This document shows positions 1-64,000 of a DNA stretch of 64,000 nucleotides, one piece after another. Positions within the stretch are counted from its first letter, which is position 1; every line of letters begins with the position of its first letter. The DNA lies in contig OZ024744.1 of assembly GCA_964016885.1 (NCBI GenBank), positions 60,140,001 to 60,204,000 on the forward strand, written 5' to 3'. Position numbers and translations under genes: made by a program. The notes beneath the pieces were generated by a model that made no database searches, had not been told where the DNA came from, and saw nothing but the letters and a program-made list of their open reading frames with translations. The DNA comes from Eledone cirrhosa (Eukaryota).

Positions 1-147
1 ACTACTACTACTACTTCTTCTTCTTCTTCTTCTCCTTCTTCTTCTCCTTCTTCTCCTTCTTCTTCTTCTTCTTCTTCTCCTTCTTCTTTTTTCTGTTTAT
101 TTTTCTTTTTCTTTTTCTTTTTCTTTTTCTTTTTCTTTTTCTTTTTC

Positions 148-179
<32 letters not shown>

Positions 180-486
180 TTTCTTTTTCTTTTTCTTTTT
201 CTTTTTCTTTTTCTTTTTCTTTTTCTTTTTCTTTTTCTTTTTCTTTTTCTTTTTCTTTTTCTTTTTCTTTTTCTTTTTCTTTTTCTTTTTCTTTTTCTTT
301 TTCTTCTTCTTCTTCTTCTTCTTCTTCTTCTTCTTCTTCTTCTTCTTCTTCTTCTTCTTCTTCTCCTCCTCCTCCTCTCCTCCTCCTTTTTCTTTTTCTT
401 TTTCTTTTTCTTTTTCTTTTTCTTCTTCTTCTCTGCTTCTTCTTCTTCTTCTTCTTCTTCTTCTTCTTCTTCTTCTTCTTCTTCTT
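1..486. repeat. Compound microsatellite (CTA)n/(CTT)n/(CTTTTT)n
   Basis: Directly visible; source of the spurious E/K/R-rich ORF 11..592. Confidence 0.97.
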
Positions 487-582
487 GAGAGGGTTGTGGG
501 GACAGAGTCCTCAAACACTCCTTCCAGTTGGTCCTGCCAGAAGCAACAGTCTCCGACAGATCCAGTTGGATATATTTTCTAC
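487..582 (-). mobile_element. 3' end of RTE-like LINE running into a (GAA)n tail
   Basis: Minus translation IQLDLSETVASGRTNWKECLRTLSPQPSQEEE resembles copies at ~27900-28050 and ~61190-61300. Confidence 0.6.
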
Positions 583-1432
583 GTGTCCGCACAAGAATTC
601 CTATTCTTTTTACAATTATAAATATGACACAACTTAATATACAATTAATAATTGTTTTAGGATCTTTACATCGTCAGTTTAACCTACCCATATTCTTAAC
701 ATGCAACATTTTTCTATAACAATTGGTAATTGAGTTTTTTGACACTAGTATTATTATTTATATCCACTGAATTCCTTTAATTAAGAGGTACACAGGGTTT
801 TTCTCACACTCAAGTACATAGATAAGCTTGTTAACCCTTATAGGCTCTTGCGTAAACCGTTATAGATCGTCCCCATCAAGCTTACAATCTGAAAACATAC
901 ACCAGGTAAGTTCGTGACGGAACACCGAATGTTGAAGATTTAGACCTATTTTCTGATACCCCCTTAAAAACGTGTTTAGCCCAGTACTGCTGCTATGCGA
1001 TATTTGATAATAGTTAAATTGCATTTTTAGTGTTGACATTATGTAAGTACTTTCTAGTTGTATTTGAACATGAGATGAGTCATAACAGCATGGGCATTAC
1101 TATCCTGTACACCTTTTATTTCTATAATGCTATATTTTGCATCTTTCTCCCCTATACTAGTGGGAACTTTGCATAACTTTTATCTCTGTACCTTGCTCAT
1201 CATCGCTCGTCTATTTGGCAACAGGACTACTCTACCTCAAGTCTAGAAGTTTAAGTTCTTAGGAGACTTTTGAAATGTAACTACCATGTTTGTCGATATA
1301 ATTAATTAATTCATTAATTGGCAAATTGTTATAGATGACTACAATTGCATTTCAATAAATGGAAACAATCGTAGAAATGAATGAATGATTTCAACTCCAT
1401 CATGCCTTTCGTTCATCTCCTGAATTGTGTGC

Positions 1433-1437
<5 letters not shown>

Positions 1438-1519
<82 letters not shown>
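1438..1519. repeat. (TA)n microsatellite
   Basis: Directly visible. Confidence 0.97.
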
Positions 1520-1520
<1 letters not shown>

Positions 1521-1521
<1 letters not shown>

Positions 1522-1805
1522 AGGGGCGAAGGGTCCGTGCATATGCAACGCATACACTGCATGCGCTATAGAATCTTGAGTTGATCAATTGCGTCGGTTG
1601 AAGCAAGCAGAATTTTGGCTGCTTGCTAAATTGTAGACACATAAAAAGATAACACACACACACTAGATAACACTACATGCGGCTTTGACCGGGAGGGTCA
1701 TTTAGAGGGAATTGTGGGGGGGGGGGGGGTAAGGCTGCACAGCCCCACTTTCCGTCATGGCGATTGGACTGCATGCCCTGCTTTCCAGGTTACCCTTCGC
1801 CACTG
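1521..1805. mobile_element. Non-autonomous hAT-like MITE (~285 bp)
   Basis: 14-bp TIRs CAGGGGCGAAGGGT (1521-1534) / ACCCTTCGCCACTG (1792-1805) with 1 mismatch; 8-bp flanks atatatac/atatatat; no ORF. Confidence 0.7.
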
Positions 1806-2018
1806 ATATATATATATATATATATATTACTAAAACCCTGCGATTGCTTGCTTGCTTGCTTACTTGTCTGTAATGTAATACAGCCAAAAGAGCGCATAAT
1901 GGGAAAATACTTTGAAAGGAAGTTGCCCCTGAAATGGGAATACAAATGGAATAAAACAAGTTTCGTGTATATCGAAGCACGGGTTCCCGAGATATAGGGT
2001 TTTCTGGGTACCTTCATT

Positions 2019-2021
<3 letters not shown>

Positions 2022-2088
<67 letters not shown>
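2022..2088. repeat. (GA)n microsatellite
   Basis: Directly visible. Confidence 0.95.
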
Positions 2089-2091
<3 letters not shown>

Positions 2092-2241
2092 ATAGCGAGA
2101 AAAAGATAGTGGTTATGAGAGAGTAGATTGAAAGAGAGACAGAGAGAGGGAGAGGAGAATGGAAGAGAGAGAAGGAGAATGGAGAATGGAAGAGAGAGAG
2201 AGCTGGTAGTATTGTGTGTGTAGATATATATATATATATAT

Positions 2242-2481
2242 AAATACGATATTTAACAAATGGAAACTACATTTATAAAACCATATTTATTTCATTATAT
2301 ATATTTCAGGGATATCATATTAAAAATATGGTATGCCCTCTTCAGACAAAATACAATATATAAACAGTTTTATAAATAAATTTGACATACCTTAAACTTT
2401 ACAACTTCCATTTAAAAAGTTGTTTTGGTAGTGAAAATGTTAAGGACAGTTAGAAAGAAAGACGAAGAGAAAAAAAAAAAA

Positions 2482-2512
<31 letters not shown>

Positions 2513-2684
2513 TGTATAGTGCTAAGGACAGTTAGAGAGGAAGACGAAGAAAATGAAGAAATGTATGTAAAGAAAAAAACAACAGAGCGAGATAGAGAGA
2601 GAGAGATATGGGAGAGAGAAATATTGAGGAGGTGAAAAATGAATAACGTACAAATGAGAGATTTAGGAGGGAAGGGGGTACTGT

Positions 2685-2717
<33 letters not shown>

Positions 2718-3118
2718 GTTATAGTGTTAAGGATACGGAGAGAAATAAAAATAAAAATAAAAATAAATAAAGAGAGGTAGAAAGAGATATAGGTGGTGGG
2801 AGAAAAGAGGTAGATCGAGTAATATCTATTATACGAGGTGGGAGAGATAGGGGAGGGGTGAGATACAGGAGGTAGAGTTAAATCAGCCGATACATAAGTC
2901 CCGTCAAGTGTAGAGGGAGGAGGAGAAGAGATATATTCAGAAATAAAGATGACAGATTTAAAATATTATGTTTCATCAGTCTATCAATTCATATGAATTA
3001 GGTATTATAATGTAAATATCAATATTCATGAATGAGACACATCAATAATGTGTGAAAAAATAATGACTATATGTTTAGTTTAAAAATTCTTAGGTTTATA
3101 ATCAAAATCTGAGATAAA

Positions 3119-3120
<2 letters not shown>
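2242..3120 (-). mobile_element. Penelope-like element pLTR remnant between (TA)n tracts
   Basis: Contains a type I hammerhead motif with palindromic short stem III typical of PLEs; boundaries approximate. Confidence 0.5.
2289..2352 (-). ncRNA. Type I hammerhead ribozyme
   Basis: Minus strand: ATTTTGT-CTGAAGA-14-bp stem II (gggcataccatatt/aatatgatatccct, 2 mismatches)-GAAA-TATATA-TA-ATGAAAT; stem I closes. Confidence 0.75.
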
Positions 3121-3122
<2 letters not shown>

Positions 3123-3187
<65 letters not shown>

Positions 3188-3300
3188 TGTGTATATATAT
3201 ATATGTGTGTCTATAGATCACAGACACCCATATATATATACACACACATACATATATATATATGTATACAAACACACAATTTATATATATACATACACAC
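3123..3300. repeat. (TA)n / (TACA)-like compound microsatellite
   Basis: Directly visible. Confidence 0.9.
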
Positions 3301-3413
3301 ACGTATATGGGCCTTCCAGTTTTATTTCACATAATATACGTGTCTGTGTACATCTTAATTATTCAAAAATGAGTTTTAAGTGAACATGATTAAAAAAATA
3401 TTTTTAAGTGAAC

Positions 3414-3441
3414 GTGACCCAACAGGTCATGGGTGGTCTAG
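3414..3441 (+). mobile_element. Helitron-like 3' terminus (hairpin + CTAG)
   Basis: GTGACC-caaca-GGTCAT hairpin, 7-nt spacer, CTAG followed by T. Confidence 0.45.
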
Positions 3442-3656
3442 TATACAATAATACTTTAGGTCAATAACAATAATATAAACCCTTGTTGCTCGCTAATCGC
3501 TCAATGAAAAATTCTGGAGAAAAGAACAGTAATTCAAAGCGCTCTCATAAAAATATAGAAACAACTTGTTTAATATCCTGCATGGGCATAAAACAAGGCT
3601 TAAAAGAAGGGACAGTACGTAAATTAACTTACAATTAGAATGCTAAATCACAATAT

Positions 3657-3733
3657 ATACATACATACATACATACATACATACATACATACATACATAC
3701 ATACATACATACATACATACATACATACATACA
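3657..3733. repeat. (TACA)n microsatellite, probable 3' tail of the adjacent retroposon
   Basis: Directly visible; abuts the element 3' end. Confidence 0.93.
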
Positions 3734-4340
3734 TGGTGGCTGCCAACTGGTTTTCGAGTACGGCCACTACTTTATATCCAAGTAGGAGAACCCCTACCGA
3801 TGCGCTGAACGAGTGTGACTTTTTAGTCCAGCCAGCGACTTGAAAACTCTGGTACAAACACTACACCTGTGACAATTATTGACACTTAGTGCTGGGCCCA
3901 TGGTACCATGTGACGACAAGTGCAGGGAGATCTCCAGATATAAAGCAATGCCTGTGCCGTGAAGCTTTTATAGTGAGCAAAGGCACTGCACAAAGCCAGT
4001 CCTACTCTCTTAACCAAGATGATATTTACCAAAAAGAAGAACATGTCAACATCATTGGATACCATCAGAGTTGCAGGTGTTATATCAGAGTTTTCCTTCT
4101 CCTAGAATTCTGCCTTGACAAAGGCTAAGGGGTCATCTCTCCCGGTGATTTTGGATGGCCATTGACTCTTAAGAGCTCCTTTGCCTTTTGACAGGTTTTG
4201 TTTTTAGTCCTGCAGGATGTCCAAAGTCACCCTCCTCACCAAGAAACCTTGGTGGGGTTGCCAGTTTAGTCGCCAACGACCCGACCATGGGACAGGTTGT
4301 ACTGGAATACATGTTACCATTAGCACCAACTGGTGACCTG
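3733..4340 (-). mobile_element. Short internally deleted RTE-derived retroposon (5' UTR fused to 3' end)
   Basis: Minus strand has an RTE-type leader motif (ttagcctttgtcaaggcagaattctaggagaaggaaaactc), then a terminal C2H2-like peptide CSVCTRVFKSLAGLKSHTRSAHR* and a (TGTA)n tail. Confidence 0.55.
4261..4324 (-). ncRNA. Candidate HDV-like ribozyme (no P4)
   Basis: P1 GCTAATG/CGTTGGC, P2 CCAGT/ACTGG, P3 ACCTG/CGGGT, L3 TCCCATGGT, J4/2 CTAA; P2-P3 junction non-canonical. Confidence 0.4.
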
Positions 4341-5487
4341 ACATACATACATACATACATACATACATACATACATACATACATACATACATACATACAT
4401 ACATACATACATACATACATACATACATACATACATACATACATACATACATACATACATACATACATACATACATACATACATACATACATACATACAT
4501 ACATACATACATACATACATACATACATACATACATACATACATACATACATACATACATACATACATACATACATACATACATACATACATACATACAT
4601 ACATACATACATACATACATACATACATACATACATACATACATACATACATACATACATACATACATACATACATACATACATACATACATACATACAT
4701 ACATACATACATACATACATACATACATACATACATACATACATACATACATACATACATACATACATACATACATACATACATACATACATACATACAT
4801 ACATACATACATACATACATACATACATACATACATACATACATACATACATACATACATACATACATACATACATACATACATACATACATACATACAT
4901 ACATACATACATACATACATACATACATACATACATACATACATACATACATACATACATACATACATACATACATACATACATACATACATACATACAT
5001 ACATACATACATACATACATACATACATACATACATACATACATACATACATACATACATACATACATACATACATACATACATACATACATACATACAT
5101 ACATACATACATACATACATACATACATACATACATACATACATACATACATACATACATACATACATACATACATACATACATACATACATACATACAT
5201 ACATACATACATACATACATACATACATACATACATACATACATACATACATACATACATACATACATACATACATACATACATACATACATACATACAT
5301 ACATACATACATACATACATACATACATACATACATACATACATACATACATACATACATACATACATACATACATACATACATACATACATACATACAT
5401 ACATACATACATACATACATACATACATACATACATACATACATACATACATACATACATACATACATACATACATACATACATACA

Positions 5488-5517
<30 letters not shown>
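4341..5517. repeat. Very long perfect (ACAT)n microsatellite (~1.18 kb)
   Basis: Directly visible; source of the YIHT/MYVC pseudo-ORFs. Confidence 0.98.
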
Positions 5518-5518
<1 letters not shown>

Positions 5519-6113
5519 GTAACAAATAACACTTCCTTCTCCAAGCCTAGATTCGAAACCGAATCTAAGAATTTTCGCTGTTCAAATTCACGACGACAGG
5601 CACCAAAGAAAGGTTTTTTCTTTGTCCTGTCAAAAAGTGATTGATCGCCTCCCTTTGACCTACGACCTCAGCTAGGTCAAGCCAAAGTCAAATTGACCGA
5701 AGGACGTAGAAACCCTGTTGCGGTATGTCTATCATTCTAGCCACCGCAACATTATATATATGAGAGTCAAGGGAAAACCGGACAGAAAGCTGGTCTGATA
5801 CCGGACAGAGAGACCTGGCAAAGCAAGCGTAATGAACTACTGTGTCAGATGAACTACACACACACACTCACACAAACATATTCATTCTAACACACCAGGC
5901 ACAAATGTATCCTGGTTATATTTTCTAACAGCTCGTAGCAGTTGTCAACATTAACATTTTTGTATGTAGTAAAGCATGATGTGTACATAACCACAAATTA
6001 AGTTCCAGTGAAATAAATTAGTTTTATAATGAATCCATTCACCTACTTGTTCATTTTTCCGGCATACACTTGCCTTATCAATATTTCACCATTATACACA
6101 CACAACCACTACA
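5518..6113 (+). repeat. 5' LTR of Gypsy element 1 (596 bp)
   Basis: TGTAACAAAT...CCACTACA, repeated at 10680-11252. Confidence 0.96.
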
Positions 6114-6115
6114 TT

Positions 6116-6126
6116 TGGTGACCCCG
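6116..6126 (+). promoter_or_regulatory. Primer-binding site, tRNA-Trp
   Basis: TGGTGACCCCG is complementary to the 3' end of eukaryotic tRNA-Trp (...CGGGGTCACCA), 2 nt after the LTR. Confidence 0.85.
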
Positions 6127-6214
6127 TAAACGAATTGCGGCCTTCCTTTGAACCAGCTTCACCAACCGAACTGCATTTGGAAACAGAAACAGAACTGAGA
6201 ATTCCGCGAACACA

Positions 6215-6938
6215 ATGGCTCTCCCAGAACAGAATCCAGCGGCGAACACATCTATCGACATGGCATTCCAAGCGGCGGTCTCTTTGAGAATTCCCCAATT
6301 CTGGACACACGACCCTGCATTATGGTTTTACCATCTTCTAACCGAGTAAACAGCGATGCGTCTCGACTGTCGTATGTCATCGGTTCCCTATCGCCAGAGA
6401 TCACGAACGTCGTCCGCGATCTCATTATGGCACCACCCGTTTCTGTGTCGTACAACATTTTTAAGACGACACTCATCAACAGAACTTCCGAGTCCCAACA
6501 AAAGCGACTTCACCAGCTTCTGATATCGAAAGAATTGGGTGATAAAACGCCCTCTCAGCTTCTGCGTAGAATGAAGCAGCTTCTTGGAGATGAAAGCCTA
6601 CCCGACAAAATATTCAAGCAGCTCTTTCTCCAGCGTCTGCCCCCCAACACGCAAGTGGTCTTCGCTGCCACACGGGAATCCACATCCATTGAGGAACTGG
6701 CGGAGCTAGCGGACAAAATAGCCGACGTACCACTCAGATATGCAACAGTATCGACGGTGACGCCAGCCGCTCCCATTACCAATCCTTTCATTTCAGCGAC
6801 CAGTTCTTCAGAAATTTCGGACTTGCGTTCATTAATGACGCAGCAAGCAGCGCAGATACAGGCCCTCACAACACAAATACAGGCCCTATCGCTTGGTACC
6901 CAGCATCCAGTCCGGGAAACGACACAGCCAGGAATTGA
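6215..6938 (+). pseudogene. gag: gag, disrupted
   Basis: LRIPQFWTHDPALWF...LGDKTPSQLLRRM...QLFLQRLP motifs; frameshifted; CHCC nucleocapsid motif missing. Confidence 0.85.
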
Positions 6939-9900
6939 ACGCGACGGAAGTTCCTGGCTCGCACCCACAAAGTCGCCTGTTTTTCGTTTGCGATCGGGTA
7001 ACAGGCACACGTTTCATGGTTGACACCGACGCCGAAGTCAGCATCATCCCTGTTTCCAGCACTTCAGGAAAAAGGAAAGAGTCACCAGTTTGTCTTCAGG
7101 CAGTTAACCACTCACCCATTCCAACCTACGGTGAACAGTACCTAACACTGAGCTTAGGACTACACCGCACCTTTCAGTGGGTATTTATCATTGCTAAACT
7201 GCCGACCCCTATCTTAGGAGCCGATTTCCTGCATCATTTCGGTCTCCTGGTAGACATTAAAAATAGACGACTGGTCGACAGCACCACACAGCTTACTGTG
7301 CGCGGTATAGCCGCTCGTATGGCCACAGTAAGCCCAACTGTTATGCTCACAACAACGACTCCTCACAGTGCTATCCTGAAAGAATATCCGGACGTCGCTC
7401 GACCATTATTCCATAACCAGCCGATCAAGCACGAAATCACCCACCACATCAAAACCAGCGGTCCACCTGTTGCTGCGAGACCTAGAAGGTTACCACCTGA
7501 TCGTTTAAAGGCCGTCAAGCGGGAATTCCAGCACATGCTCGGCCTTGGAATTATCCGTCCGTCCAGCAGCAACTGGTCCTCGCCGATACACTGCGTCCCC
7601 AAAAAATCATCGACCGATTGGCGAGTTTGCGGTGATTATCGATCGCTGAATAAAAGCACTGTCAGCGATGCTTATCCAGTCCCTTATCTGCAGGATTTTT
7701 CTAGCTCGCTGCATGGAGCTCGCATTTTTACCAAGATCGACCTTGTGCGAGCATACAACCAAATCCCAGTGGAACCTGCGGACATCCCGAAGACAGCACT
7801 TACTACACCTTTCGGAATGTTTGAATTCCTGCGTATGCCTTTCGGTTTACGCAATGCGGCACAGACATTCCAAAGGTTTATAGACATGGTTACCAGAGGT
7901 TTACCTTTCGTCTATGCCTACATAGACGACATACTCGTCGCCAGTAGCTCGGACGAAGAACATCACCAACACCTCCATCTGTTCGAACGTCTGCGAAAAT
8001 ACGGCATAGTTATCAACCCGAGCAAATGTTCGTTCGGAGTTGCTTCCCTTCATTTCCTCGGTCACATCGTCGATAAGGGTGGTATTCGTCCCCTGCCCGA
8101 GAAAGTCAAGGCCATCGCGGATTTTCTACCACCCACATCTCTCCGCAAATTAAGGGAATATCTCGGGCTAGCGAACTTCTATAGAAGGTTTATACCCCAC
8201 CTCGCTGAGATAGCGCAACCGCTCACAGATTTGCTACGTCAGCGAACTTGTAAGAACACGAATATTGCCCTGGATGAAAAGCAACTCGCCTCTTGCGATG
8301 CCCTGAAAAAAGCGTTATCCAACGCTACTATGTTGGTTTATCCAAAACCAGACGCTCCACTGTGTCTACTCGCCGACGCATCCGATTCCGGAGTTGGAGG
8401 TGTGCTGCAGCAGCTTGTTGGCGGCATATGGCAACCGTTGTCCTTCTTTTCGAAGCGGTTAAAACCCGCGGAAACGAAATACAGCACATTCAGTCGGGAA
8501 TTATTAGCGGCATACCTGGCCGTTAAGCATTTTCGACACATGCTAGAAGGTACAAATTTTGCCATATACACCGACCACAAGCCACTCATATATGCATTTA
8601 ACACCAAGCCGGATCGCCACTCGCCGAGAGAAATCTGCCACCTCGACTTCATATCGCATATACGACGGATATACGCCACATCAAAGGGACGACCAACTTG
8701 GCAGCCGATGCACTTTCACGCACACAGATCAATGCTATCCACACCACTGCTACAATTGATCTGGCACGTATAGCAGTTGACAGGAGAATGACGAAGAGCT
8801 TCTAAAGCTCCGGAATTCGTCATCTCTGAAATTTCAGCATGTTCCGCTACCATCGTCCACGGCCCACATTTGGTGTGATATCTCCACCGGTCACCAACGC
8901 CCGTATGTGCCACATAAACATCGGCGAGAAGTTTTCTCTGCTCTGCATACTCTGTCACATCCTGGTATTCGCTCCACTCAAAAGCTGATATCGACCCGTT
9001 TTGTGTGGACCAGTATCAACAAGGATACCAGAGAATGGACCAAGTGCTGTGTCGCGTGCCAAAAAACGAAAATCTACCGGCACATAAAATCACCAATCGG
9101 TTCCTTTTCGCAACCTGACGCACGATTTCAGCACGTTCACATTGACATCGTGGGACCTATGCCACCTTCGCAGAATTATACATATCTGCTTACCTGCGTC
9201 GATCGTTTTTCGCGATGGCCCGAAGCTTGGCCCTTATCTGATACATCGGCAGAAACGGTCGCCAAAACGTTGATATCACAATGGGTTTCGCGTTTTGGCA
9301 CACCCGCAACAATCACCACCGACAGGGGACGACAGTTCGATTCCCACCTTTTCACCGAGCTGACTCGTCTCCTCGGGTGTAAACACACCCGCACTACGAC
9401 TTACCACCCTGCAGCAAATGGCATGGTCGAACGCTTTCACCGCCAACTCAAGGCATCCATAAAAGCATCTACAGACAGTTCTCACTGGCTGGAACATCTC
9501 CCTCTCATCCTCCTTGGTATACGATCCACGGTTGAGGAGGAACTTGGATATACTCCGGCTGAACTCGTTTATGGCACAGCACTCACCTTACCTGGGCAGA
9601 TGATCGAACCTGTTTAATCAAAAGATTTTCCTGACCCAGCACAATATGTGCACCGACTACGGACATCCATGTCGCATTTGTCACCTGCAGGCCCCAGACA
9701 ACAGAACGTCGTTTCACATGTCCCCAAAGACATCAACACGTGGACTCATGTTTTCGTGAGGAATGATGGGATACCATCTCAACTTCGGCCACCATATTCC
9801 GGGCCCTACAAAGTTATCGAAAGAGAACCCAAGTATTTCGTTCTCGATATTAGAGGTAAACGAAATACGGTATCAATCGATCGTTTAAAAAAAGCCTTCA

Positions 9901-10061
9901 TCGAGGAGGACTTACATTCAGTTCCCTCCGTTCTTCGAACCGACTCATCACCTCCAACAAACACCACAGATTCTGCACAACCCCGGCACACCAAATCGGG
10001 AAGAACAGTTCGATGGCCCGCAAGGTTTGTGCAAGTTTTTCGGGTAAGTCCCAACACTTAA
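6914..10061 (+). pseudogene. pol: pol (protease, RT, RNase H, integrase), disrupted
   Basis: [10 protein letters not shown] protease, YIDD RT, DAS..G and YTDHKPL RNase H, H..SHPG...CVAC zinc finger, HIDIVGP/TTDRG/GMVERFH integrase; broken into ORFs 6893-8773, 8907-9617, 9648-10061; GGGAAAC slippery site at 6914-6920. Confidence 0.93.
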
Positions 10062-10666
10062 CCTACCCATCTTCTTTAATGAAAGGCATTCATCAACACA
10101 TAACTCACATGACTGCATCACCCACATACAGACCTAAAGAAATCAATGAACATTGGTATATATATATTTTAAAAAAAAGAAAAAAAAAAAGGAAAACAAA
10201 GAAACGTCTCAACGGAAAACTGTCTGTATGAACTTTTACTGAACATTTTACAAACGAACTTTTTTCGATGAACATTTCTTTCATTTTTAAAGTGTACACA
10301 TGTTTTGCTTTCTTTTTTAAATGTTTTGCCTTTTTGTATAAATATTTTGCTACCCGTATGCGTACACACACTTACAACAGTCACTTTCTCATGTGTGCTA
10401 CCACTCGATCTTTTGCGTCACTGAAAGTCGCCTCGCCTCTATTAGACCCCTAGTGGGTCGAGTAATTAATAGACGCACACCACTTTCAAAGCGTCAACAA
10501 TTCTGCCATTTAGCACACATCAACATCAAAACTTTGTTTCATATTTTTTATATTGCATGCTTTTGATATACATTCATTTATCTATTACACTGTGTAAATT
10601 TTTCTGCATACACACCAAAAAAAACAAACATTTCCAACATCGTTCGATCTCTGTGGTTTTCTCACT

Positions 10667-10679
10667 AGAAGGGGGGTAG
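10667..10679 (+). promoter_or_regulatory. Polypurine tract
   Basis: AGAAGGGGGGTAG immediately before the 3' LTR. Confidence 0.85.
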
Positions 10680-11252
10680 TGTAACAAATAACACTTCCTT
10701 CTCCAAGCCTAGATTCGAAACCGAATCTAAGAATTTTCGCTGTTCAAATTCACGACGACAGGCACCAAAGAAAGGTTTTTTCTTTGTCCTGTCAAAAAGT
10801 GATTGATCGCCTCCCTTTGACCTACGACCTCAGCTAGGTCAAGCCAAAGTCAAATTGACCGAAGGACGTAGAAACCCTGTTGCGGTATGTCTATCATTCT
10901 AGCCACCGCAACATTATATATATGAGAGTCAAGGGAAAACCGGACAGAGAGACCTGGCAAAGCAAGCGTAATGAACTACTGTGTCAGATGAACTACACAC
11001 ACACACTCACACAAACATATTCATTCTAACACACCAGGCACAAATGTATCCTGGTTATATTTTCTAACAGCTCGTAGCAGTTGTCAACATTAACATTTTT
11101 GTATGTAGTAAAGCATGATGTGTACATAACCACAAATTAAGTTCCAGTGAAATAAATTAGTTTTATAATGAATCCATTCACCTACTTGTTCATTTTTCCG
11201 GCATACACTTGCCTTATCAATATTTCACCATTATACACACACAACCACTACA
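10680..11252 (+). repeat. 3' LTR of Gypsy element 1 (573 bp)
   Basis: Matches the 5' LTR by eye except a 23-bp indel. Confidence 0.96.
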
Positions 11253-11266
11253 CATACATACATACG

Positions 11267-11333
<67 letters not shown>
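11267..11333. repeat. (TA)n microsatellite
   Basis: Directly visible. Confidence 0.95.
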
Positions 11334-11336
<3 letters not shown>

Positions 11337-12385
11337 TGGTACCTTGACTTACGAGTGTCCCAACTAACGAGTTTTTCGAGACACGAGCCGTCTCTCGGCC
11401 GATTTGTTTGCTTTGAGCTGCGAGCTAAAATTCGGGTTACGAGCCAGCTTCAGATATCCTTTCGCTAGTTGGCGTAGCGACCGCCACAGTGAGCGTCGTA
11501 ACATTCGCCCAGCATCCCATAGGTCCGAAGAAAATGAGCACGAATGACAGTGCCGAGAAGAAGAAGTGGATGATGTGCATTAAATTAAAGAAAGAAATTA
11601 TCGAATAACGACCATGGTATGTGTGTAGTCGACTTGGCGAAGCAGTACGAGTGTAGCACTTTTACTATCTGCACCATACTGAAACAGAAGGAGTCGATAA
11701 AGGCTATAACGCCAGCCAAGGGTGTTAAAATAATTTCTAAACAGCGGACATCTATCCATGAAAATATGGAAAAGCTGCTGATAGTGTGGTTGACGGAGAA
11801 GCAGCTCGCAGGAGATACCGTGACTGAAACTATAATCTGCGTGAAGGCACGAGCTATTTACGTTGATTTGCTACAGCAGACCCCCAGGTACTTCGACGGA
11901 CGAGGCATCGGGCAAACCGTTTAAAGCCAGTCGGGGCTGGTTCGAGAATTTTAAAAAGCGGACCAGCATTCACTCTGTTGCCAGGCATGGTGGGGCTGTG
12001 GGTACGGATATGAAGGCAGCTGAGGATTACCTCAAAACTTTTTCCGGAATTATAGCAGCCAAAGGATACATCCCCCAGCAAGTCTTCAACTGTGACGAGA
12101 CAGGACTTTTTTGGAAAAGATCCCGATATAATGGAAGTGGAGAAACCAGGCCACAAACCATGAAGGATAGGTTAACCCTCACACTGTGTGCCAATGTGAG
12201 CGGCGATTGCAAGATTAAGCTACTGCTCGTTTATCATTCGGAAAACCCCAGAGCCTTTAAGTCACATAAGATTCTGAAAAAAAAAACTGCAGGTTGAGTG
12301 GAGGGAGTGGGTCACCAGGCAATCCTTTGTGGGGTGTGGGGAATTTGGTCTTTGGTCTTGACGTTAAGAAATATCTCCTGCTAAT
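11334..12385 (+). mobile_element. Tigger/pogo DNA transposon, 3'-truncated, transposase pseudogene
   Basis: TA|CAGTGGTACCTTGACTTACGAG TIR-like start; CENP-B-type HTH MEKLLIVWL..., FKASRGWFENFKKR, QVFNCDETGLFWK, KDRLTL..CAN.SGD. Confidence 0.9.
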
Positions 12386-12416
12386 ATGCAAATCAGGCCG
12401 ATCAGTCAAAATATAG

Positions 12417-12419
<3 letters not shown>

Positions 12420-12488
<69 letters not shown>
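12420..12488. repeat. (TC)n(TA)n microsatellite
   Basis: Directly visible. Confidence 0.93.
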
Positions 12489-12489
<1 letters not shown>

Positions 12490-12926
12490 TTCGTTTTTTA
12501 ATTTGTTTTGCAAGATTGCTTATCTGAAAACGTGTTAAAACAGATATTGTAGATATTGTTATATTTTGGGAGCGTCATGCAAACAATAAAAACACACGCA
12601 CCTATTGATTTTCACTTCAATTTATTATATATTTTTGGTTGGTTCGATAATCGGATGGTTGTTTATATATTGTCAAAACTCTTTTGTCGCGCATTCTGTG
12701 ACCTCCTCAGTGACTAGGTTTTTATTTTGTGTCTCTCCTTTGTTCTGTCCTATACCATATTGTATTTTAGTCTAATACAATATGTGATCATTTGCCTATT
12801 TCTTCAACCATAAGAGTAAATATTTCTGACCGACTAAGCCTGATGAAATGTTGCCATCGAAGTAATATATTATTACTGGTGCAGTTTTATGAATCAATAC
12901 ATTCATACATTTCATGAAGACGCGTA

Positions 12927-13222
12927 ATTCAGTGTTTAAGGCGTTTGGCTCATGATCGTAGAACCGTAAGTTCTTTCCCTGTGGAGTGTTGTGTCCTTGG
13001 GTCAGACACTTTACCTCACAATGCTTCAGTCCACTTAACTAGAAAAGAATAAGTTGTACCTGATATTCAAAGGACCAGTCTTGTCCCACATTGTCTAGTG
13101 CTAAAACTCCCTGAGAACTCCATTAAAGATACACGTGTTTGTGGAATGTTCAGCCACATGTACATTAAATTCGGGAGAAGGTTGTTCCGTTGATCGAACA
13201 ACTAAAACATCCATCGTCGATT
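12927..13222 (+). mobile_element. tRNA-derived SINE, CORE-like domain, decayed
   Basis: tRNA-like head, then gttgtgtccttgggtcagacactttacctcacaatgcttcagtcc CORE-type motif. Confidence 0.55.
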
Positions 13223-13831
13223 CAGCACATTCATACTTTACTCAATATGATATGTCAGATTTCTCTTCCAGTGCTTTTCCCCACACAGGAGATATCTGCC
13301 ATATACCCGAATGTAACGGGTGATAATTTTTGTTGAGTTCTTTTGAGAATTGCACTTGATTGAGATGTAATAATATGTATTTTGTTAAGTTCATGTATGT
13401 CTTAGTATACATGTGTGTGTATGTATGTGTATGTACACACACATACATGTGTAGATGGATTTCGTGTATATGTGTGAGTGTTGTGTTATGCATCTCTCCC
13501 ATCCTACGTGTATATAGATAGGATGGAGCGAAAGATGGTAGGCTCACATCTCTACTTTACCACTTCACCGCCCTCGATTTCATATTCCATTCTTAACTTA
13601 CAATCTCTTACATTATTTATGGCGTTCATTTATCTAATTGTCTACAAATGTACTTCAAAACATTCTTTCTTATTTTTTCTTTCGCGTTCTTTTCTCTTTG
13701 TCTTTTTCTTGCCAAACATCTTCTTCACACATTCTCCAATAACCATGTTTCTTCTTACTTAACAATTCTTAGACTCTCTCTCTCTCTATCTATCTATCTA
13801 TTTATATGTGCGTGGTGTGCGTGTGTGTGTA

Positions 13832-13879
<48 letters not shown>

Positions 13880-13910
13880 TAGTCATCCAGGACTTCATAC
13901 CGCGAGCACT

Positions 13911-13943
<33 letters not shown>

Positions 13944-13953
13944 AAAATGTTTA

Positions 13954-14048
13954 ACCTCGACGGCAGAGCTCAAGCCGTTTCGATAGCTATTTCTGGACTA
14001 AATTAGAATTTTTAGCATGGTAATAAATAGCCAAACTTTTCAAGCGGT
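13954..14048 (-). ncRNA. Type I hammerhead ribozyme variant (UUGAAAA core)
   Basis: Inverted copy of 15397-15491; stem III ACGGC/GCCGT, GUC site. Confidence 0.55.
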
Positions 14049-14359
14049 AATTCCTAATATGGGAAGATTATAGTAGTCAAAAGGATTGGTCAAAATTTCT
14101 TGTAAACACAATTAAATCTTTCATGGCGGTGGGTGGGAGGTGAGGGTGGCTGAACTTGCCTGTAGAACAATGAGGGAGTGGGTGGAGCCGGTCAAGCGTT
14201 GAAAATGAATTCTATACAGCAAATTCTAAGGAGTGTGTAAGAAATTAGGTTAGGTAGAAAGCAGGCGAAAAAGAAATCTGAGAGTCGGACGTTATAAAAT
14301 TAAAGGGTTAATAAATAGGAAGAAACAACCTACACATTAGTGGAGAGTGGACCTGGAGG

Positions 14360-14742
14360 TGTAACTGCCCTGATAGATCTATGTGCCCCCTCAACAACAG
14401 ATGCCGAGAACGTAACGTGATCTACCAATGCAACGTGAGGACGGAAAACTCCAACAAAGCCTTTATAGGGTTAACCGTTTGTGACTTTAAGACTCGGTTC
14501 TACCAACACCGACATACGTTCCGAAACCCGGCCTGGCGACATGCCACTCGGGCCACATCTGGGACCTCCAAGATAATAACATAACATACGATCTTACTTG
14601 GAGCTTACTGTCCAGGGCTAACTCCAACACGGGAGGATCCCGTCTGTGTAACTTATGCTCGGGGGAAACAATACAAATGCTGTTTACAAAGGACCAACTC
14701 CTAAACAAAAAAGACGAACTTGTAACTGCATGTAAACACTGA
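14360..14742 (+). pseudogene. GIY-YIG endonuclease of PLE
   Basis: CNC....CPLNNRC...VIY...FIGLT..FKTRFYQH..F...IWDL...W...CNLC...LLNKKDEL...CKH. Confidence 0.88.
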
Positions 14743-15396
14743 TTGCGTAGGACTTACCTCACCCTCAAACACCCTCATGAACCGGGTGGATAGACAATGG
14801 TTGCAACATCCTTCCTTTCCCCACTTGCCGAACAAGATAGGGGAAACCCCAGCATACATAGGCAGATGTACTTTTCTTTTACCCTTTATCTCTTCTTATC
14901 ACTTCCTTCCACTCCCTCTCCTCTTCCTTTTCCTTTTTCCTCTTTCGCCTACCCTGAGGCAGCCCATCGGGATTTTGTAGCCTCAGTACCCCCACCCCAG
15001 TAAATTCTATATAGCATTGGCCGATAACGCAATACCAGCTAAAAATATAGCAGCTACTTTAGACTCTAGAGATTTTTTTAATTATTTTTTACTATTTAAT
15101 TTTTTTTCTTATTTTTTTATTTTAATCGATTTATTAACCCTTTGATTTTATAACGTCCCACTCTCAAATTTCTTTTTCGCCTGCTTTCTACCTAACCTAA
15201 TTTCATACACACTCCTTAGAATTTGCTGTATAGAATTCACTTTCAACGCTTGACCGGTTCCACCCATTCCCTCATTGTTCTACAAGCAAGTTCAGCCACC
15301 CCCACCTCCCACCCACTGCCATGAAAGATTTGATTGTGTTTACAAGAAATTTTGACCAATCCTTTTGACAACTATAATCTTCCCATATAAGGAATT

Positions 15397-15491
15397 ACAC
15401 CTTGAAAAGTTCGACTATTTATTACCACGCTAAAAATTCTAATTTAGTCCAGAAATAGCTATCGAAACGGCTTGAGCTCTGCCGTCGGGGT
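15397..15491 (+). ncRNA. Type I hammerhead ribozyme variant (UUGAAAA core)
   Basis: acacc-TTGAAAA(15402-15408)-stem II-GAAA(15464-15467)-CGGC ttgagctct GCCG-TC-ggggt. Confidence 0.6.
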
Positions 15492-15803
15492 TAAACATTT
15501 TCCTATTACCCACTCTACTACCCTAAGTATTGAGTACTCTGGTGTGTTATGGTCCATCTGGTTACTTATCACACTTCCTTCGTTATATATATATATATAT
15601 ATATTGGTAAACGGAAAAGAAAATGCTGACAAATTGTTCACAGTGAAAAATAGTTTAATTAGGAATAAGTGAGAATTAGTAATATTATTGGTTAGTATTC
15701 AGTTTTGGTTTTAAGTTTTACCGGTTGCGCATTTCTAATGCTAAATAATTTTGAGATAGAGCGTCCGTGATGTTTGCTCTAATCTGTATATATATATATA
15801 TAT

Positions 15804-16391
15804 AAGTGGTTACACAACAGTTAGTTCACCATACCGAGAACAATTGTTTCACCTTAGCGGATCCTCAGCTCGTAATGGATATGGTTATACGGAACAGGAA
15901 GGATAACCGTACGGACGCGCATGCGCAGAAACGATCACTTCACACAGGCAATACTAAATTTTGTAGATAACTGCGAAAGTCCGAAAGTTTCTAGTTAATA
16001 AGAAAATTAGGATGTTGTTGTAATTCAATCCGGAGCTTTGTAGTTATGTAAGAGGTGTTTCCAGACGTGTGGACAACGTGTGAAGAATTCATTTCTTGAG
16101 TTTAGGCAATCACTATTGCGAAATCTCTTTAGAATATTTATTCGTTCATCAATACATTGTCCACACGACGGATTGCCCCTTGCGTAAGGCTTGGACTTAG
16201 TGATGGCTTTCCATTGAATGGAGTAGTCTATACTTGAGTCCTTGAGGGACCATACGTGGCTCGCGAGTTTCGTGGATGAACGTCTGTCCGGGTACCTAAA
16301 GGTGAACTAACTGTTGTGTAACCACTTCTACCTAACTCGTCCCATAGACTGAGTGCTCTACCACTACGGATATTACCTTCCAGTGTTCTAC

Positions 16392-16395
<4 letters not shown>
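15804..16395 (-). mobile_element. Penelope-like element (Naiad-type) 3' fragment with short inverted pLTR end
   Basis: Minus translation STKLASHVWSLKDSSIDYSIQWK...CGQC..E...LNSRNEFFTRCPH; 27-bp inverted repeat 15804-15830 / 16301-16327; flanked by (TA)n. Confidence 0.85.
15835..15872 (-). ncRNA. Minimal type I hammerhead ribozyme
   Basis: CGAG-CTGAGGA-tccgctaaggt-GAAA-CAATTG-TT-CTCG; palindromic stem III. Confidence 0.75.

Positions 16396-16441
<46 letters not shown>
16396..16441. repeat. (TA)n microsatellite
   Basis: Directly visible. Confidence 0.93.
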
Positions 16442-16445
<4 letters not shown>

Positions 16446-16578
16446 ATATTTATACTTATAATACACTATATATAATTATAAACAGGAAAGGTCAGTAATT
16501 CATTAGCACCTTATTACCAGTAAGAAAAATAGCTCAATGTAAATACATCAGATGTTTTACAGAGCTGGAATATATATA

Positions 16579-16581
<3 letters not shown>

Positions 16582-16672
<91 letters not shown>
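16582..16672. repeat. (CA)n microsatellite
   Basis: Directly visible. Confidence 0.95.
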
Positions 16673-16675
<3 letters not shown>

Positions 16676-18077
16676 GGTAGATATAGATGCAATTCAACTC
16701 AAGCACTCAACGTCATGTTACTTCTTCAAAATAAGGATGACGGAGTATAAATAGAATGAGGAAAACGTGAAGTTGTATATGTTAGAGACTCCTTTATTAA
16801 TAAAGCCGTGATATATATTTTAATGACAATCATTGTCACTTGATTATTTAACCAATATCGTGATATCATCAGACAGCAAAATTGAGCAAAAGGTTACGCT
16901 TTCAAGGCAATCATGGATGCAAAGGAGCAGATTAAAAAATTTAGTTTTTGATGCGGTTGTCCGCTCCCTTGTAAACTTCCGAATCTTTGCGCAGACGCAG
17001 GGGTGGGTGAAGCTGACCACTTAACCACCACCCAGATTACTACTACCCTAGGTGATTCTCTCCAACCACCAGTCTACTACCACCTTAGCCGAGTGACCAT
17101 GATTGTCATTGAAATATGTATCACAGCCTTATTAATAAAGGACTCTTTAACATCTACAACTTCGTATTTTCCTCATTCTAATTATACTCCATCATCCTTA
17201 TTTTGAAGAAGTAACATGACGTTGAGTGCTTGATTGAATTGCATCTATATTCACCGTATGTATTTGGTTCTGCATGTTGAGCGCTTTTTGATACAATTCG
17301 ATAACTTTGCTACTATTGGCACCCCTAACAGTTGACGGAAATTTAACTACGAATCAACTTTCGACCGGATTAACGAGAGAACAAAAAGTAACAATAACCT
17401 CTTATTTTCCCGCACCACCTTTTATTTCGCACTAAAGCCTGGAAATGAGATCTACTAAGTCCCATTCTGCCTCATCTAACCATGGACAGCCGGAGAAGTC
17501 TATTTGCACCCGGCTGTGACTAGACTGACCAAAACACCCAAAGCACTGTGAATATAACTGGACTCTTTATAATTCGTTCTCACTCAGACATTGTTCACAT
17601 ATTTTTCCTTTATTTTCTTTATGATTCCTTTTATCTTTTCCTCTTTGTACTTTTTTTTTTTACATTTTCCTTCTCAGATTGACTGGGATATCAACTGTAT
17701 GGTCATCTAATTATTACATTCTATACTTTAAATTTAATCTGTCATTTTCGTTAACATGCCAATTCTTTTCTAGTCATAAATTAATATCCAATTTTGAACC
17801 CAATTACTATTACGGATATACACGTCAACTAGTTAGATATTATTCTTAGTATATTCGACTGGTGTCTAAATTTCTAGATTTCTAACTTTTAATATTTTTA
17901 GTCCGCTCCCTTGCATCCCTGATTGCCTCGGAAACGTAACCTTTTACTCAATGTTGCTGTCTGATGAAATCACGATACTGGTTAAATAATCAAGTGCCCA
18001 AGATCGTCATTGAAATATGTATCACGGCCTCATTAATAAAGGACTCTTTAACATCTACAACTTCGCATTTTCCTCAT
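16671..18077 (+). mobile_element. Non-autonomous PLE / retrozyme-like unit: inverted pLTR plus two direct pLTR copies
   Basis: 16671-16840 is the reverse complement of 17092-17260; 17880-18077 matches the reverse complement of ~16755-16950; hammerhead motifs in the repeats. Confidence 0.75.
17956..18028 (+). ncRNA. Type I hammerhead ribozyme
   Basis: GCTGT-CTGATGA-aatcacgat...atcgtcatt-GAAA-TATGTA-TC-ACGGC. Confidence 0.78.
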
Positions 18078-18079
18078 GA

Positions 18080-18250
18080 GTATCGGTAGAGTCACCATGC
18101 TTTCCAGCAAAGAGTTATGTCCTTTTCCGGTCTGAGTTCAAATCCTGCCGAGGTTAACTTTGCCTTTCATCCTTACGGGGTCGATAAAATAAAGTACCAG
18201 TAATGCACTGGGATAATTGCTGACTTTGTGCCAAATGTAGAAACAATTAT
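18080..18250 (+). mobile_element. tRNA-derived SINE (octopus-type)
   Basis: B box GAGTTCAAATCC, then ttaactttgcctttcatccttacggggtcgataaaataaagtaccagt; same family at 22783, 29100, 37458. Confidence 0.8.
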
Positions 18251-18269
18251 ATATATATATAGAGAGAGA

Positions 18270-19562
18270 ATAAAATAACTCCAAATGGTTTCTATTCACT
18301 ATTTTTCAAAGAAATACCTTTATTTCAACATATAATGTTATCTGAACAAAGTTTCAGCAGGCTATCCCAGTAAAGATAAACAAACGGTGAGATAAACAAA
18401 CTGTATAATCAAATGGAGTCAGGAGTAAAAGGGTTTAAAGTTTAAGACCAAATATGGCTAGATAGTGTCGTAGCATTTCTCCGCCTCGGGTTTCTAAAGG
18501 TATATTGGTGTTGGTAACACCTTGTCTTGAGTTCGCAGCCGGTTAATCCGATTATACTTTGTTGGTATGTTCTGTCATGAACTTGCACTTGTACACGAGG
18601 TTCCGTTGCCGACATTTGGTGTTTAAAGGACAATCTGTTTTGTTAATGCAATTACATTCCTGGGTTCCTCCTCGCTGAGGTCAAAATGGGACCTGTTAAA
18701 ATTGAGTTTGGCAATGTTTGAGGACGCTAAGATTTGTGCGAAGTTGGGAGTGGTGCTGTAAGAAAGTTTGATTGTGTTTTTTGTTGTGGTAGCGATGGTG
18801 TTGTGGGAAGTATTTATTGAGAAGTTTGAAAAAAATATACCCAATTGGTGTGGTGACTTCAGGATTGTGAGAAGGGTTAAACCACGTTATGTTGCATGAG
18901 TGGCGACTCCACCTACTAATTCTGCTAATGGGCCTTGCGTAGTAGGTCAATTATTCCTTAAATCCGCCTTTTAAAAGGCCTGGTTGTAATGCGGCGCATG
19001 TTCCTTGAATATCTGCTCGTTAACAGACAAGCGTAAGGGAGATATTTTTTACCCAATTTTTTGTTATATTCATTGGGTGGTTTAAGTATAGGTGGATGTA
19101 ATGTAAGTTTTTATTGGGTTTCCGGAAGGGGTAGTACAGTTGCTTCTCCAAGTTTATGGTTACGTCCAAGATGTTGGTAAAGGTGGGAGACGTCTGTAAG
19201 GTAACCTTAAATCCTAATTACTAGAAGAACTTGATGAGATGTTTGCGAACCGGGTCCCTACTACTGGGGTTGTATTTGGTAAGAGTTACAAGCCCATCAT
19301 CTCTGTACAGGCCCCCTCCGAGAGCAGGAAATCTTTCTATTAGTTTCTGGAATATGTAGGCCTAATAAGTCTGTAACCTCCACCGAGTCGGTTGCTCCCA
19401 TAATAACATCAAAGGGTGAGTTTGGGGCCCTTTTTATCCAGGTGGAATTTTCAAAAAGCAAGACGGTCTTCCTAACGTGGAGAAGTATGTCGATTTGCTG
19501 GTCACTCATGGGTGTGATATTTCTGGCGTAATCTATTGCAGCCCCCAAGAGTGTTTTAGAGA
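18270..19562 (-). mobile_element. Penelope-like (Naiad-type) RT C-half, linker and GIY-YIG remnant
   Basis: Minus: TWIK...FDVIMGATDSVEVTDLLGL, GLYRDDGL, ITWFNPS, IKLSYSTTPN, CNC....CPL, IIGLTGCELKTR..QH. Confidence 0.88.
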
Positions 19563-19629
19563 AAGTCTCATCCTTGCATGATAAATGCGGAGGGACGAAA
19601 TATTTCAGATCGAACTGAACCTCTCGACC

Positions 19630-19930
19630 CACACCTTCCTTATTTCACCCTCAAGTACAATCGCAAACCTACCATCCGGCTTATAAACCCGACAATGTCA
19701 TACATAGGGAGGATAAGTAAAAGGATCCTGGATAAAATTATACCTAAATTTAAGCAACAAGCGAGGCTCAGCCTATGGAATAGTACACAAGAAGTCATCT
19801 CCTGGTTCCTAAGCATCACCGACAAAGAGAATACTATGTTTATCCATTCGACATTAAGAATTACTACGCATCAATAACTAAAGCACTCTTGGAGGCCCCA
19901 ATAGAGTACGCCAGAACTATCACACTCACT
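19630..19930 (+). mobile_element. Penelope-like RT N-terminal fragment, inverted relative to the adjacent piece
   Basis: PYFTLK...PTIRLINP..SYIGRISKRILD...LWNSTQEVISWF...FDI.NYY.SIT. Confidence 0.85.
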
Positions 19931-20489
19931 CACTGCTTTATTCTCATTCTCCACACCACCCTACTTCTGCCTCTACATCTGATATTTCCTCCACCAACTG
20001 CCCTTATACTGCCCATTCTGCTCCACATTTTAACATTTGTGGTCACTAAGGTTTTGCAACCCGTGTCCACAAGGGCTCTTGATACATTCCAACCCACTAG
20101 AACCTCTACTACGAGCAGCGACTGTAGAAGTGCCTCTATTCACTCGTAGAGGTAGTTATCGGCGCAGTAGCCCACCTGCCCTTTTTTTCCTGGCTTCAAT
20201 AGCTGGTGATGTGGCCTACTCACATTGGTAGAAAATTGGCTTAGGTTTCGGTTCCTTGCTATGAGCGAACCCTGATCCCCAAAACACTGACTTTTAAATG
20301 GTCACGGCCGCTCCGCAGTTCTTTTTTCTTCATCGTTCGTCGGATGCTGCCTGATACTATTTGCTTCTGTTGTTTCGTGGGGCTTCAGCGATTAATTGAC
20401 CGATGGACTTCGTCTCGTTGTCCAGCAGCTGTTCCAGCATCACCGATATCTCCTCAAGGAATCCGCTCACAAAAAACCACACTACCTTT

Positions 20490-21190
20490 TCCTGGCCTTC
20501 TGTAAATCGTTGGTAGCATAGTCGCGGATGCACATACCTGTGTAATCCTTGGAAGATCTATCCATGACAACTTCCACCTCACTCAGTACATCATAGAACA
20601 GGTTGGGATTGGATATCGCTTCGGTGAGGCACTAGTACATATAAATTTTCTGAAAAGGTTGACCATCGTTACCTGGAGGCTGTCCTATGAGTAGCCGATT
20701 TCGGTCCGACTTTCCGAGGCTGGGTCGCATCAATATACAGTGGCATCTGCTCGGTGGTCAAACTAAACGGCCACCTCTCGGAATCTTTCAGCATCGCACA
20801 GTTTGTCAATCAGAGATGTCCTCTTCCCTCTCTCCTCTCGGTGTTGATTTTACAGCCATTATTGGAGAAGATGGAAACTATGAAAGGCATCCCACTTGAA
20901 CTAGGCTACATGAGAAACGTGAGTGCTTATGGTGTGACCAGCATCATGTCAGACAAGTCGGATGGGCAGGTGATAGGCGCCGTATTGGAAGAATGCCAGC
21001 AGGGTATAGGTACATGCTTAAACTAAGATAAGTTGATTTGATGAAAGACAAGTCCATATCACCCAGCAGGAATTTCTATCGCTGGACCAAGGGCCTGGTC
21101 ATGTTGCTTAGGGTTTGGTTCAGATCAGACCTCCAAGTAGGCAAGGACTGTGAAGTGGTCGCGATCAAGATGACTACTCTCACTCAGACT
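20490..21190 (+). mobile_element. L1/Tx1-like RT fragment, decayed
   Basis: GRSIHDN.HL, VKLNGHLSESF...QRCPL, LGVWF motifs shared with Tx1 copies at 51845-58850. Confidence 0.8.
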
Positions 21191-22039
21191 TTTGTTCGTG
21201 TGTACATGCAGCTCTGTGTATGTGTGTGTATGTGATTTCTTTTTGTGTGGAAGTATGATTCTACTTTACCCTGTTGTGTGTGTATGTGTGAGTGCGTCTG
21301 TATGTTTGAGTATGAGTCTGTGTACGTATCTATAGGAAATCAATGGAATTGGTTAAATCAAAAGGAAGCAGTTCTCAGCAACAAGTAAAAGAGGATGGAA
21401 GTGTCTAACTCAAGAATTAACCAACTTTGACACTGATGTTAGTGAACAGAACAGCTATATTCTTGCTTCAATTTCTGCTTGCCATAGTCCATAATCCATA
21501 CAAGATAATGGTTTAGCATTGTCATCGATTTCAGAATAAGTTTATTTATTAATACAAGAAGTTCAATACATAATGCAATGGAAACCTATCCTCTTTATTC
21601 ACTCTGTTCCTTTTTTTTTCTTTTTAAAGAATTTTTTTTTTTATTTACAAATTCTTCATGTTGTCAATAAACTATTGACTATAATAAAAAATAAAATATA
21701 ATGCTCTTTTTCATTTTGTTAGAAAAATATTCCTGTGAAATAAACAGCACTACAAACTTTGATAAATTCTTTATGGTGATATAGAATAAAAGTTAACCCT
21801 TTTGATACCATATTTCTAATGAAAAACATGGCATATCCTTTTCAAATAATTTAGCTTTGCTGAGTTGGTATTTGGAACATAAATTAACAAAGGTTATTAC
21901 ACAAAATTATGATAAAATGGGTTTCAATGAATATAAACAGTTTTGTATTGTAGGATCAGGGGTGGTTTCAAGAGGTTTTGGAAAAGAAGACAGATAAAGT
22001 ATCTATAAACAACAATTTGTGGAGGAACGTTAGAAAATA

Positions 22040-22270
22040 AAAGTTACATCTTTTTTATTAAAATAATACATAAGTTTTTTTTTTATTAAAACAATATTAA
22101 ATACAACAATACTTAAGTTATATATATTTTTTAAACAATATTAAATACACAACAATATTTATGTTACATTTTCTTTTATTAAAACTATTAAATACACAAT
22201 ACTTGACATAAATCTTTTTTTTTTTATTAAAACAATATTAAAGACACAACAATACTTAAGTTATATTTCA
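22040..22270. repeat. Degenerate AT-rich minisatellite (~55-60 bp unit, ~4 copies)
   Basis: Recurring ttattaaaacaatattaaatacacaacaatacttaagtta. Confidence 0.7.
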
Positions 22271-22782
22271 GGGGGTGTCAGCTCTTTACATTCTGAGTTC
22301 AAATAGAGGGAGAGTAGTGACACCGATTATGAATATCAACAATATGGTCAAGGAAAAAAATAACTTAAAGTGTTCTGTATATTAACTACACATGGTGGGT
22401 GCTTACATATGTAATATAATGAGTTGAAAAGCTTCAATTAACTGGAATAGTCTATGCAATTTAGTAGGCAAAATCTCAATCTAAAGGTGTTTAAAATAAT
22501 AGGGATAAGAAAAAAAATACAGTAGCTAAGATTCATTTTGGTAGATTTTCCAAATCAATTATAAAAAGAAAAAAAAAAATGAAACAACGTCTTGCTTACT
22601 ATGCCAAGCCACTCTAAAGGAAAATAAGATTGAAGTTTCCTTCATGCTTGCAGAAAATAAAGATAGATTATTATATACTATGAATTTGAATGAAAGAAGA
22701 AAAAATATATTAGGTATAGTAAAGATGCCTTCTGGTAGATTTTATAAATTAATTGTAAACAGGAGAAAAAAATAATTATGAT

Positions 22783-22917
22783 AATGGTAGAATAGTAGAA
22801 TGAACAAACTGCTTAGTATTTAATTATCTCTCTTTATGTTCTGAGTTCAAATCCTGCTGGTGTCGGCGTTGACTTTGCATTTCATACCTTTAGGTGTCAA
22901 TAAAACAAGTACCAGTC
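22783..22917 (+). mobile_element. tRNA-derived SINE (octopus-type), decayed
   Basis: ttctgagttcaaatcc...gactttgcatttcat...aataaaacaagtaccagt. Confidence 0.7.
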
Positions 22918-23332
22918 ATGTACAGATCGAATATCAAATATACATGAATAGAGATGTAACATACAATGGTAGTGTAGAATCAGTTGTCATCAGTGAATTA
23001 CTGTACAATGTAGCAATTCAAGTGATTCACAAAAATGGCAATTAGATTATTGTTTGTCCATTCACTATAGGTTGTTGAGTGCTTCTAGAAAGTAAGTTAT
23101 CTGTACTTTATATTGGTTAATCTAACAACAGCCACTTCAATATTCTCTGTTTTATAAACAATCATGAACACGAAAATGACAGAGGTAAAAGAAACAGCAG
23201 CATGATAAAAGAAATATATATTAGAAGAAAGGGAAAAAATAAAAAATAAAAAAAGTTGCAAAATGAGAGTATTAGATGAAGTAGAGAGAACAACAGATAA
23301 AAATAGAAGAATAAGATTGTAGAGAATTCAGA

Positions 23333-23377
<45 letters not shown>

Positions 23378-23529
23378 ATAAAGAAACGAAATTGTACGAA
23401 AGGAGAAGGAATAATAGAAAAAAGGAGAGCATGTGGGAGTAAAAGAAGCCAAAAAATAAGATTGGAAAAGAAAAGAATTTCGTAGAAAAAACTGCAAAAA
23501 AAAAAAAGTATGGATGATTTCAGGATGCT

Positions 23530-26500
23530 GCATCTAGTTATGATCCTAATCATAATTATGTAACAGAAAAAAATATAGCTTTGTGATTTATGTGTAATTC
23601 ATGTGACAAATGTGGTGCCAAAGATAGAACAAGGACATCTGCCTATAATTAGTTTACTAAAATTGATAATGAGTTTTCTTTTGGACCCCACATCAGAATC
23701 CAAACACTTCAAAAAGCATCCAATCATATCATTATGCTTTTTAAATGATATCATTTGAAGCAAAGGTAATCAGAAAAAGTGGAGTTTTGCCAACTTTTAA
23801 AGTACAAATACAAATTTATCATAGAATAGAATTCAGCCTTTAGAAAATACAAAGCCAAAATTTTTACAGATATATTTTACAGGTGACATTCAAAACAAAG
23901 TACAGAGTTGTAACAAAAACTGTCCAAACACAAGATTAGAACTTATTTTAAAGCTGCAAGAAACAATTCTTATGTTAGAAGTTTGGTACTTCAAACTCTG
24001 GATTTTCAAGTTGTCATGATGCTGACAAAAGACTAGCTGGAAAACAATTTTCATCAATTTAATGTTCCTGAGTGTAATGAAGTGGCAAATATTGTTTTCA
24101 ACTTCCATTGACTATTTCATTGAATTCATAAATATAATTCATTGTCCATACAATACTTTACAATATCTCTAGCATTTTTGTGAATGGGGAAGATGGATAC
24201 CACAAGTTCATGTTATCACTTACAAATGATCTGTATCCTGTATGGATTATTGTGCTAGTGACTGATGATTTGAAACAATTAATTAAACCATCATCAGCAC
24301 TGCCAATCACTAGTTAGTTAATATATATATGTTAAAATAGAGTTGTAGAGGTTGTGCTGCATAAAAACACATTAAAAAATAACGACGTCCAAAATACTAT
24401 AAGCATTTATAAGATGCTATGTAGAATGATATCAATGGGAGAGAGTTCAGACAACTTTGTATTCTCCCATCTAGTTTTACAAGACTAAATGGAATGAAAT
24501 AAAAGCAGAGATTTCTCAATTAGGTACCAACAGACACAACCTAATTTCAAAAGTTTTTCATCTCAAGGTTTCCATGTTAATGGATGTTATAACAAAGTCA
24601 AACATAACTAAATCCCACGCAAGTACAATGACTAATGTACACAATTGAAAGGAAAAAAGAAGCCTACCTCACACACATACATTAATGTACACAATTGAAA
24701 GGAAAAAAGAAGCCTGCCTCACACACATACATTAATGTACACAATTGAAAGGAAAAAAGAAGCCTGCCTCACACACATACATTAATGTGGCATTTGAATA
24801 ACATCCACTCTAATGAAATTGATTCTACAAAATCAATAGAAATTCCCAACCACTCAAATGACAAAGAATGTTATGAAATTGTCAACTCAAACATGGTTCA
24901 TGTGGTTATACCAACCCTACCATGCCTTAAATGAAATGCAACAAATGTATAAATGTTATTCTAAGAATTTCATTAGAAACACAAACAGATGAAAGTGGAT
25001 ATCCATCATACAAAAGAAGGGTAACACAAGATGGAGGTTTTGGAACAAAAGTCGATCAACATGTAATTAGCAATTAATGGACAGTACCTGATTACTTTTT
25101 AATCATTAAGACTTTTGATGCCCACTTAAATGTAGAGTACTATAATAAGAACAACACAAGATATCCTGCTCTGACTTGGATTCCCCAACTCTACTTTTGG
25201 CAAATAAATTTTATTTTGAAATATTTAGGACTATTAAAAACCTCCAGCATCTTTGTTATCATTATTTTAAACATTTAATGTCTTATTTACATTGATGGAA
25301 CCCTCTAAAAACAACATTTTCTAGCAAGTAGATTTGAAAATATAACAAGAGTTCTTATGTTGCAGCATTCACTCTCTACCAATAAATATTTCAAGATGAG
25401 GGTACACAATTCCAGATGGACAGCATATTTGTAACAATAAGGCTTTTTGGAAAATATTTGACTTCCTTATTCCTGCATAATATCCTCCATTACAACGACT
25501 GGCTGTTCACTTAGAAAATGGATGAAAAGATTTTACTGCAGAAACTATTCCTCAACAACCTCTAGCTCAGAAGGAAACTACATCAACAGCTTTTCTCAAA
25601 TGTTGCCAGAAAGACTGTTGTACTATTACCACCCTATTTTACATAGAACAACAAACAATGGAATCACAAAAAAGGCACTATGGTTGAAGGTTACCCTGGT
25701 ATACAATTTCACAATGTTCTGAGAAGAGTTTATACTGTACATTCAACTCAACAAGAATGCTATAACTTAAGATTACTTTGACATGAAATCTGTGGTCTCA
25801 TATCCTTTTTCAATCTTTGAACTGTTGAATGTCATGTTTGAGCTTCTTATAGAGAAGGCTTATGTGTCTTGCACATCAAAGAGACTGAGATCCAATGTCA
25901 ATATGACTAAGGTACAAAATGATCGTGCAAAAGATTACAAATGCAGCGATGAAATCTACAAAGCAGCATTAATTGTTGTTGAAGATAAAGTTGTCACCAT
26001 GGGAAATCATGGACTCCCTCACACAAATTATTCTGAAGTTAATGGTTTAACAACAGAGCTATGAAAAGAAACACCCTACAACACTGAAGATATATCAAGA
26101 TATGTTAATAAAAATGAACCCAAATTACTGCCTGAACAAAAGTCATTTTGCAATGTTACTTGAGAGAGATTTTTTATTATGTAGGAAGGCATTTTTTTTC
26201 TGCAAAAACTGACAAAACATTTGTCACTAAGCTGTTGTTTGCCAAAGTGTGAGAACATAAAAAATACCTTTCTCTATTGTTTCTTCTGGTATTTCTGCTA
26301 TTTTAATCTCAAGAAAATAAATAACCCAGTTTTCTTTTATATTTCTTTTGAATTTAGTTTTGCACAGGTTTTGTAATATTAGCAAAATACCTGGGATAGA
26401 ACAATATTAAAGAGGTGTCAATTTTTGGGATTAGTACATGATGGCCAACAAAAAAGCTTTCGAATCTCTGAATCTGAGATTGCAAGATTTAAGAGACACA

Positions 26501-26548
26501 TTGTGCTACCTGGAGACTTTTGCAATATTTTGCCGATTATTCCAAAGA
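23530..26548 (+). mobile_element. Helitron Rep/helicase pseudogene, heavily decayed
   Basis: Ordered motif remnants: PTFKVQ.QIYHR, PKFLQIYF, N.P..NEVA, GEDGY, YTIE...LPHTH (HUH), GYP.YKRR, AHLNVE, RVYTVH...CY.LRLL, VSSGISAILI, M..KKAFE.L...LQDLR, GDF..ILP.IP. Confidence 0.8.
24633..24788 (+). repeat. 50-bp tandem triplication
   Basis: Units start at 24633, 24683 and 24733; near-identical. Confidence 0.95.
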
Positions 26549-27345
26549 AAACTTGCTTCAATTGCCCCTGTTGGCGTCAAGTCTCCCCAACGCACTTGGG
26601 ATGCCATCCAGTGCAGCCTGGCCTCAGATAGGCTCACGCACCAGCTCGACCAGCACCGCCTTGCTAGTTTTCGTGTGGCCTCCAAACCCCACAGTGGTGC
26701 CTGGCTCCATGCCTTGCCCTCCTCCTCTGGCACGCAGCTAGACAACCATAGCCTGTGCATCCGCGTTTCCCTGAGGCTTGGCCTCCGGATCTGCCAGCCA
26801 CACCAATGTCGCTGTGGTTCCACTGTGAACTCTTTCGGCCTCCACCCGCTTTCCTGTCGCCACAGTGCTGGCCGCATTCCACGCCATACTGCCCTCAACG
26901 AGGTCATTAAGCATGGCTTGGACTCTGCAGGCTTCCCTTCCCAGCTCAAGCCGGTGGGGCTGAATCAAGGGGACGGCAAAAGGCCAGATGGCATGACCAT
27001 CTTCCCGTTCCGCGGTGGCAAACCCCTCGTCTGGGATGCCACTTGCACCGACACTTTCTGCAGTCGCAACCTGGTGCAGTCTGCACATCAGACTGAGGAG
27101 GCCAAACTCCGACAGGTTTGCAGTCATACCCCTGACAGTGGAGACTTCTGGTGTCCTCGACCCCAGGGCTACCTCTTTACTCACCACCATAGGCGCTGAG
27201 CTGGCCAGCCGCAGGTGTGAGCCCCGCGATTTGGAGTGGCTTTTCCAGTGCGTCTCCCTTACCATCCTCCCGGGAAATGCCTTCTCCATTCTATCTACCG
27301 GGGCTGTGGGTGGGCCCCATCGTGTATCATTTTTGTAAATATGAC
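26549..27345 (+). mobile_element. CRE-like non-LTR retrotransposon 3' part (restriction-like endonuclease)
   Basis: SGAWLHALP, LRLGL.ICQPHQCRCG, GLHPLSC...GR..RH..LN, DGKRPDG, LVWDATC.DT. Confidence 0.85.
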
Positions 27346-27899
27346 AACAATCTATCCAACTAACGATGTATTATCTTCGCTTTTATTTAGAGAGCAATTA
27401 TAGTATGCTACTATGGTATCTTTATCAGCTTTGGCTATGTAATACACTAGACTGGTGGTTACAAAATTAATGCCTCAAATTATTCCATGTAAGAATGTAC
27501 TTTCATAATACTAATTGTGTCGGAAAATTATTTTGTATTCAAAAAGCTGTAGTTTCCAGTAACACCCAGTATATTGTTTGTGTCATAGACATGCACAGGA
27601 GTTCAAAGTTTATACAATCTTCTGAAAAAACATGCAACATTGTTTACAATGAAGTTCTGAGTATACACTAAATACTAAATAATGTATAAATAAAGATGAG
27701 ATTGTAGAGCCAAAAAATTGGAAGCCTACCAATAGCATGAAAATTTGTACACAGCTTAACAAAATTGTTTTATATAAGTCTCTGAGTAACACTGGATAAC
27801 CCTGTTAGTAGTATGTACATACAGTAGAACCTGCTGTAAGGCACTAAACAGTTATCTAACTTTCCATTTTTGGTTTCTTTATGTGACAATATATAAAGT

Positions 27900-28440
27900 T
27901 ACCTTCTTCTTCCACTTCTTCCTTGGAATATTGCTGCAGCAGAGTCCTTAAGTGTGCTATCCAGCAGGTCCTGCCAGAAGCAACTATCTCCAATTGATCC
28001 AGCTGGATCCCCAAGTGAGACCATCCAAGCTCATGGATATTATCCACCCATCATGCTCAAGATCTAACCATGAATCTCTTGCCAGTTGGTTTTGCCCATA
28101 AAATCTGTCCAACAATTCATTCCTTAGATATTCTACCCACATGACCATATTATTAGAGCTGTGATCTTTCAATTCCAAGAAGTAGCAGCTCTACATGGAG
28201 TAACTCTCTGATCTTCAAGCTATGCACTCTATTGAGTAAAGTTACTCTTGCAGAGGAACCCCATTTTGGTTGCTTGCATTTGCAACAGTATTCTTTTGTC
28301 ATTAACCAAGATTCATGATCATTTGTAAGGGTTGACACAAATACTGAATTGAAGATAGCGAGTGTGGCTTTTACACCTACGTCTTTTCTTTTGATGACTG
28401 AATGCTGAAGCTGACACATTACTGTACTAGTTAGCCCCAG
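27900..28440 (-). mobile_element. RTE-like LINE 3' fragment
   Basis: IFNSVFVSTLT..HESW, IRE.L.VE.LLL.IERSQL, VASGRT.W...LRTL...EEVEEE. Confidence 0.75.
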
Positions 28441-28489
28441 CAATTCTTACACTTAACCCAGCTAATTCCATCATCAACACCTGGAGAAA

Positions 28490-29100
28490 ACCCCAACACT
28501 TTTTGAACTATACTTGAAAATTAATAGATAAGGAGAGATCCCAAATATGGCAAAGTGGATAAAACATCAGCATTAAAGAAAGTACCAACTATTGTGAAGT
28601 CTGTTTTACAAAAAAAAACATATTATTCATCATTATCTGCCACCGCATTTCAATCCTAATCAAAAGAAACAAATATTTCCACCTGCCAACACATGCTCGA
28701 AATTGTTTTTCATGAACTTCCTGTATGATGAATAATAATTCACATATGTGGGCTGCAACCAAACCTAAAATACTAATCTACAGAACCATCTCTGTAGAAT
28801 CAAAGAAACCAGTGATGCTTCCACTACATGTGGAAGAAGCAGCACTAAAGGACGTTATGCCATATGTGGCCTACATACAGAGGGCCAAGCATCTTGATGC
28901 TCTTCAAAAGTGAAGTCCTCACACAAAAATACTTTGTTGTCCCCATAAAAATGAACCAGCATGTGTTCTCTACATACATGGGAAGAAGAACTTTTAAAAT
29001 TAAAATAACCAAGATCCCACCAGAGGTGAACATCTGGTGGATCCTGTGTTGTATTTTGAAGGAGGATGAAGACACACTCCTATCTGTCAAAAGAACCAGG
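28490..29100 (+). mobile_element. L1/Tx1-like ORF1 fragment
   Basis: YMGRRTFKIKITKIPPEVNIWWILCC resembles ORF1 at ~32180-32270 and ~58650-58740. Confidence 0.6.
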
Positions 29101-29200
29101 GGTTGATAAAATAAAGTACCAGTAATGCACTGGGGTCGATTTAATCGACTTTCCCTTCACCCAAGACTGTTGACCTTGTGCCTAAATCAAAAACCAATAA
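29100..29200 (+). mobile_element. SINE 3' half (octopus-type)
   Basis: gataaaataaagtaccagtaatgcactggggtcgatttaatcgac...ccttgtgcct. Confidence 0.7.
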
Positions 29201-29949
29201 TTGACATCAAAGATCTTGAAGTTACTTAAAACATGACTCATGATTTAAACTAGTTGTCATTTCTACAGTCTGGTGCTGTGTACAGTTACCCAAATGTCCA
29301 ATTCAACAAAGCTTTGGTTTTCATGTATGACATGTTTACCTTACATATTAAAACATATGAAATGTAAGGTCTGAAATTTTAGAAAAAATGTTAATAACAA
29401 TTTCAAAAATAGCCATGTAGGAATCTAAAATGCTGTCGTTGTCTATCAGAAGTAGTAGAACACTATCGTCACTGCCACCATCACCTACATCCACTGTTAC
29501 TGCCACTTCCCCCAACACCACGATCACCATCTGCAAATGGCGAAACAAGACTCTTATCTTCACCACCACCACATATGTCAGGTCAATGACCTCTGTCACC
29601 ACTATCCATTGAAGCTGTAAACAACTTTAAATTTAATTCTGACAAAACTTTGTCAAAACTTTTAAAGATCATTGTCTACATACACAGCATCCATCTCAAC
29701 ACTTCTTCGTCTCGGTGCATCCCAGGGCTCCTTTTTCAGTTTTTGACTTCCTTTCTCCTTCATCTTTATTATTCACTGTTCTATTTTTTTTTTTTTTGCA
29801 CTGTTATTTAACTTGCTGATTTGGGTGCCTGGACATCATGCATACATTTACCCCCAAACATAGTTTACAATTCTCTATTCTAGCTCACTGCCAACCTCCT
29901 ATTCTGTTTGGTGCAGGCATCCTACCCATTTGACAGAAGATTTAAACTC

Positions 29950-31550
29950 CCACACCCCTAAACTCAATGCCCACCAGTCCTCAACCTTCCACCCTATGGG
30001 AGGTTGATTGGTGCCACTCATACACCATGCACAACAGACACAAGAGAGAAAGAAACTGCTCCAACTGAAACAGCTACTTCCACCTCTCTTGTGTCAAACT
30101 CACAAGATACGCGTCAGATTCCTTGCACTGGTGGCACTGCTCATCATGTCTATCCACCCCGACACCAGAGATGGACCTGAACCTGCTCAAATTGGACGAG
30201 TGTCTGGTGGCGATCTCCCACCTCAGGCAGTCGGGGAGAATCATCACCAGGACCCCCAGATCTGCCCGCACTCCCATGGCTGAAGTGCTTGCGACTTCAA
30301 TCGATCGAGTGCTTGACTCGGGTGATCTATGGGACTGGAACAGACTGTTCCATTTTGCTACTCTTGTACTCGGGATCCTGTTGGTGGGGAACCTGACGGC
30401 AAGAGACAGATCTGGCCTGTCCCTGGCTTCAAGGCTAATGGGTAATTACCCCTCTTTCTGCAACCCATTGCTCGTGAGCCTTTTGACACACTCGTGCTGC
30501 CCACCAGTGCCAACAAATCACCCCCAATTCACCTACGACAGCATGAAAGGTCTCCCTAGCAGAGTCAACCTCAAACTAATTGAGGGTGACGTTTCGGTGG
30601 CTGTTCGTGTACTGACCTCAAACAATGCTGTGCTTCGACCAATACCAGATGCTTTGACAGCGCTTCGCCTCAAACATCCGGACCCTCCTGCCAACATCAG
30701 GGATGCTTCACCCTGGCCAGCAATCTTTCCCCAGCAGTGTCCAGCAAGGATGTGATAGCCGCCCAAAGATCTTTTCCTGATAGCAGCAGTGGCAGAGTAG
30801 TAATGTAAATGGGACGATATAAATTGCAGGTCTTCTGTCAGGCAGATCAAGTCTGGCTTGGACCAACACCACCTTGCCTGCTTCTGCTCCACTTCTTAGC
30901 CCAACAGCTGCGCGTGGCTCAACTTGGAACCCTTCTTGATAATGAATGTACTTGCATCAGAGTAGCCCAATGCCTTGGCCTCTGCATGTGTGAGCCACAT
31001 AAATGTTGCTGTGAGGCAGTTGTTGACATATTCGGCTTTCACCCTCTGTCTTGCCACCAGAGCACAGGCTGGTTCCCTGAAATCCCACTCTCAAAGACAT
31101 ACTGAGATGGAACCTGGACGCAGCTGGCTTTCCATCTCAACTGGAGCCAGCTGGCATAGACTGTGAAGATGGCAAGCACCCTGATGTATCACCCTCTTCC
31201 CATTCGAAGGAGGTAGATCCCTCATCTGGGACGCCACCTACTGTGACATGCTCTCTACCTCCAGCTTAGTCGCTTCAGTGACAGACCCCAGCATCGCAGC
31301 CCACCTCCCAGAAGGATATAAAATAAACAAATACCAGAGTTTGTCTGACCACTTTCTCTCTCTCCGCACAGGTCACTGTCAAGACCTCAGGCATACTTGG
31401 ACTCCATATTGCCAAGCTCCTCCACAAGATCGGAACGTCGATGGTCCATCTGAGGAAGGAGCTCCGTGAGGTTGTGTGGCTGTTGCAGTGGGTACCACTG
31501 GCTATCATCCGCGGGAATGCTTTTGCCATCTTGTCCATGTGGCGCAGCAC
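29950..31550 (+). mobile_element. CRE-like non-LTR element, internally deleted (RT missing)
   Basis: KLIEGDVSVAVRVLTS...LRLKHP N-terminal motif joined to LGTLLDN...CEPHKCCC, GRSLIWDAT RLE region. Confidence 0.8.
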
Positions 31551-31739
31551 TTCTGCCCTCTTGCCCTAGGCCCAAAGCCCAATCACTCTCCCCCTTCACC
31601 CCTCCCCTATCTTCTGTCACACCAGAGTCCTTGCCATCCCCACCCCTTCCCATTCTTTTTTTTCCTCTTTTTTCTCTATATTTTCCTATTCTTTTGTTTC
31701 CTTTTCTTTTTTTTTTATTATTGCTATCAACAGCTACGG

Positions 31740-34700
31740 CAACACCAACGACGACACCACCAAAAACAACACCAAAAACAACAAAAACAACAACAACAAA
31801 AACAACAACAACAAAGAGAAAAACTTTTTCGCTGGCACAGCAGCCAAGAAAAGGCCATGCTTTAGCATGGAGCTGACGGATAAAGAGAAAAAGTTGGCCC
31901 AGGCATGGAAGCTCATCAAACAGGCAAATCTGGGCCAAATTAACTGTCCAGACAGAGGACAAGAAGGTGGTGGAGATGAGAACTCTGGTCTTTAGACAAA
32001 AAAGCCACTAACACTCCACAAGCAGATGTTGAGGCTGCGTTGAGGTGCATTAGAGACGATACAAAATATATAGCGAGGGGTGGGCAATACAACACCATCT
32101 CGGTGCTGTTTAAGTCGGAGGCCCTCGCTTTGAAGCATGTGATGACCCCTTGCAGAACGAGCAAGGTTATAATGTACCCCTCCCACATGGGAAAAGAACT
32201 GTTAGAGTCCACATTCCCAGGATTCCACCAGGACTAAATATGTGGTGGCTCTTGGGATGCGTGATTGTGGAGGGGACAGATACCAACCAAATAGAGGCAG
32301 TGAAAACAGGTAGAGACGACTGGTCTGGAGTTGATCTGGAGATACTTCTCCAAAATGAGACGGTTCTACAAGTAATGACTGAGGGCAAAAGGCTGCACTG
32401 TTTCGTTTGTGATGAAACAACACACTTGCGAGCCTTCTGCCCTCAGCTATTGAAAAATGCAAGGAGTCAAAAGTCACCGCTGCTGCAGATGCTGGGGCCT
32501 CAACAGCCAAAAACAACACTAAATTCTGCTGCAGCAGTACCAGTGACAGCACCAGCAAAACCAACAATACCACCAACAACAGCCACAGAACCACCACAAC
32601 CAACAGCAACTGCAAATACCACCAAGACCACCCAGAGGCCTCTCCAAAGAAGCTTTCTTGCTCCCCCCCCCCTGCTCTTGAACACACAGATACACATTGA
32701 AACACACACTCCCACTCACATCTAACATAAACACAGCACTGAGCGAAGATGGGGAGGAACACCAAAAACCAAAAAAAGAAAAAGAAAACAGAAGAAATCT
32801 CACATATCAACACAAACAATAGCAAACAGAGAAGACACATTCGCACCAAACACAGACACATACTACAACACCCACTCCCACAACAACACTACCACTAACA
32901 CAAACACCTAAAAGAAAACACACATAGTAATAACTCACAACCACAACACCATCTAACTTCGTGTTAGTTAGAAAATCAAACAAAAAATTACTGAACCGCA
33001 TAACTCAAAGGGAGGAAATAGAGAAAGAGGGAGAGGCATTTAGCACCTGCATCTTCAAAGTACCACAAACACTTTTGTTGGTGCGGAGGCAATTAGACAA
33101 TTACAGAACAATTAGGCAGAGCTTCCCCAACGACGCAGGAACACCCAGTGTAAAAGCCTCAAGTAGGCTTTTTAAGGGGTTCCTTTTGGACCCCACCAAC
33201 CAGGCATGGAGGTCGATCCACCCAACCTCCAACAGCACCCATGGGGTAAGTAACCCTCTCTTTCCAGACGATATGGGAACCCCTAATGTAAAAGACACGA
33301 GTAGGCTCCTAAAGGGGTTCCCAACGAAAACCCCACCAACCATAGAGATCAGACCACCCGACCGCCACAAGACTCCGGGAGGTAAGTAAACCTTTCCTCT
33401 CCCCTTTAGCCTACCAACATGGCCATATTAAGAGTAGGATGTTTAAATATTCGAAGCCTAGGGTCGCCCTGGAAGTAGGGTCGCCTGCTCAATGACATCA
33501 GTTCTCTAAAAATGGATGTAATTACCATCAGCAAGACCAGGATTTCCGACACGCGCACACTACCCCCAATGTTTAACGACTAACAGATCTTCGCAGCTGT
33601 TAGTCGGCTGGGAATGGGAGGTGGGGTGGCAGTGTTGTTTAAGAAAGGCCTGGATCTGGAGGTAAGGTTGATCTTCCGGGACCTGGATGTGAACAATAGC
33701 GAAGGTGGTGCCTTTAGACTGGTGGCCGTCTATGCCCTACCGGGGGTTGGACTTCATCAGACACCTGGAAGCCTTATTGGGTATGTCTCACCTTTTACTG
33801 TTCGCGGGGGACTGGAATGGCATCTTAGACACATGCTGGGATTGTGTGGAAGTAGCCGATAGGAGCGGGGAGGGTGCAAAAGCCTCAAGTACCTGATCAG
33901 CCAGTTCCAACTGTCAGACAGGTACCAACTAGATTTCCCTAATGCGCTTGTGTGGACCTGGACCAACCACATAGGGTCATCTGGATTGTAAATAGACAGG
34001 ATTTTCAAAAAGGAAATAGATAGAAATAGTGTAGGCTGTCCATGTTTTAAAACGAGGGCCTATTCAGATCACAAGTTTCTGATCTACATGGTCAACCTAG
34101 ATAAGATGCATAGGTTAGAACCTGGTTACTGGAGGCTGAACATGTCATTTCCAGTACGTAAGGCTTACAGGGACCGGGTCAACAATGTATTTAAGCAAAA
34201 GTTGACAGGGGGAGTCATCAACAGATGGTGGGAGGCTCTCAAAAGAGAGATTAGAGTAATGTCAATAGAGTTTAGCAAAGAAGTAGCATTAGAGAAAAAT
34301 AGAAAGGAGGGGGGGGAGCTGGTAGATAAGTTAGACAAAGCTATTTGTAGTGGTATTGCAACTGATGTGCTAGTGGTGAGAATGGCATTAGACCATTTCT
34401 TCAATGCGAAACATGAAGGTTGTATTGTCAGAGCTAAGGGGCATGCTCTGAGAAATGAGGCAACCACAGTTGCTTGATGGGCCCACGTGGCAGAAGCGCA
34501 GCGTGGTAATAAAACCACAATTCAGTCTTTGACAGACCAAGACGGACACGAGCTGAGCGATTCCAAGTGGATGTGTGAGGCCTTTCATCAGCACTTTGCT
34601 CAGTTGTTCGGGGGAAGTGGCGGGTCAAAGACGGTGGCAGACTTCAGTCCGTACTTTGATGGCTTGCCGCAACTCTCAACGGCTGATGCTAAACACTGCT

Positions 34701-34965
34701 AAAGGCCGATAACTTCAGCTGAAATTCAGGATGCCCTTGTCGGCTGCACAAGCCGCAAGTCACCCAGTTTGGATGGTCTCTACGAACTTTACGTAAATAT
34801 GCCAGATTTATTCTAGAATCTCCTCGAAGTGCTCTAATGTAGCTGGCAGTAGAACGGGAATATTCCCAGTTCTGTGAGCCAGAGTGTATTGACGATGAAT
34901 AGGAAAGACGAGAACAAGAGGGACACATTAGATAACTTCAGGCCCATAATTCTGTTCAACACAGA
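31740..34965 (+). mobile_element. L1/Tx1-like LINE copy A: ORF1 plus APE endonuclease, 3'-truncated
   Basis: ORF1 from ATG 31867 with CFVCDETTHLRAFC knuckle; ORF2 ATG 33419 MAILRVGCLN, GGVAVL, VAVYA, AGDWN, SDHK, GYWRLN, KSP.LDGL, DNFRPI. Confidence 0.9.
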
Positions 34966-35396
34966 GAGACTGAGTCACACTCTCTTCTGTAATCAGTAAA
35001 GTAATTCATGATACACTTGAAAAAGACGATATTATATAAAACCTGCATTACGGCAAAATTTTATGAAAACGAAAAAGAAGAAAATTAGCGACAGAAAACA
35101 ATAGGACGTCACATTTTGTATATGAATATATATGTGTCTGTGAGTGTGTGTGTGTGTTTGTGCATTCATTAGATACGTTATTAAATACACACACACATCT
35201 ATACATACATGAATTATACAATGAATATTGTTTACCCTAAGGTACTTCAAGATTGACAGATTTTCATTTCTAAATTCTATTATCATTACAATTTTGATAT
35301 TTTAAAAATAAAATATAGATATTTTGAAATAATTATGAGAAAAAAAAACATATCTTCATATTTCTTGTTTATTAATCTGAATAAGAACAGCAGTAA

Positions 35397-35424
35397 CCTG
35401 GGAAACACTGGGTAATTCAGCTAG
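35397..35424 (+). mobile_element. Helitron-like 3' terminus
   Basis: Imperfect hairpin cctgggaaacactgggt, then aattcag CTAG|T. Confidence 0.45.
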
Positions 35425-36806
35425 TCTTCTTATAAAATATATTTTTGCAACCAACATCATGAACATTGAAAAGAAACTATCAATCAGATAAAAAAAATTT
35501 TAAGCAAAGGAGACAAAATGAAATTATTAAATTCAGATACTTTCTATTAACATGCTGAAGCATCATAGCAGTGTTTACATTATGATGAACTGTATCATTT
35601 CACCAACAAGGACATTACAAGCTGTGTTGACATAGACATATATACACTGTAACGGACTGCTATCTTATATCATGTGACCAGCATGAATGTAACATGTTGT
35701 AACAACATAGCCATGTGTACATTATGACAGGCTATATCATGAGACTAACAAGGGTGCTATATACAGTTTCCCATGATTGTGAGATCATGAAATGGGTCAA
35801 CATAAAGCTCTTCTATGTAAAAGAAAGAACATTGAGAACTGTAGGTTACCATGCGATACTTACTGTCAAGTATCAATAATTATATTTAAAACAGGATATG
35901 CAAATAAGTATGACCATATTATGTCAAGCATGGAATAATTGTCATTAACAGCCATTCTGCTTGATAGGTGAAAGTCTTTTTCAACAAGGAGAGATGATGT
36001 GGAAGCTTAGAATGATTGCAAATTTCCACATGAAACACCACGATGTTGTAAATCTTCATATAGCAGGAAAGAGTTTGAACATACACTCAAGTTGACTTTT
36101 AGCTGCAGGGGATGAATTGAAGGCATGTCATACAAGTATCTATACCTCATGTTTTACAAAAGGAAAAGGAAATGAATTGATTGTCATATTTGACAAAGGA
36201 AACAATGTTTCTATATATCTTTCCATTGCTGATACAATCTGCTGGTCACAACTCCTAGCAGAAGGAAGCAGAATTTGAACTCAGAATGCTCAGAGCCAAA
36301 TCAGATGCCACATAGCATTCCATCCTGTTGGTGATAGTGGTAATGGTGATGATGATGATGGCAATAATGGAGGTGGTGACAATGATGATAGTCAGGATGT
36401 TAATGTTGTTCCGCCCAATGCAAACATCTACAAACATCCTGTAAGAAGCTAACAGAGAAGCCGTATCAACAAACAGGAATGTTCAAAGAAATCTGTCCAA
36501 GTAATATATATCTGCTTATTTTTAAGCTGTATTAAAATTTCACTAATATATACAGATGGATATGGTGATAGTTTGCCACCAGCAGTTACACACATGCATA
36601 GAAAGCAAAAACATAATGCAAAACAATTAGCCCAGAAATAAGCAAGAAATATAACTCATGAAAAAAATCTTCTCTTTGGGTGTGAATAAATAAAAATACA
36701 TGTTGTTGATGTTAACACCTAATCAGACTTGTTCAAGGACCTATGATCAAAGGCATCCCAGTCATGACCATTTCATCTTTTGCGTGTGTGTTTATATGTA
36801 TATATA

Positions 36807-37455
36807 CAAGGTGTGGACGATATTTGTTTACAATTTTCAACTGCTAATTTTATGCAATTTTTTTTTACTTACGTTGTCACTCTTGTCTTCATAAAAACAG
36901 TGACTATATTTCCATTATTTATTTTCAGAATAATTGATTATGAATAATTTTGAACCTCCAAATTTGTGGAAGAGACACGGAGTTCTTTTTGGAATCCGTG
37001 CCGGGAGGACAAATAAGGAAATTTCAGACTTTCTCAGCGTCAGCAGGAGAATGGTGGAAAAGGTCAGAAAGCAATTGGAAGATTCAGGATTCGACTACGA
37101 AGTAACATCAGAGAGGAAAACATATGATCGACGATCTGATGCCTTCAGAACGCCCGAGTTCATCGCTGAAGTTCAGGATATCATCAACAATGAACCTAGC
37201 AAGTCGATGCGTGCCATTGCAAGGGAGAAAGGCGTGGATGAAAAGCTCATTAAGCTGACAAGAAGACATTTGCTACGTTTCATACAAGATGAGGAAAGGA
37301 CAATTTATGTCAAAAGCGATGCAAGAAAAGCAACTGAAGCACGCAAAGAAGCTGATCAACAAGTTGAAACACCCACTGGAGCCAGACATGCTGTGGTTTT
37401 TCTCCGACGAGAAAAACTTCTGCCAAGACCAGATCAACTCCCAGAACAACAGGCC
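36807..37455 (+). mobile_element. Tc1/mariner (maT-like) transposon 5' part, transposase pseudogene
   Basis: TA|CAAGGTGT start; HTH (EISDFL.VSRR.V, SMRAIAR), WFFSDEKNF..DQ.NSQNNR; cut by a SINE. Confidence 0.85.
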
Positions 37456-37457
37456 AG

Positions 37458-37610
37458 CAATTATCCCAGTGTATTACTGGTACTTTATTTCATCAACCCC
37501 GTAAGGATGAAAGGCAAAGTTAACCTCGGCAGGATTTGAACTCAGACCGTAAAGGAACGTAACTATGCTAGAAAGCATGGCATCTGACGCTCTACCGGTT
37601 CTGCCAATCC
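37458..37610 (-). mobile_element. tRNA-derived SINE (octopus-type)
   Basis: Reverse complement of the 18080 SINE; A-box-like TGGCAGAACCGG, B box GAGTTCAAATCC. Confidence 0.82.
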
Positions 37611-38269
37611 TGAAAACCATTTATCATTGACCATCAATTATAAAAAAAAATCAGCCAAAATTATTCCGTAGTAAATAGGGAAAAACTCCTACCAACAGAT
37701 CAACAAAAGAGGATCAAATATATTTTTAAGGGAGAAGGAAGCTCTCTGGATAAATTGATTAGAGCCTCCAATAGATTTGGGAAAGACGGACAATAGTTGG
37801 TGTGATATTGGCTAAGATATGTGCACACACACACAGAGTTACGGCAGAAATATCTAGAATGACCTTTTGTTTACCCTACACATGCACAGGTCCAATGAAT
37901 AACCATCAATTTTCATACAGAATGTACAGTCAGGCATGCGCAAGTCCACCGAATAACCATCAATTTTAAGCAGAATCGTACAACCAGCAACATTCAATGA
38001 CGTGTTTATTTTCCCTTTGGAAAACCACCCTCGTTGATGGATGTGAATCTGAAATATAGGGACTAATAAATCTTTTTAGGTACACAAACTCTGGCATTCT
38101 TCTTTTACCTCTTTTCTCTTTACACCTTTTACGTTAATTTACGGTTGTTTTCCTCCTCTTATTACCACTTGATTTCGATGCCAGAAGATTTACCCATCTG
38201 CATTGTAGAGGCTTCCAAACTGACTATTTTTCATTTTTTTTTTATATCACACGCATAGCAAGGATCAGC

Positions 38270-38600
38270 TGAGAGCATCAACAACTCAGGCAATCACTCA
38301 GGGTACCATATGAAGACATTAGCTATTTCCAAATTCAAAAGAGAAAATCATCGGTTGACAATAAATGTAGGCTATGTAAAACAAAAACTTAAGACATTGG
38401 CCACATTGATGCCGATTGTGAAAGAATGTCTTCTTGTAACTACCTTCCCATTGAAACATGATATGATAGCCAGAACAATTTGGAATACAGTGTAAAAAAC
38501 AAGAGTAACAACAAATAGGGACAAATATATTGAGACAGGTGGATCAAAAAAATAATGGTGAAACATGAAAATAAAAACTGCCACTAAATTATAATATAAC
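38270..38600 (+). mobile_element. R4/NeSL-like non-LTR fragment (CCHC knuckle before RLE)
   Basis: DNKCRLCK....IGHI...C..M...YLPLKHD.IA..IW. Confidence 0.6.
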
Positions 38601-38884
38601 TCGCTTCATATCATTGTTTAAAACCACAAAACGAAAACAAGCTGTTGTGGAAATTAGTTACCTACCCCGTGTCAATGTAGTAAGAAAAATACTAAATCCA
38701 AAATACTAGACCCAAAATGCTCATTCAGTTTCATACCTATTGTTATTTCATACCTATTATTGCTACACGATATATAGCAACCCACCTGGATCATAATATA
38801 GTTGAATTTGGATTGTAGGAGAAAGAATTCATCAGCTTATATTGTCATAATATCTGGATCTACAAAAATCTTCATAAAATTTAA

Positions 38885-39183
38885 AGAATGAATGGTTGCA
38901 CAAGGGACAACAAAAGAACAAGACCCTTTTCTCTAGGGAGATGGAGAGTAACATGGTGGTGGAATAGTAAAATAGATGAGACAATTAAAGCTAAAAGACA
39001 GGCTTGGAAAATAGGGGTAGCAGACAGGTCTACCGGAAGACTAGGAGAGAAATTAGGCAACAAATATACCTTGCAAGAAGGGAAGCAGAAGACAAAAGAT
39101 TTAAGCACATTTTGCAGCATGAGGATTAAAGGCGTGAGGTGTTCATAATCACAAGACAGTGTGTTAGGGATAATTATGATGTT
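38885..39183 (+). mobile_element. RTE-like LINE, left part (interrupted by Gypsy element 2)
   Basis: RVTWWWN...AKRQAWK; reading continues after 43661. Confidence 0.75.
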
Positions 39184-39558
39184 TGTGCGTATGGTGTGGC
39201 GTGCGGTGGCTGCAGGTGCCTAGTGGTGCCTAGCAACGGGGTGAATGCCAGTTTGGGCAGTGTCTAGCAACGGGGTGAACGCAAGTTTGGGCAGTACCTA
39301 GCGTAGTACCTAGCAACGGGGTAAACGGCAGTTTGGGATCTCCCGGTGCTAGGCAGTTGGAAGCAGGCAGGCGAGGAGTAAGGAACAGTGACGATAGCAG
39401 CGCTAGTGAAAAGAGCAAAACGATATGGGACTGTTGATACGAAGAGACGGCCAACTGAGGAAGACGGATGTACAAGAAATGGTCTTCAAACTACCATGCA
39501 GTGGAGATTGAGCGGCGCCTTTGAAAAGCGGTAAGTGAGATAGCTTTTTCCAACCACA
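39184..39558 (+). repeat. 5' LTR of Gypsy element 2 (375 bp)
   Basis: TGTGCGTATG...AACCACA; internal ~34-bp repeats. Confidence 0.95.
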
Positions 39559-39570
39559 AGCTATTTCGGC
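39559..39570 (+). promoter_or_regulatory. Putative PBS complementary to nt 1-12 of tRNA-Phe
   Basis: AGCTATTTCGGC is the reverse complement of GCCGAAATAGCT, the 5' end of animal tRNA-Phe(GAA). Confidence 0.7.
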
Positions 39571-39683
39571 AACAGGAAACAGATCGGACTGAACAAAGAA
39601 AAAAAGAAGAAAAAGCTACTGGAAAAACAGAGAGGAGTCTGTTGTTTTTTTTTTTTGTCACTTACCGCTATACAAATCAGAGG

Positions 39684-40445
39684 ATGGCGACAAGACTACG
39701 GACGAGCGAAGCCATCAGGGCATTTACCGGGGAGGGTAATGTAATCGCTTGGCTGCGGAAAGTTCGGCTGGTCGCAAGCTTGCAGAAGATAGAGGATGTG
39801 GCTGGCCTAATGGCACTCTACCTCGAGGGAGACGCGCTGGTACTCTTCCTTGAGTTGGACGAGCACAGCCAAAGAGATGCGCAGAAGTTTGAGCGGCGTC
39901 TGATAGATGCATTCGCCGAGGGACCGTTGGCAGCTTTTGCTAAGCTGGCGAGAATCAGGTGGAATGGTGAGCGCGTCGACATTTTCACAGCGGAAATACG
40001 GCGGTTGGCCATGTTGGCTGGTTATCAGGCGGAATGCGAACGAACGGTGCGGTTGGCGTTCATTAATGGATTTCCAGACGACATAGCGGTGAGGCTGCAG
40101 CAAGTCCCGGGTTATAAAGAGATGGAAATGCGTTCACTGGTGGGACAAGCCCGGATCATAGCGGAAGATGCCAAAAAGAGTGTTGCGGCGATAGCAACTA
40201 CGGAGGCTCAGGACACTTGGCAGCGAAACGGTGAAAGGGAGGCAACCTCGGCACGCGGTCGCCCGCGAATGTTTAGAGGGCGCTGTTTTCATTGTCAGGG
40301 CCCGCACATGGCTAGAGACTGTAGAGAGTTGAGGCCGGAAAAAATTTGCTACCGGTGTAAGCGACCAGGCCACATCGCTACTAACTGCGACCAGGGAAAC
40401 GATCCAAGGGGAACTACTGCGCCGGTAGTTGCCCCTTACGAGTAG
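39684..40445 (+). CDS. gag: gag with two zinc knuckles (open ORF)
   Basis: ATG 39684 to stop 40445; CFHCQGPHMARDC and CYRCKRPGHIATNC; G GGA AAC slippery site at 40394-40400. Confidence 0.85.
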   Translation: MATRLRTSEAIRAFTGEGNVIAWLRKVRLVASLQKIEDVAGLMALYLEGDALVLFLELDEHSQRDAQKFERRLIDAFAEGPLAAFAKLARIRWNGERVDIFTAEIRRLAMLAGYQAECERTVRLAFINGFPDDIAVRLQQVPGYKEMEMRSLVGQARIIAEDAKKSVAAIATTEAQDTWQRNGEREATSARGRPRMFRGRCFHCQGPHMARDCRELRPEKICYRCKRPGHIATNCDQGNDPRGTTAPVVAPYE

Positions 40446-43251
40446 CGGCGCTGCCCGTGGTGGAAGTCTTCGTGAGGGGGAAGCCACAGCGAGCCCCCGT
40501 GGACACGGGCTGTACAACGACACTGGTGACCGCGGGTGTGGCGCAGAGGTGGGGAGGGAAGAGCAGTGTAAGGGCAGTCGACGGCAGGAAAATCGAATGC
40601 CGAGGTCGCAGCGAGATGGAAATAGCAGTACGGGGTAGGAGGATAAAGCTTTCGGACATTGTAGTAGACAGTGTGGTGGATGGGATCGGCGTGGTTATGG
40701 GCATGGACGCGATTGGCCGTTTAGGAGGCGTCACAGTGGACAACCTCGGTGTGTCGTTTGGCGCCGCTGCATCGGCATGCGCTGTGAGTGCACGTCATGA
40801 GAACCAGAAGGCCCACGAGGAGGAATAACCCGCTTACACTGTGCAGGACAAAGACTTCAAGGCCATGTTCGATGGGCAGCGATGGGTTGTTGAGTGGTAC
40901 TGGAAGGGAGAACCACCAACACTGAAGACCAAAGTGGGCTGCTATCAACATACATTGAAGGGAAACGTTAGGAGCAAGTTCGAGCGAGAAGTAGAGAGAT
41001 GGATCGAAGAGGGCATACTGCTTCCCTGGAAGGAGGAGGTGAAGTGCGGAGTATTGCCGTTAATGGCGGTGGTGCAACCCACGAAGAGCAAGGTGAGGCC
41101 GGTGCTGGACTATCGGGAGCTGAACGAGCACGTGTCATGCCACACGGATGGCGAGGTCACGGATATCTGTGAGGAAACCCTGCGTGAGTGGAGACGCATG
41201 ACGGGGCGTTCAGCGATCGTAGACCTAAAGTCGGCTTACTTGCAGTTGCATATAGATGAGAAGCTCTGGTGGTATCAGCTGGTCAGGTATAAGAGCCAGA
41301 CATATTGCCTGACCAGGCTCGGTTTCGGGCTGAGCTCCACACCGAAGATCATGGCGGCGGTCCTCAAGACCATTCTGGGGAAGGCTGACAAGATAAAGAG
41401 GGCTACTAACTCCTACATTGACGACATCTTAGTGGACGAGTCGGTGGTGTCGGCGGCGAAGGTCAAGAGCCGTTTACAGGGGTACGGACTGGCTGCGAAG
41501 CCGTCAGAAGCATTGGAGGGAGGAGCCGCGCTGGGACTTAGGCTACGGCGAGACAGGACGGGCATCTTGGTATTCCAGAGGGGAAATGAGGTTCCAGAAC
41601 TGGGCCCAAGTATAAGTAGGCGGGAGCTTTTCTCGGTGTGCGGAAAGCTGGTGGGTCATTACCCGATCGCTGGGTGGCTCCGGACGGCATGCAGCTATGT
41701 CAAGAGACGAGCGGGAGGAGTGACTTGGAGTGACAGAGTGAGAGAGAGGACGGTGGCCATGATGCAGGAGATCGTGGGAAGGGTGAAGGCCGACGACCCA
41801 GTGCGGGGACGCTGGTATGTTCCCAAATCACAGAGCGGGACCATGTGGTGCGATGCCAGCAGTATAGCGCTGGGTGTCACGTTGGAGATAGGAGGTGTTG
41901 AGGTCGAGGATGCAGCCTGGCTCAGGAAGAAGGACGACTGCAATCACATCAATGTGGCCGAACTGGTGAACGTCGCCCTGCGGTGGGGGCTGCACACCAT
42001 CGAGATACGCACCGACTCGGCTACTGTACTCAGATGGGTGAGATCAGTGCTCACCAGTGAGAAGAGAGTGCGAACGAGAGGCGTGGTGGAGATGCTGATA
42101 AAGCGCCGCCTGGGAACTTTAGGAGAGCTGGCCACCGAGTTGACCTGAGGCTGAGCGTAGTTTTCGTGCCCTCAGAGAAAAATAGGGCGGACATATTAAC
42201 TAGGGTGAAGAAAGCCTGGATGGGAGCACAGGAGGAGGTAGAGGATGAGAAAGCTACTGTGTGTCGGCTGACCGAGTTGGATCTGAAGGGGTTGCATGAC
42301 ATGCACCACATGGGGGTGGATATGAGCCTGTTCCTAGCCAGGAGAATCAACCCGGACATTAGCAGACACAGTGTTCAGGGAGTGGTTAGAGGCTGCGTCC
42401 GATGTCAGTCCATTGATCCCGCCCCAGGTGTACACGTAACGGGAAGCCTCCCGGAGGATTGCGACTGGAAGCGATTAGCGGTGGATGTGACGCACTACCG
42501 ACAGGGAACGTACCTCTCGATGGTCGACTGTGGACCAGGTCGAATGGCGATATGGAGGGAGATGAAGACTGGAACGGCCGAGGAAATCGTGCGGACATTG
42601 AGAGAGGTATTCTTGGAGCGGTGCCCTGTGGACGAACTGCTGATGGACAACAGCGCAGCGTTCCGCTCGAAGGCACTGAGGGAGATGCTCGTTGGATGGA
42701 AGGTGAACCATTTCTTCAAAGCGGCGCACAGGCCGACTGGGAATGGAATCGTGGAGCGACACCACCGGACAATCAAGGCAATGGCAGAGCGGGGCCATGT
42801 CTCACCAATGGAGGCAGTGTTCTGGTACAACATGTCCCCTCGGGTTGGACAGGTCGAGGAATCGGTGCCACACAGAGCAGTATTCAAATACGAGTGGAGG
42901 CACCCGTGCACGCCACCACAACGGCCAGTGGGGAAAGAGAGTGCATTCGTGCAGGTGGACGAAGAAGTCTGGGTTAAGCCCCCAGATGCACGTTGCACAT
43001 CTCAATGGGGAAGGGGAACAGTGACGGCTGTAAATTCAAAGAACAATGTGTCCGTGGACGGGGTACCACGTGATGTCCTGGATGTAAGAAGAATCACTGT
43101 GTCGACGGACTCCGAGGAAGAGGAAACCCAAGATGAGGTGGAAACTCAGAGCCCTGCCCCAATACTACGGAGATCGCAACGATGTCGTAGACCACCAACC
43201 TGGACAGCAGACTTCCACATGGAGAGAGACGAGGAGGAAATTGATCCTTGA
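40394..43251 (+). pseudogene. pol: pol (protease, RT, RNase H, integrase), disrupted
   Basis: VDTGC, RPVLDYRELN, DLKSAY, YIDD, CDASS, H..HHMG...CVRC, AVDVT/MDN/GIVERHH; in-frame TAA at 40826-40828 and frameshift near 42148. Confidence 0.92.
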
Positions 43252-43264
43252 GATCAGGGGGGCG

Positions 43265-43656
43265 TGTGGGTATGGTGTGGCGTGTGGGTATGGTGTGGCG
43301 TGCGGTGGCTGCAGGTGCCTAGTGGTGCCTAGCAACTGGGTGAACGCCAGTTTGGGCAGTGTCTAGCAACGGGGTGAATGCAAGTTTGGGCAGTACCTAG
43401 CGTAGTACCTAGCAATGGGGTAAATGCCAGTTTGGGATCTCCCAGTGCTAGGCAATTGGAAGCAGGCAGGAGAGGAGTAAGGAGCAGGATGATAGCAGCG
43501 CTAGTGAAAAGAGCAAAACGATATGGGACTGTTGATACGAAGAGACGGCCAACCGAGGAAGACGGATGTTCAAGAAATGGTCTTCAAACTACCATGCAGT
43601 GGAGATTGAGCGGCGCCTTTGAAAAGCGGTAAGTGAGATAGCTTTTTCAAACCACA
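43265..43656 (+). repeat. 3' LTR of Gypsy element 2 (392 bp)
   Basis: Copy of the 5' LTR with an extra 18-bp unit at its start and roughly 15 substitutions (counted by eye). Confidence 0.93.
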
Positions 43657-44575
43657 ATGTTGATGGAGTGAAGTGTGTCTGAAATGATTTTGGTGAACTT
43701 GCCCTCACTGACACTGAAAAGAAAGTAGCATGGAAGTGCCACTATGAAAGATTACTGAATGAAGAGAATGCATGGGATGAAGACAGTCTGTCACATTTCG
43801 ACCCAACCAAGTCCCAACCAAGTCATACAACAAAGTCATACAAAATAGTGTCATACCCAATGACTGGTGTAGCAGCAGCATCATAAACTGTTACAAGGGC
43901 AAAGGTGATGCTCTAGGTAGGGAAAAAATTATAGAGGCATTAAGTTGGTTGAGCAGGTTTTGAAGGTCACTGAAAGAGTCATATCTCAGTTGATTAGGAA
44001 ATGAGCTAACCTAGATGAGGGGTTTGTACCAGGTAAAAGTACCACAGATGCCTCTTCTTTGAAAGACAACTGCATGAGAAGTACCTAGCTAAGAGTAAAC
44101 CTCTCTACTTGGCTTTTTTAGACCTGGAGAAAACACGTTCCATTATCTGGTGGACTGTTAGAAAACTAGGTGTAGAAAACAAAGAACGTAGGTTTTACAT
44201 GCGGTCAGTGCACAGGAGCAATAAATAGCAAGAGCTCTCAGGATGCAATCACCTTCAAATGCCCTGAGGGCTCTATAGAAGAGGTAGATAGCTTATGTTA
44301 CCTGGGTGACCAAATCAGTGGTGGGGGAGGGTGTTCCAAAAGTACAGTAGCCAGAGTGAGATAGGGTTGGATAAAGTTCAGGGATCTTCTACTGCTGCTA
44401 ATTACAAAAGGTTTTTCCCTCAAAATGAAAGGCAGACTGTATGGTGCATACATACAAACAACTATGTTGCACAGCAGCGAGACCTGGGCACTGTGTGCAG
44501 AGGACCTGTGAAGACTGGAGAGAAATGAAGCCTCCATACTTTGATGGGTGTGCAACAGCAACATACGAGGAGTGC
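43657..44575 (+). mobile_element. RTE-like LINE, right part
   Basis: AWKCHYERLLNEENAW, YKGKGDA, NYRGIKL, LAFLDLEK, EEVDSLCYLGDQI, TMLHSSETWAL. Confidence 0.8.
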
Positions 44576-44829
44576 TGGTGGGATGAATAAATGCACCCAG
44601 TCCACACTGTAAAGTGGTTGGTGATAGGAATAACATCCAGCCAGAAAAAACCCTGTCAAAATTATGAAAAGCACAATACATATATGACTCACACTAATTG
44701 CATATACAGGACTAACGCTAGTCATTTTTGTGCTGTGCATGGTAGTGAGGTGACTAGAGTAGCCATGTATAAGAACCCCTCATCATCAAGCAATTGTACA
44801 CTATTTTTCCCATCCAGGTACAAAGAAGT

Positions 44830-45750
44830 CACCATCAGGTAACATGTTTCAGGACCTCCACTCTCAATGTGGGCTCCCTGAAATGTAGCTGAAATTGTGG
44901 AGTTACTAAAGAGGAGACAAGTGGATGTATGCTGTGTGCAAGAGGTGAGATGGATGGGTGCCTCAAGCAAATAGCATAGTCACAAGCTCTTCTGGATAGG
45001 AAATGACAATTGGGTAAGTGATGTAGGCATTCGACTAGCTGAAAAATGGATAAATACAGTGATAGAGGTAGTTATAGTAAGTGACAGATATATCAAGCAT
45101 AGATTATTGTAGCCAATAGAATGGTGACAATTACATCTACCTATTCCCCACAAGCAGGACTGAGTAAAGAACAGAAGGACCGGTTTTATGAGGACTTTGT
45201 ATAGACAACTTCAGTTACTGATGACAGACCTCATCATCCTGGCTGACAACTTCAATGGACATGTTGGGCAGCACCAGGATGGATTTACTGAAGTACATGG
45301 TGGATATGGATATGGCTCAAGAAATGAAGAGGGTGTGAGGCTCCTGGAATTCTGCAAATGAATTAACCTTTTGCAACACTAACTTCAGGAAATCTGCCAG
45401 CCATCTAATCACTAATAACCAGGTGAACATACAAGCCAGATTGACTTCTTACATGTAAGACAATAAGATAGACAGGTGGTTATAAATGCTAAGACCTTCC
45501 CCAGTGAAGAATGCACCACCCAACACAAATTAGTTATTAGTGACATCAGAATAAACACAAGATAAAACAAGACATGCAGGAAATATGGAGATGGAGAGTA
45601 TAGAAACTAAGGGACCTTTCTGTTAAATATAGGTTTAAAAAGGCTCTACGGGCAGCATATGATGAGAGGGAAGACAAACTGGATGCATTTGACATAGAGG
45701 ACAATTGGAAATTCTTACACCACAACCTACTGTGAACTACTGATGAGGGT
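44830..45750 (+). mobile_element. RTE-like LINE APE endonuclease fragment
   Basis: LNVGSL, DVCCVQEVRW, YSPQAG, FNGHVG, GYGSRNEEGVRLLEFC, SQIDF. Confidence 0.8.
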
Positions 45751-45892
45751 GAATTTGTTGATGATGCTTGTAGTATACAGACTAGAGTGTAGCAAGTGCT
45801 ATTGTTTCTACATCGGCAGCACCATACGCCTATTACACATACGAATCAAGCATCAGCACTAACTCCTTGTCATTTTGGAAGCATATCACCAG

Positions 45893-46190
45893 ATCATCAT
45901 CATCATCATTTTACGTCCACTTTTCCTTGCTTGCAAGTGTGGGACGGGTCCTTTTCATAACACCGTTAATCACTGTACTTCGCCATCTCCTCTGTGAGCT
46001 TCAGCGATCTGAGGTCAGCTCTCACCACGTCTGCCCATGATTTTCGTGGTCTTCCTTCCACTGGGATTTCTTGGCATTTCTTTACCCAGCGGTCATCCTC
46101 CATGCACATCACAGGTCCATACCAACGCAGTCTTCTCTCCTGCACACTACAGCCTATCCCTCTTAATCACAGTTTCCACCCCATACTTTG
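45893..46190 (-). mobile_element. RTE-like LINE 3' end with (GAT)n tail
   Basis: Minus: VQERRLRWYG.V..M, GRPRKSW..VV..DL, tail (TGA)n. Confidence 0.72.
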
Positions 46191-46889
46191 GTAGATACGG
46201 AAACAAAAACAATGAGGTCTCTGTCACAATTTTATCAACAGAGAGAAATATTTGATCTTTGCGGATAAAGGAGGTGAGCCTGATCCAACAACCAATTATC
46301 AATAGCAGGAATGAAAGAAGTGAAGCATGGTAGATCTGACCCATGTTGGTGTATCATGAACTTGCTTCATACACAGCAGACAACATTTAACAAAGGCACA
46401 GAATTACTTGACTCTTTTCGATCTTGTTACCTGGATATTTCCACTGCAACCACATTGTAGCAGCTTTCAAACCTCTCACAGTTCATTTTTTATAAAATAA
46501 TAAAATAATATTGTATGATATGCATATATGTGTATGCAAGTGTGTTTGTATATATATGTGTGTGTGTGTGCATGTATATACGCCTCTGAGTACCACTATA
46601 CTTACTTAATCTATAATATTAATATGCTTGTTCTTTAAACACCTTTCTAAACCAACACCACTAATTATACAGTGATCATTAATTCACTAGGCAATATAAT
46701 TATAAATAGACATGCTGTAACTCAGGGCAAAAATTTTACCACAGCCTATGAACTAATTTCGCTTTGCTTCCTACTTTTCACACTCCTTTCTATGTATATT
46801 ATTTAACCACCAATAAATATTCTTCTAACTATCACAAGAAATAATAATAGTATAGTAGAGTATGCAAGCAGGCAGCAAATAGATTACGA

Positions 46890-47710
46890 TTGTTAACGGC
46901 ACCAGTGATTCTTATGATGCAACAGGAGAAAAGGGAAACAACTCTAGCGTCTAATAACTGGCATTTACAACTAGTGTCCAGTAAAGCTAACGGTTAAAAG
47001 ATATCAATCGTGAATAAAGACCTGTCTACAAAACACATTTTATTGTTATCTCTTCCTGGTCCATATAGTGCACCAGCAAGCTCTATTTCGTGATCCCGAC
47101 GTGAACATGACAAACGAAAATGCCGCTGCAATAAAGCTACCCCAATTCTGGCCAAAAAGAGCCAAAGTATGGTTTGAACAAGCGGAGGTCCAATTTACAA
47201 TCAAAGGAATCACAGAGAACTTAACAAAATACTCGTATGTGACGGCAGCACTAGACCAAGATATGGCAACTCAAGTGTTAGACATCTTAGTCAAACCATC
47301 AGTTAAGAATAAATACGAAAAGCTCAAAAGTAAGCTTGTGGAGACTTTGAGGCTGAGCAAACATGAAGCAGTAGCCAGGATACTTGACATAGAAAGTTTA
47401 GGCAACTCCAAGCCTTCAGAATTAATAGACAAAATGCTGGCTTTAGTGCCACTGGATGAAACACCAGGATTTCTGTTCGAAGAGATATTCCTGACCCAGC
47501 TACCCCTCAAATTCAGTCCCCCTTAACTCAGATCGGGATCAAAGACTTACACAAGTTGGCAAATGCAGTAGACAAACATTTTTCGTTTACAAGCATTACA
47601 GCAAAGTGACCTTTGTTTTTACCACCAAAGTTTTGGGGAAAGAGCTCCAAGGTGCAGAGTGCCATGTAAATTCAAGAAACTATTACCAGCATCCCTGGAA
47701 AATGGCAGTT
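46890..47710 (+). mobile_element. CsRn1-like Gypsy remnant (LTR piece, decayed tRNA-Trp PBS, gag)
   Basis: cgtgatcccgacgtga PBS-like at ~47089; IKLPQFWP....WFEQAE, LGNSKPSEL; CHCC motif CFYHQSFGERAPRCRVPC. Confidence 0.8.
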
Positions 47711-47789
47711 TGTTAATCTGGACAATAAATGTTAGGGATATCTTAACTATGCTAAATACTGTGAGGAATCATTCCAACTTTCAACATGC

Positions 47790-49400
47790 GTCAGCATGTT
47801 GAAAAAGATTTTTGTATTAGAAACAAAACAAAAATGACTTTGATGCTCAAGGGCATGATTGCTTCCTTCTGCGATCTTTCACTTGTAAGCAACTCAGCCT
47901 TCTCGGGATGCCCACAAGTGCCAAATCAGTGCACGCAGCCCACTTCCAACTGCACAAAACATCTCTGCAACAGAGTCAACTTCAAACTAATTGAGAGTGA
48001 CATTTCGGGTGCTGGTCTGTACTCTGGCCCACATTGTATGTTCTTGAAGCGCTCTGTCATAAACACCCGGATTTCTGCAGCCAACATCAAGGACATCCAT
48101 GCCCCAGTCAGTAACCTTTCCTTGGCTATGTCAAGTGAGGATGTATTAGCTGACCAGGGAGCAGCAGTGGCAGAGTGGACAGCCAGTGACCCAGCCACCT
48201 CAAATACCTTATCTTACCCCACTCTGCTGAGGCAGGAACACACCTGCTCCAGTTAATCACAGATCTGACCAACTGTCTTCTCCCCACAAACCTGCCCTGC
48301 TGTGCCTGTGATCTTTTCTTCTCAGCCAGTTTGACTGCTCTGAGGAAGAATAATGGAGGCATCCATCCTCTTGCAGTGGGCAATGTCTTCCAATGACTTG
48401 TAGCCAAGATAGCTAGCAAGTCAGTCAAAGATGTACTGAACAAGGTGCTAAGCCTTGTCCAGCTGGGTGTGGGAGTTAAGTGTGGATGTGAAATGACAGC
48501 TTATGTGGCCAAACACTTTATAGAGCATACGCCTCTTTCATCACCCCATATCATAATGAAACTGGACATGAGAAATGCTTTCAACAGCATTATCTGGGAT
48601 CACATTTTAGAGACATGCCTTAGATGAGCCCCTCAATATTCCCTCTTGTATGGAACACCTAGCATACTCATGGCTGCTGACAACAAAATCACTTCAACTA
48701 CAGATGTCCAGCTTACCCTTCTTTGCACTGGCAATTGACAACATTGTATGCTCAGCCTGCTTGCACTTCAATGTCTGGTACCTGAGCAACGCGGCCCTGG
48801 GTGGCTCACCTGAGTTAGTAATTGAGGCCCTTTGGCTAATTATCCCACCTTTAAAGCTCCTCGGACTCGAGATCAACCCATCCATGTCCAAAGTGATAAA
48901 TGTTAGCTACAATGAGGCTGAATTCCACACCATAATCTGCATCTATTCCATCTTGTCTGGGGATTGGATAATACCCAAAGATGCTGCCTACTTTCATGAC
49001 TCTCCAATTCTCCCGAAAGCCATATGAGAGTGCCTGGAGACCAAGTATGCACACCTGTTGAGGATAACAGAGATGTTTTGCTTCATTGATGTGCACTGGC
49101 GCTCTTCCTCCTGAGGAACTGCCTCACCCTCCCTAAATTCTTGTTCATGCTACATGGAGTGCATTGTCACCCTCCTGCATATTGCCTCAGTGAACTTGAT
49201 GCCACCATCCAATGCTGTACAGAACTGATCTGAAATGTCTGTTTCAACAGCACTGGATTGCAACAGGCAAAGTTCCTGTGAAGTTCAGTGGCCTCAAACT
49301 CAGATCCACATCAGATCTGGCATTGCCGGCCTTTCTTTCCTCAATCTCCTTCTGTCACACCCTCATCAGCGAGGTCCTCAGTAAGATGGCACAACCTGCT
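47790..49400 (+). mobile_element. CRE-like non-LTR element RT region, decayed
   Basis: KLIESDI, ALRKNNGGIHPLAVG, QLGVGVKCGCE, KLDMRNAFNSI, NVWYL, LGLEINPS, FSGLKLRS..DLALPAFLSS. Confidence 0.8.
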
Positions 49401-51032
49401 GTCATTTCAAAATCCAGTAAAAATTAAAAACAACACAAACTTACATGTCCTTCTTTTTCTATTTTTTATTTTCTAATCTATCTACTTGTACTCTCCTGAC
49501 AAAGAGCTAAAGTCCAATACGTTGCACTTCTTTTTACTCCTTCATACAAAGCCTAATGACACTAATTGTTTTTGTAACTCTGTGTTACAAAAAGTAGCCA
49601 AATCCAAGAAGCCCCATACAATTGCAGAAGAGGTGATGAAACCGTGTGCATTAGAAATGGCATCAATTATTCTGGGAAAAGAAGCCTCAAACAAGCTTAA
49701 ATTAGTGCTGTTATCAAATAACAGCCGAATTGGTGATTCGAGTTTGGACATTTTGGACTAAGTTATTGCAGATATCAGAGCTAGTCTCTTGAAAATCTCT
49801 CTCCACTGATGAAACAAGAGATTCTGCACCTGCAAGGTACCCACTGTTTCCTTCATTGGCATTAAAAACATTGCCTCCACAGTTGAAAAAGGTCCTTGAC
49901 ACTTCTGTGAAGACCATCAACTGGATTAGGAGTCGTGCTCTGAACCACTGCCTCTTTAAGTCGCTTTGTGAAGATTTTGGAAGTAAACATTCAGTTTTGC
50001 TTTTCCATACGTGTCATGCTTTTTCGAACTGCGAGAAGAAGTCAAAGCTTTTCTAAAGGAACGTAACTATGATCTGCCCAAAGAAATGGAACCACAAGAA
50101 TTCAACCAAATGCTAGCTTATTTTAGTGATATTTTCATTCAAGGGAAAAACATAAACATATTGAAATGGTGTGAAAAGTTAAATGCTTTCAAAGAAAAGT
50201 TACATCTTTGGTGTCGATGAGTTAAAAAAGGAAATCATTCAAATTTTCCATTACTCGAAGAAATGGTTGATGACGATGAGTCCCTAATTCCAAGTGTGTG
50301 TGAAGAAATTATGGATTATTTAGAAATACTATCAAAGTCATTTGATGGATATTTTGGAGGAGAACTGGAATCTTCTGAAGAATGGATTATAAATCCATAC
50401 TCCTTCAATTTGGATATGTCGGATGATGAAGAGCTGAAGGAGATCTTATTGAACTGCACACAAATCGTGTTCTTGAAATACAGTTTGAAAGCAAACTTTG
50501 GAATAATATTGTTGTTCGGCAATAGACATGTTTCCAAGACTTTGTGAAAAAGCACTAAATGTGCTCATCCCATTCACGACGACATACTTATGCAAGTCTG
50601 GATTTAGTGTCCTTTTGTCAATCAAGACAAAATCTAGAAATCGCTTGGGTGCACAGGCAGACATGCGTATTGCTATCAGCAACAAAGTGCCATGTTTTGA
50701 AAAACTCTTAAGCAATAAACAGGAACAAAAGAGTCATTAAATTTAAATTGGCTCATGAACATTTGAACATTAGTTCTTTAATTTTTTTAAAGAAATTTGA
50801 TGCATGGATGAAAATTTAATTTTTTTGTAGGGTTATGCAACTTTTAGTTTGCTGTAATATTTTTTCTTTTCCATATGTTTCATTTTTGTTTATATATTAT
50901 TAAAAATTGATTATACAAATTTGTTTCGGTCACCTTCACCTTTGTTCTTATATAAATTATTACTTTAAGGAGAGCAAGAACATATTAAAAGCTTTTAGGG
51001 GTGCGGGGCATAAAAAAGGTTGGGAACCACTG
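49400..51032 (+). mobile_element. hAT (Charlie/Buster-type) transposon remnant with right TIR
   Basis: AKSKKPHTIAEE, LFKSLCE, PFTTTYLCKSGFS..IKTKSRNRL dimerisation motif; TIR AAAAGGTTGGGAACCACTG ending 51032, followed by CTCTAAAT. Confidence 0.88.
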
Positions 51033-51420
51033 CTCTAAATGGGCATTGCATTGGTACACACTATATCAGCATCAGCATACATAATCATGTGATTGAAGCT
51101 GAAATGGAGTTCGGTCCTAATGCTGGAACCAGGTTGCTAATCCCAAGGATACCTCATATGTCTCAAGAGCTTGAGATCCCTTTCACCTTTACTCACACGC
51201 AATGTCCTGTCAAACCAACCTTTACCTGTATATGCAACAAGGCACAAGGACAGACATTGGAAAAGATAGGTGTATATCTACCAACACAATTCTTCTCACA
51301 TGGTCAGATGTATGTTGCATTATCAAGAGTTTGAAAAAAGAAAATATAAAAATATTAACCCAGATAAATGAAAAGGGTCTGTTTGCTGACAATTGTGTCT
51401 ACAAAGAAATTCTACAGTAA
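51033..51420 (+). mobile_element. Helitron PIF1-like helicase C-terminal fragment
   Basis: NGHC.GT, LLIPRI, FTHTQCPV...NKAQGQTL, FFSHGQMYVALSRV. Confidence 0.85.
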
Positions 51421-51844
51421 TGAGAAACATCCATCACTCTCTTTTAATTAAAATGCATTTACGTTTCTTTTTAATTGCTGAAAAAGGGACACTACAAAAA
51501 CTTAAGAAGTCTATATGTGAATACAGTAAAACAACAATATAGTAAAAGTCAACTCTTCATATTAGTAAATGTAATTCAATAATTCCCACTAGCTGCATCA
51601 AGTTACAAATTCACTGGTTGAAGCTTCCCATCGACATTCTCAAGTCATTATCGTTTTTCTTAAATGTATTCTTTATCGTCTTTTTAAAATGTATCATGGA
51701 TAACTTTACTGATTACAGAAGTAAGTGTAACATAATCTTCGTTCAATTTATGTGTATATTGTCAGTTTACTTTTCTATTTACGTATCATATATATATATG
51801 CATATATATTTGCATATAATATCAATATGCATACTACATACGCT

Positions 51845-54500
51845 ATAACCTCTTTCGCAACAGCCAAAAGACAGAGGAAAATTGCCTGCTCTTCCTGACC
51901 TAAGTAAGGTAGCGGACAGAGGCAAGGCACAACGGTTAGGCGGTAGTAGATGACAGACACGATGTACACATTTGCCACCTCCGTGTGACCTTTCAGTGAT
52001 AGCTTCCTCCCAGCCCATTTTTGGGTGAGACTGGCTACTCTGGTCGTTACCTTGTCCCAATTCTTTTCCACCTGGAGGTCTGGTCTGTACCAAACCCCGA
52101 GGAACTTTACCGGTCCATCCGTCCAGCGCCCCATGACGCTGTTGAGCGGCATAGGCTTGCCTCTCCAGGTTCTGAGCTGCAAGCCCACCGACTTTTCCGG
52201 GTTAACTTTGGCTCCAGTCAACCTTTCATATTCCTTCAATAAGGTGCCGACCACAACAATTTCCGAGGTGTCCGATACCATCACGGTGATGTCGTCCGCA
52301 TAAGCCAACACCACCTTTCCATGTCCCGATTCGAGTGGGATGCCCTGTAACAGCTCCAGCTTCCGCAGTAAAGGTTCAAGAGTCAATATGTACAGAAGGG
52401 AAGAGAGAGGGCACCCTTGATGGACCGATCGGGAGAGCCGAAATGGTTCCGAGAGGTGGCCATTAACCTTGACCACCGAGTGTGTGTCACAGTGCATTGC
52501 AGCAATCCAGCTTCTGAAGATAGGGCCGAAGCCAGCTGCTTTGGGGACAAACTCCAGATACCGATGGTTGACCCTTATCGAATGCTTTCGATAGATCTAA
52601 ATTGATCAGTGCCCCACCGAAGCCAAGTTTACACCCTACCCTCTCTATGATGTATCGCATGAGGTGGAGATTGTTGGACCTGGCTGGGATTGCACAAGTT
52701 TGCACCTCCCCAACCAAATCCTCAATGACAAGCACCAATCTCTTTGCTAACACCTTTGTCAAAATTTTAAATTCTGGTGTTGAGCAGAGTTATGGGCTTG
52801 AAGTTGTCTAATGTATCCCTCTTGTTCTCGTTTCTTCTTATCAGCGTCACCGCTCCCCTGCTCACAGAACTTGGAATACTCCCATTCTGCTACCAGTTAT
52901 TGTAAAGGGCTTCGAGCAGATCGGAGAACAAGTCTGGCATATTTACGTAAAGCTCATAGGGCAGGCCATCCAAACCGGGTGACTTGTGCCTCATGCAGCC
53001 AACAAGGGCGTCCTGAATTTCGGCTGAAGTAATTGGCCTTTCGCAGTGCTTAGCATCGACTGTCGAGATGCGTGGCAAGCCGTCAAGGTAGGGACTGAAA
53101 TCCGCTACTCTCCCTGACTCGCCACTCTCCCCGAACAACCGAGCAAAGTGCTGGCGAAAGGCCTCACACATCCACTTGGAATCGCTTATCTTGTGTCCAT
53201 CTCAGTCCACCAAAGACTGAATTGTGGTTTTATTACCATGCTGCGCCTCCGCCACACGGGCCCACCGAACAACTTTGGTCCCCTCGTTTCTCAGCGCACG
53301 CGCCTTAGCTCTGACAATGCAAACTTCGTGTTTCGCATTGAAGAAATGGTCTAATGCCCTTCTTGCCAGTAGCACGTCAGTTGCAATACCACTACAAATA
53401 GCCTCATCCTACTTATCTACCAGCTCCCCCTCCTTTCTATTTTTTTCTAACGCTAGTTCTTTGCTGAGCTCTATTGACATTACTCTAATCTCTCTTTTGA
53501 GAGCCCCCCCCCCTACCATCTGTTGTTGATGATCCTCCCTGTCAACTTTTGCTTAACTAAATTGTTGACTTGGTTTCTGTAAGCCTTACGTGCTGGAAAT
53601 GACATGTTCAGCTTCCAGTAACCAGGTCCCAACCTAGTGTTTTATCTAGGTCGACTAAACAGATCACAAATTTGTGATCTGAATAGGGGACTGTTTTAAA
53701 AATTGGGCAGCCTACACTATTTCTATCTATTTTTCCTTTTTGAAAATCCTGTCTATATACGATCTAGATGACCCTATGCGGTTGGTCCACGTCCACACTG
53801 ACGCATTGGGGAAATCTAGTCGATACCTGTCAGTTGGAACTAGCTGATTAGGTGTTTGAGGCTTTTGCACCACCCGCTCCTATCAGCTACTCCCACACAA
53901 TCCCAGCATGCGTTTAAGATGCTGTTCCAGTCCCCTGCTAACAGTAGAGGGTGAGACGTGCCCAGAAAGGTTTCCAGGCACCTAAAGAAATCCGGTCGTC
54001 CAGCCCCAGTAGGGGCGTAGACGGCCAGCAGTCTAAAGGCACCACCTTCGCTACTGCTCACATCCAGGACCACCAACTTACCATCTGGGTCCCGGAAGAT
54101 CAACCTTACCTTGAGATCCAGACCTTTCCTAAATAGCACTGCCACCCTACCTCCCATTCTCGGCCTGCTAACAGATGCGAAGATCTGATAGTCGTCGAAA
54201 ATGGGGGCTAGTGCACGGGTGTCGGAAATCCTGGTCTCGCTGACGGCAATCACATCCATTTCCATAGACCTGAGGTCATTGAGCAGGCGACCCTGCTTCC
54301 AGGTTGAGTCCAGGCCGCGAAAATTTAAACTTCCTACTCTTAATATGGCCATATTAGCAAGCTAAAAGAGAGAGGGAAGGTTTACTTACCTCCTGGGGTC
54401 TTGTGAAGGTCAGGTGGTTTGACCCCCATGGTTGGTAGGGTTTCTTTTGGGAACCTCTTTAAAAGTCTTGTTGTGGGTTTCACGTTCGGGGTTCCCACAT
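51845..54500 (-). mobile_element. L1/Tx1-like LINE copy B (APE plus RT), decayed
   Basis: ORF2 ATG 54352 MAILRVGSLN; KSPGLDGLPYE, LDLSKAFD, QGCPLS, YADDIT. Confidence 0.92.
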
Positions 54501-54659
54501 CTTGAGGATAGCTCTCTTTTTATTTTTAACATATTTAAAACAATTGTGATATAACAATTCTTAGTACAAATGGCAATAAGGAACCAGTCTAAGCTCTCAG
54601 GAAATGAGAACCCACAACACCCTGGCATATGGCTCAAATATTTAATTTTGTATTAGAAA

Positions 54660-57600
54660 CAACACAGAACAGTACAGGACGATACAAAGTGGGTTTTGGT
54701 TGTGTAAACAGGTTATAACAAAATCGGGCTAGAAATAAAAAAAAATTCAAACAACAAAAATTCCCTAAGAAGGGGGAAACCTCTGAGGGTCACTCATGGC
54801 AAAAACCACACAAAAAGACCACAGCCACCCTGACCACCAGAGCAAGCACCCTCTCTGTTTTCCCACTCCTCAGTCTACAGGCACATACTCAGAGCGGGCC
54901 TGTTCACATGGACCAGACTCGCCACTTTCACCCACCTTTCAACAAACTTACTAGAAGAGAGCACTTGCCTCTCCACCCTGATTTTCCTCTTCAAGTGAAA
55001 CTTGTAAAAGTTAATAAGGGATTGGCCGAAGAGGAAAGTGTCCGTCTTTAACCCTTTCAACCTTGTCCACCACACAATCTTTTTCGCCATGACCACCAGG
55101 CAGGTGAAAACTGCCTGCCCTTCCTCCTCTTTAAAGGAGGATGGCGGGGCTATCTGCACAATGGACTCAGTCGATAACCGGATATGTCCTACATGCGACA
55201 GCAGCTGTTCGACATAGCTCCACAAGTCAGCAATCCTCGGGCACTGAACGAGTGCGTGCAGGATGGTTTCGTCGCCCTGCGTGCATCTCGGACAGGCTCG
55301 GCTGACAGCACCTGTGCCTGTAGAGCTTATACTGAACCGGCAATGCTCCCCGGTAGCACTGCCAGGCCAGGAATTTCTGGAAGTTGTTCATAGGCCCCAG
55401 TCTGAAAGTTCTCTTGAAGAGAGTGAACAGAGAACGTTGTCACTCTTGCCCTCCACTAGCCCTCTATAGAACGCCAAGGTGGATGTTCCACCGATACTAG
55501 TGCCCAGCTGGTAGAGGGGGATGAGCGCTGGGAGACATTCCAGCTTCCAAGTGCTATACCTCGGTCTTTTCTTGATCCAGGACTGCAGCTCCGTCAAGGA
55601 GACGGACTGGGGAAAAGCGCGTCTGGCAAACAGCAACCACACCTGTTCACCGTCAAAGAAGCACCAGAGATGTCGCAGCCTCAGTGCTGAAAGGCTGCAA
55701 CAGGTGACCATTCACCCTCACAATCAAGCAGATGTCGCTGTGCATCACAGCGATCCAGCTCCTAAAAACGGGTCCAAAGCCGGCCGCCTCGTAGACCGCA
55801 GCCAGGTACCGATTGATCCAAGCTGATCAGGGCCCCACCCGTGCCAGGTTCCTTAGCCACCCTCTCTATGATGTATCGCATGAGATGGAGGTTGTCGTGG
55901 ATGGATCTGTTCAGAATGGCGCATGCCTGTGCCTCTCCCACCAGATCACCGACGACAAGCGCCAATCTGTTTGCTAACACCTTGGCCAAAATCTTAAACT
56001 CTGCATTCAGCAGAGTTATGGGCCTGAAGTTGTATATAACGTCCCTCTTGTTCGGGGCTTTTCTCAGCAGTGCCACCGCTCCCCGGCTCACAAAACTGGG
56101 AAAGCTCCCATTCTGCTGCTATTTGCAGTAGACACCTGCCAAGAGTGCCAAGAGGTCGCCAAACAAGTCTGGTATATATGTATAAAACTTGTAGGGCTGA
56201 CCATCCAAACCTGGCGATTTACCCCTCGTGCAGTCAGACATCGCTTCCCGTATTTCACCTGCTGTTATCGGCTTTTCGCTGCACTGCGCTGTGGTCATCG
56301 AGAGCCACGGCAATCCGTCGAGGTATGCACCGAAGTCCATACTCCGATCTGGCCCACTGCAGCTCCCAAACAATTGAGCAAAGTTCTGTTGAAAAGCCGC
56401 ACTCATCTGCTTGGGTTCGAGCAACATGCGCCCATTTTGATCAGGCAAAGAGCAATTGTGGATTGTTGCCACGTCGCGCCTCCACCACCCAGGACCATTG
56501 AATGGCTTTCGTCCCCTCGTGTCTTAGAGCACGCGCTCTAGCTCTGACAACGCAGCCTTCATGCTTTGCATTGAAGAATTGGTCGAGTGCCAATCGCACC
56601 GCAAGCACGTCGGTTGTGATGCCTATCCTAAACGACTCTTCTAGCTTTCTAACTAACTCTCCCTCTACTATATTTTCCTCTATCACTACTCCTTTGCTAA
56701 ACCTTATCGATTCTACTCTAATAGCCCTTTTCAGGGTAAACCACCACCTGTTGTTGACGATCGCACCTGTCAACGTACGCTTAACTAATTCACTAATCCG
56801 GTCTCTGTAAGCTTTGCGCGCCGGGAATGACACGTTCAGCTTCCAGTAGCCGGGCTACCCTTGCCTATGGAGTCTATCTTCCCAGATCACAAATTTGTGG
56901 TCCATGTACTCGACTACTTTAAAAAGTGGACAACCTACACTAGCCTTATCTGTTTCCCTACAGAATACCCTATCTAAATACGATCTGGATGACCCGATGC
57001 GGTTTGCCCATGTCCACATTGGCACATTCGGATAATCCAGTCTATACCTGTCAGACAGTTCAAAAAGTCTGAGCAGGTTATTGAGGCTTTTACACCCTCC
57101 TGCCCTGTCTACTATCCCCACATAATCCCAGCGTGCATCTAAGATACCGTTCCAGTCGCCCACTAACACTAAAGAGAGGGACGTTCCAAGAAATGTCTCT
57201 AGATGTCTGAAGAAATCTGGCCGTCCTGCCCCTGTTGGGGCGTAGACGGCTACTAGCTTGAAAGCATTGTCTTCGCTGCTGGTCACGTCCAGCACCACCG
57301 ACTTACCTTCTAGGTCCAGGAAGATGGCCGTATGGCGAGATCCAAGCCTCTCCGAAAAAGCACGGCAACCCCTCCCCCCAATTCCAGACGGCTGGGAGAT
57401 GTGTATACATTGTAGCCACCGAAGATCAGTGCGAAGGCTCGTGCTTCGGAGATTCTGGTCTCGCTGATGGCCAACTCATCTATGTTTAGTGACCTGAGGT
57501 CGTTGAGCAGGTGACCCTGCTTTCAAGATGACCCCAGGCCACGTGTATTGATGCTGCCTATTCTAAGTACAGCCATATTGGATGAGAAACGGAGCAAGTG

Positions 57601-58850
57601 AGAAAGGATCACTTACCTTGATCGTGTGGTGAAGGGACAGTAGAACCGTCCCTTTGGCTGGTCATGGGTGTTTCCAAGAGGATGTCAGTGTATATCCTCT
57701 TGGTAACCGACCCTCTGTAGTCTCCAACTGCGTTGGGGAAGAATTTTTCTTTTAACAGTTTGTAATGTTCTATTTTGATTTCAATGATGTTTGTTTTTCG
57801 GGAGAGTTCTTGATGTTGGTGGGGTGTAGTAGTTTTTTTCTGTGATGTCTGTGTGTTGTAAGAGTTCTTTATTTGCCATGTTTATGGCTGTGTACTTTTT
57901 GGGGGGAGGGGTGATTTTGTTGCTCTTTTCTTGTTGTTGCTGTTAGGTGTGTGTGTTTTGTTGTGTTTGCGATGTTGGTGTTTTTGGTGATGCTGGTGGC
58001 AGTGTGGTTGTTGGTGGTGATGCTTGTGGAGGTGATAGTGGTGGTGTTGCTGTAAGTCTCCTTGCAGCTTTTACCCCTCTTTGTTTGCCTTCGCTTTTGG
58101 AGGGTGAAGCTAAGGGGTTTTTCCTTTTTTGTTTTTTGTGCAGACCGTTTGCCACTTCCCTCCCGCCTCATACTCCATGTCGGATCCGTGGCGTCTGTGA
58201 GGGGTATGAGCTCCATTGAGATTTTGCCGCCGGTGTAACTACTGCGACTGTTGGTGTTGCCACCACTACTGCCGCTGCTTTAGTTGTCTGTGGCCTTGGT
58301 ATGGGTGTCACGGGCGTTGCCTTTCTACACACCATGGAAGGGTCTTCTGCTTCTGTTGCCTGCCCTGCTCTTGGTAGCAGCGGATCAAGAGGGGGGGGGG
58401 GGCTCTTCTTAGCTGTCTTCTGCGGGCAGAAGGCCCTGAGATGACCCTTCTGCCCACAGAGATAGCATTTTGGGTGCCTTCCTTCCATGCTTATAGGGAG
58501 TTGGAGTCCTTCTTCGAGGTCTATGATGTCTTGGATGGTCTCGATGCACTCCTGGTCAGTCTGTATTAGCATATGCATGCCTATTCCTGACTAGTTCTCT
58601 CTTCCCATTCTCTGTATTTGAGGTATGGTGGTCTTCTTCCTGATTCCAGCAAGTACAGACACGGCCAGCCAAGGTATGGGCATGTCGGGCGGGACCTGGG
58701 TCACTTTGACCCTCACAATTTTCTGCCCACAGTAGGAAGGCACCAAGACTATCTCCTCACTCTTTAGCGTTTCCAAAGAGTGAGACTTCGCCTCTTGGAG
58801 GGTGGATATATTTCCCAATGAGCAGAAAGGGTTGTAAATGAGGCTCATAT
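54660..58850 (-). mobile_element. L1/Tx1-like LINE copy C (ORF1, APE, RT with internal deletion, C-terminal zinc finger, 3' UTR)
   Basis: KCYLCGQKGHLRAFC knuckle; ORF2 ATG 57576; NFRPITLLN; CPRC....ET..HALV.C. Confidence 0.9.
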
Positions 58851-60530
58851 GGCTGTAAGGATCAGCTTTTAGTTAACAAAATGATACTGGAAGATTGTCA
58901 TAATCGACACAAAAATCTATCAATTGCTTGGATAGATTACAAAAAAACATTCGATAGTTTGCCACACAGTTGGATTGAAAAGTGTTTAGAGATTTTCAAA
59001 ATATCTCCCGTTGTCAGGAGGTTCCTATCATTCAGTATGAAGATATGGAAAACGATACTCCTTTTGAATAGTGAAAAAAAATCACTGGAAGCTGGAGAAG
59101 TTATTAATTCTGGAATTTATCACCGCTTTTATTCTGCATCGCACTTATACCATTAAGTAAAATGATCAATGAAACATAACATGGCTATAAAGTCTATGAC
59201 AAAACCATTAATCACTTGTTCTACATAGATGCCTGAAACTATTTGCAAAAAATGATGAGCAATTGGAAGGGCTATTATCCACTGTGGAGCAGTTCAGTGA
59301 TGATATTAAAATGGAGTTTGGACTAGATAAATGCACCAAAGCCACGTTCACCAGAGGAAAGCTGCTGAGAAGTTCAGACATTAATCTTGATCGGGGGAAT
59401 GTGATAAGAGAACTTGATCAAGAGGAAACTTACAAATATCTAGGTGTTTGTGAAGGAGACAGAATCAAGCACTCAACAATGAGGGGAAAGGATAAGTTAC
59501 CGCAGAGTAAGAACAATCTGAAGAAGAGTTGAATGCAAGGAATAGGATCAATGCTATAAACACACTTGCCATAGCAGTAGTTACTTACAGTTTCAATCTC
59601 CTCAACTGGTCAAGCAGAGAGATCTGTAGGCTTGATACGGAAATTGAAAATTCTTAACCATGCACAGAACGCATCACCCTAAGGCAGATACAGATAGAAT
59701 ATATCTCCCCAGGAAAGAAGGAGGACGTGGGTTAATCCAGTTAGATATTGCTTTGAAAATTGCAATAATTGGATTATCTACATATCTAAGGGAGGCACAT
59801 GATTGGATGATCAAACTCATTTTGAAACATGAAAGCATCAAAAGATCATATTCCATTACAAAAGATGCACAAAGATACAGTAATGGACTACAAATTTCAG
59901 AAGTTCCCTTTACTGCTGAAATGGAAAACACAGAAAAAGCAAAGCAGTTAAAAGTAACTGCAAAGAAAGAACTGCTACAGAAACTGGATAAGAAATGGCA
60001 AGAAAAGCCTCTGTATGGAAAATACCCAGAAAAGCTAACAATCCTGATGTTGACAAAACTTTAACCCATCAGTGGTTGGCATCCTCTAGACTGAAATCGG
60101 AGACTGAAGGACTTATTATATCAGCACAAGATCAGTGTCTGCCAACAAAAAATGATCAAGCCAGCATAAAAAATGGATGCAATCCATTGTGCCATGTGCA
60201 TAAAAAAACAACCAGAGACCATTGATCATATAATTTACCTGTCCCATCAAAAGAATTGGCGGGAGCATCAACCAACTCCTGTACTTGAAAAAGATCACAT
60301 CTCAATTTTGTGGGACTTTAGCGTCCAAACAGACAAAAAGATAGATACAAATAGACCTGATATAATACTGAAGGACTTTAAATAGAGGATATGCCTGCTA
60401 ATTGACATGACCGTGCCTATAGACAAGAAAGTATCTATAAAAACATTTGAAAAATTGAGCAAACATAAAGACCTGGAAATAGAGATTGGAAAAATGTGGA
60501 AGTTGAGGGCTAAAGCAATATCAGTGACTC
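58851..60530 (+). mobile_element. R4/Dong-like non-LTR retrotransposon (RT plus RLE), decayed
   Basis: GCKDQL, WIDYKK.FDS.PH, HLFY.D, MEFGLDKC, YKYLG, YLPRKEGGRGL, ETEG.I..AQDQ, ILWDF...NRPDI, LIDMTVP. Confidence 0.9.
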
Positions 60531-61169
60531 CTGAGAAAGTCATCAATGGATCTTTCAGAAGAAGTAGAAGAGTAGACACTCTAATCTGGTTGGATGAGGA
60601 CATGAGCAAGGCACAATGGTCAGGTGGTAAACAACGCTGGATATGATTTAACCATTTGCTACATCTGCCAAACCTTTCAGGGACAGGTTCTTCTTAGTCC
60701 ATTTCTGATTGAGATTGGCCACTCCGATTGTGAGCTCTTCCCAGTTCTTGTCTACCAGGAGGTCCAATCCGAACAAAACGTCAAGCACCTTATCCAGATC
60801 TTTTGTCTAGCCACAGAAATTGCCAATGTGCAAGCATGCACTGAGGCTATATTACTTGCAGATTTTCCTTGACAGTAACTATATCTTGTCTCCTAGCATA
60901 AGGCTTGTCCTCCCACATCCTTTTGACCAAGCTGCAGTCCTGGGTCAAACAAAGACCACAATTGGATGTCTGGCACCTAGAATGTCATCAGACACTCATC
61001 AAAGTCTACCAGTTGGCAATGTGATTGGTGGAGGCTCCGTTCTGGCATATATAAATGATTAGCGACAGGGTACAGAAACGATGCTCTTGCGAAGGCTTTG
61101 GTCTTTGGCAAAAGCAAACTGGCTGGTGTGTTTTAAAGGACTTTCAGGTTGGGGACCTCCTTAATCTTT

Positions 61170-61740
61170 GACCACTTATTCTTGAGTGAGTCATGGGGGA
61201 AGAGTCCTCAAGCATGCCTTTCAGTAGGTACTGTCAGAAGCAACCATCTTCAATTGATCTGGCTGGATCCCAAGGTGAGACCAGCTGAGCTCATGGATGT
61301 TATCCAACCATCTTGCTCAGGGTATAACCCTGGGTTTCCTGCCAGTTGGTTTTGAATGTGTGCATACAGAACAGTTTCAGACAGGCCTGTCTGATGACAC
61401 TGCTTGTAGAATTCATCTCAAACTGGAAGGATTTGTTGGTAGCACCGTTAGGCCAAAGACTTCTGCAAATTATCTATAGAAGGGCACTTGATAGGTTTGC
61501 TGCTAAGTGCTGCAAGGAAGGAATGAAAATCAGTCCTGTGAAGTCTGAGACATTTATCCTCTCAACGAAGCCTGCGCAATGCACTCTATATATGAGTGGA
61601 GTTCCATGAAAACAGGTGGAGAAATTCAAATATCTTGAAGTCATGTTCATGAGTGAGGGAAGGCAGGAGGCTGAATTAAGTGCAAGTATTGCTGAAGCTG
61701 TGCAATAAAGCATCAGCTCCAGCAATCAGTTATCAGTCAA
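61170..61740. mobile_element. RTE-like LINE pieces: 3' end on minus (61170-61360) and RT fragment on plus (~61480-61740)
   Basis: 3'-end similarity to 487-582 and 27900-28050; ALDRFAAKC..GMKIS..KSE, QVEKFKYL. Confidence 0.65.
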
Positions 61741-61922
61741 GTCCATCATGAAGATCACTCCACAACCCTTGCCTGGTAGCTATAATGAAAGAGGTTGTAT
61801 GGTTGATTAGGTTGAGTGGACTGAGGACCAACACTCTCCACTGACCTTTTTAAGTTCCACTTGAAAAGAAAGGTGAGAGCGAAATGGAAGCTGCTCTCCT
61901 TCAGTGAATTTTATAAATGATG

Positions 61923-64000
61923 TGTAGTAAGACACCTCACGCCCCTTGATAGAACAACGCCGGTTGAGAACGCGAGAAAGAAAAGACAGACAGCCACTGG
62001 AAAGCCGACTGATCACATGCAAGAAACCAGCCTCTGTACCACACCATTGTTTGTGCTACATCAAAAATAAACGTATATTTCCTCTCTAATTTCTGCTGTT
62101 GAAATCATTATTATGTCACTCGTATCTCAATAACATCTATAACTAATACTGCTAAAGTGGTGACCGACGTAAGAATTTAACGCAGCCCTTCTTTTTCATT
62201 CAGTTGAACTTTTATTGCCACGTTGCCGGCCTTTTTCGCAACTTGCGAAGATACAATATATTCCTTTCAAAGTTTTTTTTGAAAAATTAGTAGTATTTCA
62301 AAAACTTTTTGCTACACTCGACAACAACAACGACAGCAGCAGCAGCGACAACATTGTTTAACCACTGACCAAAACAGGGAATAGTGAGTGGCAGCTTCAT
62401 AGCCTTACCGACGCAAACCACCACACATCGGAAATATCAAAACGATTCATTCGTGTAAATAATTTAAACCAGCCCTTTTTATTCACTTGAATATTTCACT
62501 GCCGTTGCCAACTTTTTCGCAACTTACAAAAAAAAAAAAAAGAAAAAAAAGTATTTTTCCAAGGTGGCGTTGCGTTCCTTCCCAGTTTTGTAATTTTCCG
62601 ACGAACACATTTTTTGAACACATGACTGATCAAGAGAGAAGAGAAGAAATTTTTTTTTTGTGAACATTACTGCCCCGCATGGGAATATACATGCCTTACC
62701 TTTTTCTAAGGGCTTTTTAGCCACTGGCTACCTTTGTTGATATCCAACGTGGATATATTTAAAAAAAACAAACATTTTTTTCTCCTCTTTTTTACCTTAT
62801 TTGATTTGGCTGGTTCGTTGAAGCAATGCGAGGGGACAGACGTTGAAGGAAAATTTTTTTTTTAAAGATATATATATATGTATTTTATGTATTTTTCATA
62901 TTTCCTAATGTTTTGAATGTCTGTTTCTTTTTGCCCTTTAACTTTTTCTCAATATTGGCTGTTCTCTTTTTACTGTACAAGGGTACATTAATTGTTGTTT
63001 AGATATATATGTATATATATTTTTTTTGATTTTAAACGTTAACATGAATGTGCCACATTTGCCCGCCTTTACTGGAAAACCTAAGATGTGGTTTGCCCAG
63101 TTACAGGCGTATTTTACGGTCTGTAAGACCGAATCTGACCAGCGCCTCGCTGTACTGATTAGCGGCCTTCCCCCTAATCTAGCAGATTCGGTCCAAGACC
63201 TAATTACAGACCCCCCTTCTGACTTGACGTATGAGTCTTTGAAGGGCGAGATTTTGAGGAGAAATTGTAAGTCGGTAGAGAGTCGTTTTCGGTCGCTGAT
63301 CGAGGTCGAACGATTAGGTGACAGGACCCCTACCGCTTTTCTCCGGCATTTGCGGGATTTGAGCGATTCCGAAGATCAGGATAGCCCTTTCCTGAAGCAA
63401 TTGTTCTTCTCTCGCCTACCTCAAGAGGTACAGGTGATCCTAGCCCATATGCTAGAGGTGAATACCCTGGATCACATTGCTGTCTCTGCTGACAAAATTG
63501 TAGAGGTGACAAATTAATCACCACAATGGAAGCCATGACTCGTCAAATGGCGGAGTTGTGCAAGGAATTCAGGTCCTTTGGACGGCAGAGGAGCCGCTCA
63601 TGATGTTATTCAACTTCTCGCCACCGTAGCCCTTCCAACACACCAGGAACACCATATTGTTATTACCATGAAAGATATGGTAAAAAAGCCGCCCGTTGTA
63701 GGCCTCCTTGTGCTTACGGGGGAAAAGACGACCAGAGTCACTAACGGCGGATAGTGCGCTCTGCGAAACAACATCTAACCGCCACTTTTTCATTGAGGAC
63801 CTGCTGTCAGGTAGAGCTTTTCTGGTTGACACAGGTGCAGTTTGTTCCGTATGGCCTGTGTGTTGTATGAAGGAGACTCCCCCTGAGACGCCTATTGAGT
63901 TGCAGGCAGTAAATTGTTCGCCGATTCGAACTTTCGGACAAATCTCGTTACCTTTGCAGTTTCGTAATCTGCGGCGCGAGTTTAAATGGATATTTACTGT
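61923..64000 (+). mobile_element. CsRn1-like Gypsy element 3, 5' part (LTR ~61923-62156, PBS ~62158, long leader, gag, protease); runs off the window
   Basis: TGTAGT start, AATAAA, TGGTGACCGACGT tRNA-Trp-like PBS; WFAQLQA, LGDRTPT, CHCC CYYHERYGKKAARCRPPC, FLVDTGA. Confidence 0.88.

Follow-up and report, generated by a model that had tools for sequence, protein, structure and literature searches.

Half-tRNA priming of the hemivirus type, in which the primer is the 5' piece of a cut tRNA, is used by Drosophila copia and Ty5, and for copia an RNase P-type hyperprocessing activity has reportedly been proposed as the source of the cut; the primer of Tf1 is 11 nt long. In plants half-tRNA priming is described for Osser, Bryco, Gymco-II and Bianca, all of them Ty1/copia elements, with the cut in the anticodon stem, and the accessible text of the same source gives three known kinds of LTR-element primer, namely an entire tRNA, a half of this kind, and a self-primer (PMC6317226). 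The Eledone cirrhosa element described here resembles both half-tRNA and Tf1 priming in its apparent mechanism and, on our best reading of the sequence, would belong to neither. As in half-tRNA priming, the primer would be the 5' piece of a cut tRNA with its new 3' end facing U5, to judge from complementarity and polarity. In the half-tRNA systems the site is complementary to an interior part of tRNA-Met or -Ile that ends within the anticodon stem; the site here instead matches nt 1–12 of tRNA-Phe or -Lys, and whereas the plant examples are Ty1/copia, the domain order here is PR-RT-RH-IN. As in Tf1/sushi, a short primer taken from the very 5' terminus of an RNA is proposed to be annealed flush with the LTR and freed by a cut; the RNA is the element's own transcript in Tf1/sushi, whereas here it would be a host tRNA, the longest complement in the LTR being 7 nt.

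The window, that is, the whole stretch of DNA analyzed, comprises 64,000 nt of the E. cirrhosa genome (GCA_964016885.1, contig OZ024744.1:60,140,001–60,204,000, forward strand); coordinates below are window positions, and all features of the element lie on the + strand. A target site duplication (TSD), ATGTT (39179–39183), precedes the 5' LTR (375 bp, TG...CA, 39184–39558), and a second ATGTT (43657–43661) follows the 3' LTR (43265–43656), which starts with an 18-bp duplication and is 95–98% identical to its partner. Flush with the 5' LTR lies the candidate primer-binding site, a 12-mer (39559–39570) exactly complementary to nt 1–12 of host tRNA-Phe(GAA), and the base past it (39571) is variable, being A in the window copy and G, C, A or absent in others. 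Further downstream are a gag ORF of 253 aa with zinc knuckles (39684–40445), an aspartic-protease-like frame (40442–40828) whose counterparts in relatives have protease Pfam matches, a region encoding RT (YIDD), DUF7047 and RNase H (40829–42148), an integrase frame (weak rve match, 42061–43251), and a polypurine tract similar in many relatives (43250–43264). In the window copy a stop codon ends the protease frame, and the RT-RNase H region stops at a frame break ahead of the integrase. The general features of an LTR retrotransposon are all present: paired TG...CA LTRs, a TSD, Gag, protease, RT, RNase H, a DDE integrase and a polypurine tract. A GATC-nnnn-GATC palindrome (43240–43264) ahead of the polypurine tract is seen in many distant relatives as well.

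The initial annotation placed the 5' LTR end at 39558 with the 12-mer directly adjoining, and this boundary is borne out by the ATGTT TSD, by the 3' LTR and by the ends of other copies, although formally, in the window copy, the repeat could be drawn to include the initial A of the 12-mer. Of 28 other genome copies with both ends located, 20 have a 5-bp TSD and an LTR ending in ...ACA, one has a 4-bp TSD and seven have none. The LTR pairs of four unrelated relatives (L058, L066, L075, and L096) stop at the same point or at most 1 nt away.

Host tRNA-Phe does begin with the reverse complement of the 12-mer, as stated when the site was first noted: the match is 12/12, and a genome pattern search combining the 12-mer, a gap and the acceptor 3' strand gave 222 tRNA-Phe gene matches against 0 in the control. 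ARAGORN identified L001 and L004 as tRNA-Phe(GAA), starting at the G that begins the reverse complement. Complementarity stops at both ends of the site. On the LTR side tRNA C13 is opposite the last A of the LTR, and on the far side T, the complement of the A preceding the tRNA genes seen, follows the site in 0/83 copies. The 12-mer occurs once within the 64-kb window; ACA plus the 12-mer gave 485 genome matches, compared with one for the reversed control, and the loose motif CAMGCTANNNNGGC has an expectation of 0.11 per window, so the LTR-adjacent tRNA match is not due to chance. The tRNA-Phe genes include a tandem array of at least 98 members (C4:117.36–117.54 Mb), interleaved with tRNA-Asn in L004, and there are tRNA-Lys(CTT) arrays at C4:79.56 and C4:128.68 Mb.

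An RT search of the host genome returned 1309 candidates, of which the 150 scored are 85–100% identical. Among 83 copies with both junction and gag (duplicates merged; 16 loci with no junction or a short gag left out), 74 carry the 12-mer perfectly and the remainder have one or two changes. Distant families in the same genome (L302, L303, and L305; pol 43–68% identical) have kept the 12-mer next to unrelated LTR ends. A genome search with the Octopus protein P0065 returned the same family only, and Lys-type or TCCC-type sites after ACA had 0 matches in the host genome. Sixteen extra junctions from this genome, chosen mostly for unusual leaders and including those of these distant families, comprise 10 ahead of lineage gag or pol, five in a capturing repeat and one without a coding match. 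The capturing repeat (L296, L300, L301, L307, and L308; e.g. L300:445–790) is a multi-copy 3.8-kb sequence with a DUF4371 coding region, presumably hAT-like, that carries an LTR of the lineage, the 12-mer and ~80 nt of leader between two ~20-bp copies, with neither gag nor pol. A further copy with both LTRs and a TSD jumps from just past the primer site to mid-RT (L297:704–720).

The prediction that the tRNA-5'-end complement would be kept next to the LTR while LTRs and leaders diverge was examined beyond the host and held there as in the distant host families. From 150 metagenomic relatives 78 loci were kept (protein identity 38–56%; L083, a false site call inside pol, was left out), and 61 of the 63 loci that reach the junction have an LTR-adjacent 12-mer of the tRNA-5'-end type between unrelated flanks: 60 by pattern and L097 on the other strand, with L074 partial, L071 lacking the site and 15/78 short of the junction. 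Across 47 distinct junctions the information content is 1.7 bits at site position 12 but 0.31 at position 13 and, upstream, 1.58 bits at −3 but 0.53 at −4, leaving ACA plus 12 nt as the only conserved block; calling sites by pattern partly builds in the invariance at positions 2–5, 10 and −1. A gag-anchored alignment, which uses no pattern and gives an unbiased view, makes the sites visible too. ARAGORN found no tRNA gene on the 60 of 78 metagenomic loci to which it was applied, and it makes no call at a tRNA-like stretch in the leader past the primer site of one locus (L109:1833–1960). Six candidate stretches on viral contigs contained 0 relatives.

Variation within the site lies mainly opposite tRNA nt 4–7, and 30 of the 47 distinct junctions exactly match an observed tRNA 5' end (three Phe variants and two Lys). 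The starts concerned are those of the host's own tRNA-Phe (11/47) and Lys-CTT (1/47), of planarian tRNA-Phe (10/47) and Lys-TTT (2/47) in the tRNA table of the PMC7962491 supplement, and of eukaryote-type tRNA-Phe genes on contigs of metagenome-assembled genomes (MAGs; 6/47, from a search directed at such tRNAs); the host-type tRNA-Phe start has 0 matches in the accessible planarian table. The MAG-borne genes (L231, L234, L255, and L259) lie on short contigs of bacterial MAGs and are likely contamination. Thirteen junctions are variants without a matching eukaryotic tRNA here, and four have damaged 3' ends. A TCTA-type site is matched solely by a bacterial tRNA-Phe, and the CCTC, TCCC, TTAC, and CGCT types have no tRNA match, with 0 matches in the tRNA lists of the searchable supplements of PMC2770079 and PMC3333845 and three unrelated papers in a text search. 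A Met-like tRNA pattern had 0 matches in the host genome. Tentative identification of tRNA-Phe as the source thus stands for the host and for other Phe variants but does not extend to the whole lineage, where Lys variants occur and the CGCT type is unmatched. Since metagenomic loci carry no host label, the match of site to host is demonstrated for the E. cirrhosa genome only.

On an RT tree (96 rows, a quick LG+G4 analysis with one gypsy outgroup), site types cluster, yet 19 switches separate the 56 rows labeled by site type, compared with a minimum of 29 and a mean of 36.5 in shuffles; the planarian-type site is nested within own-type sites. In two families site position 1 is C instead of A, as would fit a tRNA with G12, although no such tRNA was found. 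Because of this change all 12 nt appear to pair, rather than 10 followed by a 2-nt gap, and of the primer length of ~10–12 nt first suggested, 12 is favored and 10 is not.

Taken with the polarity of the site, these observations suggest that the primer is very probably a 12-nt 5'-terminal tRNA fragment, and in this host reverse transcription is quite likely to start from the front 12 nt of tRNA-Phe once these have been cut off, the element's RNase H being the likeliest agent. In the proposed sequence of events, the acceptor stem and the 5' strand of the D-stem of the tRNA would be opened and annealed to the site; cleavage of the tRNA at 12|13 would produce a 3'-OH, and since tRNA U12 lies opposite the base that immediately follows the LTR, this 3'-OH would point into U5; and RT would extend the 12-nt fragment into U5. 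Plus-strand synthesis would then copy the primer to its 5' end, so that the site is rewritten from the host's tRNA, with an occasional untemplated base just past it, and integration would give the TG...CA ends and the 5-bp duplication. In retroviruses the site is indeed copied from the primer, but such copying is not general, since Ty1 and Ty3 inherit their site (accessible text of PMC7472051). More tentatively, the RT-RNase H of what may be an unnamed, superfamily-level lineage marked by DUF7047 might itself measure and cut a 12-nt 5' piece of host tRNA-Phe or -Lys, in the manner of Tf1 but in trans, rewriting the site according to the host. If the proposal is correct, a 12-nt 5'-terminal tRNA piece would be a fourth type of LTR-element primer beside the three given in the accessible text of PMC6317226, linking the half-tRNA and Tf1 modes. 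It would also assign a definite function to 5' tRNA fragments of very small size and would mean that some activity, either an RNase H or one from the host, cleaves tRNAs within the D-stem; the failure of annotation based on 3'-end sites to detect these elements would likewise be accounted for. No report of a primer site that pairs with the 5' end of a tRNA was found in the accessible literature searched (subscription journals, Repbase Reports, GyDB and some supplements lying outside its scope).

That the element's own RNase H makes the cut has, in our estimate, slightly less than even odds; its catalytic D, E, and D are kept in 57–58 of 59 proteins, as would be expected in any case, and the geometry is the same as in Tf1. 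The strongest alternative, plausible though somewhat short of an even prospect, differs in the cutting step alone: a 5' tRNA fragment or half anneals, and a host nuclease then trims or cuts it to nt 12. Such a cut and one by the element's RNase H would give the same sequence record. Against a host-made primer, the ends left by many host nucleases that cleave tRNA are not extendable, and the length stays at 12 throughout the lineage and whichever tRNA is matched, as a ruler in the element's enzyme would account for. On the other side, more than one type of tRNA would be used, and the types matched, Phe and Lys, have G1-C2-C3 and U8-A9-G10-C11 in common; short 5' tRNA fragments moreover occur in invertebrates, according to the accessible part of PMC7962491.

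Priming by a 12-nt fragment also has to be weighed against a role of the site outside priming, in which it would bind a tRNA or fragment for packaging, silencing or translation control while DNA synthesis starts otherwise, e.g. by protein priming. The gag ATG lies 0–26 nt past the site in 48/50 relatives, and among named clusters the language-model features of the RT resemble those of hepadnaviral P protein (score 0.95, 167 shared features), a similarity that serves as a lead only. However, the position of the site is fixed relative to the LTR end and not to the ATG, leaders of 104–125 nt also existing; the polarity of the site suits priming; no second primer site is present; and Gag-PR-RT-RH-IN contains no terminal-protein region. 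We consider this role improbable.

Still less probable is priming by an intact tRNA from its CCA end, with the 12-mer as the 5' half of a split site such as that of Ty3. Whole tRNA does co-fold with the leader (−46.7 kcal/mol, vs −35.9 apart), but the last 18 nt of the tRNA pair weakly with the leader (−9.4) compared with the first 18 (−22.2), and the 12-mer fills the very spot required for the start of synthesis. The lack of a normal TGG site, part of the initial annotation, extends moreover from the window junction to the relatives, 60/60 of which have no TGG within 0–5 nt of the LTR. Tf1-type self-priming, in which a U5 segment pairing with the site would be the transcript 5' end, cut off as primer, and the tRNA match incidental, is the least probable of all and was rejected because no perfect LTR complement exceeds 7 nt in 51 junctions (50 from relatives, 150–350 nt upstream, and the window): although U5 of the window family pairs with 10–11 nt of the site, the duplexes are about as stable as shuffled ones (z below −2 in three), the U5 partner varies with G-U pairs whereas the site remains a perfect tRNA complement, and that partner ends ~13 nt from the LTR end, too short for strand transfer.

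The U5 segment in question (39529–39547) has two predicted pairing partners, the primer site (39559–39569, through ~39536–39547 and including G-U pairs) and 39658–39670, before the gag ATG, and may be a switch for primer loading or translation. The stem between U5 and the primer site is kept via one-sided changes in the host sublineage only and is absent from distant relatives. In the window family U5 also pairs with the D-loop of the tRNA, but this was discarded as a general feature, not being conserved across the 47 junctions.

Reverse transcriptases add untemplated bases at template ends, and the base just past the site behaves in a way consistent with priming by a 12-nt fragment. Among the 83 own copies this base (+13) is G in 32, missing in 31, A in 10 and C in 10, and it changes seven times on the gag tree, a number reached by 4/737 gag columns, the tree being derived from the same columns. 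Four states, each at ≥5 copies, are reached by none of the 13 gag columns that are multi-state, and the two copies within L050 also differ at this base. The indel and substitution hot spot at +13 is thus a candidate footprint of the template end, with modest support; it is not unique, however, since U5 position −4 (window 39555) undergoes a C/T change 11 times on the same tree, exceeding every gag column.

The element shares with Ty3/gypsy (Metaviridae) a Gag with CCHC knuckles, PR-RT-RH-IN order, TG...CA LTRs, a 5-bp TSD and a polypurine tract. In contrast to that group, the gypsy RNase H models PF17917 and PF17919 are matched by 0/59 lineage proteins at E 0.01, and the best RVT_1 match has an E value of 7e-9. 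An ordinary Ty3/gypsy element in the same window (6116–9617), which served as control, scores 92–97 bits on PF17917 and PF17919 (92–107 bits over the gypsy-type models) and has a TGG-type primer site at ~6117. The element is not an ordinary Ty3/gypsy. Nor does it have the integrase-before-RT order of Ty1/copia. Peptidase_A17 (PF05380), diagnostic in the BEL/Pao comparison, is absent from the 14 families matched by the 59 proteins and from nine long relatives, and a BEL/Pao reference search of the host genome gave one broken match. An rve integrase is found in place of the tyrosine recombinase of DIRS-like elements; we take the RNase H motifs of the lineage to resemble those of DIRS and BEL. 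The best PDB sequence match is weak (HIV-2 RT, E 2e-7), and the predicted RT model (pLDDT 91.9) is about equally near the RTs of MLV, Ty3, CaMV, and foamy virus (Z 21.4–22.1, rmsd 4.0, 350–392 residues aligned, 13–16% identity).

Troyka/Kuafuorterviruses, formerly placed in gypsy, likewise form a divergent LTR lineage of animals and have the PR-RT-RH-IN order. According to the accessible texts they have CG...CG ends, a 3-bp TSD, xADD and a long-spaced zinc finger (PMC12440569; PMC11673190), whereas the lineage here has TG...CA ends, a 5-bp TSD (20/28), a standard knuckle and YxDD (YIDD in 41 of 59 proteins, YVDD in eight, YLDD in four and xADD in none). Membership was rejected on the ends, the TSD and YxDD. 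The terms PBS, tRNA and primer have 0 occurrences in the Troyka main text, and the LGFGL motif of the lineage has 0 matches in the PMC11673190 supplement, whose aligned reference RTs give 183 FGL matches and contain gaps that could hide the motif. A description of the lineage was not found in the accessible parts of the literature searched, which included PMC11673190, PMC12440569, PMC6317226, PMC7472051, PMC12859917, PMC6238403, PMC8556966, and PMC7962491.

The lineage is large, with ~485 primer-site copies in the host genome and 1096 clusters (50% identity) in a profile search at E up to 1e-30, and appears to be unclassified. Relatives with source names come from Octopus, Argonauta, Aplysia, Plakobranchus, crustaceans, Nymphon, Macrosteles, Watersipora, Hydra, Trichuris, and Sycon, and the elements probably form an unnamed lineage whose range takes in sponges, cnidarians, nematodes, molluscs and arthropods. 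Five proteins (P0185, P0193, P0197, P0199, and P0201) make up a deeper branch of the lineage, beside which Atlas clusters with a few Euglenozoa records also score 0.96; the branch has a single Gag-Pol of 1340–1420 aa, and two of its clusters are named from the sponge Sycon.
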